In this document: piece after piece, positions 1 to 64,000 of the stretch
Numbering within the stretch: position 1 is the first letter of the stretch
How the letters are laid out: every line of letters starts with the position of its first letter
IMG/VR virus record: IMGVR_UViG_3300007177_000042
Source of the DNA: a virus
Lineage: Duplodnaviria; Caudoviricetes
Reading direction: 5' to 3' (one strand)
Length of the DNA stretch: 64,000 bases
Translations under genes and position numbers: made by a program
The notes under the pieces: generated by a model
Told to the model about the DNA's origin: nothing
What the model saw: the letters and a program-made list of their open reading frames with translations, nothing else
Database searches by the model: none

Positions 1-138
1 ATGTCGTTCTTTTGTTTGTTGTTCACGATTTGCAGCGATAATAGGTCGCATCATAGCTTCGACTGCCTCGTCTTGAGTCAATAATTTGACGCCACACCGC
101 GAATCTATTTCTTTATTTAAGTCCTCTGTGGTTTTCAT
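1..138 (-). CDS. hypothetical protein, runs off the window edge (MKTTEDLNKEIDSRCGVK...)
   Basis: ATG at 138, open frame to position 1, overlaps the end of the upstream gene. Confidence 0.55.
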   Translation of the reverse strand, partial: MKTTEDLNKEIDSRCGVKLLTQDEAVEAMMRPIIAANREQQTKERH

Positions 139-622
139 ATGTTTGTTGTCTTCTTCGTATGTCTGATATACAATCCACTATCCATTGGTATTGGTGTAGT
201 TCTACAATTTTAGGATTTTTTATGTCACCGTAGTAATAATAGTGTGTCAAAGGCAAATGACTTTTTTGAAGATTGTCTTTAATGTTTTGATTTTGATCGA
301 TTTTATTTTCAATAGCACCTTTTATTTTTCGAACAAATTCTTCATCGGATCTTTCTGATTTAACATGTTGTTGCCCAAACTTTTTTGCATCAAATCCGTA
401 TAAAACTTTCAACTTTTCATGCCCACAGTTCAACCAATACCAATATCCCTCTATGCTATTGAATTTTCCGTCTTCACATGTGAATGGAGAATACGCAAAA
501 TTGCTTAGTTGTTTACCCAATTCCAACCTACTTTTGCTGTAAACATTTACATGATCCGTTCCTTCATTGATGGGCAAAAATTTCATATTACTTACTATAC
601 TTAACAACTCTATGTCCGTCAA
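113..622 (-). CDS. T4 gp30.3-like / NADAR-related protein
   Basis: NVYSKS..LGKQLSNFAYSPF..DGKFNSIEGYWYWL resembles the NADAR-like phage family. Confidence 0.55.
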   Translation of the reverse strand: MTDIELLSIVSNMKFLPINEGTDHVNVYSKSRLELGKQLSNFAYSPFTCEDGKFNSIEGYWYWLNCGHEKLKVLYGFDAKKFGQQHVKSERSDEEFVRKIKGAIENKIDQNQNIKDNLQKSHLPLTHYYYYGDIKNPKIVELHQYQWIVDCISDIRRRQQTYENHRGLK

Positions 623-1127
623 ATTCTTTTAGTGTTTCTCGCTTCGTAAATAAACGTTCAAACACCGGCATATAGGTGTCAGCATCATAACTGCCTTTGA
701 CGTGAGTTACATAAAACTCAGTGATATATGGTAGAAACAATTCATATGTTTTGGCGCCTCCTGCGATAATTGGATCGTCTATGGACCATCGAGATTCATA
801 TCCGGTTATTATATCTACCATAGTGCCACCATGTATTACTTCTTGATAATAACAAATACGCCTACCAATTGTTCCATGTGAATTTACATGATAACTATAG
901 TCTCCAACAGGATCGTCTTCTGGGGTTTTTGCTTTGGGACGGCTAATAAAATAGATGTTGCGTCCTTTCAACTGTGGTAGTGTTTGAAACGTGGAATTTC
1001 CTACCACAAGGTTTTTACCCATGGTAAATTCTTTGAACCACTTGAAATCCTCTTTAATACTTGGCCATGGAAGTCCTCCATTTTTTCCCATGGCTCTGTT
1101 TTCAGACATTGCGGCTATAGCTTTCAT
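588..1127 (-). CDS. folA: dihydrofolate reductase
   Basis: AIAAMSENRAMGKNGGLPW, DFKWFKEFT, IAGGAKTY, ADTYMP motifs. Confidence 0.92.
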   Translation of the reverse strand: MKAIAAMSENRAMGKNGGLPWPSIKEDFKWFKEFTMGKNLVVGNSTFQTLPQLKGRNIYFISRPKAKTPEDDPVGDYSYHVNSHGTIGRRICYYQEVIHGGTMVDIITGYESRWSIDDPIIAGGAKTYELFLPYITEFYVTHVKGSYDADTYMPVFERLFTKRETLKEFDGHRVVKYSK

Positions 1128-1134
1128 TTTTAGG

Positions 1135-1527
1135 TTATCCTATGCTTTTATTGTAGCTCTCAATCCAACTGATAATGTTTAGTTTACCAACTGGATTCAT
1201 ACTGTGAACGACATAAGGTGGGTGTTTAATACCACGTTCGATACAGTATCGTACCATCCATTTTGCGCACTCATAACCAGTCTTTTCTTTGAAACTATTG
1301 TAGTCTATTTTGCCATATGATTTGTTCAAATGTGGTAAACTCTTGTAATGACTATCCGCTAAATCATGGTCGTAACAAATAAACTCTGGTGCATAACCTA
1401 CGTTTTCGATATATTGTACAAAGTCATTATAGCTGCGAACAATCGTCCATGGTTTGTTAGGAATTTGCTCCCAAACAACGTCATGTGGATTTCTCATGTC
1501 ATCCAAAAAAATGTAATACGGTTTCAT
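1135..1527 (-). CDS. cyclic-phosphate processing receiver-domain protein
   Basis: IFLDDMR, VRSYNDF, YDHDL, KTGYECAKW, VHSMNPVG pattern. Confidence 0.8.
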   Translation of the reverse strand: MKPYYIFLDDMRNPHDVVWEQIPNKPWTIVRSYNDFVQYIENVGYAPEFICYDHDLADSHYKSLPHLNKSYGKIDYNSFKEKTGYECAKWMVRYCIERGIKHPPYVVHSMNPVGKLNIISWIESYNKSIG

Positions 1528-1570
1528 ACGTCATATTATACATACAAAACCGTTATTCGTCAACATAGAT

Positions 1571-2032
1571 TTACTTGACAAAATGAATCTGAAAAATCCC
1601 CTCCTCTTTAGAGGGTGTTACGTAGTTGGACAACATCCGGTCAATCACATCAACCGGAACGTTTCTGCCTCCCGCTGCCCCACGCTTTTGATTTCGGTCG
1701 ATCAACGTTTCACGATCCACAATAAACACATAGGCAGTAAGCATTGCTCCATGTTTCTTTGCAAAGTCAACCCAAGGTTTACGTGCCTTACGATGCATGT
1801 TGGTTGCATCGATACAAACATCTTTGCCTTCCGCAAGGAGTCGATCCACTTCGTTCTCCATATGACGAAATACCTGAGCACTAACACTTTGATCGTTTTC
1901 GTTTTTACCAAAAACCGCACGAAGTGCATCACTACTCAAGAAGGTCATATAGGGGTGAGTGGTCTTGTATTTTTCAACCCAAGTTGATTTTCCGCTGCCA
2001 GGTGCCCCCACCGTAATTACAATGTTATTCAT
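1571..2032 (-). CDS. polynucleotide 5'-kinase (AAA_33, kinase domain only)
   Basis: GAPGSGKST P-loop, SSDALR, IDATN, R...W; adjacent to an RNA ligase. Confidence 0.85.
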   Translation of the reverse strand: MNNIVITVGAPGSGKSTWVEKYKTTHPYMTFLSSDALRAVFGKNENDQSVSAQVFRHMENEVDRLLAEGKDVCIDATNMHRKARKPWVDFAKKHGAMLTAYVFIVDRETLIDRNQKRGAAGGRNVPVDVIDRMLSNYVTPSKEEGIFQIHFVK

Positions 2033-2216
2033 CTTTCAGTTTTCTTTCTAAGTACAGTGTATATTTTTGAATATTGCCATCATATAATACATTGTCTGTA
2101 CGTGAAACGCTTATAACACGATATCCACGTTTGGCATATTCATTCATAACCTCTTCCAAATGTTGGACGGAAGATACACTAGCAATGTATATTGTATATT
2201 GATAGTTTTTACCCAT
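2025..2216 (-). CDS. DUF4177-like small protein
   Basis: LEEVMNEYAKRGYRVISV...LYLERK. Confidence 0.5.
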   Translation of the reverse strand: MGKNYQYTIYIASVSSVQHLEEVMNEYAKRGYRVISVSRTDNVLYDGNIQKYTLYLERKLKDE

Positions 2217-3222
2217 ATTTCAACTCAAATGGTTCGCTGATAATCTTTCCTGACAATCTTCCTTTGAGGATCGTACTATCCATCTCTACAGTAGGACGAA
2301 TAACAATACCTTCAGCAAGGTTTCCATTGTCATATTTCAAGTTGTTAGCAAAATCTTGCAATTCGGTCAAAGTCTTGTTGAAATTTTCACCAATGTCGAT
2401 AATATCAACAACGGGAATGTGATTGTAGAAACAAAATTCCTGCAATTCCTTCCATCCAAGATACTTGCCTGCGTCAATATCAAACAAATTGAATGCCTTG
2501 AATTGAACTTCAGAAACTCCTAGGAGATTGTTTTGAATTCCGGGGCCATAAACTTCGCCCTGAATGGCCAAGTTACGTCCTGATGCTTTCAACTTGCCTT
2601 GCAGACCATACTTCTCAGCAACTCTCCAAAAACTGTTTTTTGGATCGGGTTTCAAATGTAGTTTTCGACTGCAAACACCAAACTCTTCATCCTTCATGAA
2701 GTATGTACTGCTTGAACCATCCACTTTAACAGTAATGTAATATGGTTGACCACGAAGTTCGTCCAAAATCTCCGGATTGTTTTTGATATTATCTTCGTCA
2801 GTCTTTTTCAAAAACCCAGGCATGTAACCATACACGTCACCGGCCAACTGTGCGGGCAGAGGTTTCTCGTAGTGACTTGCGTAAACATATGAACTCACGT
2901 CGCTTCCAACAATTTCCGGTTCACTGAATACAACAGTATCATGTCCTAGAGTCTTGAACAGACTCATAGGAAACGCAATACCCTGACTCAACTGTCCACG
3001 AAGTTTGACCGTCTGAATACGAAACCCTTTGTTACGAAGAAACTCATATGCGGGCTTGTCTTCAAAAATGCTATCAACACAGACATAAATGCACAAATCA
3101 TTTGCCTTAAATTCACCCTTTTTGATGCATACTTGCCACCCCTTGATGGTTGCAAGTTCAAGCGAATCCGCATTGGGATGAGGTCTAACATCCAAAATTT
3201 TTTCAATAGTTGCTACTTTCAT
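2209..3222 (-). CDS. RNA ligase, Rnl2/DRB0094 family
   Basis: N-terminal OB-like HPNADSLE, KVDGSS (motif I), GEVYG, FNLFD, EGIVIR. Confidence 0.9.
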   Translation of the reverse strand: MKVATIEKILDVRPHPNADSLELATIKGWQVCIKKGEFKANDLCIYVCVDSIFEDKPAYEFLRNKGFRIQTVKLRGQLSQGIAFPMSLFKTLGHDTVVFSEPEIVGSDVSSYVYASHYEKPLPAQLAGDVYGYMPGFLKKTDEDNIKNNPEILDELRGQPYYITVKVDGSSSTYFMKDEEFGVCSRKLHLKPDPKNSFWRVAEKYGLQGKLKASGRNLAIQGEVYGPGIQNNLLGVSEVQFKAFNLFDIDAGKYLGWKELQEFCFYNHIPVVDIIDIGENFNKTLTELQDFANNLKYDNGNLAEGIVIRPTVEMDSTILKGRLSGKIISEPFELKYG

Positions 3223-3228
3223 GTTGTT

Positions 3229-3257
3229 TTTATATCATAGATTATCCGATTAGTCAA
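3229..3257 (-). promoter_or_regulatory. sigma70-like promoter TTGACT-17-TATAAA, 6 nt before the ligase ATG
   Basis: read from sequence. Confidence 0.75.
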
Positions 3258-3290
3258 CAAAAAAACCGGAACAATTTCTTGTTCCGGTTT
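3258..3290 (-). terminator. intrinsic terminator after rIIB
   Basis: AAACCGGAACAA/TTGTTCCGGTTT stem plus T-run. Confidence 0.8.
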
Positions 3291-3304
3291 AACACTAATA
3301 TGGA

Positions 3305-4315
3305 TTAACTTCGGTCAATAACACCCTTGTCGTAACCCTCATGGTAACCATTTTCGTATGCCAAAGTCAGGTCACTTACGTTGGCAATAATATCAAAATC
3401 CGAATTTTCGGTCGGAAGCCGAAGGGTGTCGTCATAACCATCGTAGTGTAGTGCCGACTCATATCCCTGATCGTATCCATATGAATATGCATCATCCACG
3501 GTCAAACTATCATCATCGTCGTAAGACTCGTCGTCGTCTTCGTCGTCGTAATCAGAATCATCGTGATACTGAGTAGAATAGTTGTCGTCGAGAACATGCT
3601 TGAACTCGTCAATTACCGTGTACCAAGTACAACGAAGCTTCTGACAATTGCAATCGTAAGGAACGCTCACAACGTCAGCTGGATCGACTTCCACAATCAT
3701 CAAGTGACGTTCTCCGCCACCAAACGACTGAGCATATTCAAGACTTCCAACGTGGTATCCATAACTACAACCACGATTGGCGTCATCATCGACTTGATTG
3801 CGCTCAAGTCGAGTGGGCGAATCACCAACCTTGTTGCGAATAGTACCCGTATGATGGTCGGTATAATCTGCTCGAACACTCTTGTATGCCAAGAAAGTAC
3901 CGTTGGGAGTGATAGGCATCTTTCGGTGTTCCAAAAACCTGTAAAGTTCCTCGACACTACGAGCCGAAGGGTTCAAGCGAACACGTTCCAAAAACTTCAC
4001 AAGAGGTTGGTACGGAAGATTATTCTTGGCAAACTCAAGAATTCGACTGACAACAAACCCATGAATAGGCTTACCGTCATAAAGAACCTCGTTGTCACTC
4101 ACGGTAATCTTACCGTGTGAGAACCGAACAATGGTTTCCTTGACCGACATCAACTTTTCTAGGGTTGCACCGTCACCACCACTGGTGATGACATTGATAG
4201 CCTCCTGCCAAGAGGGGTGGCTACTATTGATTGTGTGAATTCGAACGCCGCCCGGAGTGCCCCCGGTAAAAACTGCGGTCAATGAATCATTGGACAGACT
4301 GATGCTATAGTTCAT
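3305..4315 (-). CDS. rIIB: rIIB-like protein with acidic C-terminal tail
   Basis: PITPNGTFLAYKSVR..D.H, GYHVGSLEYA, VDPADVVSVPYDCNCQKLRC; downstream of rIIA. Confidence 0.85.
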   Translation of the reverse strand: MNYSISLSNDSLTAVFTGGTPGGVRIHTINSSHPSWQEAINVITSGGDGATLEKLMSVKETIVRFSHGKITVSDNEVLYDGKPIHGFVVSRILEFAKNNLPYQPLVKFLERVRLNPSARSVEELYRFLEHRKMPITPNGTFLAYKSVRADYTDHHTGTIRNKVGDSPTRLERNQVDDDANRGCSYGYHVGSLEYAQSFGGGERHLMIVEVDPADVVSVPYDCNCQKLRCTWYTVIDEFKHVLDDNYSTQYHDDSDYDDEDDDESYDDDDSLTVDDAYSYGYDQGYESALHYDGYDDTLRLPTENSDFDIIANVSDLTLAYENGYHEGYDKGVIDRS

Positions 4316-4350
4316 ATTTATATTAGTTGTTATTTTGTACGTATATCAGA

Positions 4351-6645
4351 TTACACTGCTTTGTTGTTCTTGTCAATGCTATTGATGTAATTGGCAAGAA
4401 CAGTCATCTCCGACATAAAATAATTGTGATTGTATCGCCAACCACGAACAAAGCCAATGTGGATAAACAATTCATAATTACTGATTGCTTCTTTATAATC
4501 ATCATCAAATTTCTTAGACAAATCATTAAATTTATGGATGGGTTCTTCCATATTCAAATTTCTACTGATATTCGAAATAATCGAATAATTTCCGTTTTGG
4601 TATTTTGAAACCGTATTCAAAAACTTTGCAATCTTCGTATTCTTGTTATTAAGAAGATTGTACAGTTCTTTAGCAGCCTTGGCTTCCAATCCATATTCAC
4701 AATGGCTCAGAAAGTTCTTGTATCCAAGATACTCGTAATATTCATTGGTTTTGAGCGTATTAACCACGTTAATAGCCTCCTCAACCAAATTTCTCCAATT
4801 GGCTTTATTGGCCTGAAAAGACTTGGATTCAATAACACGACGGTTGAATCCATACACAGGAGATCCGCTAACAGGAAACGAAACAAAAAAATGTTTGTTC
4901 AATTCTTCCAACGCTTCAGTAAGACTGCTCAGGGTATAAATTTTATCATTGTGATTGATTTCACCGTCGAACAAAGGAACATAACAACCATTTGTGGTGG
5001 TCAAATCAATTTCTGCTTCGGTTTCGAACTTATATCTACGATTTCTGGTACTTAGACTATCCACCTTGACACGGGTAAGTTCAGACTTGGGCTTACGAAC
5101 CCTCTTGTTTTCAGCCTTAACTTCCTCAAACACCTCGGAAAGACGAGGAATGTTTAGATTTCCAAGATTATAGTGATTGATAAACGATGTATAAAAAGCA
5201 TTGCTAGTAAACTTCAACATATAAACCGTAGATACGGTCTGATTATACTTCTCAATCAACTTTGACATACACTTGGTGGTGAGGGAGGTCTTGTCAATAT
5301 CATTGATAACCAACATGGTGTTTTTTCGAGCCACCACGTCCGACGACGAGTGCCAATGAGCCTGCTTAACTCGCCAACCAACTCCAGACCGAGTGCTGTG
5401 AGTATAAATGGTCAATACAGGATCGTTTGCAACTGGGGTCTTGCTGTTAATAAGATTTTTGTAAGTGTCATCGCTAATCAATCCGTTGATATTGCACCAA
5501 CGTTCTACATCACGAAACATGGAGTTAGTAATATCAACCCCTTGGTTACGAATAGTTCCAATACGGTTTTCGAAGCCATAAAACTTGGAACCATAAACTT
5601 CAAAAAATTCGTTATACCGGATTTTAGCATCCCAGATAGTCTTTTCTTTTTCAAACGTATCCAGAATAGTTTTCTTGATATGATCAATAACGTTATTGAT
5701 TCGTGAATAAATATTCTTGAGCGTATGTTCGCTGTATTGAAGACTTTCACGACTGGAACTGATTTCCAGATCGCCAATATTAAACTTGATCAACAGACTG
5801 TTATAGTTTCTTCCGAGAAACTGAGAAAGCAGGTTGTTGTTGGTCTGAACATTAGGATCATTTGATTTGGAGCTGTTTTCGTTAATAATTGAAAAACTAA
5901 TAGGATAGGTCACATTACCCATCAGTGCAAGCAACCTAGTGTTAGCCATGTTGTTATGGTCTTCAAAAATCTTCCAATCATTAGACTCAAGAACAGACTT
6001 GATATCATAACAAAAAGACTTGTCTTCATAACCAGCCACGCTAGGACGAACGTCCCAGTGAACATAAAATGCTCGGGCCTTGGTTGCAAACTGATTAAAA
6101 TCACAACTCTTCACAGGAACAGTGATTTCCACACCAGTTTTATCGGTGGGAGCCATATCCTCTTCATGGAGCTTGCTGATCTTACCCTTCTTGGATGGGT
6201 CGATAACGGCGTTATAGACGGTTTTCTTGCCGCCGTGGTAACTGGTGATTACGAAGTTATCCCCGTAAGCAAAAGCGCTCTTGGAACCAAATCCAAGCTG
6301 CCCAACGGTGTCGTTGTCGTTTCGCTTGGTGCTACAGCCGTACCAAGCATAAACATTCTTTACATCCTCTTCGCTCAAACCGTGTCCGTAGTCACGAACC
6401 TTGAACTCGGGAAACAACGTATTGGGAAGGCTGATTCGAATAGGAGTGTTCTTGATACCAGCAACAACGTGAGCGTCATATGCGTTGGTACTGTATTCAC
6501 GAATCACTGCTAGAATCTTGTCAGAGTACATCTGATTACGAAGTACACTGAAAATATGGGACAGATCTTCACTACGAATACCAAATTGGTAGCTAGTAAA
6601 CGGAGTGGATTCGGTGAGAATACGATTATTTTCGAGAGTTTTCAT
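4351..6645 (-). CDS. rIIA: rIIA-like protein (GHKL/HSP90-type ATPase N-terminus)
   Basis: IREYSTNAYDAH, VRDYGHGL, GQLGFGSKS, TGVEITVP, SSSRESLQY. Confidence 0.85.
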   Translation of the reverse strand: MKTLENNRILTESTPFTSYQFGIRSEDLSHIFSVLRNQMYSDKILAVIREYSTNAYDAHVVAGIKNTPIRISLPNTLFPEFKVRDYGHGLSEEDVKNVYAWYGCSTKRNDNDTVGQLGFGSKSAFAYGDNFVITSYHGGKKTVYNAVIDPSKKGKISKLHEEDMAPTDKTGVEITVPVKSCDFNQFATKARAFYVHWDVRPSVAGYEDKSFCYDIKSVLESNDWKIFEDHNNMANTRLLALMGNVTYPISFSIINENSSKSNDPNVQTNNNLLSQFLGRNYNSLLIKFNIGDLEISSSRESLQYSEHTLKNIYSRINNVIDHIKKTILDTFEKEKTIWDAKIRYNEFFEVYGSKFYGFENRIGTIRNQGVDITNSMFRDVERWCNINGLISDDTYKNLINSKTPVANDPVLTIYTHSTRSGVGWRVKQAHWHSSSDVVARKNTMLVINDIDKTSLTTKCMSKLIEKYNQTVSTVYMLKFTSNAFYTSFINHYNLGNLNIPRLSEVFEEVKAENKRVRKPKSELTRVKVDSLSTRNRRYKFETEAEIDLTTTNGCYVPLFDGEINHNDKIYTLSSLTEALEELNKHFFVSFPVSGSPVYGFNRRVIESKSFQANKANWRNLVEEAINVVNTLKTNEYYEYLGYKNFLSHCEYGLEAKAAKELYNLLNNKNTKIAKFLNTVSKYQNGNYSIISNISRNLNMEEPIHKFNDLSKKFDDDYKEAISNYELFIHIGFVRGWRYNHNYFMSEMTVLANYINSIDKNNKAV

Positions 6646-6669
6646 AGAGTAGATTTCGATTACCCAACC

Positions 6670-6697
6670 ATCTTATCAGGAGATTAGAGAAAGTCAA
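6670..6697 (-). promoter_or_regulatory. promoter TTGACT-16-TAAGAT for rIIA/rIIB; -35 contains the upstream TGA stop
   Basis: read from sequence. Confidence 0.7.
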
Positions 6698-6888
6698 GCC
6701 TTTGTTGAACGTTGTTCATAGTCTTTTTCTGCTTTTTGAATTACGACTTTGATAAAGTCTTCACAGATTCCCGATTGCTTTTTCTTGGCAATATCTTCTT
6801 TTATAGCATATTGTTTCCACTTTGGCAGTTTGTTGTATTCATTTTCATAAACGACAGCGTAAATTTTAGATAAGTCCATGATATACAA
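6694..6888 (-). CDS. hypothetical protein
   Basis: ORF track; fills the gap on the main strand. Confidence 0.6.
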   Translation of the reverse strand: MYIMDLSKIYAVVYENEYNKLPKWKQYAIKEDIAKKKQSGICEDFIKVVIQKAEKDYEQRSTKA

Positions 6889-6951
6889 CCATATACTGTC
6901 CGTGAACGAAAGTCAATAGTGATTTTTAGAATGAAAAAACGAGGATTTTCC

Positions 6952-6980
6952 TTGACGAAGGCACATATGTATGACATGAT
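6952..6980 (+). promoter_or_regulatory. promoter TTGACG-17-CATGAT (extended TG) for the inverted pth2 operon
   Basis: same architecture as the minus-strand promoters; ATG 7 nt downstream at 6988. Confidence 0.65.
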
Positions 6981-6987
6981 ACAACAT

Positions 6988-7041
6988 ATGATGGATATTT
7001 CTTAGATCAAACCAGAAACGTAGGTTGACGAAACCTATCGT
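6988..7041 (+). other. in-frame 5' extension of pth2 with two TAG codons (MMDIS*IKPET*VDETYR)
   Basis: ATG 6988, TAG 7003-7005 and 7021-7023, all in frame with TTG 7042. Confidence 0.7.
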
Positions 7042-7395
7042 TTGTATGCTCTTGTCAGAACAGACTTGGGCATGTCTACCGGCAAAATTGCTTCTCAAGC
7101 CGGACACGCATACCTTGGTGCGTTTCTTCAATGCAAGGATTCTACTTCAATAGCAGCTTACCATAGTGATTTTCCAGCTTCGCCTGGAACCAAGGTCTGT
7201 CTGCAAGTATCTAATTTAGACCAGCTTCTGCGTGCTGAACATTTGGCACAAGAAGCTGGTCTTTCTTTTTATCGTGTGGTTGACAGCGGTTGTAGCAATT
7301 TCTACAACGGAGAACCTACCATTACGGCTTTGGGAATTGGTCCCGCCACCAAATCTCAAATACAACACATAACCCGGCGGTTTAAACTAATGTAA
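7042..7395 (+). CDS. pth2: peptidyl-tRNA hydrolase, Pth2 family (start TTG 7042, or ATG 6988 by read-through)
   Basis: YALVRTDLGMSTGKIASQAGHA, KVCL, VVDSG, TALGIGP. Confidence 0.88.
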   Translation: MYALVRTDLGMSTGKIASQAGHAYLGAFLQCKDSTSIAAYHSDFPASPGTKVCLQVSNLDQLLRAEHLAQEAGLSFYRVVDSGCSNFYNGEPTITALGIGPATKSQIQHITRRFKLM

Positions 7396-7399
7396 ACAT

Positions 7400-7771
7400 A
7401 TGAACAAATTCACTAACAAACAAGAATACCTAGCTTACCGCACTCAGTGGAAGTCCGACTATAAACAGCTCAGTCAAAGGATCCGTGACTATAAATGGAT
7501 GCGAAAACACTATACCCGTGTTGCTGCTCCACTGTTGAATGATGCTACGTTGAATTATATCACAGCATCCAATAAAATCAATGAGGCATTGAATAACAAT
7601 GAACGTTATTCAAAGTTGTTCAAACACTATGACTTGAAACAACATTATCAAACGTTTTATCTTTACGGTTTGAAAACACTTGCAACACAAATGTTGTTGG
7701 AATTGAAAGAAGCTAAAATTGAGGCTCAACGTCAATATCTGGCAGAAAAACAATCTACAGTATGTGTATAA
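7400..7771 (+). CDS. basic helical hypothetical protein co-transcribed with pth2
   Basis: 4 nt after the pth2 stop; followed by a terminator. Confidence 0.75.
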   Translation: MNKFTNKQEYLAYRTQWKSDYKQLSQRIRDYKWMRKHYTRVAAPLLNDATLNYITASNKINEALNNNERYSKLFKHYDLKQHYQTFYLYGLKTLATQMLLELKEAKIEAQRQYLAEKQSTVCV

Positions 7772-7775
7772 AAAG

Positions 7776-7806
7776 AAACCCCACCAAAAGGTGGGGTTTT
7801 TGTTTT
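7776..7806. terminator. bidirectional intrinsic terminator
   Basis: AAACCCCACC-AAAA-GGTGGGGTTT with A-run and T-run flanks, between convergent genes. Confidence 0.85.
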
Positions 7807-8895
7807 TTACTTCTTCAAAACCTGAAACATCAGCTTTTTATACTCTTCTTTTCCAAGAGGTTTGTTGTCGAGCATCTTGAATAGAAACGACGCTCGGTTC
7901 GTTTCTCCATACGAAGCAATAACAACTTGTGCCTGTTCTTTACGTGTAGGCAACGAACGTAGTCTAGTGTTAATAAACAAATTCATTCCCCACACAATCT
8001 TGTCTACCTCTTTTTTGGCATCAACAATCTTGCTGATCATACCCTTGCACTGTTCGGCAAGTTCATAATCAAAAGTGTTAAAGATATAGTTGTAGAAAGT
8101 ACCATAGTCAGGCATACCCTGTTCCAACCATACGTCCATAACCTTTTCAATGTTTGATAGCTCAGACTTTAAATGATGAAGCGTAAGATACCAAAAACCT
8201 TTTCGCTTGTGGATACCAACTGGGCTATAGATAACCACACCCTCCTTACCCTTCCAAGTTTCAACATCCTTGATCAAATCGTCAATGCTAGGAAACGTAT
8301 AAGTAACAGGACGCTTGAATCCCTTGTTCTTAGCCCAGATATCCAACTCGGACTGTGAATACAAACTATAATCGTTGTGATTAACTAGTCCCACCACATA
8401 CCAATCGGGTTCATCACCATAGTTCAATACAATCTTGTTGATAGGACTAACCCATTCAAACAAAATCGATACATTCCAAGTATCAGGTGTATCGTGAGTC
8501 AAGCTCTTTAGGAACTTTTCCTTGAACAATTCCAACTCATGACCATTAGCCAGAGTTGAAGCATCAACAGTTCCACGGGTTCGTAGAATATATTGGCCCT
8601 TATACTTGCTAACAATCAATAGAGAACCATCAAGCTTCTCCACGACGGTGCAGTTCTTCAGTGACGACGGAACAGGAAAGTGTTCGGGATTCTCGCCCCA
8701 GTTGGTAAACTTAGGAAAGCCTGCACTAATAAGTTCACCCTCACTGTTCCACACGCTGGATCGAAGATGTTTGTTATCCTGAGTCCACTTGGTTCCAATG
8801 TGTTGTGGCTGAACCAAAGTTACAACCTCACCCGCAACCATGTGCTGATGTGCCATGAATTGGGTCAAATCCAACGTTTCTAGATTAATTTTCAT
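7807..8895 (-). CDS. RNA ligase, T4 Rnl1-like
   Basis: SAGFPKFTNWGE, EKLDGSL, TRGT, LFEWVSP.N.IV, EGVVI. Confidence 0.8.
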   Translation of the reverse strand: MKINLETLDLTQFMAHQHMVAGEVVTLVQPQHIGTKWTQDNKHLRSSVWNSEGELISAGFPKFTNWGENPEHFPVPSSLKNCTVVEKLDGSLLIVSKYKGQYILRTRGTVDASTLANGHELELFKEKFLKSLTHDTPDTWNVSILFEWVSPINKIVLNYGDEPDWYVVGLVNHNDYSLYSQSELDIWAKNKGFKRPVTYTFPSIDDLIKDVETWKGKEGVVIYSPVGIHKRKGFWYLTLHHLKSELSNIEKVMDVWLEQGMPDYGTFYNYIFNTFDYELAEQCKGMISKIVDAKKEVDKIVWGMNLFINTRLRSLPTRKEQAQVVIASYGETNRASFLFKMLDNKPLGKEEYKKLMFQVLKK

Positions 8896-10006
8896 TTTTT
8901 GAATTGTTTGATCTGTAACTTATTCCATGCATTCCGTCCATCTCTGTCTCACCAAAAGCAGCCCGCCGATGATCTGAATATACCTTACGACCTCTGTAAG
9001 CTTTGTATTTCCATAGTTTTTTAGCAACTGGACAAAGCGAATCAGTAGTACATCCACAGTTAATTTTCATACGATATTTCCACTAAACATTAAATGTTGT
9101 TGTTTAGGTTTGCGTTTTGTAGGCTTTTTTGGTTGCGGAGGCGTTGGTGCAGTCAGTGTGTAGCAATGTTCCGAATCTTCGGTGGGAACAGGTCCACAAC
9201 CGCATCCACATGCGAATCCATGATAAGATCGGATTGGACGATTTTCTCGTTTGGCTTGTGCAAACATAAGCGATTCAATCCAACGATATTCTCTCATTTG
9301 CTTTTGAGAAAAGAAATACCGTCCTTTCGGTGAAGAACGTCTCGGCTTGTTATCGTAGTCAATTTTCATATCAATCAATATGTTCCCGAGTTGCTAAAAT
9401 CTTTTTTACTCTATTTTTATAACCAGTTAGATGTGCTATTTCAGGAACTATGACTCTTTCAAATTCCTCTTTTCCCAAAATCCAACTATTGCATAAATTA
9501 CAACATATGCCATAAGACATTTTTCGTCGTCGCACTTTATGTTCAATTGCTCTAATTGAGTTTAGAACCCCAAGCAATCTATTTGTATTGAGTTTTTGTA
9601 ACTCATTAACGGTCAAGAATTTGAGAAACGGCTTTGATTTCAAAGGTTTTTGTTTCATATACCCACTTTACCACGACTTTATCAAAAGTCAACTGGTTTC
9701 TTTCAACCGATTTTCTTTCAAAAGCTGCCAGTAATGTTCATAACTGGTACTGTTTTCAAATACTGCCAAATCTTTTTGATATCTTGCAATTTCTTCTTTA
9801 TACGCAGCAACTCGTTCTTGTCTAACAGTTTCAAATAAACGAGAACGTGTTACGACGTATTCTTTTTCATCCCAATAATGGTCGGTATATGTATCTTTAA
9901 ACGTCACATCATTGTCTGTATGAGACACATAGTTTTTATTTTCTGTATCTATGAACCGTTCATGCACAGATCCAGTATATCCAATTTCATAGTATGTTAT
10001 CTTCAT
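8885..10006 (-). CDS. run of four small hypothetical genes (8885-9070, 9067-9370, 9371-9658, 9689-10006)
   Basis: abutting or overlapping ORFs on the main strand. Confidence 0.55.
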
Positions 10007-10029
10007 AGATATGATCGTTTATAGAAAAT

Positions 10030-10285
10030 TGTTGAGAGGGCAGACTTTCGTCGGTTTAACTATTCTGCTCTCGCATCCTCTCATTGCGACACGTATTTCA
10101 GTGTGAGCCGTCTTGCAACAGTTACGTTGCTTGCTGTTCGTAGAGACCGTTTAACGCCTTAGCAACGTTCAGAACTATCAAAACCCTTTTCATTCTTACT
10201 TGTTTCTTTCCCACTCTCACCATGGTCTTACAAGGCAACGGATTTTACGGCTACTATCGGTTAACTACACCGAACGAGTGTTCGA
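10030..10285 (-). ncRNA. candidate structured RNA, family not recognised
   Basis: largest gap in the region, with nested complementary segments, hairpins and a possible pseudoknot; strand inferred from neighbours. Confidence 0.5.
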
Positions 10286-10289
10286 AATT

Positions 10290-11952
10290 TTATCCAATGC
10301 GTAGTGCTGCTACTGCATTCTTTTTGGGGTCTTCTTTATAGATGTTTTCAACATCCTCATGTCTACCATAATACCATGCTGTATGATAGTCAAGAACAAT
10401 GTTGATGTTTTCGAACGTGTCTACATCATTGTATCCACCTTCATACCCAGATACCACCACTGGCAAATCAGGTGGGTAATTCTTTAATGATTCAATTAGT
10501 TGTGCTACAGTCATGGGTTTTCGAGTGAGTCTTTCTTAAGTGTATATACGTGAATAGCATCTTCAAGACGTTCAAGTTGTGTCTTCAACCTATCCAACTC
10601 AATTTCTTTCTCCATAATTTGATTTTGGAAAAAGGGAATATCATTGCTAAGAAGTTTAATTTTGACTCTTAACAGTTCTTTTTCTTTTTCTAGCTTATCA
10701 TCCGACCATTTTCCAGTTGTATCCATAATTTATCCTTTTCAAAAATGGTTTTGAAGTTCGGAAGTGCTAATTCGGGTCACTTCATACTTTTCGTTGGTAT
10801 TGAACTCACAAAATTCGTTGAAAGTCGAATTGGACTCATCGACGTTATAATATTCGTGATTCCATTTCTTGAACTTCGACACAAGATCTTCCTTCTTTGG
10901 AAAGATGGCATAAAACGTGTCGGTTTCAGTATGCATTTTAGCAATCTTTCCATTTCGGTTAATTGCCACCCAAACGTATTTTTCGGTAGTGTTCTTCATA
11001 TGGTTAGTCTACTTGGTTTTTCAAAAAAGTCAATCTGTTTTTTTGCTCAACGTACCAATCAATTTGTTAATTGCGTCATCTTTGCTTGTGGCACTACAAT
11101 TCATTCCACCCATTCTGTATGTATACGTATATTTTCCATCGTACATTGGTTCGTGTGGACCATATACGTATCCTACGAGTTCATTGTCGGCAATTATTTG
11201 TATTGTGTGTGCATTTTGATATTGTTTTGCACAATTGTCACTGCTGTTAAATGTGTCTTTCATTTGAATACACATCAATCGTTTTCATAATATTCATTCG
11301 TCGCTTTTTGATTCAGCTTCACTCCATTTCTCAAATTTCTCACCCAACCGATCTAAAAGTTCGTGCAAATACTTTATTGACGATTCTTGCCATGGTTTAT
11401 AACATACATGCAAAAATCTATCCATTTCGTCTGGATCGAATGTTATAGAAATACTGCCCGTTTTATTTTTGTTGATTTTCATAAATCTTTACTTGGAGGA
11501 TTCATCATCGGTTGAACCGAAATGATTTCTTTTGCTGATATTTCTGGAAATACTTTATTGACTAGCGGCATCATTATTTTTGAGAACGGAGGATTCTTTT
11601 TCCAATGCCTATCCAACTTGTCACGCTGCTTTTTGGTTGCGGGCCTGTATGTATCCCATAGAATGGATTTACCATCCTTGGCGACTGTTCCCCAACCTTT
11701 TAGAAAATCGTGAATACGTTGATTTGCATGAGTGGACGATACACTAAAAGTGTTGCTGCCAATATGCTCACGATATCTACGATGTCTTTTCATATTTCTT
11801 TGGAAGACGTGCTACCTGACCAGTTTCAAGAAACCTTTTTGCGGATCTCCCGGTGAACCATCTCTGTTTAGATTGTCGGTCCTATTTGCACATGCAAAGT
11901 CAAACATTTGTTCGGCAACCATATCCAACTGATCTTGTGTGTATTGGGTCAT
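10290..11952 (-). CDS. run of small hypothetical genes (10290-10514, 10511-10726, 10739-10999, 11030-11278, 11294-11482, 11479-11793, 11812-11952)
   Basis: ORF track, plus a 46-aa ORF read manually (11952-11812, TAG stop). Confidence 0.55.
11006..11033 (-). promoter_or_regulatory. promoter TTGACT-16-TAGACT, 6 nt before ATG 10999
   Basis: read from sequence; -35 contains TGA 11030-11032. Confidence 0.7.
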
Positions 11953-11955
11953 ATA

Positions 11956-12213
11956 TTATTGACTAGTGTATAGTTTTATTTTTTCGTGTTTATTTAACTG
12001 TTTGATACGATATTCTTCTTTTAAAGCATCGCTTTTGGTCCCGATAAATTGAGTATACACCAATAGTACGGGTCTTCTGGTTTTAGTGTATTTGGCTCCT
12101 GTTCCGTTGTTGTGTTTGTTGATTCTGACAGTTACATCGTTTGAAATTCCAGTATAGTGTGTTCCATCTTTACACAAAACAATATAAACACTATAGTTGT
12201 CTTTTGTTTTCAT
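11956..12213 (-). CDS. GIY-YIG nuclease (small YhbQ/UPF0213-like)
   Basis: YSVYIVLCKDGTHYTGIS..R...HN.G.GAKYT..RRP...A.KEE. Confidence 0.85.
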   Translation of the reverse strand: MKTKDNYSVYIVLCKDGTHYTGISNDVTVRINKHNNGTGAKYTKTRRPVLLVYTQFIGTKSDALKEEYRIKQLNKHEKIKLYTSQ

Positions 12214-12387
12214 TTCTGTATGAACCAATCTGGTACGTCCATGTTGCTGAATCCACTGTTGATAAGCCAAAAAAAGTCTTCCTCAAAACTGTATAGAAAG
12301 TTCATTTGAGTGAAATGATTGGTCGATCTTATAACAGTACGTCCATTGAATTGTCTGGGTACCCCACGAAATTCAACTTGAGGATAT

Positions 12388-13367
12388 TTAATCCTTATTT
12401 GTTCTGGAACGTGAATATTCACTGTTGTAGTACAATTCTACGGCTTTGTTTAAAAGTTTTACCACTTCATGTTTATAAATGTATCCTGCTGCATACTCTT
12501 CATATGAAGGTTCCGTATAAACCCATGCGGAACCATCCCATAAAGCACTTTCGGTTTTTGCAATACGAACACTCCATGAACTCCAGCGTGAACGAAAATA
12601 GTAAAACTCCCCAGTTGGCAAATTACCTTCGGCTTGAACAGGACAATAGCCATAAGGTTGTACTTTGTAGGTATTACGAAACTTAAGGTAAAACCAATCC
12701 AATATTTTGTTCCACTGTCTCAAAAAGTAATAGTATACGGATATCATATAGTGTAGTTGTCTGATTGTTCAAGATCTTTCCATAATACGGATCCTAAATC
12801 AAGTTTATTATGGTTGGATGGATACCATTCTTTGATATCGTCTAATTCTCCGCCGTATGGAGGAACGTCATGTGTTTTGCAGTGAACATGTCCATTGATT
12901 ATCATCAATTGTGGACTGAATCCACCCTCGGAACGAAAATCACCTGCGCTTGTATGATTTGCACAAGTTTTTCTGTACAAACAATGCGTTTCCAAACAAT
13001 TTACTACCTGATATTTTTCTTTTGGATCCGTAATTATTCTCATATCGTACTAATAGGTATTGAATACAACCTCGAGCGAATTGAAATTGATAGTAGATGG
13101 ATCTACGTTTAGATCAATGCCACTATCAACTGTAAACGTCTTCAAGTCCTTCTTGATTTCTGTGGAAGGCCCGCCCTCACAACTACAACCGGAAGAATAA
13201 CACCAAGTGACATTACCATTCTTATCAACACCATAACCCTCATAAGTGTGATGTCCATACCCCCAATCTTCATTCTTAATTTCCTTGAAGATGACGACGG
13301 TGACATCATCAAACTTGCTCTTTGGAAGACTGTCCCAGTTGTTTAAGATGTAGTTTACAATATTCAT
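12388..13367 (-). CDS. three hypothetical genes (12388-12747, 12744-13043, 13050-13367)
   Basis: ORF track; the last start is placed 7 nt after a promoter -10. Confidence 0.6.
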
Positions 13368-13374
13368 TGTTGTT

Positions 13375-13403
13375 ATCTTACTGAAAAAACACGTTGATGT
13401 CAA
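13375..13403 (-). promoter_or_regulatory. promoter TTGACA-17-TAAGAT
   Basis: read from sequence; immediately follows a terminator. Confidence 0.75.
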
Positions 13404-13430
13404 CAAAAAACCCCCTCCGAAGAGGGGGTT
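13404..13430 (-). terminator. intrinsic terminator
   Basis: AACCCCCTC/GAGGGGGTT stem, 4-nt loop, T-run. Confidence 0.85.
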
Positions 13431-13433
13431 GAT

Positions 13434-14168
13434 TTATTTCTTGTTTTTCCTACTTCTGTCCGTGTCCTTATCCTTGTCCTTATCCTTGTCCTTATCCTTG
13501 TCCTTATCCTTGTCACAGTCTTTGTCCTTATCCTTGTCACAGTCTGGACAATTATATTCGGTAACATAGGTATAAACAGTCCACACATCCAATCCGGCTG
13601 TTGTTCTTACGAAGCCGGCAAAAGAACCACTATAAAAATACATGATCGCTCTTGCTGAATTCGAATTTGTGGCAGACCATACTTTGTATCCAACAACATC
13701 AACTAGCTGTGGGTTAAATTTGAATACTTCAACCACAATGTTAGTTGCTCTGCCGCCACTAGGTCCAGAAAAATCGGTCACTCCGTCATACGCATCCAAA
13801 AACAAAAAGTTTGTACGATTTAGATACTGTGTTTGATTTCCAAAACTAAGAGTTGTATTGTTTGTTACACCGATTACACCAATAAAGTCCGGACTATCCA
13901 CTGGTCTTCCAGACCAACCAGATCGATTTTCAGCTCCAAACGAGTTTGTGATGTTCATTTTTACATACACATCCACGTTAATAAGATTGCCAATTGCCGG
14001 ATTAAATTGAGGCACATACAGTACGTTGGTACTATCTGTGTACCAAGATTCTACATCTTGGTGATCGTAGTATGTAATTGAATTGGTTGACTTTACCGTT
14101 GCAGAAATCAAGTTTGTAACGGTTACAAACATAAACACAATAGACAATACAATATTTCTAATATTCAC
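13434..14168 (-). CDS. secreted choice-of-anchor-E-like domain protein with (DK)n tail
   Basis: N-terminal signal peptide; VPQFNPAIGNL..V...FGAEN; C-terminal CPDCDKDKDK... Confidence 0.55.
   Translation of the reverse strand: MNIRNIVLSIVFMFVTVTNLISATVKSTNSITYYDHQDVESWYTDSTNVLYVPQFNPAIGNLINVDVYVKMNITNSFGAENRSGWSGRPVDSPDFIGVIGVTNNTTLSFGNQTQYLNRTNFLFLDAYDGVTDFSGPSGGRATNIVVEVFKFNPQLVDVVGYKVWSATNSNSARAIMYFYSGSFAGFVRTTAGLDVWTVYTYVTEYNCPDCDKDKDKDCDKDKDKDKDKDKDKDKDTDRSRKNKK
13464..13544. repeat. 12-bp coding tandem repeat (GTCCTTATCCTT)n encoding DKDK
   Basis: read from sequence. Confidence 0.9.
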
Positions 14169-14210
14169 TTTTTTCCTTTGTTGATTTTATATTTAAACGA
14201 TATTTGTTGA

Positions 14211-14669
14211 TTATGGGGTGTATCGACAAATGTACAAATAAATAGACTTGTTTTCGAAAATATCTTCAATAATAGCATTCACAATATGCCAAGAACCACC
14301 ACCAAGCATACATCCCATATTGTGAGGCAAACTCAAACTCTTGAGACCATGTTGTGAAGCATGTTGTTCGATAGCAGACAAACCATTATAAATTGCTTCA
14401 TAGTTGGTATGTCGAGTGTCTCGTCCATATCGAAACTGACTGTAACAGTTGTAAATGTAGAACTTTTGATCATTGGTTTTTACCCAACTGAACGTTCCAA
14501 GCTTTTTGTAGTCGCCGGGAATGGTTTGACAATCAGCATCATATGCTTCTGGATATTGTTCCCGAATCTGTCGAGCGATACCGCTGCCCATTGTATTGAA
14601 ACAATTTGCCTGATGGATAATACCCTCAGCTCCGCCATCAAAAATGTTACAGTCTTTTCGAATAATCAT
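14211..14669 (-). CDS. macro domain protein (Appr-1''-p processing family)
   Basis: IIHQANCFNTMGSGIARQI, NCYSQ, LPHNMGCMLGGGSW. Confidence 0.9.
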   Translation of the reverse strand: MIIRKDCNIFDGGAEGIIHQANCFNTMGSGIARQIREQYPEAYDADCQTIPGDYKKLGTFSWVKTNDQKFYIYNCYSQFRYGRDTRHTNYEAIYNGLSAIEQHASQHGLKSLSLPHNMGCMLGGGSWHIVNAIIEDIFENKSIYLYICRYTP

Positions 14670-14674
14670 ACTTG

Positions 14675-15898
14675 TTATGTTGATTGCAATTCACCACGAA
14701 TGTGTTCCAAATATTCTGATGGAACAATTTCGCTATATTTGGGAGACAACATCAAGTTCCCAGCGTCTTTAGCATCCTGATGATATCCCATAAGATACGC
14801 TGATCTTCTATAAAAGTCAAGAGCTTTCCAACCGGAATCGGCGTATGCGTCAGTTTCAATCCAAACCACACGTTTATCGGGAAATGGATTGTTGTTTTTT
14901 ACTGCCACAGAAGAATACAGATAAGCATTTGGCACATCATTGCGTCTGTTTAGATAATGATGGCATAATTTCATTAATGATTCGTTTCGATCTTTGTCAA
15001 AATAGAATGCTTGTTTCCAATATTCCACTGCTTTATCGTATTCTTTGACAGCCTCGCACATATTGCCCATCAAATACAAAGCGTAATATGTGAATTCATC
15101 CTTGTTGGGTACAGCATGAAGATTAGCGTTTGGGTATTCTGGAACAATACGTTTAATGTATCTGGAGAAAAAGAAACATGCTCTGTTCACAATTTCTTTT
15201 GAGAATTCCAAATCATATTTGAGTGCGTCTTCCCAACCCAATCCATCGTGATATGATTTGCCAACATAAAATAGATGGTATGCGTCTGTAAAGTTTTGTT
15301 TTACAACTACTTGTTGTTCTAATTCAAGACCATCCAAAAAGAATTTATCTGGATTGACCCATGTGTTACCACCACCAACCAAAACGTGTCTGAATGACCT
15401 TGGCAGATTGCCGCACGAATATGGTGCGTTGTCTTTCATATGAATTGTTTCATGACGACGATCATCAGCGAAATACCAAGGCAAATCTGCCTTCCACAGC
15501 CACATTCGATAATAGTCAATACCACCTGATCTTGCTATGACGTTCCATGCGTCTTTACTACGAATCACGTCCCAGTCAAAATCAGTATCTACTTGAAAAA
15601 TTTCATCAGCGTCTACTCTTAAAATATACTCACATCCATGTTGTGCGCTCATACATGTTTGTAGTGCATGATTTCTGTTGTATCCAAAATACTTCCATGG
15701 TTCGTGATATAAAAAGCCTGGAATTCCTTTTCGTTCAAAAAAGTTTCGGATGATATCTGGTGTACCATCAGTTGATCCATTATCTTGTATCACCCAATAG
15801 TCAATATATTTGTAAACCGATTCGAGCATTCGTTCAATGACGGATGCCTCATTTTTTACCATGCTGTTTAGTACAATTTTTATATTTCTCTCACTCAT
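14675..15898 (-). CDS. GT2-like glycosyltransferase with TPR-like C-terminus
   Basis: MVKNEASVIERML, DNGSTDGT, RNHAL, DADE; helical repeats. Confidence 0.85.
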   Translation of the reverse strand: MSERNIKIVLNSMVKNEASVIERMLESVYKYIDYWVIQDNGSTDGTPDIIRNFFERKGIPGFLYHEPWKYFGYNRNHALQTCMSAQHGCEYILRVDADEIFQVDTDFDWDVIRSKDAWNVIARSGGIDYYRMWLWKADLPWYFADDRRHETIHMKDNAPYSCGNLPRSFRHVLVGGGNTWVNPDKFFLDGLELEQQVVVKQNFTDAYHLFYVGKSYHDGLGWEDALKYDLEFSKEIVNRACFFFSRYIKRIVPEYPNANLHAVPNKDEFTYYALYLMGNMCEAVKEYDKAVEYWKQAFYFDKDRNESLMKLCHHYLNRRNDVPNAYLYSSVAVKNNNPFPDKRVVWIETDAYADSGWKALDFYRRSAYLMGYHQDAKDAGNLMLSPKYSEIVPSEYLEHIRGELQST

Positions 15899-15901
15899 AT
15901 T

Positions 15902-17269
15902 TTATGGTTTAAATTCTAGATTAACTTGATTTTCTTTATCACCGAATTGCATATTTTTTCTGCCAAGATAAACATCTTGAAGACTATCTGATTTGTCTTT
16001 TTCGTATATCCAATCAGTTCTTCCTAGTTCTTCAAATCGTTGTTTTATTTGTTCTCGATAATTGTTTTGGATGTATCTTACATGACGAAATATATCGCCG
16101 TGATATTTGGCTCCCAATCCACCATTGCTTACTTTTGTATTGTCGTTGTAGGTGTACTGAATGTAACAAAAATGATTGAGATGTACCATACGAGTATTGA
16201 GAAACGTTCGTATCATTAATTCATAATCGTCAGCACAGTTCAAATATCGATTGTGACCTCCGATTTTCATATATACGTCTTTTTTCCAACTTTTTGGATG
16301 GTTGTACATACTCCATAGTCTACGAATAGTAGCTGGATTGACGTTGGGTGCTCTAACTACAACCATCTGACGGTCCAAAAACGGGTGTTGTGTATAATAA
16401 TTGTGTCCGTATCCCCATGCAAATCCTTCCCCATAATGCATTTCTTCAAATGTATCACGGTTCATCTCTATCCAATCACCATATACAAATCCACAGTCTG
16501 GGAATTTTTTGTGTGTCAACAAAATTTTTTCCAAAGCATCAATTGTAAAACCATCATCGTGATCCAATTCAACAATATAGTTTGAACTACAATTGGTTGC
16601 TGCATTAAATTTGTTGAATCCGATACGAGAATATCGTGATTGATTATGATTCTTATTGATTATGATTCTGTGATCCAATTTGGCAAGTTCTTTTACAACT
16701 TCCCATGTATAATTGTCACTTGAATCATCATAAATCGACCATTCCCAGTTTTTATGTGTTTGGTTCTTCAAGGAATCATATGCAACCCATAATCTATCTT
16801 TGGTGTTACATGCAGCCGTGTACACTGAAATTTTGTCTTTGGACGAATTGTTGTTTATGCTGTTATGAATATATCTATCAAAAAATTCATCGGACCAGTA
16901 CGTTACACCATATAGTTCCCATTCTTCTTTTGATAAAACATAAATTCTAGATCCTAATGTATTAATGCACGACTTTACATTAGGATAATCGTTGAGAGAC
17001 CCAATAACTACAACCAAATCGGGTTCCCAATTGTGGAATATGTTTTGAAAATTATCATCATTGGTGTATGTAACGCTATCAAATTCACGATGTTCAAATT
17101 CGTGATGTGGAGGAAATCTTAATCGTTCATATACCAGTGAACTTACTTTGAGTGACACTGGTTTTTCCAATCCATAGATAACAACTTTTACTATTTTTAG
17201 AGACATATTAGTATTCTGTATTGAAGAAAAATACTTGGAACAATCTACATGTTTCAAGTGTGCGACCAA
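15902..17269 (-). CDS. GT2 family glycosyltransferase
   Basis: SVYTAACN, WEWSIYDDSSD, ELDHDD, DDYEL..R. Confidence 0.85.
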   Translation of the reverse strand: MVAHLKHVDCSKYFSSIQNTNMSLKIVKVVIYGLEKPVSLKVSSLVYERLRFPPHHEFEHREFDSVTYTNDDNFQNIFHNWEPDLVVVIGSLNDYPNVKSCINTLGSRIYVLSKEEWELYGVTYWSDEFFDRYIHNSINNNSSKDKISVYTAACNTKDRLWVAYDSLKNQTHKNWEWSIYDDSSDNYTWEVVKELAKLDHRIIINKNHNQSRYSRIGFNKFNAATNCSSNYIVELDHDDGFTIDALEKILLTHKKFPDCGFVYGDWIEMNRDTFEEMHYGEGFAWGYGHNYYTQHPFLDRQMVVVRAPNVNPATIRRLWSMYNHPKSWKKDVYMKIGGHNRYLNCADDYELMIRTFLNTRMVHLNHFCYIQYTYNDNTKVSNGGLGAKYHGDIFRHVRYIQNNYREQIKQRFEELGRTDWIYEKDKSDSLQDVYLGRKNMQFGDKENQVNLEFKP

Positions 17270-17774
17270 AATAATCCAAACTTATATGATATGCGTTGCT
17301 TCTGAACAATAACAATCGATTGAATCTATTGCCAATACGATCTACCAATTCCCACTTGGTAACATCACTGCCATCTTCCTCAATACGGCGTGCCAAATCC
17401 GAATCGTCCGGTCTATGTATCAATTTTGTTTCTTTGTGCATGAAGATTCCCGTTCCTCCTGATAATGGTGCATCAGGAGTCAAATAGCAAACGCCTGCCC
17501 AATTGTTCCAATGATCAGAATGAACCCATGATTTTTCCCACGCGTATGTTGTTTGGAAAGATCCGTTGTATCCATCGGTAGGAAATTCAGTAATATTTCC
17601 AGCGGTGCTTTTAACAATATTTTGAATGGTTCCTTTGATAGAATCATTTATCATTGGACCAGTTCTAGCGCCAGGATAATTACCACGAACTTTGAATTCT
17701 TGAGACAGTGCATATTGCCTGACCTCCATTGGGTTATTGTAAAAGTCGTCTACTATAATAACACTAGTTTTCAT
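17208..17774 (-). CDS. 2OG-Fe(II) oxygenase-like protein (DUF6445-like)
   Basis: IIVDDFYNNP, NYPGART, WVHSD, GGT, NRLLLF...H...RL.QVFF. Confidence 0.75.
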   Translation of the reverse strand: MKTSVIIVDDFYNNPMEVRQYALSQEFKVRGNYPGARTGPMINDSIKGTIQNIVKSTAGNITEFPTDGYNGSFQTTYAWEKSWVHSDHWNNWAGVCYLTPDAPLSGGTGIFMHKETKLIHRPDDSDLARRIEEDGSDVTKWELVDRIGNRFNRLLLFRSNAYHISLDYFGRTLETCRLFQVFFFNTEY

Positions 17775-18262
17775 AGAGTATAAGTATATGTATCACCGCT
17801 ATCAAAAGTTTTTGTAATGTTGTCAACACTTGTTGAAAGTTGGACATTTGCAATTGATGAATTTGTGATGATAGATGACGCCTCTCGGATCAAGTCACTT
17901 ACATCATAAGCGTTTGTAGCTACCCACCCACGTTTAATCAACATGTTTACAATCTGTTCTGCTGCATAATTTGAGTTGTTCATAGTTTATTTAAGATCGA
18001 AAATCATTTTTGTAAGGTTTTTCATTATAGAACCAATAGCATCATTTTTGCCTTGTTCACGGCCAGCGGAATATGATTGTTCCACGATTAGTTTGTATAA
18101 TTTATCAAAAGTGGTGACCTTGTTGTCTATATTCAACACAATTGATACGGAACCCGGATAATCATATGCAATTCGTTGATTATCACCTAATAGTGGTCGG
18201 GCAACAAAGCCTATATCAGTTAGAAATTTATGGCTTTCGTGATGATGTAATTGAGATATCAT
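17771..18262 (-). CDS. two small hypothetical genes (17771-17983, 17987-18262)
   Basis: ORF track; second start placed 7 nt after a promoter. Confidence 0.5.
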
Positions 18263-18269
18263 AACCAAC

Positions 18270-18298
18270 AATATATACTGTTCAATATCACTATTCAA
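18270..18298 (-). promoter_or_regulatory. promoter TTGAAT-17-TATATT
   Basis: read from sequence, just after a terminator. Confidence 0.55.
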
Positions 18299-18302
18299 AT
18301 GC

Positions 18303-18336
18303 AAAAAAATCCCCCACAAATTATTATAAGTGGGGG
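18303..18336 (-). terminator. intrinsic terminator
   Basis: CCCCCAC/GTGGGGG stem plus T-run. Confidence 0.75.
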
Positions 18337-18342
18337 TGTTGT

Positions 18343-18987
18343 TTACAGATTCTTTACGTGATGATCAACTTGTCGGATCTTCTTTTGATTCATAATCCGA
18401 ATTACTTCGTCAAACAAAAGAGGACGGGCATGTCCATCCCATCCACAATCCAACGTTAAGCCGTTATGCGACTCAATGCGTGTGTCTGGATAGCTATAAT
18501 GACTGTGACCACACAACATGTATGCACCGTCTTTCATGTTTTCCCATACGCTGATAGGAAAATGATTGAACACTACGTACTTACCTTGAATCACACATTC
18601 ATAGTGATATCCAAGAATGTTAAGGTTACGATATCTGAGCGGATACACATCAATATTAGGTCCATACCATTCTGCAACTAAACGGTCATAAACCTTGCGA
18701 ATCGGATTAGGATGATTACCCCAGATCAAATGAATGTTCTGACAAGTAATTTGATTCAAATATGACTCAAATCGTTCCTCGTTTGTATTCAAACAAAAAT
18801 CACCGAGATAAAACAAGTTGTCATCCGGACCAACAAGTTCATTCACTTTGGCAATAACGGCTCGGTCATGTTCCTCGACGGAACTATAACCACGCTTAGC
18901 CCAAATGAAATCTTTTCGATGTCCCAAATGCCAATCACTTGAAACAAAATTCTTCACGCTACTGTCGTTGTAAACTTTCACTTTCAT
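18343..18987 (-). CDS. calcineurin-like metallophosphoesterase
   Basis: SDWHLGH, LGDF, GNH, HFP, GHSH. Confidence 0.88.
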   Translation of the reverse strand: MKVKVYNDSSVKNFVSSDWHLGHRKDFIWAKRGYSSVEEHDRAVIAKVNELVGPDDNLFYLGDFCLNTNEERFESYLNQITCQNIHLIWGNHPNPIRKVYDRLVAEWYGPNIDVYPLRYRNLNILGYHYECVIQGKYVVFNHFPISVWENMKDGAYMLCGHSHYSYPDTRIESHNGLTLDCGWDGHARPLLFDEVIRIMNQKKIRQVDHHVKNL

Positions 18988-19616
18988 TAAATCATCTTTC
19001 TATATTTTTCATTGTGAATACGAATCTGGTTCATCAAACCCTCTACAAATTCCCCATAGGTTTCATAACTATATACAAATTCTCCATAGTTATACATAGT
19101 CGCCTCTAATTTTCGAACCAGACCAATCTGGTAATTTACATCAAACTTGCGTTTGTACTCGGGGTCACAATACACAAGAATCTTTTGCCTGCGACAGCCA
19201 TAATATGGCTCAATGTGAAGATTCCTTTCCAATGCACCACCTAGTTCAAACAACGTAATTGGACACAACGTTTCCTCTGAAAAATAAAACACCAAAATGT
19301 CACACATATTTAGATAATGGTGTTCCCAATCAATCTGAATTTCAGACTCTTTTGGGTTTGCCAGATCGAAATTTTCTCGACGTGGATTATACAGACGCAT
19401 TTTTTCATCTGACACTTGTAGACGAGAAACCAAATCCTTTTGCCAATCTTTGCAGTTGGTAATTCCTCCTCCCAGAAAAACAGTACATGTATGATCCCTA
19501 GGATCATTGTAATTTGGTGCTTCGATATATTCGATGTTCTTTTTCATATAATTGTTCTGTGTATTCAAGAGACTTTTTGGCGTTTTGGTAAACATCATTG
19601 AGTTTTTTCCACTCAA
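18987..19616 (-). CDS. nucleoside 2-deoxyribosyltransferase-like protein (likely start 19547)
   Basis: VFLGGGI, DWQ, NPRR, QIDWE, CPITLFELG. Confidence 0.8.
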   Translation of the reverse strand: MSGKNSMMFTKTPKSLLNTQNNYMKKNIEYIEAPNYNDPRDHTCTVFLGGGITNCKDWQKDLVSRLQVSDEKMRLYNPRRENFDLANPKESEIQIDWEHHYLNMCDILVFYFSEETLCPITLFELGGALERNLHIEPYYGCRRQKILVYCDPEYKRKFDVNYQIGLVRKLEATMYNYGEFVYSYETYGEFVEGLMNQIRIHNEKYRKMI

Positions 19617-19722
19617 TGTATTCTATACATTTTCTTTCTGTATTTTTTACACGTGCATCTTCACTGTCCCTGTACAAATGTGCATTTTGTTTTACAATGT
19701 CTCGGAACGGATCAGCACTCAT
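19504..19722 (-). CDS. hypothetical protein
   Basis: ORF track. Confidence 0.55.
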   Translation of the reverse strand: MSADPFRDIVKQNAHLYRDSEDARVKNTERKCIEYIEWKKLNDVYQNAKKSLEYTEQLYEKEHRIYRSTKLQ

Positions 19723-19725
19723 ATG

Positions 19726-20193
19726 TTAAGGTCCGTGAATGTCTTCACAAAAACGTTTTTGTTTGTTTGACATAAATACAGACGTGTTGGTCAAGGTTTC
19801 ATAGATTTCTCTCCAATCGTATTGTGGATCAAATCCAGCCTTGTCGTCGAGTAGAAAATTGAAATAAAGTTTACGTTCAAAATCACAAATGCCAGTGTTT
19901 GGACACTCGGGATTAACGTTAAAGTAGTGAAACTTCAGGTCAAATCGATTACACACTTCATTGGCTGAATCGGTGTAACTGCTTGTCCACAAGATAGTTG
20001 AATGATCTGGTTGATTAAACAACCAATCCAATGTTTCTTTGGCGTATGGAAAAATTTTGGAACCATCGTTGTGACGATTGTATGTACCAGTGATTACAGT
20101 GTCATGTAGGTCAATACACCAATACAATTTGGTCCAACCTCGGGCCTTTTTTTGCTGTAGTGTATTTTCAATGATGGTTTTCCAAGTTTTCAT
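19726..20193 (-). CDS. HAD-superfamily protein
   Basis: CIDLHDT, LWTSS, LLDDKAGF. Confidence 0.7.
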   Translation of the reverse strand: MKTWKTIIENTLQQKKARGWTKLYWCIDLHDTVITGTYNRHNDGSKIFPYAKETLDWLFNQPDHSTILWTSSYTDSANEVCNRFDLKFHYFNVNPECPNTGICDFERKLYFNFLLDDKAGFDPQYDWREIYETLTNTSVFMSNKQKRFCEDIHGP

Positions 20194-20714
20194 GCGTTTG
20201 CAAGTTTTTTACGAACATCCATTAGTGCTTTGCCAAGCAAATTTTGTCCGGTCCAATTTTTGTCGTCCAAAATAAGCGGGTTGTCGGCTGAAAAACCGAC
20301 TCCCCAGATTTTATCATAAGGTGATGCTTCTACAAGAACTTTTTCACCGGTATCCAAAAGTTTCTTTTTCAAGTCATCGTTTTGTGTGTACTTCAAATAG
20401 TTGACATACACCATGTATCCATATCGGACACACCCCCACAAATCGTCGTTATAGCCTACCACTTCTCTGCCCAAGTTTTTTGCTTCTCTGGGAGTCAGAT
20501 CAGCATTTTCCAATTTTTTCATGGTATCTTCATCACCAAAAAAGTAGGCTTTTCGCCACATGTAGGCTTGTTCGGTCGTATTAAACGAAATACGAATCAG
20601 TGGATCGGTTATTTTACATACCTTGAAATTGCTCAACCAATTTGTCCAGAAATAAATGTGGGTATCAGTGGTCAAGTTTTTTCCTGCGAAATTTTTCGTG
20701 TCTTCAATGTTCAT
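20190..20714 (-). CDS. NADAR (YbiA-like) protein
   Basis: LSNF, TEQAYM..KA, K.LGR, VEASPYDKIWG.G, G.NLLG.ALM.VR. Confidence 0.92.
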   Translation of the reverse strand: MNIEDTKNFAGKNLTTDTHIYFWTNWLSNFKVCKITDPLIRISFNTTEQAYMWRKAYFFGDEDTMKKLENADLTPREAKNLGREVVGYNDDLWGCVRYGYMVYVNYLKYTQNDDLKKKLLDTGEKVLVEASPYDKIWGVGFSADNPLILDDKNWTGQNLLGKALMDVRKKLANA

Positions 20715-20721
20715 ATGATTC

Positions 20722-21132
20722 TTAGCTTTCTACATCTTTCCACACTGTTCTAACAACTTCAACTGGTTTTACTTCATGAAATGAAACCACATAAGGTTCA
20801 CTTGTTTTGAAGTTTCGGTGATACGAAACATAGTCGGCTCTATTATAGACTCCGCCACCGCGATACATTTCAACCATATAGTATTTGCCAGTAGATTCTT
20901 GCAAAAAGATTGATTGAAATGCGTGACAATCATCCAAATCACCCTCAAAATCTACACTATCTTTCCATTTGAGGGTTTTTGTAAACTCGTTCAACTCAGA
21001 ACTATCTTTGATAAATTCAAGCTTCATATAGACACTCCTTTGAATTTCAGATTGGGTTTGCCGTTTTTGTGATAAAACGTATGTTCGCTTCCAGAAGATG
21101 CAAGCAACCCATGGATTCCGTAAGTTGGACAT
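20722..21132 (-). CDS. hypothetical protein
   Basis: ORF track. Confidence 0.55.
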   Translation of the reverse strand: MSNLRNPWVACIFWKRTYVLSQKRQTQSEIQRSVYMKLEFIKDSSELNEFTKTLKWKDSVDFEGDLDDCHAFQSIFLQESTGKYYMVEMYRGGGVYNRADYVSYHRNFKTSEPYVVSFHEVKPVEVVRTVWKDVES

Positions 21133-21587
21133 TGATGTCTGGCTTTTAAGAAATCAATTACATCCGAAGGAATATAACCTTTATTTATGTTGATTTGAAA
21201 TAAATTTGGCAATCCTTCTCCAATTTCTAATTTATGATCAATTTCCGATTGTGTAGATTCAACAGATTTAAGAACAGCATATGCTACACAAACAGAACGA
21301 TTTACACCAGCATGACAATGTAACAAAATAGGACGTTCATCACCACTCGCTAGTTTATGATCAAGAAATTTAGCCGCTCCATAAAATGGACTATACCCCC
21401 ACTGCCCGACTTCATGAATAGGAAACCACAGTGACAAAATACCATGTGTGGCAAAATCAAAAGTCATGCACGGAGTATCCGACACGTTCAACACACCAAA
21501 GTAGTTTTTCTTGACATGCTCTGGATTTTTGCGAATCGGATGTGTGCTAGGATCTGGAGTTACTTCAAAATAGTTTGGATTGATCAT
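21024..21587 (-). CDS. PTP / dual-specificity phosphatase-like protein
   Basis: ILLHCHAGVNRS (HCX5R). Confidence 0.75.
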   Translation of the reverse strand: MINPNYFEVTPDPSTHPIRKNPEHVKKNYFGVLNVSDTPCMTFDFATHGILSLWFPIHEVGQWGYSPFYGAAKFLDHKLASGDERPILLHCHAGVNRSVCVAYAVLKSVESTQSEIDHKLEIGEGLPNLFQININKGYIPSDVIDFLKARHQCPTYGIHGLLASSGSEHTFYHKNGKPNLKFKGVSI

Positions 21588-22381
21588 ATACATCTGTTTT
21601 CTTGGGCCACGTTCCATTTGCAATCATCTGAATACGACGCTCATTTGCAATCTTGATTGCACCTTCTTCGCCCTTGTCAGTTACAATGTAAAAAACATAA
21701 CGACCTGTTTTTGTATATGTGCCATTATTATTGGAACAATCAAGTTCCTCATATCCATCTCTGTCTTTGTACTCGCCAGTAATTTCATCACGATGATAAT
21801 GTGAATTACCATCTTGGTCCATATTAACTTCATATGCCCTGAATCCGATAGGAGCCCTCAGGTCATCTACACTTGTACGCAACTGACGTGTCTCAACTCG
21901 AGCATTATCCCATCGACCTGTCAATTGTTCAGCATATTCAGTCGCTAAATCTTTGTCAGCAAACACTCCACATACGCTATAATCACTGTAACTACCTCGG
22001 GTTACCAGATATACTTCTTTCATTATCGTTTGTTGTATAGTATTTTACGTTGTGTGTATCAAAGTATGTTGTTTCTTCGTTTTCGACCTCATATCCGTCT
22101 TCGGACTGCAAAAACTCGATACACGGAAGTTCTCTTCCTTTGTTGTCAGTATATGCCCAACGAATGTCCTTGTCAATCCACTTCCAATATCTGGCTCCAT
22201 CTTGTGGAGGATCTTCACCGTAACCGTTTTCGTGAGCCTGTGGACTTTTTACAGTATATTCTTCATTGCAACTGCATCCACGGGGGACACAATCGTCACA
22301 ATAATATCCGTAAATGGGTTTGCTCGTGCTGGGCATGTAACTCCATGTAGCCAATTTGCCACATTCACATAGATATTTCAT
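21565..22381 (-). CDS. two hypothetical genes (21565-22023; 21992-22381, Cys-rich)
   Basis: ORF track. Confidence 0.6.
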
Positions 22382-22502
22382 TGTTCCTCCATCCACCACT
22401 CCCATGATACAATTCCCTGTTCTTTTTTGCCAAGTTCTATCATACCGTCAAGGAATTCTTGTAATTCCAATACTGGTTTGATTTCTTCTACCCATTTTAG
22501 AT

Positions 22503-22907
22503 TCATTTTAGTGTGTCCAATACTTCGTTGGTACTGACCATTAATGGCAATAGCTTAGCATCCGTTAACGAATACTTTTTCCAATCGCCATGTTTTGTAG
22601 GCTCCAGATTAACAGGTGTTTCAGATGGTTTCAAGATTAAAAGAAACCATTGTGTAATATCACTTTTGCCACCCGGATGATATGATTTAATACTACGCTT
22701 GAATCTGGTTGTATCTACAATATTGATGCCAGTTTCTTCTAAGATTTCTCGTCGAATTGCAACTACATCATTCGTATCGGTTAGATCAACCATGCCACCC
22801 GGACATGCGTATTTTCCGGTCTGGTAGGGTCCAAGTCGTTGGCTAAGCCAAACATTGTTGTCTCGATCCAACAAAACACAAGCGACTCCAATTTTAAGAG
22901 TGTTCAT
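22503..22907 (-). CDS. Nudix hydrolase (MutT-like)
   Basis: PGGMVD......AIRREILEETG, NLEPTKH..W. Confidence 0.88.
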   Translation of the reverse strand: MNTLKIGVACVLLDRDNNVWLSQRLGPYQTGKYACPGGMVDLTDTNDVVAIRREILEETGINIVDTTRFKRSIKSYHPGGKSDITQWFLLILKPSETPVNLEPTKHGDWKKYSLTDAKLLPLMVSTNEVLDTLK

Positions 22908-22908
22908 A

Positions 22909-23115
22909 TTACTTACTGAAGTACGTCAATAGCCAAACAATCCATGCCACTAAAGTAACAGCAATACCGATTAGAAATGCAATAGCTGTACCCAACCCAG
23001 AAAACCACCCTCGTTGATTTCTTTCTCTAAAAGCAGTAATAGAAATAAGTAATACTGATGCTACTGTGAAAATCACAGGAATAATCACACTGTTTATGTT
23101 AATTGTAAAGGTCAT
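22909..23115 (-). CDS. small two-TM membrane protein
   Basis: two hydrophobic segments. Confidence 0.65.
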   Translation of the reverse strand: MTFTININSVIIPVIFTVASVLLISITAFRERNQRGWFSGLGTAIAFLIGIAVTLVAWIVWLLTYFSK

Positions 23116-23120
23116 AATCT

Positions 23121-23753
23121 TTAATTGTCAAACCAAAACACAATACGAGCATCATATCCAAGTTCCTCAAACCGTTTCATGCTAGCCAAAACAGCTTGAT
23201 ATTCTGGTTCAATGTTCATCGACGGAGGATCAAACATCCAACTATCATTCTTGATATCATTCTCTTTGATATACTTGTTGTGTTCATCGATTCGTTCCTT
23301 ATGCCAACCGGACTCCAATTCAAGATACTTGTTAAAGATAGTCTCAAATTCACCAGTAGTCAACCAACTATGGGTATGTGCATCTGGATCGGTAACCCAG
23401 ATAGGTTTATCTTGGTCGCCACTTTTACCAAAGATAAATTGACTATTACCACGTTCAACCCAACCCTTAGCTCGTTCCATAGTAACGGTTCGTTCACCAG
23501 AAAATTCATTTTCACTGATATAAATCCGGTTATCGTTTCTTGACGTGTATGCTGGATCTTCTGGCATACCGCGTGGAGGTACCATCAGTTGAATTTTGTT
23601 GGTATAATCACGAACACCGGCCATTAACGCAAACAATGCGTAATTACGCCCGGGGTTTATACGACCTCCAAAATCAAGCCAACCGTCTTTAACACCATCG
23701 TGTCCGACCTTCTTACTCCTATATTCAATATACAAATGAATGTCACAGCCCAT
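23121..23753 (-). CDS. conserved phage hypothetical protein (MGCDIH...RNY.LF..MAGVR...VFWFDN)
   Basis: pattern recalled from many phage genomes. Confidence 0.7.
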   Translation of the reverse strand: MGCDIHLYIEYRSKKVGHDGVKDGWLDFGGRINPGRNYALFALMAGVRDYTNKIQLMVPPRGMPEDPAYTSRNDNRIYISENEFSGERTVTMERAKGWVERGNSQFIFGKSGDQDKPIWVTDPDAHTHSWLTTGEFETIFNKYLELESGWHKERIDEHNKYIKENDIKNDSWMFDPPSMNIEPEYQAVLASMKRFEELGYDARIVFWFDN

Positions 23754-23789
23754 AGTTTTATGTTTTACGTTGTTTTTACTCTACGTCTT

Positions 23790-23818
23790 AGTATGTCACG
23801 GTGTTCAGAAAAAGTCAA
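23790..23818 (-). promoter_or_regulatory. promoter TTGACT-17-CATACT
   Basis: read from sequence. Confidence 0.6.
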
Positions 23819-24980
23819 GACTTCCGCTTAAAGGATATTTATCACTGTCGTTAAAATACGTGTAATTCGTATATGTTAAATCTTCTAGGCTAGTTTTGTA
23901 AAAAACCAATAGAATTCCGTTGCTTTCGATGGTTGTATGGTATTTTCTCATTAACGAATCTTCGAATATTGGATTGTCGTGTTTCAACTCTCGGTACCAC
24001 GGATCGCTATATGGATCATCTACTTTATGAAAATCATTGAAATATGTATAATAGTGACCATCATATCGGATATGATTGATTGTTTCTGACGAACCACTTT
24101 CATATTGCCAACGTGGGTCGAGTATCGGATACTTTTCACATATTTCTTTACCATTCATGAAATGATTTTCAAAAATACCTTTCCATTCGCGTGTTTGGCT
24201 TACACATGGAATCTTATTGGCATGAAAAAATTTACGATGTGGTGAATTCGACATATCCATACTTTTCTAGAATTTCTTTTGCAGTTTTGCCGGGATGTCG
24301 TTTAATACTGAACTCATAGACACTCTCTGCTGCCTCCGAAAATTCTTTTGGAATGAATTTTTGAAACTCTTCGTATTCCAATCCTGAATTGTAATAGAAA
24401 TCTAGGAATTTTCCTTGTGTGTCAATTATACCCAAAATGTAATACTCACATCCAAGATATTCATAATCAAAATCTCGCATATATGCCAGTTTATATGCGT
24501 GTGTTGTTGGAGAAAACTCCGATTCGTTTGTATCTGGGTATTCAATCAATGATGGATTTTCTTGCAAAACGTTACACACCAAATTCACACATTCCTCTGG
24601 GGTAAAATGCGTCTTCCAATCACATTCGTCTGCAATTTTCTCTACTTTTTGCATGTACAATTTGTACACCTGTTCTTTGTTGATTTCCATAGTGATTAAT
24701 CCTCAGATACACTTTCTATTGTTGTTCTTGTTTTCCAATAACCGCTCTGGTGTTCTTGTTTGACCAATTGATACCCTTCAATAATAATCTTTAGTTTGTT
24801 ATTATTCCAATACATTTGTGTGTTCGGATGATCAATGCATACTGACTTGTATTGTTTCACCGGTTCATCTATTGGCGTAAATACAAACATATCTGCATGA
24901 CTGTCGGTTTCGAAATCGAAGCAAGTTTTTTCTACAACTTTGTTCGACTCGATATCATAATATGTAACCTTCAGTTTCAT
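23805..24980 (-). CDS. three hypothetical genes (23805-24260, 24232-24690, 24696-24980)
   Basis: ORF track. Confidence 0.55.
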
Positions 24981-25957
24981 ACAAACAATTCACTAACACT
25001 TTCGTTTTTATGAATACTATTGATTGCTTTGGCAAACAAACTGCTAACATCCAACGATACAATATCGCTTGGCTTGTACTTGTTTTTCCACCAGTGATTA
25101 ACACTGTTGCTGTGAATAAATTCGTCGATAGACGGATTTTGTTCCAACAAATTAGGGTGTGGCATTGCTGCTGACAGTCTTTCCATGCCGGTCTCAGTAA
25201 AACAACCATGCGTTACAGCACCAACAACCCTACGGGCACCATTTTTCTTACACGCTGCGCCCGCCTGAATCAAAGTGCCACACGATTCAGTAAGATCATC
25301 GATAAGATATACGTGTTTGTCCTGAACATTACCTGAAATACTCTGCAATTCGACCTGTTCATCACCAATTCGCTTCTTGGAGATAAAACCAAAGTCACAT
25401 TTCAAATAACTAGCATACTTTTCAGCACGCTTTACAGCACCAACGTCAGGCGCCATAATGATAATATCCTTGACATTGACACCATACGACTTGATATGAT
25501 CAATCAATACGGGTTCAAATGTAAGATGATCAAATGGCAAATTGGTGAACCCACCTACCTGTGGACTATGAAGATCCATGGTAACCACACGGTCAATGCC
25601 ACTTGCTTCAAACAGGTCCAACACCAACTTGGCACTGATAGGCACTCTGCTTTTGTCCTTACGGTCCTGTCTGCTGTATCCAAAATATGGAATCACGGCC
25701 GTGATACGATCTGCGCTGGCACGTCTAGCAGCGTCAGCCATAATCAAAAGCTGCATCAGATTTTCATTAGCAGGTTGACTGATAGATTGAATCAAAAACA
25801 CATCGCTGCCGCGAATATTTTCCTTAAACTGACAATACGATTCACCAGAAGGAAACGTGTGATGATAGATCTCACCTAGATTGGTGAGAAGATTACCGGC
25901 AATTTTTTGTGCAAGAGGAATGTTGCTGGTACCACTGAAGATTTTAAGATTGTTCAT
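24977..25957 (-). CDS. prs: ribose-phosphate pyrophosphokinase (PRPS)
   Basis: FPSGE, ENIRGSDV, PYFGYSRQDRK, DLHSPQ, PDVGAVKRA, IDDLTESCGTL. Confidence 0.93.
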   Translation of the reverse strand: MNNLKIFSGTSNIPLAQKIAGNLLTNLGEIYHHTFPSGESYCQFKENIRGSDVFLIQSISQPANENLMQLLIMADAARRASADRITAVIPYFGYSRQDRKDKSRVPISAKLVLDLFEASGIDRVVTMDLHSPQVGGFTNLPFDHLTFEPVLIDHIKSYGVNVKDIIIMAPDVGAVKRAEKYASYLKCDFGFISKKRIGDEQVELQSISGNVQDKHVYLIDDLTESCGTLIQAGAACKKNGARRVVGAVTHGCFTETGMERLSAAMPHPNLLEQNPSIDEFIHSNSVNHWWKNKYKPSDIVSLDVSSLFAKAINSIHKNESVSELFV

Positions 25958-25958
25958 A

Positions 25959-26433
25959 TTATGGAGTAGAATGAATCGACAACTCAAGTTTACAGCTGGA
26001 ATTTCCAAAAATCAACAGAAAAATCACTAGCCAAAAAAGAATGATTCCAAAACTACTGGCAGTAATACATTCGTACATTTCGACAATGCCAAGTTTGACG
26101 GTATCCCACACTTTTTTGACAATGTTCATATGTTTAGTAACGATATCTGCTATCTTCTTTGTTAACAGGAATTGCACCTTCTCCGTTGGTAATCCAATTA
26201 ATGATCTTTGATACAGCAAGTACAATAACCACTACAGGAATGGAAATCCACCACAACAGAAAACTAAAGAAAACTAACGCCCAGAAAAACCCCTTGTCTA
26301 TGGACTTTCCATTCTTGGTCCAATAGTCACTTGATCGAATACGAGCAGTAAGCCATCGTTGCTTGTTGTTGAGTTTGACCAACGTCAAAAAAACTGCAGT
26401 GGGAACAATAAAGTATGAAATAAATCCAATCAT
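25959..26433 (-). CDS. two small membrane proteins (25959-26129, 26134-26433)
   Basis: hydrophobic segments. Confidence 0.55.
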
Positions 26434-26439
26434 AAGTTT

Positions 26440-27027
26440 TTAGTTGTTGTTCAAGTTGTCGTACAAAGCCAAAATCCATTTATTTGCACGTTCAGCATTT
26501 ATCTTTTCTTTTTCAATTTCTTCTGTGTGATATTTGATCTCCCAATCATTACTCTTTTTCAACTCTGCAACATAATCTTCATAAGTCATGTTTGTGTAGG
26601 TATCCAAATCACGCGTAGATCCATCAACTGAACAATCAAATTCAATGCTACTGTTCAACTGACTGATCATGAACTTTTTAAGTCCATCATGATCGGATGT
26701 AGGAGGAGTCCACATCTGTACCTGATTCAGCATAAGTTGATATCGTTCCTTGAGTTGTTTCTTTTCTTGGATGTATTGTTTATATTCCTCGATTTTATCC
26801 TTCTTGTATTTGTTGAACGCAGTCTTGGACGGTTTTGAATTTTTCTTAGCTGCTTCGATTGCATCCAAGTGATATTGAATGGATGGTTCACGAAGTTTGG
26901 GCTTATCCCTCATATCGTCGTCACGTTGATGCATACACGGTCCAAAAGCACGTGCACATGTAAGTACAAAATCTTTGAACGACACGTTTTTGTTTTCATA
27001 AACCAATGCTGTATATCCGGTTGGCAT
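26440..27027 (-). CDS. conserved phage hypothetical protein (MPTGYT...CARAFG)
   Basis: recalled phage family pattern. Confidence 0.7.
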   Translation of the reverse strand: MPTGYTALVYENKNVSFKDFVLTCARAFGPCMHQRDDDMRDKPKLREPSIQYHLDAIEAAKKNSKPSKTAFNKYKKDKIEEYKQYIQEKKQLKERYQLMLNQVQMWTPPTSDHDGLKKFMISQLNSSIEFDCSVDGSTRDLDTYTNMTYEDYVAELKKSNDWEIKYHTEEIEKEKINAERANKWILALYDNLNNN

Positions 27028-27030
27028 AAT

Positions 27031-27432
27031 TTATAGTAGTTTAAGATGTCCCGTAATAGTATCAATTTTGCTGCTGTAATCTGGTCCCAAAGCCAAACAA
27101 GTGTTGGTAGGAACACCATTAAATTCAGTATGTCCTTGGTCGGTAATCAGATTACACTCTACACCCAGTGTACGGGCTTTTTCCAAAATGTCAAGCAATT
27201 CTTGTTCGGTATCAACACCGACACAAACTTTGAAGAAAGATCCTTCGATCCATTGCATTTCTGCTTTGGATAAAGGAATTGGCAATCCAAAATTTTTTCT
27301 GATTCGGTTGCTTAGAAAAGCAATACTAGCATGACAGGCTTGTGCAATCAATTTGCCAGTTCTAACTTTTTTATTTTGACTATTGCGAAGATCGGTACGA
27401 ATTACAATAACTTGTTTTACTTTGTCAGTCAT
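27031..27432 (-). CDS. pth2: peptidyl-tRNA hydrolase Pth2, second copy
   Basis: KQVIVIRTDL, GKLIAQACHAS, KVCVGV, ITDQGHTEF.GVPT.TCLALGP. Confidence 0.92.
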   Translation of the reverse strand: MTDKVKQVIVIRTDLRNSQNKKVRTGKLIAQACHASIAFLSNRIRKNFGLPIPLSKAEMQWIEGSFFKVCVGVDTEQELLDILEKARTLGVECNLITDQGHTEFNGVPTNTCLALGPDYSSKIDTITGHLKLL

Positions 27433-27710
27433 AAAATTCCACCGTAAGTTTCTTCAAGAGGAATGCTTTCGAGCGTTCCCAAGTAACGACCCCAACGATC
27501 TGGCCATTCTGCTTTTGAATATTCCTCGTCGGGAGTTCCAATACATTCGTCGTGAACATTGTAGTATCCACCAAGATAATACACCCTCAACCACGGACTG
27601 TCATGTCCAACGTCAATGACGTTTACGACACGAACGTCTCCGTTGTCGTCGGTCCATTCCCACAATCCTTCTTTGTCTGGTTTCATACTTATTTGATAAT
27701 TTCTAACCAT
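27429..27710 (-). CDS. hypothetical protein
   Basis: ORF track. Confidence 0.55.
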   Translation of the reverse strand: MVRNYQISMKPDKEGLWEWTDDNGDVRVVNVIDVGHDSPWLRVYYLGGYYNVHDECIGTPDEEYSKAEWPDRWGRYLGTLESIPLEETYGGIL

Positions 27711-28171
27711 TTGGTATAGTCCGATTCAGACACACCCAATGTGTCTAACCACTCTGAAAAATACTGAGTCAACTCTGCTGAGTTTTCATGAGTAGCTTTA
27801 TGATAGATTTCAAAATCTTTACGGTTCTGAATCTTATCTGCTGTCAACATTTGATTAACTTGATGCAACGGCGACAGTGGATTCTTTGGCTTTTTCATGC
27901 CACACAACCACGCATTGGCAGTTCTGCGGTATTCCATAGCAAAAATCAACGTCTTGCCGTCAAGATGTTGAACAGTTTCGTAATTTTTTGCTAAAGATTC
28001 ACCGTCTTGTACAATTGGATGAATAACGTATGCTTTTTTGGTGGCATCACAACAATTCAAAAGATCCAAAATCTTCAATCCCTCATTGATATGATTGATC
28101 AGTGGTACCCCCGACCGTTTGGCACAACGAGTACCATAGAATTCTGTGATCAAGTCGTATGCAGTTTTCAT
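27689..28171 (-). CDS. divergent Mesh1/SAH-like HD-fold protein
   Basis: KRSGVPLINH, IHPIVQD, ADKIQN resemble RelA/SpoT hydrolase motifs. Confidence 0.45.
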   Translation of the reverse strand: MKTAYDLITEFYGTRCAKRSGVPLINHINEGLKILDLLNCCDATKKAYVIHPIVQDGESLAKNYETVQHLDGKTLIFAMEYRRTANAWLCGMKKPKNPLSPLHQVNQMLTADKIQNRKDFEIYHKATHENSAELTQYFSEWLDTLGVSESDYTKWLEIIK

Positions 28172-28808
28172 TTTTCACTCTCTCGGATTTCTTTGATGCT
28201 GCTTAGAATACGATGTGCAAATTGTTCAAGTTCAATACTATCTTGAAATTTAACGATGGTATTGTCACCAATGAAAACCAATAAACAGTCTTCATACACG
28301 TCGCCGTCTTTATCATACAAATTGTATGCGTAAGAGTATTTCATGGATGTACTTTCTTTAGACCAGTAGAAGGAGTCATTGTCCACAGTCCCGTAAACTG
28401 CTCAGGACCATCGCAATAACGAGTGTTGATATCAGCATAATCCTTTTCTGGATACTTGCTGGCGTCGTCACAAATACCAATGTGTTCGGAGTGAACACAC
28501 TGAATAATGTAGACCGAATGGGTCTTAATCAATACTTGTTTCAAATTAGGAAAACAAGCCAACATACGATTTGGAATTGCCCGAAGTTCAAGAATGTTTG
28601 CCCATCGTTCAGGGTATTCCATATCGATACACGTAATGTCAGGATCAACCATACACTTGTCAAACATGATTTCCAAAATGGTTTTTCCACGATACATCAA
28701 CATTTCACCAATACCATCACGAAGATTGGGGCGAGTATACACCAAAACCCTGAACTCTATCTGTTCGCCCTTGGAATTCTTGTAGTGATCACTCTTGTAT
28801 GTTCTCAT
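28168..28808 (-). CDS. two hypothetical genes (28168-28386, 28341-28808)
   Basis: ORF track. Confidence 0.55.
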
Positions 28809-28815
28809 TACAGAT

Positions 28816-28844
28816 ACTTTATACTAACTTCCACAAATTGTCAA
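28816..28844 (-). promoter_or_regulatory. promoter TTGACA-17-TAAAGT, 7 nt before ATG 28808
   Basis: read from sequence; -35 contains TGA 28841-28843. Confidence 0.65.
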
Positions 28845-29266
28845 TCTTTTTTAGTTTCTCGCGATTGTTTGACAACAGGATCGTCTTCCAACAATTCTGG
28901 ATTGTCAAAGATATTGCCAATGACAATCAAGTCACAGCCACAGCAATCACAAAAAACATAATTGCTTAGTTCGTTACCGCCCACGTAACTTTGACATATA
29001 CAAAATGATTCACGAAGCCATGTGATTACTCCACGGGTGTATTTTGGTGCGCCAAACAATACGCCAATACCACTATCAATGGTTTTGACTACATCACCTT
29101 CATAGATTTTCTTACCATGTTTGTCAAGAACACCTGTATACCACTGAATGATACGACCTTGTTTGACAATCTGTTGGTTTGGATAAATCATCAACGGCGT
29201 GTCGTCCCAACACCGATACTTCTCGTCATAGACACGACATTCACTGATTGTGTTTCGGTTATTCAT
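28841..29266 (-). CDS. YopX family protein
   Basis: QWYTGVLDKHGKKIYEGDVV, VIGNIFDNPELLE. Confidence 0.88.
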   Translation of the reverse strand: MNNRNTISECRVYDEKYRCWDDTPLMIYPNQQIVKQGRIIQWYTGVLDKHGKKIYEGDVVKTIDSGIGVLFGAPKYTRGVITWLRESFCICQSYVGGNELSNYVFCDCCGCDLIVIGNIFDNPELLEDDPVVKQSRETKKD

Positions 29267-30650
29267 AATCGATGTATGTTTTAGTTACTGGAAAGACTTC
29301 TGTAAAATCCGGATCGGTATATTCATAGGGCCATTCGTCTTGGCTTTCAGTTGCACCAGTTTGATAAGTGTCCATGAAATATTTTCCGTCAGACTTTCGT
29401 TTAACGACGATTTCGTGTACCACACTCCACCGTTTGTGTTCCACGATTTCGTTTTGGATTTCAACAAAGTCTTTGTTATCACCCCCGATAATATCTAGGG
29501 CTTGTTCTTTAGTTAACGTTAGTTTTTCTCTAGTTGGATTTGACATAAATTCTTGTTGATTTTAGATCTTCTAGGGTAAAGTGTCCAGCTTTTTCTTTCA
29601 AGTCACGCATCCAAGGACCAACATCGTCATGAAAATTGCTTGCTTCTGCGGCAGCTTCAATTGCCAGTAAAATAACATTTTCGTACCTTTTACCAAACTC
29701 AGCAAGTAACTGATCATACAATTGATCTTTTGTCGTGTATTTTTCTTTGTAGATAGACAAAGCACGAAGTTCTACTTCACAAAACTTTTCCAACGTTTTG
29801 TTCATGGTGATAATAGTCGAGAGCTTTCTGATGTTCTTCGGTGTCTATGACGACATCATTTGCATCTACATGTACATAAAACGTTTTGGGTGTGAATGGA
29901 AACGACTTGATATATCCTCGGCTTCTTCCATTGGTGAAGCTACATCCGGTTTCGTCAATCCACACAATAGCATCAATATAATAACATCCACCGTCTGTTT
30001 TAAAAACAGCACTGTTTCTATTATTTTGAAACAAAACTCCGTGTTGAGGTTGATTGTCGAGTATTTCATTCCATTCATCATCATTACCAGTCAATGGAGA
30101 TAATGTCTCATATCTTGCCAGTTTGTTGAAAAGACTTACCACGTAACCAGCGCTAAATCCGCTGTGACCTTGTTTGGCAAATGTTTCTATTAGTTCTAAT
30201 ATAGCCTTTTTTGCTGTATTATCATATTCATCTGTACCGTCATAACCAATGAGAGACAGTTCACGTTCAGCATGTTTTAATAAATTACTCATATGTTATT
30301 TGGGTTCTGGAATGTAACACCATCTTTCAGATTCATCAGATGCATCAATTACGAAATTATATTCTTCGTTGTCCGCAAAAAACCCACCTTTATGTTCTCT
30401 GACGCGTAGCATTTCAAGTCCTTGAGTAGAATCTGATTTATACCAATAGTATCCAGTTTTATTTGGTTTCTTTTTTGTCCACTTCATAGTTAATTTTGTT
30501 TTTATCGTTTAATAACTGTTTGAGACGTTTTTCTGCCAATTCAGACAATGGTACTGACTCTTTCAACTGAAGTAAAGCAGTAAGTTCATCGGTGATTGGA
30601 TTATTTAGTCGGCCTTCCAATGTTGGCCATTTTGGTGATATTTCACTCAT
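29259..30650 (-). CDS. run of hypothetical genes (29259-29546, 29530-29805, 29777-30292, 30296-30487, 30459-30650)
   Basis: ORF track; 29777-30292 resembles a common phage family (MSNL..HAEREL..GHSGFSA). Confidence 0.6.
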
Positions 30651-30804
30651 TATCTCAACCGTTTTCTGTTTTTTCTATTGTATCGACCACATACGGGACA
30701 TTTGCCTATTTCACCAACAATATTCCGGTCACATTTACACCAAAACTTGTGTTTTGTGGTTTTTTGAACCTTTTGTCTGTTCGTCGGTTGATAGTCAATT
30801 TCTA

Positions 30805-31323
30805 TCATGTCAAACCTTCCAATCGTGTTATCTGTCTACGCAAATTAGCAATTTCTTGCAACAACATTGTTCGTTCTTTCGCCCAGTCATATTCACTGCT
30901 ATGACGCAATGCCCATTTTGGTTCTTGGGTATCTCTATGTCCATAGTTGCCGCATAATACCCATTCGATATTGTTGTCATCCAACTGTTTTTGTGTTGCA
31001 CCGATGGGTTTATTCATATTTTTTTCAAAAGGCAATGTTCGACTTTCTCTATCCGGAAATCTGTTTCGTAAAGATTCGTCAACTTTTTTCATAATCCATG
31101 GTTCTATTTGTGCCCCGCTAGAACATTTACTACATCTACAACTTATCATATGGACACACGGCTGTCCGTTATATTTGTTTGTTCCTGTTCCATTACACTC
31201 TAAACACGAATCGTGTAAACATCGATTTTCCTTTTCTGCCATACTATACAAATATTCGTCTATAGATTTTTTTAAACTGCTTACTACCCACGGTTTAACA
31301 ATCGGTCGTGTGTTCGCTTTCAT
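30805..31323 (-). CDS. hypothetical protein with Cys cluster and C-terminal module paralogous to 38567-38776
   Basis: KPIGATQKQLDDN.IEWVLCG...KWALRHS.EY.WAKERTMLLQEIANL is shared. Confidence 0.65.
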   Translation of the reverse strand: MKANTRPIVKPWVVSSLKKSIDEYLYSMAEKENRCLHDSCLECNGTGTNKYNGQPCVHMISCRCSKCSSGAQIEPWIMKKVDESLRNRFPDRESRTLPFEKNMNKPIGATQKQLDDNNIEWVLCGNYGHRDTQEPKWALRHSSEYDWAKERTMLLQEIANLRRQITRLEGLT

Positions 31324-31991
31324 ATCAAGTTTAGATAAAAACGTATAAAATCACTTAGCCTGCAAATTTCCTCTGTTGAAAGTGGCAACTCTACCCCCGA
31401 TTTTTTTGTCCAGTTTGGATACGAATATCCGGAGATTTGTCCTTTAAAATATAATTCTCCATCGGATCCTAATCCCCAATACCATTTGGGCCATTTATAA
31501 ATATTTCTGGTTTCTTCATCGACCTGAGAATGATCATTTTGATATTTATCGTCTTTTAGTTTCTTAATTATAGTTATATTTTTATTCATTGAGGTAACGT
31601 TTTCTTATAGTTGTATTTGATATGTACTTTGACACTAAACGCAATTAGTCCTAATGTCAATCTAATATCAGTATAGGTGTGATTTGACGCAAAAGCATCA
31701 GCGTCGTAAATACTACATGGAAAGTCTAATCGAAATCCAAAAAACAATCCTCCAGCTTTTCTACAATGCCATTCTGGATATACTGATAGATACTTAGTTT
31801 TCATTTTTTCCGGTTTTTACTATTTGATGATATACAGTATGGGTTACGCTATATGGATCACCATCCCACATCTTTTGTTCTACAACTGTTTCAATTTTTG
31901 GTTCTCCAAATAATTGCCATCCATCAGTTAAATGATTATTTACCGCCTCTGTAAATTTGATGGGATCGTATTGCTTAATTACTTTGATCTT

Positions 31992-34900
31992 CATATCAAT
32001 CCTTCTTATCTGTTATTAAAGGTGTAGTATACAATGGAATATACGGTGTGTAAACAGCAATGTTACCAACTATCATATAATCTTTTTCAGTGGTGCCTTC
32101 TATTGGAAAATTATCCTTTTTGATTTCACTCGCAAGTATTCTGCTGTTTTCCAACATCTCATTTAATGTATATCCTTTTTCAGTCATATCAATCTTTTTG
32201 TTTGTCGGATCTTCTACCATCTATTACATATCGAAATGAAATAATACTTGGTTTTGTATACACGTCTTTGATCACAAATCTGTTGGAATTATATATTAAA
32301 TCCAATCCAGAAATAAATGGATCGCCGTCAAATATATCAAACCGAATGTTGTTATTCTTTCTTGTGATATAACGATTGTATCTAGCGATATTGGTTCTAT
32401 GAATATCAAGAAAATCATTTAGATGATCATATTTTCGGATAAAATCTGGATCAAGTGTATTATAAACCTCAACACATTGTTCATATTGTTGTTCAAAAAA
32501 CACACTGTTTAGTTCATTTTCTTGTGCATAATGTCCACCGTTATTTTTGCACCAGACAGTCAATTCTTCATTTGTGAACAAACTCGTAGCACTTCTACAT
32601 GAAGTATTGGGTATTATCATCTCATTAATATGATTTTAATTTTCCATTTTTGTCAATATGATAATGTTCTTTTATTTTTGGTATTTTGTTTAGTTCTTGA
32701 ATATCAGAGTCGCTGCCTCTGATATATCCTATATCTAGATTTAGTTGAACATGCTTTTCAGTTCCATACGTCTGCATATTAAACCCCATAATAATATCAC
32801 TTCCTCGCAATTCCATCTTTCTTTGTTTTAGAAATGCGTCAAGTTCTTTGATTTTTTTTAGTTGTGTTTTGGTCATATTAATTCTCTTCATTTATACTAT
32901 TTAATTCGGCTAAACATTGTTCCAAACAAATTCTTCTACGTCTCCATTCTTCACATGATAACCCTCCGTGATAACCCTCCCCAATATATTCTCCGGAACT
33001 CGCATGAATTAATTGTTCCGTAAGATACTCAGTTAACACTTCTTTATCCATTCTAAGTTTATATTTTTTTGCCGCTCGTATGAGTTTCAAATCATAGTCC
33101 GGACCCTCAAACAATTCTCTATATTGTTCTTCTGTAAAATTATTTAATATGATTGCTTTATTATATTCCAAGTCCGTCATACAACTATCACAATACCATC
33201 GTGTTTTAACTGACTTGTTAAAATCTACAAAATGATCAATCTCTCCGGTGGGTTTATTGCACGCAGGACATACTATATGTGTTTTTGTGGTCATATACCG
33301 TTTCCATTTTGATTATGATCTGTGTGTAGTTTTCTTACTCCATACCAGTCTATGGTTTTACCATTTTCTACATGCCATCCCCATCCCAACTCATAAGTCA
33401 TTCCATTTTTACTGATAGTAGTGGAAAATTCGTGGGGTCCGCAAAAATTTGAAATTACAAAACTTTCTTCTCTTATGATAGAGGCGTTTTTGAACCACTC
33501 ATAATATTCTTCCCGTGGTATTTCTTTATACCCACCGTATATCATATAATTTACTATTGACATATCAATTTTCATTAATTACTGTAATTTCTATTGGTGA
33601 TTTACATACGCGGCATCCACCTTTTGGTTTGCCATACAATGTATATGCATAAAAAGAAAATGTCGTTCCATAATTAACAACATCACACTCTGGATTGCTG
33701 CACTTGTATTCAATCACATTATTAATATTTGAACTATCATAACCTTTTAATTTCAACTCATTTAATTTATCTTCATAAGTCATATCAAGCCTTTTCTGAA
33801 AACTCTAATGTCATTTTATCTGCTACAATCTTACCCAACATTTTTTTTACTTGGTTTTTAGCATTTTTCAAATTGTAATCGGATACAATAATTTGCATTC
33901 GTTTGTTTATACCTCGTTCAAAATTGTCTAATTCAAAACAATAGTTCTTTAAAATCTTGCGGCTCATATCATTTTGTTTTTGATTATTGGTATATAATGG
34001 GCGTATACCATATTTTGTTCAATTTCAGTCGCCCATTTGAAATTCAATTTTCTGGCTTGTGGAACAAGAGTCGTAGAAATTATTAAATCTCCATCTTTTG
34101 TCTTTGTAAACTTCTTGTTTTTGACATATTGTTTACGCTGCTCAAACGGCAACATCCTAATAGGAGTGCAAACTGTGCAATATTCACTGCTATACCACTC
34201 TTTGGGTATACGTTCATCACAAATCTCCCACAATTTATCTGATTTTGGAATACAACGAACCATAATATCAGTCTGTCCAGTTCGTTTCATCCACTCTTTT
34301 AGATTCTCATATCCAAAGTTTACAACACGATGTCTACTACCATCGGTATCAATCAAATCAAAACAATTGCCACCGTCGATTGGATAACTGTCAGCAACAT
34401 AACCTACCAGTGTAGATCCTCCAATTTTTATGGGTATTGTTTTCATATTAATCCTCTTTTTTCAAATTGGTTTCAAATATCCAACCGTTTCGCCAAATAT
34501 GGAACTCATGTGAAAATCCTTTCCACGGATTATCATCAATGGATATTCCTTTTAATGCAGCATCTCGTCCATGCTCAATTATTCTATTACCAATTTGTTT
34601 AAGTCTATATTCTAGTTCTTCTTTACGGGTCATATCAATCTTTTTTGTATGGATGTGGTTCTCCTTTATTATCCACTAAAATTAGTCCGCTTGGATATTT
34701 TTTATTTTGACTCAAAAAACTACCAGTTTTTGATATACGATATTCAGGATTTGGATGCCAGTCAGCATATACTATTGTCAAGTTATTAGCTTTACCATAG
34801 GCATCGATTTCATCATGAGATGATTTATCTAAATTGATAGCCTTGATAGCCACACAACAATCACCAACGTTTATTAGTTTTTCATTCATATCAATTTTTT

Positions 34901-36849
34901 CTGTTGTCCTTCAATGAGAATTGGCTTCATCGGACCAGACGGTTCATTGGGCGGAAATATGTGCTTCCATTTTTCAGAAATAGTAGTTAGTTGTTGGTGT
35001 GAATTGTTCATGGTCCAATTTTCAATCAACTCGTCCTCACACAATACTTTGCCATCCTTTTTCCAATATGAATAATAAGTTCCTATTTGTGCAATTTCTT
35101 TGTCTATAGGCACCAATGACCATCCATCATTCATAGCATCCGCAAATGTTTTGTATTTCATATCAATCCTTCTACCACTGAAACTTGGATGTACGAATCT
35201 ATTGCTTTTAATACGTTTTGAACTTCGGTGGCTTTTTGCACTGCTGTTTCTATATTGAGATATTTATCTTTCAGTGTTACGTTTTCATAAAAGCCTATTT
35301 TTCCGGTTGGTTTGCTAATCTGAATAGCATAATTACACATATCATCATCTATTGCATTTTGATTTTTCCACGACGTGTTTATATTTTGTATTTTCATATC
35401 AATCCTTCTTTTTGTATACAGGTTCCCATTTTGGCAAATTTAATCCATCGGTTGTTCGTAGTTTACCAAGACACCACCAACTGGTTCCATTATTATACTC
35501 AGCCATCAACATTGGCGGGCTATATTTGTCTATTGATAGTGAATATTGGTAAAATTTGTCAGCATCAGTGTCTTTTTTATATCTAGCAACATATTCACAT
35601 TGCAACAATTCATCAGTGGTATTGAAATTCAATGTAAAATATTCATCTGAATCATACCAGTTAGGATGACGTTCAATAAATCTGTTTTTGAATCCTTTAT
35701 CAACATCATATTCAATACATTGTATAGAATGAGGCGCATCATTTCTACAACCACAAGGATGATGCGTTGATTTATATGTTCTATTACGCTCTTTTTGTTC
35801 GTGCTTTTCTTTTTCTTTTCGTTCTTTGTTGTTTTTTATTGCGGTCAAATAGAAATCCGCCGTATCTGGTTGTGTCATATCAATTATTTTAGTTTGAATA
35901 ACTGTAGGAAAAGATCCCACGAAGTCATTTCTTTAGGATATTCACTTTTTTCTTTTTTTATTCTCTCTAAGTATTTAATACGGCTTGGAGATGGAAACTT
36001 GCCAGTTCCTTCACAACTACAACATTTGCGTGGTTCATTCCCATATGTCATATAATATCCATTGCCGTCACATTGTCTACATATTATATCACCGGTAACT
36101 ATTCTATGTTGTTCCCAATCTTCATAACACTTGAATGAGTGAGAATACACTGTTGGTCGTCCCCTTTGCAATAATCGTTCACATCTATCACAATATCTAT
36201 CATATTCCGCTGTTGTTCCACTAAAATCTCCATAGGTTGAACACATACCTAATGTATGATCATAAGATTGAGCGTTGCACCGTCTACATACCATATATGC
36301 ACACCTAGAACACGTCTTAAAATAATGTCCTTGATCGTCAATGCAATCTGGTAGTTTAGAATCATTCATATCAATCCTCGGAAGTTATAAAGTCTATTTT
36401 TGATGAATATTCTTTCAAGAAGAGTTGTTCATCATTAATATCAGTGAATATAAAATAATCCCAAGGAAAATCTTCTGAAGTGCATTTGTATGATTTTCCA
36501 TTTAGAAATCTACCATAAAAATCATCATAGTCTTTTCCTCTTCCACGACATCCATAGTGGCGTTCACCATTCTTTATAAATGCCACAAATCCAAGCACAT
36601 TGTAATCTTCATTCATATCAATCCTTATTTGACATCAATATTGTATTTTTCTTTGATTAGTTGTCGGAAATCTGGTGTCTCCCAATGATCAAAATGTTCT
36701 TCGCCAGTATCTTTATCTATTTTGGTAACAAAACTGCGTTCTGACTCAGTATCATATCTAACAATATGAGTGACTCCCACAGTTTCTTTGTTCCATTTTC
36801 TTTGATGTTCAGTCGTGACGATGGTTGGTTTTTTCATATCAATCCTTCT
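31992..36849 (-). repeat. dispersed junction repeat AGAAGGATTGATATG (exact at 31992, 35159, 35395, 36835; 11-13-bp partial at 36367, 36614)
   Basis: plus-strand CATATCAATCCTTCT read directly. Confidence 0.9.
32189..32620 (-). CDS. hypothetical protein, paralog of 37457-38023
   Basis: FTNEELT.WC..NGGHYAQ.NEL and F.IKD.Y are shared. Confidence 0.65.
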   Translation of the reverse strand: MIIPNTSCRSATSLFTNEELTVWCKNNGGHYAQENELNSVFFEQQYEQCVEVYNTLDPDFIRKYDHLNDFLDIHRTNIARYNRYITRKNNNIRFDIFDGDPFISGLDLIYNSNRFVIKDVYTKPSIISFRYVIDGRRSDKQKD

Positions 36850-37026
36850 GTTTATTGGAAGCTTCCTTTATACATCGTTCAACCAAATCGGCAATATCTC
36901 TCAATACTTGAATTGAGAATGTGCCATCCAATTGAACCTTGTCATCATGACTATACCATGCTGATCCCCAACCTTTTCCATCTTTAATGATTTTTTCTAT
37001 ATCAGATGTTATACTATTCATAGTAG

Positions 37027-37460
37027 TCAACAACGTATCATTCCATGTTTCAACATAAACTCTGCCAATTGCCAAAATCCATACAACACAGTGGGATCTT
37101 TGTCAACTTCCTCGTAAAACAGAATAGCTGGATGTCCTCCCTTGTAGTATCGTTTGAAATCCGGATTCTCCGGATAAATCAATGCAACACTGTATCCCTC
37201 ATACTTGCACAAACGCTCAATCAAATCAAGCTCTTGCAAATGAGGGCCTACTGCATATGTAACGTAAATTATATTCATGGGTTAAAAAACAGATGACGAT
37301 ATCTCTTTGGTACAACGGTAAATACTATTCGTATATAAGTTGCAACAAAAAACCATAAAAAATCATCAAAATATTCTAGTAAAATTCGTTTAGATCGAGA
37401 AGGTAATCCCAACTTTTTTGCACTTTGTTTTGCTATACGTAGAATGTCTCGTTCGTTCAT
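37027..37460 (-). CDS. two small hypothetical genes (37027-37278, 37275-37460)
   Basis: ORF track. Confidence 0.5.
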
Positions 37461-38023
37461 ACAGATTTGAATCCTGTAAAATTGAGTGTTCGTTCATCCA
37501 GTTCTTCAAATGTTGGAACAATGTATTTGTGTGATTTGATATCAAAAATCGGAGAACCAAATCCATGCGATTTACCGTTGGGATATTCTCTGGTTGACGC
37601 AATCAAAGGCATCATTTTGGTATTTTCAATCACATAATCTGGATAATAGATGTCTTTGATGATGAATCTATAACTGCCATACTTGTGGCTATAAAATACC
37701 AACCACCGATTGAGTGCTTCGTATTTATCACATTCTGTTGGAATATGAAAAATCAAATGTCTAAATGACTTATATGGATCTTTATACGCATTTGGACTTT
37801 TTGGGTCATATTCCCTATCACTTGTCTGATAATAAGCATATACCAATTCATTGTCTTGAGCGTAGTGACCACCATTCTTTTCACACCACTCAGTTAATTC
37901 TTCATTTGTAAAGACGCTTTTTGGACTTCTATAAGTCTTGGTAAGTTGAGTTGATATTGCACCAAGCACTGTCACTGATGGCAATGCACGTGCGGTTGAT
38001 GTAATAAATTTTCGGCGGTTCAT
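37457..38023 (-). CDS. protein with putative twin-arginine (Tat) signal
   Basis: MNRRKFITS followed by a hydrophobic stretch. Confidence 0.55.
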   Translation of the reverse strand: MNRRKFITSTARALPSVTVLGAISTQLTKTYRSPKSVFTNEELTEWCEKNGGHYAQDNELVYAYYQTSDREYDPKSPNAYKDPYKSFRHLIFHIPTECDKYEALNRWLVFYSHKYGSYRFIIKDIYYPDYVIENTKMMPLIASTREYPNGKSHGFGSPIFDIKSHKYIVPTFEELDERTLNFTGFKSV

Positions 38024-38024
38024 A

Positions 38025-39095
38025 TTATTTATTTTCTTTTTTATTTAGTGCTTCATATAATTCTTTATCTACAATGATACTACAACAACCATCGTCTTCA
38101 AGATATTCATGTGCCAATTGATTGACGGCGATATAATCTGTATCAATATCTGAATCGTGAATATGTCTAAACGCATCTCTTAGTTCTTTTTCATCGGCTT
38201 TGGTTGGCACAACAATCTTGTATTTTGTCCATTTGATTTTGGTCCAGTCAAAATCAGGATCAGGAGATTTACATTCTTTTGGGTATTTTCTCATATTATT
38301 TTACAGTATATTTATCAATTAAAACATCTTCCATATGTTTTCTTCGAACACCATCAATGATATGAACATATACATTTTTAAAAACAAAATTTGATGCATC
38401 TGGTTGTTCGAGATAAAACACCATGCCTTGTTTTTCCAACCCAATAGTGTCCAGTTGTGTTTGTATGTCAAAACTATCTCTGTGACTATATGTTGGTTTG
38501 GATGTTATATGTTGTAGAATTTCTTCGCTTGTACCTTTTATTAGTTCGTGTGTGGTTATCATATATTTAATTTTGTAGACTTTTATTGATTCGTTTCAAA
38601 TTAGCAATTTCTTGCAACAACATTGTTCGTTCCTTAGCCCATTCATATTCAGTGCTGTGACGTAATGCCCATTTCTCTGGACCTTTATTCATACCAATAT
38701 TGTAACTTCCGCACAATACCCACTCAATATCGTTGTCGTCAAGTTGTTTTTGTGTTGCTCCAATAGGTTTGGTCATATCATCGATAGAATTTACTACGAT
38801 CATACTCTGTGTTTACCCACTTGTCAAACACACCTTTCCAAGCATCATAAACCAACCGCTTACGTGAATACTTCAATTCTTCTTCACAATACATCTTGAA
38901 CGCATCCCACGTATGACTACACCAACCATCGCCATATAAACTATAACAAAATTCTTTGAGAGTGATTTCTTTCTTATATTGAATTTTGTCTTTCAAAACA
39001 TCAATCCAACGCAATGTATCACCCCAACCATCTTGCATCGATTCAGCTTCAGCATAATACGATTCGTCTTTGATGTAACTTGTCTTTGTATTCAT
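38025..39095 (-). CDS. four small hypothetical genes (38025-38294, 38296-38562, 38567-38776, 38778-39095)
   Basis: ORF track with corrected starts. Confidence 0.6.
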
Positions 39096-39099
39096 ATTG

Positions 39100-39675
39100 T
39101 TATATATCCCCAAACGTATTTTTATACACTTCTGCAATTGCTGCTAAACCAGCGTCGGTCAAATCTCTCGTTCCAATACCAGCAAAATTCTTGGTTAACT
39201 TCGGAATCTCACCACGCATGCCTTCAAATCCCACAACCGGCTTATATCTACACCAATATCCTCCAGTAAAGCACGATGCATCGGGAACCCACACATATAC
39301 CGGTTTGTCACAATCAATTGCCATTTGAACGGCCCAACCAGTTCCTCCTTCAACAATTGTATTGGTCAAAAAACTTTTGGCAATTGCAAAAATTGCCTCA
39401 CTGTTCTTGACTTGAAACCAGTTTCGTGCCAATAGATTTTTGATGTATGGATATTGAATTGTATCAAAAGGTCTGCCGATGGATCTACTAGCAATTCTTG
39501 CAGCAGAATATCCTTCTTGAAGTTCTTCAGAGGTCAAGATCTTTTGGTTTCGACCGTGCTGTCGATGATTGTAAAAACTATATGCAATGGTTTTGACATT
39601 ATAGTGATACCCAATTTCCTCCCAACCCATGTCAGCACCTTCACATCCACCACTATGACAAATATAGTCGTTCAT
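39100..39675 (-). CDS. SLOG-superfamily (DprA/YpsA-like) protein
   Basis: HSGGCEGAD..W, GGTGWAV..A, AGIGTR. Confidence 0.65.
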   Translation of the reverse strand: MNDYICHSGGCEGADMGWEEIGYHYNVKTIAYSFYNHRQHGRNQKILTSEELQEGYSAARIASRSIGRPFDTIQYPYIKNLLARNWFQVKNSEAIFAIAKSFLTNTIVEGGTGWAVQMAIDCDKPVYVWVPDASCFTGGYWCRYKPVVGFEGMRGEIPKLTKNFAGIGTRDLTDAGLAAIAEVYKNTFGDI

Positions 39676-39678
39676 ATG

Positions 39679-40074
39679 TTACAAAGAACGATCACCCAAT
39701 ACCTCTGTATCTTCAACATCGGGAGCTTTTGCCATCCTAATCAATTCTTCCAATATTTCAACGTATTCCTTTGTACTAGTTGGTTCTTTTGATACAGTAA
39801 AAAACCATCCATGTTTTGATCCTACAGGTCCTACGTGCATTCTACATCCAACAAGGGGATTACCATCTTCGTGGGTCAATTCATTTATATCTTCTATTTG
39901 CGTTTCTTTCATATTGATCCTTTTTTGCAAATCATTATATAGTGTTTCCAACAATGTCAACTTTGCCTTTAACTCTATATTTTCCTTTTTTATCGATTCA
40001 ATCTCATCTTTTTTACTTTTTTCGCTTGATAAAAAACCAGGATTCATCAACGAATTATAATAGTCTTTAGTCAT
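39679..40074 (-). CDS. hypothetical protein with coiled coil
   Basis: ORF track. Confidence 0.55.
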   Translation of the reverse strand: MTKDYYNSLMNPGFLSSEKSKKDEIESIKKENIELKAKLTLLETLYNDLQKRINMKETQIEDINELTHEDGNPLVGCRMHVGPVGSKHGWFFTVSKEPTSTKEYVEILEELIRMAKAPDVEDTEVLGDRSL

Positions 40075-40634
40075 ACTTTCTTTACAAAATCACATTTGTC
40101 TGCGTCATTCATTCTAGCACTAATACCATCACACAAATGCAACAACCATGCTGCCTTCGTCTTTGGCATCACAGGACTACCCCATTCACGATGTCCATGG
40201 TGGGACAAAATGTTGTGTGTGACACTATCCGCATAATTACCATACTTAAGCCGGCGAAATGTACACGCACTATTCCAAACCAATGCACTACGACTGATGT
40301 GATGAATCAATCGTTTGTGTTCGGTGCTACGCCAAGAATTCATAATCGAATCAACTGGTTCATAATCCCACATCTTACCACAATCATGAAACAATGCACT
40401 CAAATACAACTCTACCTGATCGATATTTAGTTGCAACAGACTACAATTGGTAATACACAACTCAACCACTTCATGCGTATGTCTAAGTAGACCACCCTTA
40501 CCATAGTGGTGTTGTTCAGGTTTGCTAGACCCACTCCACAATTCAAAACGTGGATCTGCAATAACTACTGATGCAATATCGTATACGCCAAGAATTTCTG
40601 CACGTTCAATCAACTTTTCTTTTTCGTAGTTCAT
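40071..40634 (-). CDS. HD-domain phosphohydrolase (YhaM-like)
   Basis: HHYGKGGLLRHT, LFHDCGK, HH, SHHG, LHLCD..SA. Confidence 0.88.
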   Translation of the reverse strand: MNYEKEKLIERAEILGVYDIASVVIADPRFELWSGSSKPEQHHYGKGGLLRHTHEVVELCITNCSLLQLNIDQVELYLSALFHDCGKMWDYEPVDSIMNSWRSTEHKRLIHHISRSALVWNSACTFRRLKYGNYADSVTHNILSHHGHREWGSPVMPKTKAAWLLHLCDGISARMNDADKCDFVKKV

Positions 40635-40637
40635 AGT

Positions 40638-41865
40638 TTACCAAGAAATATTCAAATAGTCCCAACTGTCGCAGTCTCGATGATCATATCCATTTTTTCG
40701 TTTAACTTGATATCCATCTTTACGAAGTTGTTCCATTACAGATGTAATAATTACACTGTTTGGAGATTTAACTGATACCGTAGAAAGTCCCAGACTCGCT
40801 TGTTTACTGATATGTTCATATACATTTTTCAAATATATACTCAACGATGAATTACATGCTTTTTCACTCAAAGTACGTGCTTCAGATGCTTTCATAAATT
40901 TTATCGGTTGTGATGATTTGTAGGTTTGACCTGATCACTAACCCATTCGATGATGAATACTCGGGGAGCCACCTTGACCTTGACCATTTGTTCAACGTTG
41001 GGAATCAATCCCACAAACATCACCACTACAAATAAAATTACACCAAAAAGTATGCCAACCATCGATCCACCCCCGCTTTCTTCAAGCCAATTAATACATT
41101 TCTTGATGCAATATCCCAACACAATCAATCCGATCACACTAATAACAGTCCAAATGGTGGCTTGTGCAAATTTCCATGTCAAAAACTCTTGCACAACCAA
41201 CGGAGCTTGCTCTTGAGCAAAATCCACTGCCTTGATGATGCCAGTTTTGCTGGCACCATAGATTTCACTACCTGCGTCCTTGGCACCCTTGAGGATGTCA
41301 ACAAGTACACTGTTGATGGTTTCTTGTGGAATATTGTTTGTAACGGAATTATTCATATTTGTTTATTTGTTGTTTCTACGATTTACTCATACCGTTTACA
41401 TATGGTATCACGGTTAGTAACCAATGTCAACGTTTTACCATAAAACAATCAATGCCAACATCAATCCAGAAATCAACATCCAGAACCACCGTGGAAATTC
41501 AAGTGAAAAGTTTACCGAAAACTTCACGTCCTGATTGATCCATTTCTTTTTGTTTTGATCGACAGCGTTGTCTTTTTCGTTCATAGTGGATTTTTGTTTA
41601 TTTGGAAAAAATTTGTAGATTTGTTTTCCCTTATTGAATATTGTTCTCATACAACATCACTGAGTAGACATAGAAATCACAACGTGGTTTCGTCACGATA
41701 AATTCTGTTTAACTTTGCAGTAATTTCTTGTAGTTTGCGGAACCACTCCAGTTGTTTGGTCTTGGTAGCGGGTCCATCATAATAAGAATGTTGGGCAATA
41801 GCGGTTTCCAACTCCGTCAAATTGCCCACAATCTCATTGATTTTCTTGACGTTCTTTTGTTTCAT
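40638..41865 (-). CDS. small hypothetical and membrane genes (40638-40895, 40901-41356, 41435-41650, 41677-41865)
   Basis: ORF track; TM segments in 40901-41356. Confidence 0.55.
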
Positions 41866-41869
41866 CGAT

Positions 41870-42652
41870 TTACGCATTTCGCACAAAGACTGGAATTGGG
41901 GCCAATTTGTGAGCACCAGCATTGTGCCACTTGTCGTAAATGGCAAGAACTTCACGCTGACGAGTGGTCACTTCGCCTCCCCACAAATGAATGTCGCCTG
42001 GATCGTTTGATTCAAAAAACTCCATAGCCCATTCCAATTCGTCATACGTAGCACCAATTTGATCCTCGTCGGTACGAGTATCGTCCCACAGTCCATCGGT
42101 AGGAACAGCTTCACTAAGTTCTGGAAGAACTCCCAAAGCACGACACATGGTTCGCACTTCGCTCTTGAGCAGATCTCCAATAGGGCTGATGTCCACACCA
42201 CCGTCACCATATTTGGTAAAGAAACCCACACCAAAATCTTCAACCTTGTTGCCGGTTCCAACAACCAAACCGTTAGTAGCCGTGGCAATCTGATACAAAG
42301 TTACCATGCGAAGCCGACTCTTGCTGTTGGCATAGCCCAATTTATTGTGATAGCAAGTGGTGGTCACACGTTGAAACGCTTCAAACGTGTTGGTAAGGTC
42401 TACACACTCGTAGTAAACATTATCAAATTTGCTGCGAAGCCATTCAATGTGCTTGTTACCACGATCCGTTTGATCTGTCTTGGTCTGACACGGCATCACT
42501 ACACAATGCGTAGGTAGACCTGTCATGGCACACAGAGTGCTCACAAGCGCACTGTCCACACCACCCGATACACCCACGACCAGCGACTTACGGTTGTTTT
42601 TGGTGGCATAATCCTTGATCCACTGCACAATTTCGTTTGACAAATTCTTCAT
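41870..42652 (-). CDS. nadE: NH3-dependent NAD+ synthetase (frame open upstream to ATG 42796)
   Basis: VGVSGGVDSA, NSKSRLRM, GTGNKVE..VGFFTKYGDG.VD, PTDGLW..TDEDQIG..Y. Confidence 0.93.
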   Translation of the reverse strand: MKNLSNEIVQWIKDYATKNNRKSLVVGVSGGVDSALVSTLCAMTGLPTHCVVMPCQTKTDQTDRGNKHIEWLRSKFDNVYYECVDLTNTFEAFQRVTTTCYHNKLGYANSKSRLRMVTLYQIATATNGLVVGTGNKVEDFGVGFFTKYGDGGVDISPIGDLLKSEVRTMCRALGVLPELSEAVPTDGLWDDTRTDEDQIGATYDELEWAMEFFESNDPGDIHLWGGEVTTRQREVLAIYDKWHNAGAHKLAPIPVFVRNA

Positions 42653-42764
42653 ATTGATATGCTTTCTGATTCTTTCTGATCTTCGTTCTTCGGATTGCTT
42701 GTTTTCAAGTTCAATCGTTTGTAAAAACTTCTGAAATGATCCTTTCGGTTGACCACAAACATCG

Positions 42765-43271
42765 TCAATGGTCCTTTTCTGTGTAGTGTCGTTCATACTG
42801 TTTCAATTTTTCTAATACTCTTTCTGCAAACCCAACCCATTCGTTGTCGGGCTTGTAATATGGCTTGACAATTTCTTTTCGAGATTCCACACATTTTTCT
42901 GCTTTTTCAATGAGAAATGGCAAACACTCTGTTCCATAACAATCAAAAATGATCTTAATCGCATCTTGCACGGTAAATGAAGTGTTCCATTCTTCAAGTT
43001 GAATAAGTCTGTAAACAGAGAACTCCAACCGGAATTTGTTTACATCATCGTTGTCTGACGATTTAAGGTTATCATTATACCATTCTTTGACACAAAGCTC
43101 CCGATATGCTTCTGGCTCCTTCTCAAAAACACATTGCCACACATCAAAACGTCCGATCTCATCAATTGGAATATTGCGAATTACTCGTAGATCACGCCCA
43201 CGTTCAACGTAAATGTTGAGATAAAACTTGGCGGAATGAACATTTCGGAACTCTTTGGATTCTTCACTCAT
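42765..43271 (-). CDS. hypothetical protein
   Basis: ORF track. Confidence 0.55.
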   Translation of the reverse strand: MSEESKEFRNVHSAKFYLNIYVERGRDLRVIRNIPIDEIGRFDVWQCVFEKEPEAYRELCVKEWYNDNLKSSDNDDVNKFRLEFSVYRLIQLEEWNTSFTVQDAIKIIFDCYGTECLPFLIEKAEKCVESRKEIVKPYYKPDNEWVGFAERVLEKLKQYERHYTEKDH

Positions 43272-43276
43272 ATTGT

Positions 43277-43591
43277 TTACTTACGAATATACTCAACACC
43301 ATCGATCACCACAATCGTCTCGGTATGTGAGCTTTTTCCGTTACTGATAGTTTTGTTGACACTGATAGTATTGTTGGTGGCATTTTCAAAAAAGTAAATA
43401 CGATCCGGGTGGTTTCCTGCACCCATATCAATCCAAATTCGGAACAGTTTACCCTTGGGAGTATCCACAACAAATTCAGGATTATTGACATTGACCCAAT
43501 TATTTGCCTTTGTTTGTGGATCGTTGCGGCCACGACATCCGGTGAGAGTGACGATGGAAGCAACAACGATGACAAAAGTTTTGATCTTCAT
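43277..43591 (-). CDS. lipoprotein
   Basis: MKIK + hydrophobic stretch + LTGC lipobox. Confidence 0.75.
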   Translation of the reverse strand: MKIKTFVIVVASIVTLTGCRGRNDPQTKANNWVNVNNPEFVVDTPKGKLFRIWIDMGAGNHPDRIYFFENATNNTISVNKTISNGKSSHTETIVVIDGVEYIRK

Positions 43592-43600
43592 AGTTTCAAT

Positions 43601-43629
43601 ATCCTACCACGATGTTTATAGAACGTCAA
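43601..43629 (-). promoter_or_regulatory. promoter TTGACG-17-TAGGAT, near-identical to 45277-45305
   Basis: 24 of 25 bp shared with 45281-45305. Confidence 0.75.
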
Positions 43630-45270
43630 TCACAACATGTTTTGTTTTTAGAATTTCTTTCGTCTTCCATCCATTGTTCATGATAGCTTTTAAGATTTCA
43701 ATGCTTTTTGGATGATGACGAATGCCTTGCTCCCAACGTTTTGTGATATCGGTTTCAACCATAAATTATTTGAATGATACGTACTTCAGTTCTTCCTTGG
43801 TCAACTTACTCTTGATTGACTCAATAATCTTGGTGCGAGCAACCTTAGAAAGTTCAGCCTTTTGTTTCGCTGATTCTTTCAGTTTCTTGTTTTGATCAAC
43901 ATGGTCCAAAACCTCTTTCGTCCAAATATCGTCATCGGTCCACAAAAAACGGGTGGGAAATCCCGTTGCAAAATCACCATCAACTTCCCTACTTGCATAA
44001 TCACCCGAAAGTTCAATGAATTCACCATCGGTTTCTGGATCAAAACTTCCACCACTGCTTCCATCACCATCATTATACTCAACGTCGTTCTGGAATGCAT
44101 ACCAATTAAGTCTACGACCCGAAATCTTCAATAGTTTACGCCAAACATAATCCACACGTTCTCCAATTTCTCCAATAATAGCGTCATATTCACGCTTTGT
44201 GACGTTGGGGTCGTTCAGTTTAAGCACACGGTCTTGAGGAATAATATTTTTCATAGAGTTACTTTACCAAGAAGATTATAGAGAGTCAAGGAGCAATTCC
44301 TGTGTCGTAGTCGTATCCCTCGTTGACTCCACTCGTCATGTCCTTGACCCATTCTTTGTATTCTTCACTGGGTTCTCCTGTGAGAATACGATATTCCGAT
44401 TCGTGATCTGTCCATCGAGCTTCTAAAACTACAATCGGTGTATTTTTCAAACATCGCGCAACCTGATCCAATACCCACGTTTTGTGGTGAGCACCGTCAA
44501 TTTGACCATATCTTGAAATAAAAGACATTGCCCAATCATTGGCTGTATAATGTTTGAATTCTGGATGTGTAGATACATCCACCACTGTTTCACCTAGATA
44601 ACTCATATTTTTAGTTTATCACCGACTCAGAAAGGCTTGTGAAATTAGTTTGTTGAATTTGATAATCAAAATCGCCTGATACACTATCAATTTCCCCGAA
44701 CATTCCTATAGAATTTGCTCTGCAACCTTGAATAGCAATATCCTTTTCCACGATATTAGCCAAAGCCCGCAGGGCATCAGGAATGTCTTTAACTGTATTC
44801 GTATTGATGATGCTAATGATGTTCATGTGATTATACACTATCACTGTGTTTGTAGAAAGTCAAGAGTAGTATTCTTCATATCCTTCAAGATGCGATACCC
44901 GTTCGTCTTGGAATCCTTCTCTCCACTGAGTATATTCCTCTGTTTTAGGATCATACGGGTTGTCCTCAAGATATTTGTTCATTCCATGCGTATTTTTACA
45001 ATACGCACGTCCTTTATCGTATGGAGTTTGTTCCATAGAGTTACTTTGATTTATAACCACTTATTCTTCTGTCAATGCAACAATATGCCATCCAAAATAT
45101 GTCTGTTGATTTGCATTCCAATGTGGCTTATCAACAAGTCCTGTAAGTTCAGCGTATTTGTTTTTTGCATCAATCAAATTATCCGCTTCAATTACACGAA
45201 TGTTGTCGTAATGCCATTCAGGATCTTCCATCAATCCACCAGTTTTGAGAGCAAGGTTGTATTTCATCAT
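43616..45270 (-). CDS. small hypothetical genes (43616-43762, 43766-44254, 44286-44606, 44611-44826, 44860-45060, 45061-45270)
   Basis: ORF track and manual reading; interleaved with promoters. Confidence 0.6.
44261..44289 (-). promoter_or_regulatory. promoter TTGACT-17-TAAAGT
   Basis: 6 nt to ATG 44254; -35 contains TGA 44286-44288. Confidence 0.7.
44835..44863 (-). promoter_or_regulatory. promoter TTGACT-17-TAGTGT
   Basis: 8 nt to ATG 44826; -35 contains TGA 44860-44862. Confidence 0.65.
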
Positions 45271-45276
45271 ACAATC

Positions 45277-45305
45277 AGCTTACCACGATGTTTATAGAAA
45301 GTCAA
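45277..45305 (-). promoter_or_regulatory. promoter TTGACT-17-TAAGCT
   Basis: 6 nt to ATG 45270. Confidence 0.7.
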
Positions 45306-45352
45306 GAACGGTTTTGTGTGAAGGATAACCGTAAACCTTTGTGGCAATTCAA

Positions 45353-46972
45353 TTACAGAGCAGCGTTCTTGCGAACAGTGTCAAAATCAATTTCCTTGAC
45401 CAACACACCATTCGTAAACACAACCTTCAAATAATCCTCACCGGGATCGTTTTCATTGACAGTAACAAACTTACCATCAACCTTAGTCAACTTGAGACGA
45501 CCTTTCTTAGAAGCCTTAGAAACGTCCTTGGGATTCTTCTGAATGTCATACCACTGACCATCACGGTACTGAGCACTACACTTGAAAGCACAGCGTTGAG
45601 TGTCACGATTGACCTTCTGGAGAAGACCCCCACCCATACCAAAACAAGCGATATTCTCCGTGGCAAATCCCGCCTTGGTAACAGCATACAGAATCTTCTT
45701 GATACCATCAAGATCAATGCCGTCACCCCACAACACACGGACAGAAGGATTGATCAACTTATATCCCTTACTGTTCACCGTGCCACCGTAGTTCTTCCAC
45801 AAGGATTCCATGATCCACACCATCTCCTCCTCGGGAGTCTGGTGAGTAGGAGTGATACTATCGGGACGAACCACAAACACACCCTTACGTGCCAAAATAC
45901 GATCCTTGAATTTCTTTCCAACAATGTTATCAACAAAGTTATAAATGTCGTAACTATCGGCAACAACAGACAGAATACCCGTAGGATATTCATTGAGAAG
46001 ACTTTCAACCACAGCAACCTCCCCATCCCTACCAAGGGCAGTCATAACACTGTGTTCGGTAGCCGCCACACTATACGCCAGACCATCAAGGTTGGCATTA
46101 TAGTAGTTGATTGCCACTTCCATAGCCACAACCGTATCGGTGCCGAGGAAGTTAATCAGGTGGGCAGCACCACCAATACCAGCAGTCTCCCACGAAGATG
46201 CGCCTCGGAAACCAAAATCGTGCAGTCCGAAATTGAGAAGACCACCATCCGAAGTGAGGTCAAGATACTCCTTGATATTCATCTTCACTTCTCGGGACAA
46301 AGACGCCACAGTAATAGGATACCAAACCTGAGACAAAATCGTCTCAAGGAAGTTGGTCAACCAAGCGGTTTCCCATCCACCGGTATTCTCAATAGTCATC
46401 AACACATTGTTGATAGGAACCACGGTTCCCTCCTCAACGGCCTTAATAACAACCGGCAACTTACCACCAAAGTTGTTCAGAATGTACTCCCAACCTTCAC
46501 GGTTAAAATACTTCTCGTCACCAAAATGTGCCTTACACAACTTGGCAGCCTTCTCAATCTTCTCGCGGGTCACAACCACGCCTTCAAGGTGGTTCTTGAT
46601 AATATACTGAAGTCCGAAGAACGGAGTCTCAGCAAACTTAGCACCCTTACGGCACTCAAAGTAACTATAAACCTTCTCGGTGCCCTTGGGATACTGATTC
46701 CAGTGATTCAACTTATACGAATCTGTAGTCAAACAAATGTTCTTGACAAACGATCCATTGCGGATCGAATTGCCATTCTTGGCGTCTTCAATCTGCTTCT
46801 TGGTAGGTCGGGTGAGTTCATTCTCGTTATAGAGAGCGCGAGTACCAGTTAGCAAATAACGAACCACATTGTCGTTACGAAACACTTCTGCAACTTGTCT
46901 AATAGATCCCGCCGAATTATCCATCAAATCGGTCGAAATCATAACAGTGTCACCAATATTATACTTATTCAT
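45353..46972 (-). CDS. nadV: nicotinamide phosphoribosyltransferase with ~75-aa N-terminal extension
   Basis: TDSYK..HW.QYP, FFGLQY, LHDFGFRG, ATEHSVMT, SVVADSYD, VRPDS, GDGI, GMGGGLLQKVNRDT. Confidence 0.93.
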   Translation of the reverse strand: MNKYNIGDTVMISTDLMDNSAGSIRQVAEVFRNDNVVRYLLTGTRALYNENELTRPTKKQIEDAKNGNSIRNGSFVKNICLTTDSYKLNHWNQYPKGTEKVYSYFECRKGAKFAETPFFGLQYIIKNHLEGVVVTREKIEKAAKLCKAHFGDEKYFNREGWEYILNNFGGKLPVVIKAVEEGTVVPINNVLMTIENTGGWETAWLTNFLETILSQVWYPITVASLSREVKMNIKEYLDLTSDGGLLNFGLHDFGFRGASSWETAGIGGAAHLINFLGTDTVVAMEVAINYYNANLDGLAYSVAATEHSVMTALGRDGEVAVVESLLNEYPTGILSVVADSYDIYNFVDNIVGKKFKDRILARKGVFVVRPDSITPTHQTPEEEMVWIMESLWKNYGGTVNSKGYKLINPSVRVLWGDGIDLDGIKKILYAVTKAGFATENIACFGMGGGLLQKVNRDTQRCAFKCSAQYRDGQWYDIQKNPKDVSKASKKGRLKLTKVDGKFVTVNENDPGEDYLKVVFTNGVLVKEIDFDTVRKNAAL

Positions 46973-47040
46973 AATCTTATTTTCCTTTTGTTGTAATGAT
47001 TTTATCTGTACCTTAATCTTTACTACGTTTCTACTCTTTC

Positions 47041-47068
47041 ATTGTACCTCAACTTCACTCAAAGTCAA
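47041..47068 (-). promoter_or_regulatory. promoter TTGACT-16-TACAAT for nadV
   Basis: read from sequence. Confidence 0.75.
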
Positions 47069-47074
47069 GGTGTT

Positions 47075-47386
47075 TTACATCAAACCCAACAGTTTCTTTT
47101 CCTTGTCAGACAGCTTGTTCAAAGCTGCTTTGATTTCGGCATTCTTTTCACTTTCCAAATATTCAGAAATGCTTTCATAAACAAACATTTCTCGTTCACT
47201 AACATCGTACTTGCCACCATCGAAGGGTTGGCAACCCATCACACCATACTTTCCGTAGAACAATGGGTTGTTTACGATTTTTAGCGCAACTTCACGGGTC
47301 TCAGCATAACATACGTCATAACTAGGTCCACGTCCTTCGGTTTGATCACGATTGGCAGTACACGCCCAAACTTTGAATGTTTTCAT
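47075..47386 (-). CDS. hypothetical protein
   Basis: ORF track. Confidence 0.65.
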   Translation of the reverse strand: MKTFKVWACTANRDQTEGRGPSYDVCYAETREVALKIVNNPLFYGKYGVMGCQPFDGGKYDVSEREMFVYESISEYLESEKNAEIKAALNKLSDKEKKLLGLM

Positions 47387-47393
47387 ATAATTT

Positions 47394-48353
47394 TTAAGTC
47401 ATATTACCGTCAACATTTGGCTGAAAAAACTTGTCTTGAAGATCACGATTTCCGCCAAACTTATCGTTGAACATATCCACCAAAACATGGTGAAGAGGTT
47501 CAACGTTGTCCTTGCTGAGTCCGGTACCAATTGGAACCCACTTGACTTCAGCAATGTCATCAGCACCCTCTGGCTTTCCGTACATATACTTGGCAACAAA
47601 CAGAGCAGTCTTGATCTTGTCCTGTTCACCACGATAACGCCAATCATCAATCAACGTAGATCCAAGATACGTAATGCCATCCACTTCAATACCGGCTTCC
47701 TCACTTACCTCACGCTTTGCGTCTGCCTCAAGCGATGGACTACGAGGATCGCTGAAACCTCCAATGAATCGCCACTTCTTTTCATCGGGCTTACGGGCCA
47801 GCAGAATCTCTCGCTTGTCGTTCACAACAGCGATGTCTACAGTCTGAAACGCCGTAGGATAACGATATGCGGTGGCTGCAATCATTCCGGCACGATAGTC
47901 AGCTGTGGGAGGATAATTGTTACAAACTCGACGACGAACCTCGGTACCACTGATAAACGTGGTCGCCTCAAGTTCACATACGTTGAACTTTCCGCTGTAT
48001 GCTTTGAGAAAACTATCACGGCTACCATACAGTGTAACCGTCTGAAGCGGAAGCAGTTGTTCTGTGATCTGCTTGTCAAGATTTTTAGACCATACAGCAT
48101 CTGATGGATGATCATTGATGTAATGCACCTCGACGTTCGGAAACTTGTCAGCAATCATGGCACGACGTGCCCGATAGTCAAGTGGATTAGAGGTGGTATT
48201 CCGGATGATGCTGTTACCCAAGAAAAGAAGCACCCGATCATGCTTCTGAGCAACAGAATTGATGAGGTCAATATGAGCCTCATGAAGTTCGTTGACCTGA
48301 AACCGGCCAACAATAACGCCCACATCTGCGGGCTTAGCAGTCTTTTCCTTCAT
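47394..48353 (-). CDS. nadM: bifunctional NMN adenylyltransferase / Nudix ADP-ribose pyrophosphatase (NadM-Nudix)
   Basis: GRFQVNELHEAH, NPL....R, ISGTEVR; Nudix GGF..P....AKREVSEEAG. Confidence 0.92.
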   Translation of the reverse strand: MKEKTAKPADVGVIVGRFQVNELHEAHIDLINSVAQKHDRVLLFLGNSIIRNTTSNPLDYRARRAMIADKFPNVEVHYINDHPSDAVWSKNLDKQITEQLLPLQTVTLYGSRDSFLKAYSGKFNVCELEATTFISGTEVRRRVCNNYPPTADYRAGMIAATAYRYPTAFQTVDIAVVNDKREILLARKPDEKKWRFIGGFSDPRSPSLEADAKREVSEEAGIEVDGITYLGSTLIDDWRYRGEQDKIKTALFVAKYMYGKPEGADDIAEVKWVPIGTGLSKDNVEPLHHVLVDMFNDKFGGNRDLQDKFFQPNVDGNMT

Positions 48354-48433
48354 AGATTTATCTATACCTTTCTATGTTTGTTTATGTTTTTGTAAACCGA
48401 CCATATCAAAATCTAGGTCTGATTACGTTGATA

Positions 48434-48461
48434 ACTATACCCTAGATTCAGAAAACGTCAA
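48434..48461 (-). promoter_or_regulatory. promoter TTGACG-16-TATAGT for nadM
   Basis: -35 contains the TGA of the unannotated ORF 48458-48628. Confidence 0.7.
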
Positions 48462-48628
48462 GACTTTTTCACAAAACCCAATCGAAGATCTTTTTCTCTG
48501 ATGAATGCTGCAACGAGTTTGGCAGCATTCGCACGATCACGCTTAATCACTTCACGTTGTTTGTGACTGAGACGGCTCCACGTCTTTTTGCCAATGTGTC
48601 CGACTGTTCCTTCGCCAATATATTTCAT
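48458..48628 (-). CDS. small basic protein (56 aa, below the ORF-track cutoff)
   Basis: MKYIGEGTVGHIGKKTWSRL...FVKKS read manually. Confidence 0.55.
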   Translation of the reverse strand: MKYIGEGTVGHIGKKTWSRLSHKQREVIKRDRANAAKLVAAFIREKDLRLGFVKKS

Positions 48629-48632
48629 AATT

Positions 48633-48884
48633 TCAAAACGATGTTGTCAAACGAGAAGCATATCCCATATTGCTTCCCTTATTTTTACGGTACGAAACTT
48701 TGGCATAATTGTCAAATCCGGCTTTAGATGTAATCACGATGGCTCCCGCTGTTTTATGACCATATGACACATAACCAAACGGCTTCTTTTTGGAAGCTGA
48801 TTTTTCGCCACATGACAAACACACCTTATACCCCAATTCAAATCGTTCGGGGTGAATTTCGTTTCCACATCCACATTTGTGCAT
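48633..48884 (-). CDS. C4 zinc-finger protein, DksA/TraR-like
   Basis: C.CG..I...R...GY..C..CG. Confidence 0.55.
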   Translation of the reverse strand: MHKCGCGNEIHPERFELGYKVCLSCGEKSASKKKPFGYVSYGHKTAGAIVITSKAGFDNYAKVSYRKNKGSNMGYASRLTTSF

Positions 48885-48987
48885 ACAACATTATTATTGG
48901 GTTTTAAGCAAAGCGTCGATTGCTATAACAATCACTGTAGTAACCAATCCAATCAAAGCAATAATTCTCTTGGTTTTGATAGTCATA

Positions 48988-49557
48988 TCAGACTTTAAGT
49001 AGGTTCTCCAACACTTTAGCAGTAACAAGAGCGTCATACTTGGCTTCGTGAGGAATACCGTTTACTTGTACATCGAAGTATTCACCAAGATTGACCAAAC
49101 TACAACTCAAATCAGCGGGCAATCGACCACTGATGCGAAGAAACTGAGCAATAGTACAGGTATCCAAAACTCGGTATGAAACATACTGTTCCCAACTACC
49201 TTGGCTCACAAGGTCATGAGTAACACGTTGAATATCAAAACCAATATTGTGTCCGACCGGAATCAACTTGTCTTTGGCAATAGTATTCCAAACGCGAAGT
49301 TTGTCATACAACATGGTGCCAGCTCTCTTTCGATAAATTGCACCTCGGTTGTGTTGCTTCAAATCAATTTGATTGATCTCAAGACTTTCAGCCGTAACAC
49401 GATAAATGTCATCGTCTGGCTTGATACGAAGATCCAAATCGTCTTTGACAACAAATGTACCGTTGTTAAGTTCCAACAACGCAAAATAAGCTGTGAGAAG
49501 ACTCTTATCAAGACCAATACCACCTGTCTCAGTGTCAAAAACAATATAATAATTCAT
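48988..49557 (-). CDS. DEDDh 3'-5' exonuclease (DnaQ-like)
   Basis: FDTETGG, GHNIGFD, DT, H.A.YDA. Confidence 0.88.
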   Translation of the reverse strand: MNYYIVFDTETGGIGLDKSLLTAYFALLELNNGTFVVKDDLDLRIKPDDDIYRVTAESLEINQIDLKQHNRGAIYRKRAGTMLYDKLRVWNTIAKDKLIPVGHNIGFDIQRVTHDLVSQGSWEQYVSYRVLDTCTIAQFLRISGRLPADLSCSLVNLGEYFDVQVNGIPHEAKYDALVTAKVLENLLKV

Positions 49558-49734
49558 CTGGTTATTTTTCTTCCGTTGTTATGTTATACAACGCATACAA
49601 AACTAATGCCACTTTAAGATTGAAAATTGCAAATTCATAACTCCAACTGGTTTTTCCAGTAAACAATAGAATTACTGTTGCAATAGCAAAAGATATTGAT
49701 GTCCACAAAATACTTTTACGATTAAACTTCATAA

Positions 49735-50876
49735 TCAGTCAACAAATTGAATGTTTTCGTAAGCAATAACGAATCCTCCATTTTTGCCCGTTTCGGTACT
49801 GATAGTAACTTCGTAAGTTTCGGATCTGATACCAGTAATATAGTGGTTTTCGTATTTATGAAATCCCTGTTTGGCATTAACCTTCTTACCCACCACCGAT
49901 GGGTCGATTGTAAGAGAGTTTTCGTCTACCCACGTTTTCAACATGGAACGTACAAGTGAATCCTTAACAAAAAACAGATCATCGAGAATACCGACCAATT
50001 CGCTATCAGCTTCAAGATACACTGTGGATTCAAGACGTTTAGCCAACTGATATCCATCAAGGTTATAATGACCCAGACAGCCGATGATATCGTTTTCATA
50101 TGTCTCACGGGACTCGTCAATGTCACCAGATTGGGACCACCGCTGATATTGATCGACCAAAGTCTTGAATGCCTTGTGATTCCTGTCAATTTTATTGGGG
50201 TCAAATTTAGGACGAACCACAGTATTTTGTTTTGTATTTTCCATAACAACCATACACTAACACAGTAATTCCAAAAGGTCAATCTGAAAATCCACGAAGT
50301 TTTCTACATTCCGGGTTGCCAGAATGACAATCTCCACCGAATCGTCCGCAGAGAATTTTGTCGAAACCTTTCAATTCGCCAGTTTCAATGGCTTTTCGCA
50401 TCTTGTCAAATTTTGGCAAAAACAAAAACGCAGGAAGGTTTTCAGGATGTTCTTCAAATGATTCAAAAACTGTGTTGTTACAGAATCCAGCATCAGTGCA
50501 TTCGCTGAATTGTTTTCTAAATGAAATCTGTGGTGTCATGTCAAAACAAAAAATCAATCCCGATAATGATTGCTGCAATAGCTAACAATGTTAGGTACCA
50601 ATGTTTAATGACCACGTTAATTATGTTTTTCATGTTTTAATAGTCTGTTTGTTTAGTAATAGACACACCGAATCCTAACAAAGTTACAATGAAACACCAA
50701 AATCCCCGTTCTTTTTTGAACAAAAATTGTGTGTTAAATTCTACTTGACAACCAAAAACAGAAGAATCATGAATCCATTCGTTTTTTTCCGTGAACCGTT
50801 TGAAAGATGGAAACAACAGATAAATGTTGAATGTATCAAACCACAACTTTTCGTTTTGTTTTGAGTATAGTCTCAT
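49735..50876 (-). CDS. hypothetical genes (49735-50244, 50279-50578, 50637-50876)
   Basis: ORF track. Confidence 0.55.
50254..50282 (-). promoter_or_regulatory. promoter TTGACC-17-TAGTGT
   Basis: -35 contains TGA 50279-50281; 9 nt to ATG 50244. Confidence 0.6.
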
Positions 50877-50909
50877 ATTATTGGATGTTTTTCTGTAACT
50901 TTGTCATAA

Positions 50910-51800
50910 TCAAAGACTTCTAACGTGTTCAAACATTTGAGCAACAGTCTTATTGTCAATGTCAAATCTAGTTTTGGACGTGGAAGACATTGCATACTGT
51001 TTCCTTACAACATCAATGTACATGGTAAATTTTCCATCGTCGCCCATATAGAACTTGTTCCAGTTTTCAGCTGTAAAGAATCTCTTCAGATTCATTTGTC
51101 GAATACCGAGATTGTCAAATGAAATGGTAAGGTTCTTCGAACCAAAAAACTTGTGTAGGTTGGTGTACCATTCGTAAATAGTCTTCTCGACGGTTGAACT
51201 GTAGTATTTTTCTCCACGGCCATATTGCTTGTATCCAAGCAACAAGACCTTGGGCTTCTCCACAGTGTCAACAATACGTTGCAAATCACGAATGGTATGA
51301 ACACCCATAATCACATGAAAAACCGTGTTATTGGTGAACTGTGCCATTTCTACACACTCTTGGTGCATAGATGGAAAATAACTGATTCCAAGACCACGAA
51401 TATCTTTACAATAAATCATATCGTGAATCATGCCACGATTTTTACGAATATGTACACTGTTAACAGTGACATTGCAGATCAATCCTTTTTCACGGAATTG
51501 AGACAACACATAATAAATGCCAGGGTAAGAAAGAGGATTGCCTCCTCCGATGGCCAATTCTGTTCCTTTGGGTAGACCGTTGAAAAGGTTGAGTAGAAAG
51601 TTTTCGTCGGAGTGAACTCCTTGGATGGTGGACTTCTCATGGCAAAAAGCACAGTTTGCATCACAATAATCCGTAATCTTTACGTCCATGCTTTCAGGAA
51701 AAATGGGACGAGGATCGGAATCGTAAATCCTTTCCTTCGTCCCATCATCGTAAAGTTTAATCGTGTAGTTTCCGTTGATGTATTCGTGAAGAAGATTCAT
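50910..51800 (-). CDS. radical SAM protein
   Basis: CDANCAFCHE (CX3CX2C), GGGNPL, NVTVN. Confidence 0.9.
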   Translation of the reverse strand: MNLLHEYINGNYTIKLYDDGTKERIYDSDPRPIFPESMDVKITDYCDANCAFCHEKSTIQGVHSDENFLLNLFNGLPKGTELAIGGGNPLSYPGIYYVLSQFREKGLICNVTVNSVHIRKNRGMIHDMIYCKDIRGLGISYFPSMHQECVEMAQFTNNTVFHVIMGVHTIRDLQRIVDTVEKPKVLLLGYKQYGRGEKYYSSTVEKTIYEWYTNLHKFFGSKNLTISFDNLGIRQMNLKRFFTAENWNKFYMGDDGKFTMYIDVVRKQYAMSSTSKTRFDIDNKTVAQMFEHVRSL

Positions 51801-52591
51801 ATCTTAACGATATAATACGTCAAAAACTTCACTTCGTCAAGTTTGTAATCGTCAAAACTACCATCTTTTTTATAGACGGCGGTCTCTTTTACAATTTTCA
51901 ATCTGTTGTTGGCAATATCAACGCCACGATTTTCTTCACGGTATGGTATCATGTACAACTTTTCACTGTCACTTAACCAATATGTTCTGTCTGAGTTGTA
52001 CTGGTTGTAAATGTTTCGTGAAAACAAATTCAACACAGCCTCCGTAATTTTTTCAGGATTATTGATATCGGTCTCTCGCAATTTGTAAACCTCACGGCAA
52101 CCCTCCAACACAATTTGATGTGTGAAATCTTCTACACCAACATCATAAAAGTTAGCAGGTTCGTCGCCGTTATCATTTCCAGTGAACAAATAACTCTTGG
52201 GATTGAAGATAAAATTCTTCAAGTTATCGGAACTACTAAATGCGGGATGAGACGTACCAACACTTTGATGATCGATATATGAATAATTATCTTGTCTGTA
52301 ATCTGTTGTCAGATCAAACACCACGTCTTTGGCACCAGTATGTTCCATGATAACATCCCGAAGCATTTTTTCCAAATCACCATTGCCATACGAATCAACA
52401 GCGCAATAATTCGCCTTGGTCAATGCGTCGTTATACTGTTGCCACTCCCAACCAAACTGTCCACCTGTAAGAGTAATAACGCCATTTGAATCAGGCGTAA
52501 TACTATCATAAAGTTCGGTGGTCGAATTGATACTGATACTATGCGTGGAACTACTATTAGTCTCAAATACGTTGTGTCTGATCGTTTTCAT
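51797..52591 (-). CDS. conserved hypothetical protein starting IRHNVFETNSSSTHS
   Basis: also GGQFGWE, YIDHQS, GNDN; stop overlaps the radical SAM start. Confidence 0.7.
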   Translation of the reverse strand: MKTIRHNVFETNSSSTHSISINSTTELYDSITPDSNGVITLTGGQFGWEWQQYNDALTKANYCAVDSYGNGDLEKMLRDVIMEHTGAKDVVFDLTTDYRQDNYSYIDHQSVGTSHPAFSSSDNLKNFIFNPKSYLFTGNDNGDEPANFYDVGVEDFTHQIVLEGCREVYKLRETDINNPEKITEAVLNLFSRNIYNQYNSDRTYWLSDSEKLYMIPYREENRGVDIANNRLKIVKETAVYKKDGSFDDYKLDEVKFLTYYIVKI

Positions 52592-52595
52592 ATAT

Positions 52596-52754
52596 TTATT
52601 TTCCGTCGTAAATGTCATCAATGTCCTGAATAATATCTTGCAGTTTTTGTTTCAACAACTCGATATCCATCTGCATTTGTTGGTTTTCTTCATGCAATTG
52701 TTTGACGTTGTGATACAATTCGTCAATAATTTCGTCTTTGCTTTTATATTCCAT
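52596..52754 (-). CDS. small coiled-coil protein (52 aa)
   Basis: read manually. Confidence 0.5.
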   Translation of the reverse strand: MEYKSKDEIIDELYHNVKQLHEENQQMQMDIELLKQKLQDIIQDIDDIYDGK

Positions 52755-52757
52755 GTG

Positions 52758-52979
52758 TCAATCTTTTAGTTGTTCAATTCTGAACAATTGTCCACTATCA
52801 GCAACATAGTGTCCTTTGAAATGTCCACTGGAATTTGTATACTCTATGTAGTTATTGTTTACATAAACCAACTTGGATCCCGATGGCATGTTGTTGATAG
52901 CATCAATGTAGTTATAACGTAATACTACACCACACCCGGACAAAAGTAAAGCAAAAAGTAAAAGAATCGCCATTCTCAT
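52758..52979 (-). CDS. small lipoprotein
   Basis: LLLSGC lipobox. Confidence 0.7.
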   Translation of the reverse strand: MRMAILLLFALLLSGCGVVLRYNYIDAINNMPSGSKLVYVNNNYIEYTNSSGHFKGHYVADSGQLFRIEQLKD

Positions 52980-52983
52980 ATGT

Positions 52984-54354
52984 TCATTTTTTTACCAGTT
53001 TAATTTGTTTCAAACAATGAATGACATCATTATCATCGTATGATGCCCACAGTTGGTTATCACCATCGTAAAGATTGTGGAATGTGATCATGCCATGGGG
53101 TTTTTCCAAAGAATACGGAACAATACAGTCGTTTTCGTCAACAAACTCTGACTCGGAACCAAATCCTCCACATATAACTCTGTTGCCAAACTTTTTGGCA
53201 GTGTAACTACAAAGTCCGAATCCTTCTCCACGATTGAGTGTAAAATATATGTCTGATAGTTTGTGCAATACATTGATTTGTTCGGTATTCAAATCATCCA
53301 AACAAAGCAAAATAGTAGGAGGTTTTTCGTATATACTGGTCAATGACTTGATCTTGTACTTGATATATTCTTTTTCCTGATTGGTGAACGTTTTAAAGAA
53401 TGTTTTCAACAACAAACAAACTTTATCGTTGCCATCGTATGTTTTGCAAAACGTTCTAACAATTTGATCTATATTCTTTCTAGTGCTATATTGACTGATG
53501 TTATAAAACACAGTGTTTGAAATAATGGCAGAATATACCGTTGATATATCATTAGTATACTCGCCGTTTTTATACATCCAAAGATTTGCCAATACCGGTT
53601 CGATTTCGGTCTTGTCTGTGATTGGAAATATGTCGTAGTTCCACAAATAAATAGGGTGATTAATGTTGGATCGTTTGAACACATCCACATTGAATTGTGA
53701 TGGAACAATAACACCGGTCAACGATTTGAAATTGTTTAGAATATCACACCACGATTGGTGAACATGTGTGGTTTCCCAAACAGTCGAAACATATATTGGA
53801 ACGTTTGGTTTGATTTTTAACCGAGTTATCAAATCATCATAATCGATTGGAACATGATGGATTATTACACAATCGTAATCAATAGTTTTGTTTCTGCACT
53901 CATTGACAGATTTTTCAAACTCATTACTTGGCACGTACTGCGTTTGATTTTCACTTAGAATGTCTGTTACCCATTGTACATCATAACCTTGTGTCAACAA
54001 TTGATAGATGCAATTGCGAGCTGCAAATCCATATCCGGTATGGTTGTTCTGTGACACATATAGGATTCTTCTGCCACGAATAAAACTCAGATTGTGAGCC
54101 GTGTGACTAAACAATAATTCTTGATTAGTTAAGTCAATCACTTTGAAAGTGATACCATCAGGAAAAAATGAAAGAGGTTTATTCAACGATGAAAATGCAT
54201 TGATGCCATCGGTCAATGTCACAATATCCGTGAACAACGGAGTATTATATTTTGCATCTTCCCAAACAAACAACACCTGCCGGGTTCCTGGCAATTCATT
54301 TTTTAACTCAAATGAAATCGTTGGGTCGATTTGAATTTTAACTAATTTTATCAT
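52984..54354 (-). CDS. GT4-like (GT-B) glycosyltransferase
   Basis: TGYG.AAR, TVWET, VPSQFN, RKNI, RGEGFGL. Confidence 0.85.
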   Translation of the reverse strand: MIKLVKIQIDPTISFELKNELPGTRQVLFVWEDAKYNTPLFTDIVTLTDGINAFSSLNKPLSFFPDGITFKVIDLTNQELLFSHTAHNLSFIRGRRILYVSQNNHTGYGFAARNCIYQLLTQGYDVQWVTDILSENQTQYVPSNEFEKSVNECRNKTIDYDCVIIHHVPIDYDDLITRLKIKPNVPIYVSTVWETTHVHQSWCDILNNFKSLTGVIVPSQFNVDVFKRSNINHPIYLWNYDIFPITDKTEIEPVLANLWMYKNGEYTNDISTVYSAIISNTVFYNISQYSTRKNIDQIVRTFCKTYDGNDKVCLLLKTFFKTFTNQEKEYIKYKIKSLTSIYEKPPTILLCLDDLNTEQINVLHKLSDIYFTLNRGEGFGLCSYTAKKFGNRVICGGFGSESEFVDENDCIVPYSLEKPHGMITFHNLYDGDNQLWASYDDNDVIHCLKQIKLVKK

Positions 54355-54403
54355 CGTGTAAATTTCTATGTGTCACATACATAACGTAAACCATTATAAC
54401 GTA

Positions 54404-54601
54404 TCACCAATGATGCACTATATTTGCTATGATAAACGCACATGTAATGAAATTTACCATAACTATAACAAATCGTATGAAAAATGAAATAAGTGCGTAT
54501 TTTACAGGCAATACAGGAATGTCAGGTTTACATTCGTCTGTTTGACCTACACGATGGTCTATTGTTCGTGCTAAAACAAGAAAAAACTTATTTGTAATCA
54601 T
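54404..54601 (-). CDS. small membrane protein
   Basis: hydrophobic C-terminal half. Confidence 0.5.
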   Translation of the reverse strand: MITNKFFLVLARTIDHRVGQTDECKPDIPVLPVKYALISFFIRFVIVMVNFITCAFIIANIVHHW

Positions 54602-54686
54602 TAATCTCTATCCCCCATTAATATAAAAAAGGCGTAAAACAAAAGTAATACGCCTATCATTATAACAATATTATTGAATGCATCCA

Positions 54687-55217
54687 TCAACTAGATAATG
54701 TTCTCATGTGAGCACACAAAATGCCACTTGCTGTTCCCACATTAAGACTTCGTACACTTCCAGCTGACGGAATAGTAACAATTCCCATACATCTAGTCAA
54801 CATACTATCACTTAATCCAAACTGTTCTTCTCCAAAGATCAACACAGTACGATCTGGATACTGATAGTCATGATAGTTGTGACACGTATAGTTGATATTG
54901 TTTTCTACCGCCACAGGACTATATTTTCCTTCAATAGCAGTAAAAAACTCGTCAACCGTCTTGTAGTATTCCATAGGTGTATACAAATGCGTTCCCACCG
55001 TTGGACGACGGTCGTACTGTTTGCCTCCACCAATGTAATAAACACGTTCAAAACCAAAGAAATTGGCATTACGCACAACAGTTCCAAGGTTGAAATCTCC
55101 ATCAACATGCATCATTGCCAATGCATGTGGAATAGTATGACGTTTACAATAATCCTTAATGTCTTCAACATCAAGAGTTTGTAAAAAATCATGTACGTTT
55201 TTATACTTGACCTGCAT
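54687..55217 (-). CDS. SpoU/TrmH family RNA methyltransferase
   Basis: NLGTVVRNA, IFGEEQFGL, IP..G.VRSLNV..A. Confidence 0.9.
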   Translation of the reverse strand: MQVKYKNVHDFLQTLDVEDIKDYCKRHTIPHALAMMHVDGDFNLGTVVRNANFFGFERVYYIGGGKQYDRRPTVGTHLYTPMEYYKTVDEFFTAIEGKYSPVAVENNINYTCHNYHDYQYPDRTVLIFGEEQFGLSDSMLTRCMGIVTIPSAGSVRSLNVGTASGILCAHMRTLSS

Positions 55218-55339
55218 ACTAATTCCTATTTCTGAAAATTGAACTGATACTGTCAACACAAACGTAAATTAGTTGTGATATGATCAGTACCAAGAAAAAA
55301 GTTAAAACGGGGTGTGCCCTGCAAATGTAAAAAATTCTT

Positions 55340-55768
55340 TCATAGTTTTCCTTCGTGTTTTAGTCTGCGATACTCTTCACTTTCAATTTGTGTATCACCA
55401 ACACTGTAATGCCAAGGTTGGTGGCGACCAAACGTGAAAAACAATGTAGTCACTGGTCCGTTTGTAATTTCAAGTATTTTGTGGTAATAGTTTCTATCGC
55501 CACTCGCGTATGAAAAAGGTCGTCGAACGCGGGTGAACTCCTGTGGTTCACAGAACAAATCTTTTCCAAGATATTGTTCAATATAACATCCACTCAAGAC
55601 AACCGTCTTGAAGTTCCACGGATGACTGTGAAGATGTATATCACGATCATGTTCATAGATTCTATGGATATACAAAGCAAAATTCTTGGTTTCAATGATG
55701 GCAAATCGTTTGAAATGCAATCGACCTGTTTTGCTTCGAATTTCTTTTACCCACTGTAGAAGTTTCAT
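55340..55768 (-). CDS. cupin-like protein
   Basis: HLHSHPW.F...LSG.Y.E, YHKI. Confidence 0.6.
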   Translation of the reverse strand: MKLLQWVKEIRSKTGRLHFKRFAIIETKNFALYIHRIYEHDRDIHLHSHPWNFKTVVLSGCYIEQYLGKDLFCEPQEFTRVRRPFSYASGDRNYYHKILEITNGPVTTLFFTFGRHQPWHYSVGDTQIESEEYRRLKHEGKL

Positions 55769-55769
55769 A

Positions 55770-56048
55770 CTAGATACTATAATCTATGATTGGAGGCTTG
55801 TCAAGATTAGCCAATAGAGTCTTGGTTCTCGTCAAGTTATATCTGGCTTTATGCAATGCCTTTTTGAATCCATCAATATTATCACGTTTGGTTAACCAGT
55901 GGTGTTCACTTAACTCTTCACGTCGAATCATGATTTGTAAACCTTTGACTTCGCCTTCGTATTTTACGATCTGATGTTCGTATAACTTGCGAAGTCGATC
56001 TTTTTCACTAAGACCTTCGGTGTTTTTCCATAATTCGTATGCATTCAT
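55770..56048 (-). CDS. hypothetical protein (TAG stop)
   Basis: ORF track; TAG-T-ATG junction. Confidence 0.6.
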   Translation of the reverse strand: MNAYELWKNTEGLSEKDRLRKLYEHQIVKYEGEVKGLQIMIRREELSEHHWLTKRDNIDGFKKALHKARYNLTRTKTLLANLDKPPIIDYSI

Positions 56049-56050
56049 AC

Positions 56051-57199
56051 TTATCGATCACTCTTGAAACAATTATCAGGATCGACACGTCCATAATTCG
56101 GTGTTCCAAGTCCGGTAAGTCCCATATAAAGGAACGTAACCTCCTTGCCGATCCACTTGTTCTTTTCCTTCAAGATTTGAGCACGCTTCTCATAACTACC
56201 CTTAAACACAGCATCAAATGTAACGTTCTTCCACTTGAGAGTCACATTGGTAGCAGCACCCTTCCAGTTACCATCACCATCTGTGATGTCAAGAATCGTA
56301 CCCTCGTCATCATCTTCACTCTTGACCTTCACAAGATTCTTGGAACGCTTGTGCTCATAAGGAGCATCCATTTTACGAAGAATGCCACCCTCCTGTTGGT
56401 CATTGAGAAGATCCTGAAACAACTGGTTCATGTGGTCATTCGACTTGACAATCGTGGTTTCGACTTCAACAAAATACTTGGAAAGAGGAATCACAACCTT
56501 GTCGATCCAATTCTTGCGTTCAGAGTATGGAGCTTCCTCGTCCAAAATATCCGATTTGCCACGGAAATTGTAACCGTCATAGATATAAAACTTGACCTTC
56601 TTCTCACTTTCTGCCAAATCGGAAGGATCAATATTTTTCGTCTTACGAATCAACTTGCTGATTTCGTTCAGCTGTTGACGAAGATCATTATTGAACAGCT
56701 CACCGTCGAGAACTGCATTGGGATATTCCTTGAAGAAAGGTTTGAGAGCGTTCTCAACGTGCGGTACACTGACATACTTCTCACCCTTTCTGGTAAACAA
56801 CCCGTCCTTGGTAGCAATACAACGATTGCCATTGAATTTACACTGCATTGCCCACTTATCCTTGGCAAAGTCCGGTTGCTTGGTGAGCTTGTTAAGAGGT
56901 TGTGCCAACATAGGTTCCACATACGTAGAAACGTCAACGTCCTTGACACTTTTGTGGTATCCAGTCTTCAACTGTTTCTTGTACTTGGCTTCGATTTCAG
57001 CCGTTGCCTGTTCGATTGCGGTGGTCTCATTTGACCGCCCAACATTCTTGGCTTCAGCATGACTCCACTCGGAAGTCACCTTTTCACCATCGGTGAGTCC
57101 AGCGACAGTACGATACTTGCTACCGTTCTGTTCCATGTACCAGACACGAATGTTTCCGAGTGAATCCTTGGTGTAGAGCGTAGAATAGGTCTTGATCAT
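56051..57199 (-). CDS. lig: ATP-dependent DNA ligase (with N-terminal domain)
   Basis: PMLA, KFNGNR, LDGELF, YIYD, EGGILR, YEHKRS..L.K.K. Confidence 0.9.
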   Translation of the reverse strand: MIKTYSTLYTKDSLGNIRVWYMEQNGSKYRTVAGLTDGEKVTSEWSHAEAKNVGRSNETTAIEQATAEIEAKYKKQLKTGYHKSVKDVDVSTYVEPMLAQPLNKLTKQPDFAKDKWAMQCKFNGNRCIATKDGLFTRKGEKYVSVPHVENALKPFFKEYPNAVLDGELFNNDLRQQLNEISKLIRKTKNIDPSDLAESEKKVKFYIYDGYNFRGKSDILDEEAPYSERKNWIDKVVIPLSKYFVEVETTIVKSNDHMNQLFQDLLNDQQEGGILRKMDAPYEHKRSKNLVKVKSEDDDEGTILDITDGDGNWKGAATNVTLKWKNVTFDAVFKGSYEKRAQILKEKNKWIGKEVTFLYMGLTGLGTPNYGRVDPDNCFKSDR

Positions 57200-57205
57200 G
57201 ATAAG

Positions 57206-57233
57206 AATGTACCAGAGTTTTTTGAAAAGTCAA
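57206..57233 (-). promoter_or_regulatory. promoter TTGACT-16-TACATT, 6 nt before the ligase ATG
   Basis: read from sequence. Confidence 0.7.
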
Positions 57234-57251
57234 TAGGTTTTTTGGACTTTT

Positions 57252-57461
57252 TTAATCCAATATATCATCCCTATGTAACTGGTTATACAGTTCTATTGCT
57301 TCTTTTTCATTTCTGCAAATATGACCTTCAAGGAGATATGCTGTTGATCCCTGTGGTATTTCTTTTCCGGTTAGAAAAGATACCATGTCTTCTCCAGTAA
57401 TAAATGGTCCGTTTGGTTTATGTTCCAATTGTGTTAACATTAACGTTCTTAGTTTTTTCAT
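57252..57461 (-). CDS. hypothetical protein
   Basis: ORF track. Confidence 0.5.
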   Translation of the reverse strand: MKKLRTLMLTQLEHKPNGPFITGEDMVSFLTGKEIPQGSTAYLLEGHICRNEKEAIELYNQLHRDDILD

Positions 57462-57991
57462 AACGAGGCGCAGTTTGAAACGATATCCAATATGGCTTTT
57501 CTATCTGAATAGTCAACATAATATACATGTTGATAGTGTTGATTTATAAAGTCTTTTACCACCTGATCAATCTTTTTTGCTTCTTCGTATGATTGATATC
57601 GACCTTCTTGGTTGTAACGTTTGTCCTTACGTTCCAAGTAGATATTAACACACGGATACATTCGGTCGTATTCATTTAATACCGGCCAAAGTTTTTCTCC
57701 AATTTTCAATTTGGGATAATATACATCCGAGTATATACACGACAACACAAGAGGACTGTCTGTGACAATGTTTTTGATCCCGGCGTTCAAAAACCGATAC
57801 TCGTACTGCATTTGTTTTCCAAACAAATATACCTGATCAAAAGGTGCAACTTTACGTTGTTGGGTCGCCCAGCTTTTGACGTATTCGGTTATTAGTTCAA
57901 CCGAATAATGTTTGGTTTTCATTTCACTGAACAACCATGCTGCTGTGGTGCTTTTGCCCGCACCGGGGCCTGCCAAAAAATTGATTCTCAT
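57458..57991 (-). CDS. P-loop kinase (AAA_28 / NadR-kinase-like)
   Basis: GPGAGKSTTA, EYVK, VTDSPL, GRYQ. Confidence 0.7.
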   Translation of the reverse strand: MRINFLAGPGAGKSTTAAWLFSEMKTKHYSVELITEYVKSWATQQRKVAPFDQVYLFGKQMQYEYRFLNAGIKNIVTDSPLVLSCIYSDVYYPKLKIGEKLWPVLNEYDRMYPCVNIYLERKDKRYNQEGRYQSYEEAKKIDQVVKDFINQHYQHVYYVDYSDRKAILDIVSNCASL

Positions 57992-58041
57992 AAAAGATAT
58001 GTATCACGTATTTGTCAGTTGATCAATTTAATTTACGCATG

Positions 58042-58069
58042 AAAAAACCCACCGGATTTCTCCGGTGGG
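58042..58069 (-). terminator. intrinsic terminator
   Basis: CCCACCGGA/TCCGGTGGG stem plus T-run. Confidence 0.85.
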
Positions 58070-58089
58070 CTTCACCTTCCTTGGCTTTG

Positions 58090-59001
58090 TTATCGGTTTG
58101 TCACCGACAGATTCATGAATGGCACAACTCCACCACCATTGTAAACAGGCAACTTACCATCCCATCGTTGTAGTGCCTCGTACTGTACCAACGTCGGGGT
58201 CAAAGACTGAGCCAACACAAGGTTAGCCTTTGCCTGAGCTTCAGCTTTCAAGGCGATACTCTTTGCCTCACCTTCGGCCTTAGCAATGTTACTCTCCTTT
58301 TCACCACGAGCCTTCTCAATTGCCTGATCAGCTTCAGCCTTAGACTGCTTCACCTTGGTCTCAGCCTCAATTGCCCTCTGACTTGCCTCAAGAACAGCAT
58401 TGATTCGGGACTGAACACTTTGATCTACACGTAGACCACCATGAAAACTAATCAATTCAAATTTGAATCCTTTCGGTCCCAATTGACTGTTCAAATTGCT
58501 TCGAACACTATCAAGAAGATATTGTTTCCTCTCGCCAAAGATGTCACTTGCCTTCATGGTGGAAGCGACACGATTGAATGCGTTATTGATCTCGTTCCTC
58601 ATAAATCCATGAGTGATTACTTCGGGACTCTGACGAAATTCAACAAAAATTTGAGGAACTTTGTCTGCCACAAAGGTGTATGCGAGAGCAATATCAGCAT
58701 TCACTACTGCACCCTCAATGCTGTTGAAGGTAACACTATCATCACCGGGACTCTCTCGGGAGGGTTCCTTAGTCCAAACAGCATTCTGCATGAACGTGGG
58801 AAACTTATAGATGTCTTCTGTAATGGGATTGTAGAAAACACCACCGGTAACCAAAGGAAAGTCATTGACACCCTTCTGACTACCCCACTGATTTACCTTG
58901 ATACCAACGTATCCCGGTTCGACTCGATCACATCCGGTAAGAGCAAAAATTGCAATAATACCGACCAACAGACTAATCAACTTTTTATTCATTTTCATCA
59001 T
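58090..59001 (-). CDS. SPFH/band-7 (prohibitin-like) membrane protein
   Basis: ALTGC, VEPGYVGI, coiled-coil AEAEA tract, WDGKLP. Confidence 0.9.
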   Translation of the reverse strand: MMKMNKKLISLLVGIIAIFALTGCDRVEPGYVGIKVNQWGSQKGVNDFPLVTGGVFYNPITEDIYKFPTFMQNAVWTKEPSRESPGDDSVTFNSIEGAVVNADIALAYTFVADKVPQIFVEFRQSPEVITHGFMRNEINNAFNRVASTMKASDIFGERKQYLLDSVRSNLNSQLGPKGFKFELISFHGGLRVDQSVQSRINAVLEASQRAIEAETKVKQSKAEADQAIEKARGEKESNIAKAEGEAKSIALKAEAQAKANLVLAQSLTPTLVQYEALQRWDGKLPVYNGGGVVPFMNLSVTNR

Positions 59002-59227
59002 TTTTCTTAGTTTTCGACTCGTTAAACGCTTTGATCACCTTGATCACGTCACTCCTAAATGTTAGGACAACTCCAAGAAAAAGTCCAGTACAAAGGGCAA
59101 CTCCAATCAGATTTTGAATATCGCTTTTGGCAGTTATCAACACACCAGACCATTGCCAAATGCCAATAGTCGCTACGATCAGAGAAACATACTTGACAAC
59201 ATACCAAATAATAGTTCTGTTTTTCAT
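58985..59227 (-). CDS. small two-TM protein
   Basis: hydrophobic segments, upstream of SPFH. Confidence 0.65.
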   Translation of the reverse strand: MKNRTIIWYVVKYVSLIVATIGIWQWSGVLITAKSDIQNLIGVALCTGLFLGVVLTFRSDVIKVIKAFNESKTKKNDENE

Positions 59228-59230
59228 AGT

Positions 59231-60666
59231 TTAATCTTCTTTTACGTAAAATTCAGGAATGGTTGCATTCAAAGGAATTACAACATCATCCATATGTTCA
59301 TCGGTTTCAAACGTAGAATATCCACCGCTGCGTGTGCCGGGAATAGGAAGACTATACCACTCATCACGACACTTTTTGGCAGTCGCCTTGAGAGGTGGAA
59401 GTTCATTTCCATCCTTATCAAGAACAATTACGTATCTCGTTGAGTTGTCATATGTATTATCATTGTACTCGCTGTGAATGGAAATAACCATTGTTGCAGC
59501 GTTAGAAGGATAATACTTTTGTGCGAAAGCAATATGCTTTTCGTACTTGGTTTTGTTGGGAACATATCCAATAGCAGAAAGTTCCTCCAATGTGGCTTTG
59601 CGATATTTACTCATGTTTGTTTACTTGTTAAAGTTAAGTCCTTCGGCGAGTCCAATGTAACCAGTCTTGGTTGAATAGACGTACACAGAACTACGATGGG
59701 TTTTATGTTGTAGAGCAGCACGAATTGCATCATCCAGACTATCGTATTTTTTACGACAAGCACTGGTACACCGTTCGTTGTCGGCATGAAAACCTCCGTA
59801 GATTTTCTCATACCCACATCGCCATCCAAACTTTTCCTTTTTTGATTTAGTAGTCATACGCATCTTCTTCGATCTTAACAGCGTTTTTGGAAATCACAAG
59901 TTTAAAGTTTTTGCCAAAAACACCATGAATTTCGCCTTCAAATGGAGAAAATGTTTCCTCAATAGATTCAACAAGTTCAGAAAACTTATCAAGTGAATCA
60001 ATGTTCACGTTCTTCTTGCAAAAATCATCATCCTCATCATCCAATTGCCACATATTGTATCCGTTGATTTCAATATCATCAGCAGAGATACGATAGTAGT
60101 ATTCATATCCTTCATCATTATACTCGTATGATGCACCGAAAGCAATAGTTTTGATTTCCGGGTTCTTGCTGATGACTTCGTTTCCTACCGCAAGAATCAG
60201 TTGAACAACAGCCTCACGGTGCGAATTATTGATATCAGTTAGAGCCTTTTTAATTTTACTCTTTGTCATATTGTTAGTTCTTTCGATTGAGAACATCGTC
60301 CCGATCAATCGTCATGTTTTCATATTCGCCACTAAACATGTCTTCATGAATGTCTTGTGTATTTTCAAACAGTTCAATCAAACTGTCAAGAGTAGGATTG
60401 GAAACATATTCCTTGGTTTTAGAATCCCACTCACGGCCGACCTCCTCATCATCGACAGTAATGGTCATATCATCGTACCCAAGATAAAACGTGGTTGCAT
60501 CACCATCGTTGAATTCATGGTTGTTGACATACATACTGATGGATTCAAGCTTTGGATTATTATCGAAAATGTTCTTGAGTTCAATCCAAAACTCATTTTC
60601 GAGTGCCTTTGTGGCATCACGCAACTGATTATTCAGTTCATTAATTCTTGCAATAGTATTCTTCAT
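59231..60666 (-). CDS. three acidic (E/F/Y)ND-motif proteins (59231-59614, 59847-60269, 60274-60666) plus 59621-59863
   Basis: SEYNDNTY, YEYNDEGY, HEFNDGD. Confidence 0.6.
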
Positions 60667-60670
60667 ATTT

Positions 60671-61129
60671 TTAATCTCCCATTACCGATTTGTTGTTAAT
60701 GTTAATGTTTTTGATTTTGGTTTTTCTCTTTTCTGCAATTTTAGCAAAACTAGGAGGATCACCGATTCCATTTTGCATCCAACTCTTGTATTCCATTTCA
60801 GCCAAATAATCTTGGGCTGATGGAATGAATTTGTTTGCAAAATCCTCCAAACAATGTTGTTCACCGATGTCACGAACACTTACGGCTCGCCCGTCACTGT
60901 TAATAATCGTAGGAAAACGATGATCAGCAGTTTCGGGCCCACTATTAGCAAACTTGACTCGTTCAAGTACATTGCTCAAAAACCAACTGTTATGTGTCAA
61001 TGTACGATGACGATTGTCAGCGATTGCACCCTTACTACAATCCATGAAGGCGTGAACAGGTTCATAATCTTCGGGTTTACCTCCGAATTTACGAGCAGAA
61101 CTCTGAGCATGAATAATAGGTTTAGCCAT
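60671..61129 (-). CDS. DUF6915-like His-rich protein
   Basis: P..HA.SSARKFGG..EDY...H.FMD.SK, HR...H, EQH..EDF. Confidence 0.7.
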   Translation of the reverse strand: MAKPIIHAQSSARKFGGKPEDYEPVHAFMDCSKGAIADNRHRTLTHNSWFLSNVLERVKFANSGPETADHRFPTIINSDGRAVSVRDIGEQHCLEDFANKFIPSAQDYLAEMEYKSWMQNGIGDPPSFAKIAEKRKTKIKNININNKSVMGD

Positions 61130-61141
61130 AAGTGTTTGTAT

Positions 61142-62806
61142 TTAATAGTAAAGTCCGTAACCAAACTGGACATTAAGATTTTTGTTCCAATATCCATTAA
61201 TTACAGGAATCTCATCTTTTACATCGACTTTTTCAATCACAGCGTCTTTGGGCAAGCTAAGCTTGACAAACCAAATCCACAGATTGACGTAAGACTCCTC
61301 ATATAGACAAATTTCACCGTCTTCACCCATCATATCCTCGGTATCGAAAGAATTCAAGAGCTTTTTTGTCAAACCAAACTTGGTCAATACCTTGAACACA
61401 GTGTCGGAAAGTGTGTTATTCTCGTATTCCACACAAACCTGATATTCTCCACGATCTTCCCAACTGCGGTTGCTTTCGGTGTAATCGTCGTTATGATTAA
61501 ACGATACACCTGTCAACTTACAACTCTTTTTATAGGCATTTTGAATTTCGTTGACACTGACATTGCTTTGAAGCAACACTTTGTCATGTTTACCATGACC
61601 GTCATCAGACCAGTCACCCAACACAAGATACATTTTGTTCATTCGTTTTACACAATAACACAAAACCCAGTGTATGTCCACTGGGTTTTGTTGGTTTTTA
61701 CTTGTTCTTAGCAACCTTCAACTTGGAAGGAACAAAGGTACCGTTGTTGGCAACAATGTTCTTCATGATTTCCTTGAGACGGTCATCGTCCTCGGGATAC
61801 TTCTCAAAAAACGCGTCAACGTGTTTTTGATCCACCCCGTTAGACCTTCCGGTGTATCCATCCCTCCGAAACCACCCATCACCGTGTTCAAAATAGGTTT
61901 CAATGATCTCCAATTGCGTTTTGCTGAAGATTTGATTGAGACCATTAGACAACTTTTCTCCACCGTCAATCGATGCACCCAACCCATCCTGAGCCTCATC
62001 CGTAAGCTGTTTAACGGTGGTGTTGTTGTTGAGATTGGTACAACTCATAAACATACCTCCGAGAGCACAAACATTGCACGTATCAATGGCATTTTCGGCA
62101 AAAAGCTTCTGAACTGAATCAGTAACCCGGATTTGGCCACGATCAATCTTGTCTGACCAATTCGGCAGAACCCAGATTCCCGACGCGGCCACATATCGCT
62201 TAGCCTTGATTTGAGCAAGAACATCTTGAGCAATAAGGACTCGCTTTTGCGCCTTGGTTGCCTTCTTGAACTCGGCGTTGGTCTTCTTAATTGCTGCTTT
62301 AATCTTTTCGGTCTTAGTCAGTTTGGCACTCATATTAAGTTTTTATTAGTGTTTCAGTTTACGATACCATCGTACCACGGTTTTCCAGAAAGTCAAGTGG
62401 ATTCGTCAGAAAAGAGGTCATCAAACTGAACATCAAGTAGTTTTACCGTACTTTTATCTTTTTGTGTAACCTCTACCACAGCGTATTCGTCAGATGTGGC
62501 ATAAAGAAACTTGCAGTATACTTTGTTTTCGCCACGAAAACCACCCATGTAATACACTATTTGTCCATTCTTGAAATTCTTTTTTGGAGTGTCTTCACCA
62601 ATGTCGATAGAATATGTACACTCCTTACACCAACCAATTCCATCTCCGGGTTTTGGATTTTTTACTTTTCTATCAACTTCAATGAAAGAGATTTTTCCTT
62701 TCTTTTCACGACAGTGTTCACAAATATACTTGGTGGGCTTATCATAAGTAACTTTGTAAAGGTTGTCTTCGCTGTATCTGACTTTTCCTATTAGTGTAAC
62801 TTTCAT
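61142..62806 (-). CDS. three hypothetical genes (61142-61642, 61698-62333, 62393-62806)
   Basis: ORF track. Confidence 0.6.
62369..62396 (-). promoter_or_regulatory. promoter TTGACT-16-TACGAT
   Basis: -35 contains TGA 62393-62395. Confidence 0.7.
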
Positions 62807-63303
62807 ACATCATATTCCTTTCCATCGAAGAACGCTTTACATCCTAACGAATGAGGTACAGCGAAAGCATTCACACCCGATTCACGAAACATGGCAAAAG
62901 TGGCATCATCATGACCTTTCCATTGTTCACGTTGTATGGAATTGCAGATGTCACTGAATTTTTGATGAACGTATACGCTGGTTATGCCACTCTGAATGAT
63001 ACCTCGAGCACAATCTGCACAAGGAAGTGCATTGGTATAAAGAGTGGCACCATCAGTGCTTATTCCAAATTTTGCAGCAGCGTAAATGGCATTTCTTTCT
63101 GCATGTTCGTACCACTTGTACTTGTCAGGTCGTTCATTGCGAGCCTGTATGGTGTCATCTACGCCTATTGGCAGACCATTATAACCAGTAGAAACAATAC
63201 GTTTGTCTTTGACAATAATTGCTCCTATTTTAGTTTTTGGATCTTTGCTTTTACTTGCGACCCAATAAACTCCCTCCATGAACCACGAATTCCAATCTTT
63301 CAT
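62803..63303 (-). CDS. dCMP deaminase
   Basis: SKDPKTKIGA, GYNG, HAERNAI, PCADCAR.IIQSGI. Confidence 0.92.
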   Translation of the reverse strand: MKDWNSWFMEGVYWVASKSKDPKTKIGAIIVKDKRIVSTGYNGLPIGVDDTIQARNERPDKYKWYEHAERNAIYAAAKFGISTDGATLYTNALPCADCARGIIQSGITSVYVHQKFSDICNSIQREQWKGHDDATFAMFRESGVNAFAVPHSLGCKAFFDGKEYDV

Positions 63304-63352
63304 ATGTTGTTGATATTGACATATGAAAAACGATCTGTCTAGTTATATTAAG

Positions 63353-63958
63353 TTATTCAACTTTTTTGATTATATCGATTTTTCCGATATATCCAAACTC
63401 ATCACTGATTGTGGCAGTAGATTCCACTTCGTAGACATCACCGTCTTTGGAAACGATACGATATGATATACGAGAATTTCGTTTTTCTTTTACCGCCGAT
63501 TGCCACTCAGTTGTTACTCGTTCACGGTCATCTTCGTGTATAACATTTTTCCACCCGTTGTTGAAAAAGTCTTTTAGAGGTACATTCATCAGTCTGCAAT
63601 ATTCTTCGCTGACCCATGTACAATTACCTTTTTTGTCACATTCAAATATGAGTTCTTGTTTTGAATTTAGAATCCATCGTTGTCGGTTACAAATTTGTTT
63701 GGTTAAATATGTATTTTCTTTGACATCGCTTTCGATACGATTGATTTTGTCGGTGAGACTAGATCCATGATTTGGTTTGAGTTCACTACATATAAACTCA
63801 ATCATGTCGTGTACTTTTACTATCTTTTCGTATTCTTTTTTAAGTTTACCACTTATCCAAGAAATCACTTTGTACAATATACCAAATGCTGCTGCACCTG
63901 TTATAATGATTTGAAACAGGTGCTCAACGGTAGTTAAATCATATCCAAATAGATTCAT
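63353..63958 (-). CDS. membrane-anchored PAS-domain protein
   Basis: N-terminal TM, ELKPNHGSSL, IFECD..G.CTWV, W..VIHEDDRE....W, YRI. Confidence 0.8.
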   Translation of the reverse strand: MNLFGYDLTTVEHLFQIIITGAAAFGILYKVISWISGKLKKEYEKIVKVHDMIEFICSELKPNHGSSLTDKINRIESDVKENTYLTKQICNRQRWILNSKQELIFECDKKGNCTWVSEEYCRLMNVPLKDFFNNGWKNVIHEDDRERVTTEWQSAVKEKRNSRISYRIVSKDGDVYEVESTATISDEFGYIGKIDIIKKVE

Positions 63959-64000
63959 AATATGTCGTCAGAATAAATATAAAATATACTGGCGACAATT

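Follow-up and report, generated by a model that had tools for sequence, protein, structure and literature searches.

A peptidyl-tRNA hydrolase-like gene in phages and Verrucomicrobiota that is probably gated by an early stop codon and a matching suppressor tRNA

The window analysed here is a stretch of 64,000 nucleotides from the virus IMGVR_UViG_3300007177_000042, a freshwater jumbo phage. On its plus strand, a promoter precedes a short leader, a gene for a peptidyl-tRNA hydrolase-like protein (Pth2) and a partner gene (Table 1); a terminator closes both this two-gene operon and the RNA ligase gene that converges on it. Weak Rfam matches to leaders or small RNAs are confined to that terminator. 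The Pth2 frame is interrupted twice near its beginning: it reads ATG ATG GAT ATT TCT TAG ATC AAA CCA GAA ACG TAG GTT GAC GAA, continues with ACC TAT CGT TTG TAT GCT and then enters the Pth2 domain. ATG 6988, both TAG codons, TTG 7042, ATG 7072 and the terminal TAA all share this one frame. An earlier note, made from the sequence alone, had described the promoter TTGACG-17-CATGAT ahead of ATG 6988 and a frame running through two amber codons into Pth2; the coordinates of the promoter all check out, and the frame is exactly as described.

Table 1. Features of the Pth2 operon, in coordinates of the window.
Feature	Coordinates	Strand	Description
Promoter	6952..6980	+	-35 TTGACG 6952-6957, 17-nt spacer, -10 CATGAT 6975-6980, TG before -10
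Leader ORF start	6988..7002	+	ATG 6988-6990, second ATG 6991; MMDIS, variable codons
First in-frame TAG	7003..7005	+	Codon 6; same in L001-L004 and X1/X2
Inter-TAG codons	7006..7020	+	ATC AAA CCA GAA ACG = IKPET, 5 codons
Second in-frame TAG	7021..7023	+	Codon 12; family consensus context ACG TAG GTT
Conserved N-terminal coding segment	7024..7071	+	VDETYRLYALVRTDLG; includes first beta strand of Pth2 fold
TTG	7042..7044	+	Only canonical start codon between second TAG and ATG 7072
Proposed full Pth2 frame	6988..7395	+	135 codons including two UAGs; stop TAA 7393-7395
Partner gene	7400..7771	+	123 aa; 4 nt after Pth2 stop; no Shine-Dalgarno of its own
Two-way terminator hairpin	7774..7801	.	12-bp stem, T runs on both strands

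The predicted gene product is peptidyl-tRNA-hydrolase-like, with a complete PF01981 domain. More specifically, the open reading frame taken from TTG 7042 scores 87.1 bits against the Pfam PTH2 family (PF01981; cut-off 23) and spans profile positions 3-115 of 115. A profile built for the clade matches seven solved Pth2 proteins with E-values of 4e-17 to 1e-12, the solved relatives including 2zv3, 1xty, 1rlk, 1q7s (human Bit1), 3erj and 1wn2. The profile is aligned from residue 4 of 2zv3, and the solved enzymes are covered from their first strand to the C-terminus. Residues K21, S24, Q25, H28, D87, S88 and G89 (aligned to 2zv3) are invariant in an alignment of homologues (A1) and may correspond to the motifs GK..SQ..HA and D-[AS]-G, in which the active site of Pth2 would be expected. 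The full-length domain match is common to this clade and to archaeal and eukaryotic Pth2, whose genes start with an ordinary ATG; the bacterial and phage clade, at about 35% identity to them, differs in that its leader is apparently gated and in that a suppressor tRNA and a partner gene are linked to it. Protein searches return most homologues as 107-aa products called from an internal Met and missing the first strand. In the window, public gene callers likewise choose ATG 7072, downstream of the segment 7024-7071, which aligns with the N-termini of homologues in A1.

The distance from the promoter to ATG 6988 is 7 nt. A pattern of this kind, TTGAC[AGT]-16..18-nAnn[AT]T-5..9-ATG, has seven matches in the window; one is ATG 6988 and five are exact starts of long ORFs (57199-, 43591-, 32620-, 13367- and 1527-), so the earlier note was right that the spacing recurs at other promoters. 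Across the family, a promoter-like site ends 5-9 nt before an in-frame ATG in 34/86 loci, and a Shine-Dalgarno-like site is found in 6/86. Twenty-eight loci start ATG-ACN-stop, the leader of most relatives being just M-T. Because the promoter-ATG pattern marks real starts, because these 28 loci place the stop two codons into the frame and because Shine-Dalgarno sites are few, AUG 6988 is probably leaderless. The note's own leaderless reading is thus supported by promoter-ATG geometry in both the window and the family. It had also reported that TTG 7042 lacks a Shine-Dalgarno sequence, and indeed no GGAG-type site occurs in the 20 nt upstream of that codon (AGGTTGACGAAACCTATCGT).

The closest relatives preserve this arrangement. 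Loci L001-L004, whose Pth2 is 93% identical, keep both TAG codons, their spacing, the frame and the promoter geometry. L001 reads TTGACA-17-GAAGAT-7-ATG GAA AAT AAC TCT TAG ATC AAA CCA GAG ACG TAG and, after the second TAG, GTT GAC AAC ACC TAT CGT CTA TAT GCT; its leader codons spell MENNS, while the ATG, the leader length and the frame are kept. Between the two TAG codons the window and L001 differ once, by the synonymous change GAA>GAG, and after the second TAG their differences are mostly synonymous (TTG>CTA, AGA>CGA, ACA>ACG, GAC>GAT). Since TTG 7042 is CTA in L001, L001 has no canonical start before the first strand. A freshwater strain of about 95% identity (X1, X2) has 5 changes among the 12 bases that make up leader codons 2-5, and its leader reads MTNNL; both TAG codons and the codons between them are unchanged, and a GAA>GAG change at 7032 is synonymous.

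To cover the wider family, homologue DNA was taken from genomes, metagenomes and viral contigs, and each locus was read upstream from the conserved LRLYA(L/I/V)VRxDLGM to its first in-frame stop. Among 89 distinct loci of the clade (41-93% identity), this stop is TAG in 87, TAA in one and TGA in one; the Met of DLGM follows at a distance of 16-32 codons, always in frame. The 22 archaeal or distant homologues have TAA (9), TAG (7) or TGA (6) as upstream stop, and ordinary ATG starts. The earlier note had proposed checking whether homologues linked to the gene at 7400 keep an upstream in-frame TAG, and they do, with TAA or TGA as the exceptions. Judged by this count, the early stop recurs far more often than chance would produce. 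Its surroundings are also alike: the preceding codon is ACG or ACA in 69/88 loci and the following codon GTT, GTA or GTG in 71/88. The layout of two TAG codons with a 5-codon spacer is found again in L041, L049, L105 and L106, the last of which encodes MNT-stop-IDSPT-stop-VDTTLRLY where the window has MMDIS-stop-IKPET-stop-VDETYRLY.

The stop is accompanied by a tRNA. ARAGORN places a tRNA-CUA on the Pth2 strand, usually 50-700 nt upstream of Pth2. In the DNA fetched for 75 loci a suppressor tRNA is present, and without exception its anticodon fits the stop of the locus; these loci include L111, with two in-frame TAA codons and a tRNA-UUA, and L117, with TGA and a tRNA-UCA. The suppressor tRNAs comprise 62 distinct sequences; CCA is encoded, 56 of the 62 share the anticodon loop CUCUAAA, and the acceptor stem, of which there are 19 different versions, is fully paired in 53/54. 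By these features, the suppressor tRNAs look functional. In a maximum-likelihood tree all gated loci form one supported group (99/90), within which L111 is nested among TAG loci (98/92); stop and anticodon therefore changed together.

No ATG, GTG or TTG occurs between the stop and the first strand in 76/88 loci, and a codon able to start translation stands in the TTG 7042 column in 9 of 81 distinct aligned sequences. The Arg before that column is written CGN in 61 and AGR in 18 sequences of the same alignment; selection therefore acts on the protein and not on an RNA motif. Protein-level selection on the codons after the stop is, from this codon usage, strongly supported.

This bears on the view that translation starts after the stops, at TTG 7042 or ATG 7072, and that ACR-TAG-GTW is an untranslated signal, either a T-box-like specifier or a binding site on DNA or RNA. 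A specifier element would likewise predict covariation of stop and anticodon, and the match of a specifier-type triplet to the tRNA anticodon in 75/75 loci does resemble a T-box; furthermore, public callers place most homologue starts at the equivalent of ATG 7072 (107 aa), and the window offers TTG 7042. An untranslated signal would not, however, be expected to stay in frame in every locus at distances of 16 to 32 codons, nor to be followed by codons that are selected as protein and that hold the first strand of the fold, and the great majority of loci have no canonical start there. RNA structure also distinguishes the family from T-boxes: there is no Rfam match within 6600-7400 and no conserved leader structure of the terminator/antiterminator kind, RNAalifold finding 0 conserved pairs around the stop over 81 family sequences. 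A hairpin holding the second TAG does fold in the window (z = -2.9), but a conserved hairpin around the stop is ruled out by this absence of conserved pairs across the family. We consider initiation behind the stops very improbable.

A subset of loci is arranged differently. In L032, L048, L050, L065, L066 and L109 an interval of 8-25 nt that contains no ATG separates the 3' end of the tRNA from the stop; in L059 the sequence ACG TAG GTT stands upstream of the tRNA and the frame is open through the 75-nt tRNA gene, as it also is in L032; and L057, L066 and L111 have no in-frame ATG upstream. Initiation at AUG followed by read-through fails to explain the start of translation in L059 and in the six loci with the closely spaced tRNA. 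Such loci could indicate that the matching tRNA itself brings translation in at the stop, as an initiator-like tRNA or in a tmRNA-like resumption on a tRNA-mRNA co-transcript. For the family we regard this as very improbable, given that ATG-ACN-stop stands directly behind a promoter in 28 loci, that the window and L001 retain an ATG plus leader codons before the stop, and that the cultured phage Phosso has a normal Shine-Dalgarno sequence and ATG before its TAG. Bacterial initiator tRNAs are distinguished by three G-C pairs and an unpaired 1-72 end. The suppressor tRNAs, as read from their sequences, show neither feature: positions 1 and 72 are paired, and the three G-C pairs are missing.

The genetic code of the phage was assessed on the IMG/VR fragment around the window (171,680 bp, 36.9% G+C, CheckV completeness 49%). 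Coverage by long non-overlapping ORFs is 0.892 under code 11 and 0.888 with TAG as sense, TAG is the stop of 9/210 long ORFs, and no other convincing TAG-interrupted gene was found in the 171.7 kb. The earlier note had called TAG a real but rare stop, citing 55770 and 29530, and had concluded that recoding is not genome-wide. The minus-strand ORFs at both positions do end in TAG, and the conclusion holds because coverage does not rise with TAG as sense and TAG still terminates ORFs. We therefore give almost no credence to recoding of the whole phage, with TAG as an amino acid ('code 15') and Pth2 as one of many affected genes. It would account for the pipelines that translate relatives with TAG=Q and for the CUA suppressor tRNAs that recoded phages carry (bioRxiv 10.1101/2021.08.26.457843); it fails on the coverage, on the ORFs that TAG ends and on the lack of other interrupted genes, and also on the cultured phage Atu_ph07, in which TGA is a common stop (PMC6102473).

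Genome-wide stop-codon recoding in phages is nonetheless the closest described system. In recoded phages a phage-borne suppressor tRNA leads to TAG being read as Gln (Borges et al., bioRxiv 10.1101/2021.08.26.457843; PMC9523058). The likeness would be that a phage tRNA-CUA decodes in-frame TAG codons and that expression of TAG-containing genes is thought to depend on the tRNA. The difference is one of scale and placement: code 15 phages have tens to hundreds of affected genes, mostly late ones, and no longer use TAG as a stop, whereas the Pth2 case combines the standard code with a single small operon and stops at its very start, and occurs in TAA and TGA versions and on a bacterial chromosome with RF1. 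A full-text literature search found no paper linking Pth2 to suppressor-tRNA gating.

In the 171.7-kb fragment, about half a genome, no tRNA was found. Collinear metagenome contigs reaching to +52.5 kb past the window carry tRNAs for Met, Arg, Lys, Thr, His, Glu, Trp and Asn, with the tRNA-Thr at +49,048 nt. An exact 28-mer from the end of a collinear contig had no match in IMG/VR, and a degenerate tRNA-CUA pattern returned 80 loci, 0 of them overlapping this phage. Of 21 further viral loci that carry a CUA tRNA, one has Pth2 of this clade nearby; the reverse link, from a CUA tRNA to a nearby Pth2, is weak. Positions 6000-9000 had no megablast match among GenBank phages, IMG/VR yielded nothing when scanned with a single protein, and no RNA runs with the window sequence were found. 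The phage or near relatives of it are present in freshwater metagenomes of 13 studies.

Two cultured phages show the same match of stop and anticodon. In Atu_ph07 the Pth2-like CDS is annotated from an internal ATG. Upstream and in frame, the phage reads ATG ATT GGC GAA CAC TTT TGA ATT AAT ... KLRIYSIVRDDLEM, and this Pth2-like gene has no canonical start after the in-frame TGA. A tRNA-UCA at 430,713-430,787 matches that TGA; its authors described it as an orphan suppressor (PMC6102473). Phosso reads AGGAGAAAACGAA ATG AAG TAT TAG GTT ... KLRIYSIIRGDLEM and has two tRNA-CUA; it is an exception to the leaderless layout, with a clear AGGAG Shine-Dalgarno sequence before the ATG. The two phages are sisters in the tree and have different stop-anticodon pairs, and their suppressor tRNAs share 63% identity and hence are not orthologues. 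XacN1, phiM19, Phabba and Astolliot have more distant Pth2 genes, which start in the ordinary way. XacN1 (CUA) and Atu_ph07 (UCA) are both standard-code jumbo phages with suppressor tRNAs and a Pth2 gene. The authors of XacN1 sought a target for its CUA suppressors and found none (PMC5852040); the orphan tRNA-UCA of Atu_ph07 now has a matching in-frame TGA in the Pth2-like gene, whereas the Pth2 of XacN1 is ungated.

Among cellular homologues, those of Verrucomicrobiota MAGs (L005-L007) are the closest; they have the layout TTGACA-16/17-TATGMT-7-ATG ACA TAG GTA. One Verrucomicrobiae copy belongs to a contig of 1.83 Mb in a 6.7-Mb genome with 48 tRNA matches. Its CUA tRNA scores 67.9 bits on the Rfam tRNA model, and the cassette-bearing genome has a prfA above the curated cut-off. 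A cellular, standard-code copy alongside prfA means that the design is not limited to phages or to recoded genomes. The Verrucomicrobiae tRNA-CUA is most similar to Arg(UCU) (79%), Arg(UCG) (73%) and Trp (72%) among the tRNAs of its own genome, values that permit no isotype assignment. Glutamine at the stop position in database proteins was dropped as a sign of glutamine insertion, since that Q is TAG translated by a code-15 gene caller.

The partner gene appears to be translationally coupled to Pth2. Of the 87 loci with enough downstream DNA, 77 have a partner homologue by profile, on the Pth2 strand and in most cases as the next gene; the Verrucomicrobiota loci are among them, and so are Atu_ph07 and Phosso, in which it comes second after Pth2. 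Two helices of the protein are very conserved (F..K..YLAYR..WK.EYK.LS..IR and AT.ML.ELKEAK.EAQRQYLA), and its AlphaFold (AF2) model is a long helical hairpin (pLDDT 92). The dedicated tRNA and the conservation of this downstream gene are two elements that the earlier note had missed. Pfam returned LPD39 alone (E 0.009), PADLOC no match, PHROGs one family of unknown function (E 3e-4), and Foldseek against PDB/AFDB, like a search of Atlas, generic coiled coils alone, so that no known family or fold is matched. A predicted complex of Pth2 with the partner scored 0.03, a value that speaks neither for nor against contact.

Because the stop is conserved, because it covaries with the anticodon and because the codons behind it are under protein-level selection, we consider it likely that Pth2 is a suppressor-tRNA-gated gene, which would be made only when the matching tRNA overrides the early stop. 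The core of what the earlier note had inferred, that UAG must be read through for Pth2 to be made and that an amber suppressor tRNA is likely involved, is strongly supported by this comparison of sequences. In such a scheme, the promoter would yield an mRNA starting at or beside AUG 6988. Ribosomes would initiate there, meet a UAG after 5 codons and a second UAG 5 codons further on, and would reach the Pth2 domain solely if a CUA suppressor tRNA decodes both UAGs against RF1; the partner gene, coupled to Pth2, would share the same gate. This presumes that the suppressor tRNA is charged and reads these codons in vivo, and the decoder in the phage of the window may be its own tRNA-CUA or one from the host. 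Two points count against gating in the window. Two suppressions in a row would be expected to give a low yield, and TTG 7042 could yield a complete domain here without suppression; that TTG 7042 is a fallback start used without suppressor is possible in this phage only. In our preferred reading, the module would tie a tRNA-recycling enzyme to suppressor activity, whether to time or license its production or to limit the damage that read-through causes.

The arrangement can be compared with two known systems. In prfB, RF2 acts on an early in-frame UGA that is bypassed by a +1 frameshift aided by a Shine-Dalgarno-like site. Pth2 resembles it in that expression of a translation-related gene would be controlled by a stop placed in frame near its beginning (here TAG at codons 6 and 12); it differs in that the frame is unchanged, there is no GGAG-like site and the decoder would be a dedicated tRNA. 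The lambda bar and synthetic two-codon minigenes cause peptidyl-tRNA drop-off that is toxic when Pth is limiting. Without suppression, the Pth2 leader would likewise be a minigene (AUG plus 4 codons here, AUG-ACN-UAG in 28 relatives), within the bar-type size of a start, 1-4 sense codons and a stop, and the gene behind it encodes a peptidyl-tRNA hydrolase-like protein. The bar minigenes, however, are free-standing and unfused, whereas the Pth2 leader frame runs into a conserved protein. The earlier note had offered as an alternative that the MMDIS minigene itself works as a drop-off sensor, an idea that is weak in this form, since relatives do not share the leader peptide (MMDIS, MTNNL, MENNS and mostly M-T).

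A different purpose for the same gate, which the earlier note had proposed by analogy with prfB, is that the stop senses termination capacity: when RF1 is scarce or inhibited, UAG would be read through more and Pth2 induced just as ribosomes stall at stops and peptidyl-tRNA drops off. The suppressor tRNA would then be just a competing decoder, so that this alternative refines what the gate is for and leaves the mechanism as it is. In nonsense suppression, read-through is set by the ratio of suppressor tRNA to release factor. The gate should respond to this ratio too, and the Verrucomicrobiae genome has RF1 beside the cassette. Pth2 enzymes, however, are not known to act at stop codons or on release factors, and a closed loop of the prfB type would therefore be lacking. 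TAA is read by both RF1 and RF2, and the TAA version in L111 therefore fits an RF1-specific sensor poorly. We hold a termination sensor to be rather unlikely, and prefer the link to suppressor activity.

That link might also be closed into a loop. In this more speculative extension, which we put forward tentatively and with some doubt, the suppressor tRNA, the stop-gated Pth2-like enzyme and the helical-hairpin partner would form a portable, self-regulating three-part switch. The early stop would gauge charged suppressor tRNA against release factors, and the enzyme and its partner would act back on the aminoacyl or peptidyl form of the suppressor or on ribosomes stalled by read-through.

If suppressor-tRNA gating is correct, the suppressor tRNAs of standard-code phages gain a concrete, conserved client gene, and nature would offer a switch, confined to one operon, whose translation is licensed by a dedicated tRNA and whose stop and anticodon change together in evolution. 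Database entries would be corrected, whether these are truncated 107-aa calls or carry a false Q from code-15 translation. The proposal is testable in cultured systems, namely Atu_ph07 on Agrobacterium C58 and Phosso on Sinorhizobium, and the tRNA, the leader and the context ACR-UAG-GUW may serve as natural orthogonal parts for controlled read-through. The partner protein and the link to peptidyl-tRNA recycling may point to an undescribed form of translation quality control during infection. Should the self-regulating switch also prove true, it would keep suppression steady at one level, both in phages and in bacteria that use the standard code, Verrucomicrobiota for example.

At two homologous loci of the family, the gene for the suppressor tRNA that matches the gating codon (tRNA-CUA) lies within, or abuts, the gated leader of Pth2 (L059:1880-2010 and L032:1890-2010). 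ACG TAG GTT is found upstream of the tRNA in L059, where the frame remains open throughout the tRNA, and in L032 the TAG is located 8 nt 3' of the tRNA CCA end. A further locus, L048:933-1100, carries a tandem pair of tRNA-CUA genes upstream of a single gated Pth2. In the phage leader itself, the second UAG is enclosed in a local hairpin (window 7016-7043; ACGUAGGUU / AACCUAUCGU) and the fold of window 6988-7107 has a z of -2.9; across the family (81 sequences), pairing of this hairpin is not conserved. Public gene callers either cut the gated genes to 107 aa, using an internal Met, or translate TAG as Q (protein database entries P0024, P0036 and P0092; L293), and the databases therefore contain truncated or false-Q proteins of this family.

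Promoters of the TTGACn-17-TAnnAT class end 5-9 nt upstream of the ATGs of long ORFs in the window, a layout suggestive of widespread leaderless mRNAs in the phage.

Locations of the genes and start codons discussed in the text
Feature	Location	Strand	Remark
Verrucomicrobiae tRNA-CUA, gated Pth2 and partner gene	G001:C1:1386383-1386453 (L278); L007
tRNA-like genes	L050:2653-2732, L055:3681-3760, L060:2332-2411, L061:2771-2850, L067:1002-1081, L108:4374-4453, L109:3657-3735
T4 Rnl1-type RNA ligase gene	window 7807-8895	-	PF09511, E 3.7e-12
764-aa protein	window 4351-6645	-	GHKL-type ATPase domain at N-terminus; HATPase_c_3, E 4e-9
ATGs of long ORFs	window 57199, 43591, 32620, 13367, 1527	all -	behind TTGACn-17-TAnnAT
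tRNAs on collinear contigs	L133:566-641, L133:4420-4497, L137:13046-13120, L139:12403-15243

The Pth2 operon is flanked by a convergent RNA ligase gene and a divergent gene for the 764-aa protein with the GHKL-type ATPase domain. The ligase neighbor is also present in the contig of the database entry P0002, and its position beside the operon may reflect a context of tRNA repair. Contigs collinear with the genome past the window end encode tRNA-Met, Arg(UCU), Lys, Thr, His, Glu, Trp and Asn, which confirms that the phage has a stretch of tRNA genes between +28 and +52 kb; these tRNAs sit amid many very small ORFs.

A few hundred nucleotides 3' of the partner gene, tRNA-like genes recur at the homologous loci listed in the table. 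The anticodon arm in these genes consists of a 6-bp stem closed by a GCAA tetraloop and hence offers no anticodon. The genes may represent a further part of the module or a decoy RNA.

The gated gene is also found in a cellular genome. More specifically, a 6.7-Mb Verrucomicrobiae genome (G001) encodes RF1 and has a tRNA-CUA on its chromosome, along with a TAG-gated Pth2 and its partner gene; it thus provides a probable natural amber suppressor in a bacterium using the standard code.

Follow-up and report, generated by a model that had tools for sequence, protein, structure and literature searches.

The locus described here raises the question of why many unrelated small genes of a phage should be joined by nearly the same short sequence, and whether this joint serves translation, recombination, or both. 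The window, a stretch of 64,000 nucleotides, sits in a 171.7-kb fragment of a divergent T4-like jumbo phage from freshwater, a record that represents only about half a genome. The array itself (Table 1) is a variable ("hyperplastic") region, in which consecutive genes are joined by a stop codon and 1 nt before the ATG, by an ATGA overlap, or by a spacer of a few nt. In the automatic gene call, 13 of the 20 array junctions belong to the first two types; elsewhere in the genome, gaps separating neighbouring genes are longer than 12 nt in about 60% of cases. Profile searches assigned no informative Pfam or PHROG family to the array genes. These genes had been described as unrelated, AT-rich, and roughly 60-170 aa long, and this was borne out: all-against-all BLASTP revealed paralogy only with flanking genes, the GC content is 31-35% in the array against 36.9% in the whole genome, and the ORFs starting at the 15 copies of the shared motif have 61-172 codons. 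Gene 32189-32620 is a paralogue of 37457-38023, and 30805-31323 is related through its C-terminus to 38567-38803 (76% aa identity, E 4e-32). Two direct repeat copies of ~180 nt, 81-92% identical to each other, bracket 7.76 kb including the array, and they are linked by a weak contig joint (30919->38683) whose shorter side has only 25 letters.

The motif, TTGATATG or its variant TTAATATG, had been placed at 15 gene starts in the preliminary description. All 15 positions are correct (13 TTGATATG and two TTAATATG), all of them on the minus strand and each at the start ATG of an ORF, and the four copies reported to be identical over 15 bp (31992, 35159, 35395, and 36835) share a 17-mer, two letters longer. 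The consensus is A-r-A-A-R-R-A-TTGAT-ATG-A, with a conserved span of about -12 to +4 around the ATG. The motif is present in two frames relative to the upstream gene, and the three junction contexts recognized earlier were all recovered: GAT-TGA+T+ATG (n = 10), TTG-ATA-TGA overlapping ATGA (n = 3; 35159, 34887, and 31321), and TAA before the motif (n = 2; 36614 and 35876). At the last two, the ATGA of the motif adds a second in-frame TGA 2-3 codons on, a feature beyond those described before. Within the window, TTGATATG occurs 21 times, versus 5.3 +/- 2.4 in shuffled sequences. Its minus-strand copies are not equally common at all gene starts, as 13 of the genome's 18 fall within 5.5 of 171.7 kb (binomial P ~3e-16). 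The motif is a trait of this phage group. A related contig (G001, which contains L001) has 14 copies clustered within 10 kb, and the copies on the coding and the other strand number 13 and 0 in L001, 13 and 0 in L038, and 13 and 1 in L044.

Table 1. Positions of the array, its junction motifs, flanking features, and contig joints at the motif.
Feature	Position	Strand	Run	Remark
Small-gene array	30805..37021	(-)		21 closely packed genes, 60-172 aa (ORF list and curated junction table)
~180-nt direct repeat, downstream copy	30841..31019	(-)		encodes C-terminal module of 172-aa gene; repeat families D3, D6
~180-nt direct repeat, upstream copy	38597..38778	(-)		within gene 38567-38803
Best sigma-70-like site of region	38799..38827	(-)		TTGACA-17-TATGAT, 11/12 match
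TTGATATG junction	36835..36842	(-)		identical 17-mer copy; stop of 36839-37021, start of 36625-36837
TTGATATG junction	36614..36621	(-)		follows TAA stop; second in-frame TGA within ATGA; start of 36371-36616
TTGATATG junction	36367..36374	(-)		start of Cys-rich 161-aa gene 35884-36369; three contig joints
TTGATATG junction	35876..35883	(-)		follows TAA stop; 5' boundary of 159-aa cassette 35399-35878
TTGATATG junction	35395..35402	(-)		17-mer copy; 3' boundary of 159-aa cassette; start of 35158-35397
TTGATATG junction	35159..35166	(-)		17-mer copy, ATGA-overlap type; partner of 36367 in 14-nt-overlap joint
TTGATATG junction	34887..34894	(-)		ATGA-overlap type
TTGATATG junction	34631..34638	(-)		start of 61-aa gene 34448-34633
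TTAATATG variant	34444..34451	(-)		start of 160-aa gene 33964-34446
TTGATATG junction	33781..33788	(-)		two contig joints
TTGATATG junction	33561..33568	(-)		start of 33291-33563
TTAATATG variant	32874..32881	(-)		start of 32625-32876
TTGATATG junction	32185..32192	(-)		start of 31996-32187
TTGATATG junction	31992..31999	(-)		17-mer copy; start of 31794-31994
TTGATATG junction	31321..31328	(-)		ATGA-overlap type; start of 172-aa gene 30805-31323
Contig joint	36376->30816		X1	at motif 36367
Contig joint	36378->34460		X5	at motif 36367
Contig joint	35412->34460		X8	at motif 35395
Contig joint	34895->33811		X5	at motif 34887
Contig joint	32193->33790		X4	at motifs 32185 and 33781
Contig joint	33788->34460		X1	at motif 33781; 264 other letters in between

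Translational coupling between neighbouring genes fits the anatomy of the joint, in which the motif includes a stop, the next gene starts after 1 nt or in an ATGA overlap, and a tract of purines lies 5 nt ahead of its ATG. Of the 15 motif junctions, 9 have GGA or AGGA ending 5 nt before the ATG, and nearly all are rich in purines at positions -12 to -6. With a Shine-Dalgarno-like tract, a TGA stop, and a distance of 1 nt or an overlap, ribosomes could restart on the next gene along one long transcript; from the anatomy alone, we infer a translational role for the joint. The best sigma-70-like site of the region, 22 nt upstream of the ATG at 38776, is a candidate promoter of a long operon containing the array. 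Promoter-like sites in 29500-41500 number 65 versus 59.1 +/- 6.3 in shuffled sequences, with no enrichment inside the array, and terminator-like sites in the array region number 8 versus 5.8 +/- 2.7, none of them at an array junction. The exact sequence of the joint is not explained by translation alone, since Shine-Dalgarno-like tetramers are not commoner in the array (8 of 20 genes, versus 80 of 237 elsewhere) and other tight operons of this genome make do with ATGA overlaps that have no purine tract. At 39912, a free-standing gene has AAGGA-N5-ATG after a promoter-like site.

The motif might instead be an operator through which a phage RNase or RNA-binding regulator, in the style of T4 RegA/RegB, controls the genes as a class, with recombination being incidental. 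It covers both the ATG and the ribosome-binding site, the genes that it marks are a single contiguous set and probably early, and the T4 RegA target, which we take to be UUGUUAUG, resembles UUGAUAUG here. We regard such an operator as highly improbable: the RegA family (PF01818) was unmatched even at E 10, although this is weak evidence in a record of about half a genome, and an operator would be compatible with the recombination evidence and replace only the coupling part of the explanation preferred below.

Recombination is indicated by contigs from independent metagenomes, which carry the same array genes at 90-99.8% nucleotide identity in other orders and beside other neighbours. The 159-aa cassette 35399-35878 is found in four contexts, its nucleotide identity of 98.8-99.8% reaching from one motif to the next and no further; L033 (Logan), L034 (ENA, MEGAHIT), and the separate metagenome record L037 also contain it, and both neighbours differ in each. 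L035 includes five array homologues in a changed order with TTGATATG at every joint, and the gene order is also permuted in L038, L041, L042, and L044. Insertions, deletions, and replacements between related phages end at the motif. The contig joint 35156->36365 (run X1, Logan) skips three genes, and 14 letters match both sides; its depth is 10.6, and its shorter side is at least 255 letters long. Beyond this joint, four further joints have motif copies at both ends, and near TTAATATG at 34444 four contig joints end at 34453 or 34460. Among the joints listed, 13 of 36 ends lie at most 10 nt from a motif (1.26 expected, P 1e-10), as do 28 of 105 ends of high-identity homology in 14 sequences (2.0 expected), many of these breakpoints being counted from both partners and several from one cassette, with about 15 independent motif events among them.

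The preliminary description had offered two readings of the motif, a recombination joint through which genes are gained and shuffled, or a standardised SD-stop-start coupling element, and had named stable synteny among relatives, breakpoints avoiding the motif, and equal frequency of the motif at all gene starts as outcomes that would speak against the first. None of the three was found, the breakpoints showing the opposite, and the first reading is supported. Because contigs from other samples have the same genes reordered with breakpoints inside the joint, it is probable that the genes recombine at the very joint by which their translation would be linked.

Breakpoints at gene boundaries are the rule in phage mosaics, for example in mycobacteriophage comparisons, and are expected from selection. 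The motif could accordingly be a signal for translation start or coupling only, with random illegitimate recombination and selection for intact genes mimicking breakpoints at the motif. The junction possesses every part of a coupling site, and boundaries without the motif (AAATAATATG, and GGTATATGA at 33294) likewise are joints or delimit homology blocks. This explanation is nevertheless unlikely, because new joints remake the motif in register, one of them with 14 letters common to both parents, and because other operons of this genome are translated without the motif, though it is nearly uniform in the shuffled region. Moreover, crossovers at TTGATATG inside genes left remnants of 1-27 codons, which are not favoured by selection for intact genes and which homology-driven exchange fits better. 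L033 533-1002 corresponds to L001 10648-11117 at 98%, with the crossover at TTGATATG inside an 86-aa gene and a 6-codon remnant left. The break between L001 and L002 comes after an internal TTTTGATATG, ATG-TAA scars are seen in L002 and L044, and a gene start is duplicated exactly over 69 nt in L038.

A dedicated site-specific recombinase or nuclease could read (GGA)TTGATATG and move cassettes, possibly as circles, in an integron-like or homing-like manner with a minimal site. The 8-nt core is invariant at most junctions in several related phages, an internal TTGATATG was enough as a crossover site in one case, and many neighbour genes have no known function. Several joints that go back on the reference at motif copies (36378->34460, 35412->34460, and 34895->33811) look like a circle junction or tandem duplication, but a different gene order in a relative explains them equally. 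Among the ~30 proteins encoded in and beside the array (30296-39630), none matched an integrase, a transposase, HNH, GIY-YIG, or any further family of nucleases or recombinases. The motif is non-palindromic and has no flanking inverted repeats, and some joints lie 9-13 nt from the core, within the purine tract, which suits a variable crossover in a homology patch over cleavage at a fixed site. A dedicated enzyme is very unlikely on these grounds, and the joints look homology-driven rather than site-specific.

It is likely that the array consists of accessory-gene cassettes shuffled at a stop-start joint that also links their translation. Each gene would be a cassette from its own ATG to its own 3' end, and this end is a purine-rich tract (often AAGGA) and then T-TGA-T, abutting the next ATG. 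Besides the Shine-Dalgarno-like tract 5 nt ahead of the ATG, the joint supplies a TGA stop for two frames out of three. As 8-20 nt are identical at most boundaries, they are the sole homology common to otherwise unrelated neighbours. The breakpoints between related phages fall within these letters, and exchange there deletes, inserts, replaces, or reorders whole genes, each time remaking a working junction. The exchange is probably general short-homology recombination or template switching, in the recombination-dependent replication of mixed infections; a RecA/UvsX homologue is encoded at genome positions 27585-28412. Cassettes carrying the joint would be those that spread, and the joint would thereby stay uniform. 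A point against this model is that efficient T4-type homologous recombination needs far more homology than 8-17 nt. It is possible, but doubtful, that selection has made it a "universal joint", whose coupling signal is at once the recombination site of a minimal cassette system lacking attC. Its uniformity would then be kept because a freshwater jumbo phage group thereby trades promoterless accessory genes, and cassette circles, as well as help from one array gene, would be conceivable.

The closest known system is the shuffling mediated by promoter-early stem-loops (PeSLs) of T4-type phages. A PeSL of ~100 bp includes a sigma-70 promoter, a stem-loop terminator, a Shine-Dalgarno sequence, and a start codon; PeSLs were proposed as homology patches that shuffle whole genes and supply expression signals, and PeSL mini-circles were physically demonstrated (PMC2839356, Arbiol et al. 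2010; PMC4122927, Comeau et al. 2014). In both systems, a repeated conserved sequence lies in variable regions upstream of small function-unknown genes, where 13 of the 18 motif copies are concentrated here, and insertions, deletions, and replacements in related phages end at the repeat. The joint here differs in its length of 8-20 nt, in having neither promoter nor stem-loop, and in the 0-1 nt from stop to start. A promoter as part of the repeat was rejected, as the conserved span is too short and promoter-like sites are not enriched, and so was a stem-loop, as stop and start are 1 nt apart or overlapping and the junctions have no terminator-like site. Each PeSL cassette brings its own transcription unit, because the PeSL includes a promoter and a terminator, whereas the cassettes here, as far as the sequence tells, appear to have no promoter of their own and to rely on translation from a shared transcript.

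The coupling junctions of bacterial and phage operons (ATGA, TAATG, and TGAnATG) resemble the joint in that stop and start overlap or are 1 nt apart and a Shine-Dalgarno-like tract lies within the end of the upstream gene; the array junctions have both this proximity and the tract at a suitable spacing. To our knowledge, ordinary coupling junctions are neither nucleotide-identical over many unrelated gene pairs nor favoured recombination points.

Integrons likewise contain unrelated, mostly small genes in one orientation, whose content and order vary among relatives; integron genes are promoterless, as those of the array appear to be, and here a single upstream promoter candidate (38827-38799) is present. 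The attC of integrons is an imperfect palindrome of 60-140 nt, whereas the joint here is a non-palindromic, putative translation signal without intergenic space, and the exchange is apparently homology-driven. As a mechanism, the comparison with integrons in the preliminary description did not hold: the array and its flanks yielded no IntI-type tyrosine recombinase or other integrase, recombinase, or nuclease domain, no attI, and no attC-like palindrome, and the array is therefore not integron-like in mechanism.

In Botstein's modular theory, short conserved "linker" or boundary sequences between the modules of lambdoid phages reportedly direct exchange among unrelated DNA, and the joint here corresponds to the same idea. 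Few such linkers are known from the genomes of lambdoid phages and mycobacteriophages, and illegitimate recombination followed by selection became the preferred view. In contrast, the linker here is explicit and dense (15 in 5.5 kb), and it is backed by contigs from several independent metagenomes. If the joint were indeed selected as a universal one, it would be a direct and dense natural example of Botstein-type linker sequences.

The 15 motif copies located in the preliminary description were all at the positions it gave. Thirteen are TTGATATG and two are TTAATATG, all on the minus strand, and every copy marks the ATG of an ORF 61-172 codons long. The window contains 21 motif copies versus 5.3 +/- 2.4 in shuffled sequences, and 13 of the 18 minus-strand copies in the genome fall inside 5.5 kb (P 3e-16). 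The feature is real and well beyond chance. The conserved span runs from about -12 to +4 and comprises a purine tract (often AAGGA), followed by TTGAT, ATG and A. The identity among copies reported earlier was borne out by a 17-mer shared by four junctions. Relative to the upstream gene, the motif is found as GAT-TGA-T-ATG at ten junctions and as TTG-ATA-TGA overlapping ATGA at three, and at the remaining two a TAA lies upstream of the motif and ATGA supplies a second in-frame stop. Because the motif occurs in two frames, its conservation is at the nucleotide level, as had been proposed. A scan of IMG/VR with the exact 17-mer hit 25 contigs, each having a single copy, as expected by chance, and revealed no other record with several copies.

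Gene content and gene order change among related phages at this joint. The main earlier reading, a recombination joint, is supported by data from independent samples. Three loci from IMG/VR relatives (L001, L002 and L003) carry scattered homologues of the array genes in differing orders. L001 contains 13 TTGATATG copies in 20 kb, in every case on the coding strand, and 14 motif copies are clustered in 10 kb of its parent contig, G001. Positions 29000-41000 were compared with Logan contigs from four metagenome runs of four studies, in which array genes are found at 90-99% identity but joined differently. Both ends lie at motif copies in 5 of the 18 listed joints, and 13 of the 36 joint ends are within 10 nt of a motif, versus 1.26 expected (P 1e-10). 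The clearest joint connects 35156 to 36365, skipping three genes, with 14 letters that fit either side, a depth of 10.6 and a shorter side of at least 255 letters. Numerous contig pieces start or stop exactly at motif copies (e.g., 35395-35884, 36366-36616 and 33561-33788), the expected output of a de Bruijn graph when neighbours differ within a sample. Logan assemblies are built with 31-mers, and therefore a repeat of 14-17 nt alone cannot produce chimeric contigs.

The cleanest case is the 159-aa cassette, the array gene from its ATG to its own 3' end. Its nucleotide identity is 98.8% to L033, 99.8% to L034 and 99.2% to L037, and the match spans the ATG motif to the stop motif and no further. 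In its four contexts, two of which come from assemblers other than Logan's, the upstream neighbours are all different, and so are the downstream ones. An exact-protein look-up with this gene returned no record, and near-identical homologues had to be sought before anything else; a metagenome scan with its family returned one locus only. In another locus, L035, five array homologues stand in altered order (31586, 33964, 32625, 35399, 33291) with TTGATATG at each junction. The first IMG/VR scan with the 160-aa protein found no relatives; homologues were found on long contigs, L038 (from a 302,724-bp contig), L041, L042, L043 and L044, in further gene orders. Those of L042 and L043 are close behind rIIB and RNA ligase, a different genomic neighbourhood. 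The loci with these homologues share the consensus AAAAAGGATTGATATGA, and the motif excess is strand-specific (13/0 in L038 and 13/1 in L044). Among 14 sequences, 28 of the 105 ends of blocks with at least 92% identity are within 10 nt of TT[GA]ATATG versus 2.0 expected, although these ends are non-independent and represent about 15 separate motif events.

Whether gene gain and reordering that leave phage genes undamaged are guided by short linker homologies, or result from random recombination followed by selection, is an old debate. Three kinds of scar bear on it. Beyond the 3' motif of the 159-aa cassette, the DNA of L033 is 98% identical to L001 10648-11117; the matching point in L001 is a TTGATATG inside an 86-aa gene, and therefore L033 keeps just a 6-codon remnant. 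L001 and L002 diverge just past an internal TTTTGATATG, where ATG-TAA remnants are seen in L002 and L044. In L038, 14683-14751 is an exact 69-nt copy of 9935-10003, which comprises a joint plus a gene start, and is followed by unrelated DNA. The scars favour exchange guided by the joint sequence itself rather than by the gene boundary, because selection for intact genes would not yield them while crossovers at shared letters would; homology blocks are also bounded by non-motif boundaries, which limits this argument. Some joints are 9-13 nt off the core, within the purine tract, and this looks more like a variable crossover in a short homology patch than a fixed cleavage site.

The preliminary description offered, as its alternative, a standardised element coupling translation. 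The joint would couple translation: it supplies a stop in two frames, sets stop and start 1 nt apart or lets them overlap, and places a Shine-Dalgarno-like tract at -5. A free-standing gene at 39912 starts with AAGGA-N5-ATG, preceded by a promoter-like site. Translation by itself does not account for how uniform the joint is, because Shine-Dalgarno-like tetramers are no commoner in the array (8/20 genes versus 80/237 others) and other tight operons of the same genome lack the joint sequence. These counts, together with start-codon picks that also favoured such tracts, led us to drop the idea that the array stands out from a Shine-Dalgarno-poor genome. The joint is likeliest to be uniform because the cassettes carrying it are the ones that move. 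In mixed infections, exchange would proceed by template switching or by general recombination between short homologies; a UvsX/RecA homologue is present in the phage. A RegA-like operator was not retained, with no PF01818 match in the genome, and phage bS21 (PF01165) had no match either; both negatives are weak because the record is about half complete. The gene at 39100-39630 was rejected as a recombination mediator, since its "DprA-like" PHROG match lacks Pfam support; its homologues show only a faint nucleoside deoxyribosyltransferase-like match.

The array genes are mutually unrelated, in agreement with the earlier description, and no informative family was found for them. They are packed more densely than genes elsewhere: 13 of 20 junctions are of the +1 or ATGA types, whereas about 60% of the gaps elsewhere exceed 12 nt in the automatic gene call. 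Neither promoters nor terminators are enriched inside the array, so one long transcript is plausible. The idea that the motif serves each gene as the -35 box of its own promoter was rejected, as promoter-like sites show no enrichment. A direct repeat encoding a small protein module brackets the array (see the table). An array-less form via a joint from 30919 to 38683, between the two repeat copies, is not claimed, since 25 letters on one side are too weak. The module itself seems widespread and multi-copy. The 61-aa cassette may be a phage-borne RMF-like ribosome hibernation factor, and the uncalled stretch shared by L033 and L001 may correspond to a conserved regulatory element or non-coding RNA.

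Coordinates of the array, its surroundings and associated features in related loci
Feature	Sequence	Coordinates (strand)	Remarks
Array of 21 small genes	Window	30805-37021 (-)	
159-aa cassette	Window	35399-35878	
160-aa gene	Window	33964-34446	
DUF1737 gene	Window	31794-31994 (-)	E 3.7e-07; sole array gene with a Pfam family above its cut-off
61-aa cassette	Window	34448-34633 (-)	Weak ribosome modulation factor match, PF04957, E 0.0023, below cut-off
53-aa gene	L044	8123-8284	Recorded with PF04957:RMF
In-array paralogue	Window	32189-32620 (-)	32% identity to the longer paralogue, E 1e-13; no twin-arginine-like signal
Longer paralogue	Window	37457-38023 (-)	Starts with twin-arginine-like signal (MNRRKFITS...), kept in L001-L003 and L041-L042
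Direct repeat, ~180 nt	Window	30841-31019; 38597-38778	81-92% identical; brackets 7.76 kb including the array
Module, stand-alone	Window	38567-38803	
Module fused to Cys-rich N-terminus	Window	30805-31323	
Bracketing module (KPIGATQKQL...)	Window	30604-31004; 38597-38778	Highest summed contig depth by far in four runs, up to 205 versus about 5-10 for neighbours
52-55-aa zinc-ribbon gene	Window; L001; L044	30650-30808; 9801-9968; 8637-8804	Often after the bracketing module
Sigma-70-like site	Window	38827-38799	Best of the region, 11 of 12; just upstream of the first repeat copy
Uncalled stretch, ~440 nt	L033; L001	560-1002; 10674-11117	Downstream of array end; no called gene; 98% identical between two samples
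Second repeated junction	L001	7040-7830; 12715-14150	CCCCGTGGTAAAGTAA, ~6 nt, ATG; before at least nine consecutive small genes
Tandem run of eight overlapping genes	L002	8632-10063	~46-77 aa, related-looking; CAATTAnnnnnTCAATTAnnnnATG before each; starts MNF or MKF

The CCCCGTGGTAAAGTAA junction of L001 resembles an extended -10 box, positioned as for leaderless or very short mRNAs, and may represent a further class of cassette joint, nearer to the promoter-early stem-loop (PeSL) of T4-type phages. Genome-wide, many non-array genes lack a Shine-Dalgarno tract and carry a TATAnT-like box whose end is about 7 nt upstream of the ATG, which suggests that leaderless or very short-leader mRNAs are frequent.

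The window corresponds to 105754-169753 of a single linear IMG/VR virus contig of 171,680 bp with 36.9% GC, whose completeness is estimated at about 49%. The contig encodes rIIA, two RNA ligases, DNA ligase, NAMPT, NAD synthase, a tail sheath protein, a DnaB-type helicase and the RecA/UvsX homologue. Its rIIA shows about 27% identity to T4-like phages, and its helicase 37-45% to an uncultured huge phage, Microcystis phage Mel-JY01 and a Flavobacterium phage. The source virus is a divergent T4-like jumbo phage, because these nearest named relatives are distant and a related contig, G003, has 295,831 bp and is rated complete. Pieces of the region occur in sequencing runs from freshwater, aquaculture and estuary, which points to fresh or brackish water as the habitat; no RNA data set is among the runs listed. 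DNA searches of GenBank phages with the region, in near and distant modes, gave zero matches; the phage is known from metagenomes only.

The general principle is already known. The surprising part for a phage genomicist is the density and clarity of the joint, which make the linker question directly testable. With a single 8-20-nt joint repeated 15 times over 5.5 kb, near-identical cassettes in differing contexts from independent metagenomes, and scars pointing to the sequence and not the gene boundary, the array is an unusually clean natural test case. If confirmed, it would point to a simple rule by which arrays of phage accessory genes can be built and evolved, and in uncultured jumbo phages the joint would serve as a practical marker of variable regions and of cassette limits.

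The earlier comparison with an integron holds for layout and not for mechanism, because no integrase was found among about 30 proteins in or beside the array, and no attC was seen. A stop-start joint acting in gene shuffling did not turn up in the literature searched. Closest among known systems is the PeSL, a repeat of about 100 bp that combines an early promoter and a stem-loop with a Shine-Dalgarno sequence and a start; it bounds insertions and deletions in variable regions and forms mini-circles (PMC2839356, PMC4122927). A cyanophage study noted that its region of variable unknown genes was not accounted for by PeSLs (PMC4503421). The array joint has the same role but is not a PeSL, having no promoter and no stem-loop. 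It would instead be a small translation signal, and therefore the cassettes would carry no promoter of their own; such a translational joint, at about a tenth of the ~100 bp of the transcription cassettes, would widen the PeSL idea.
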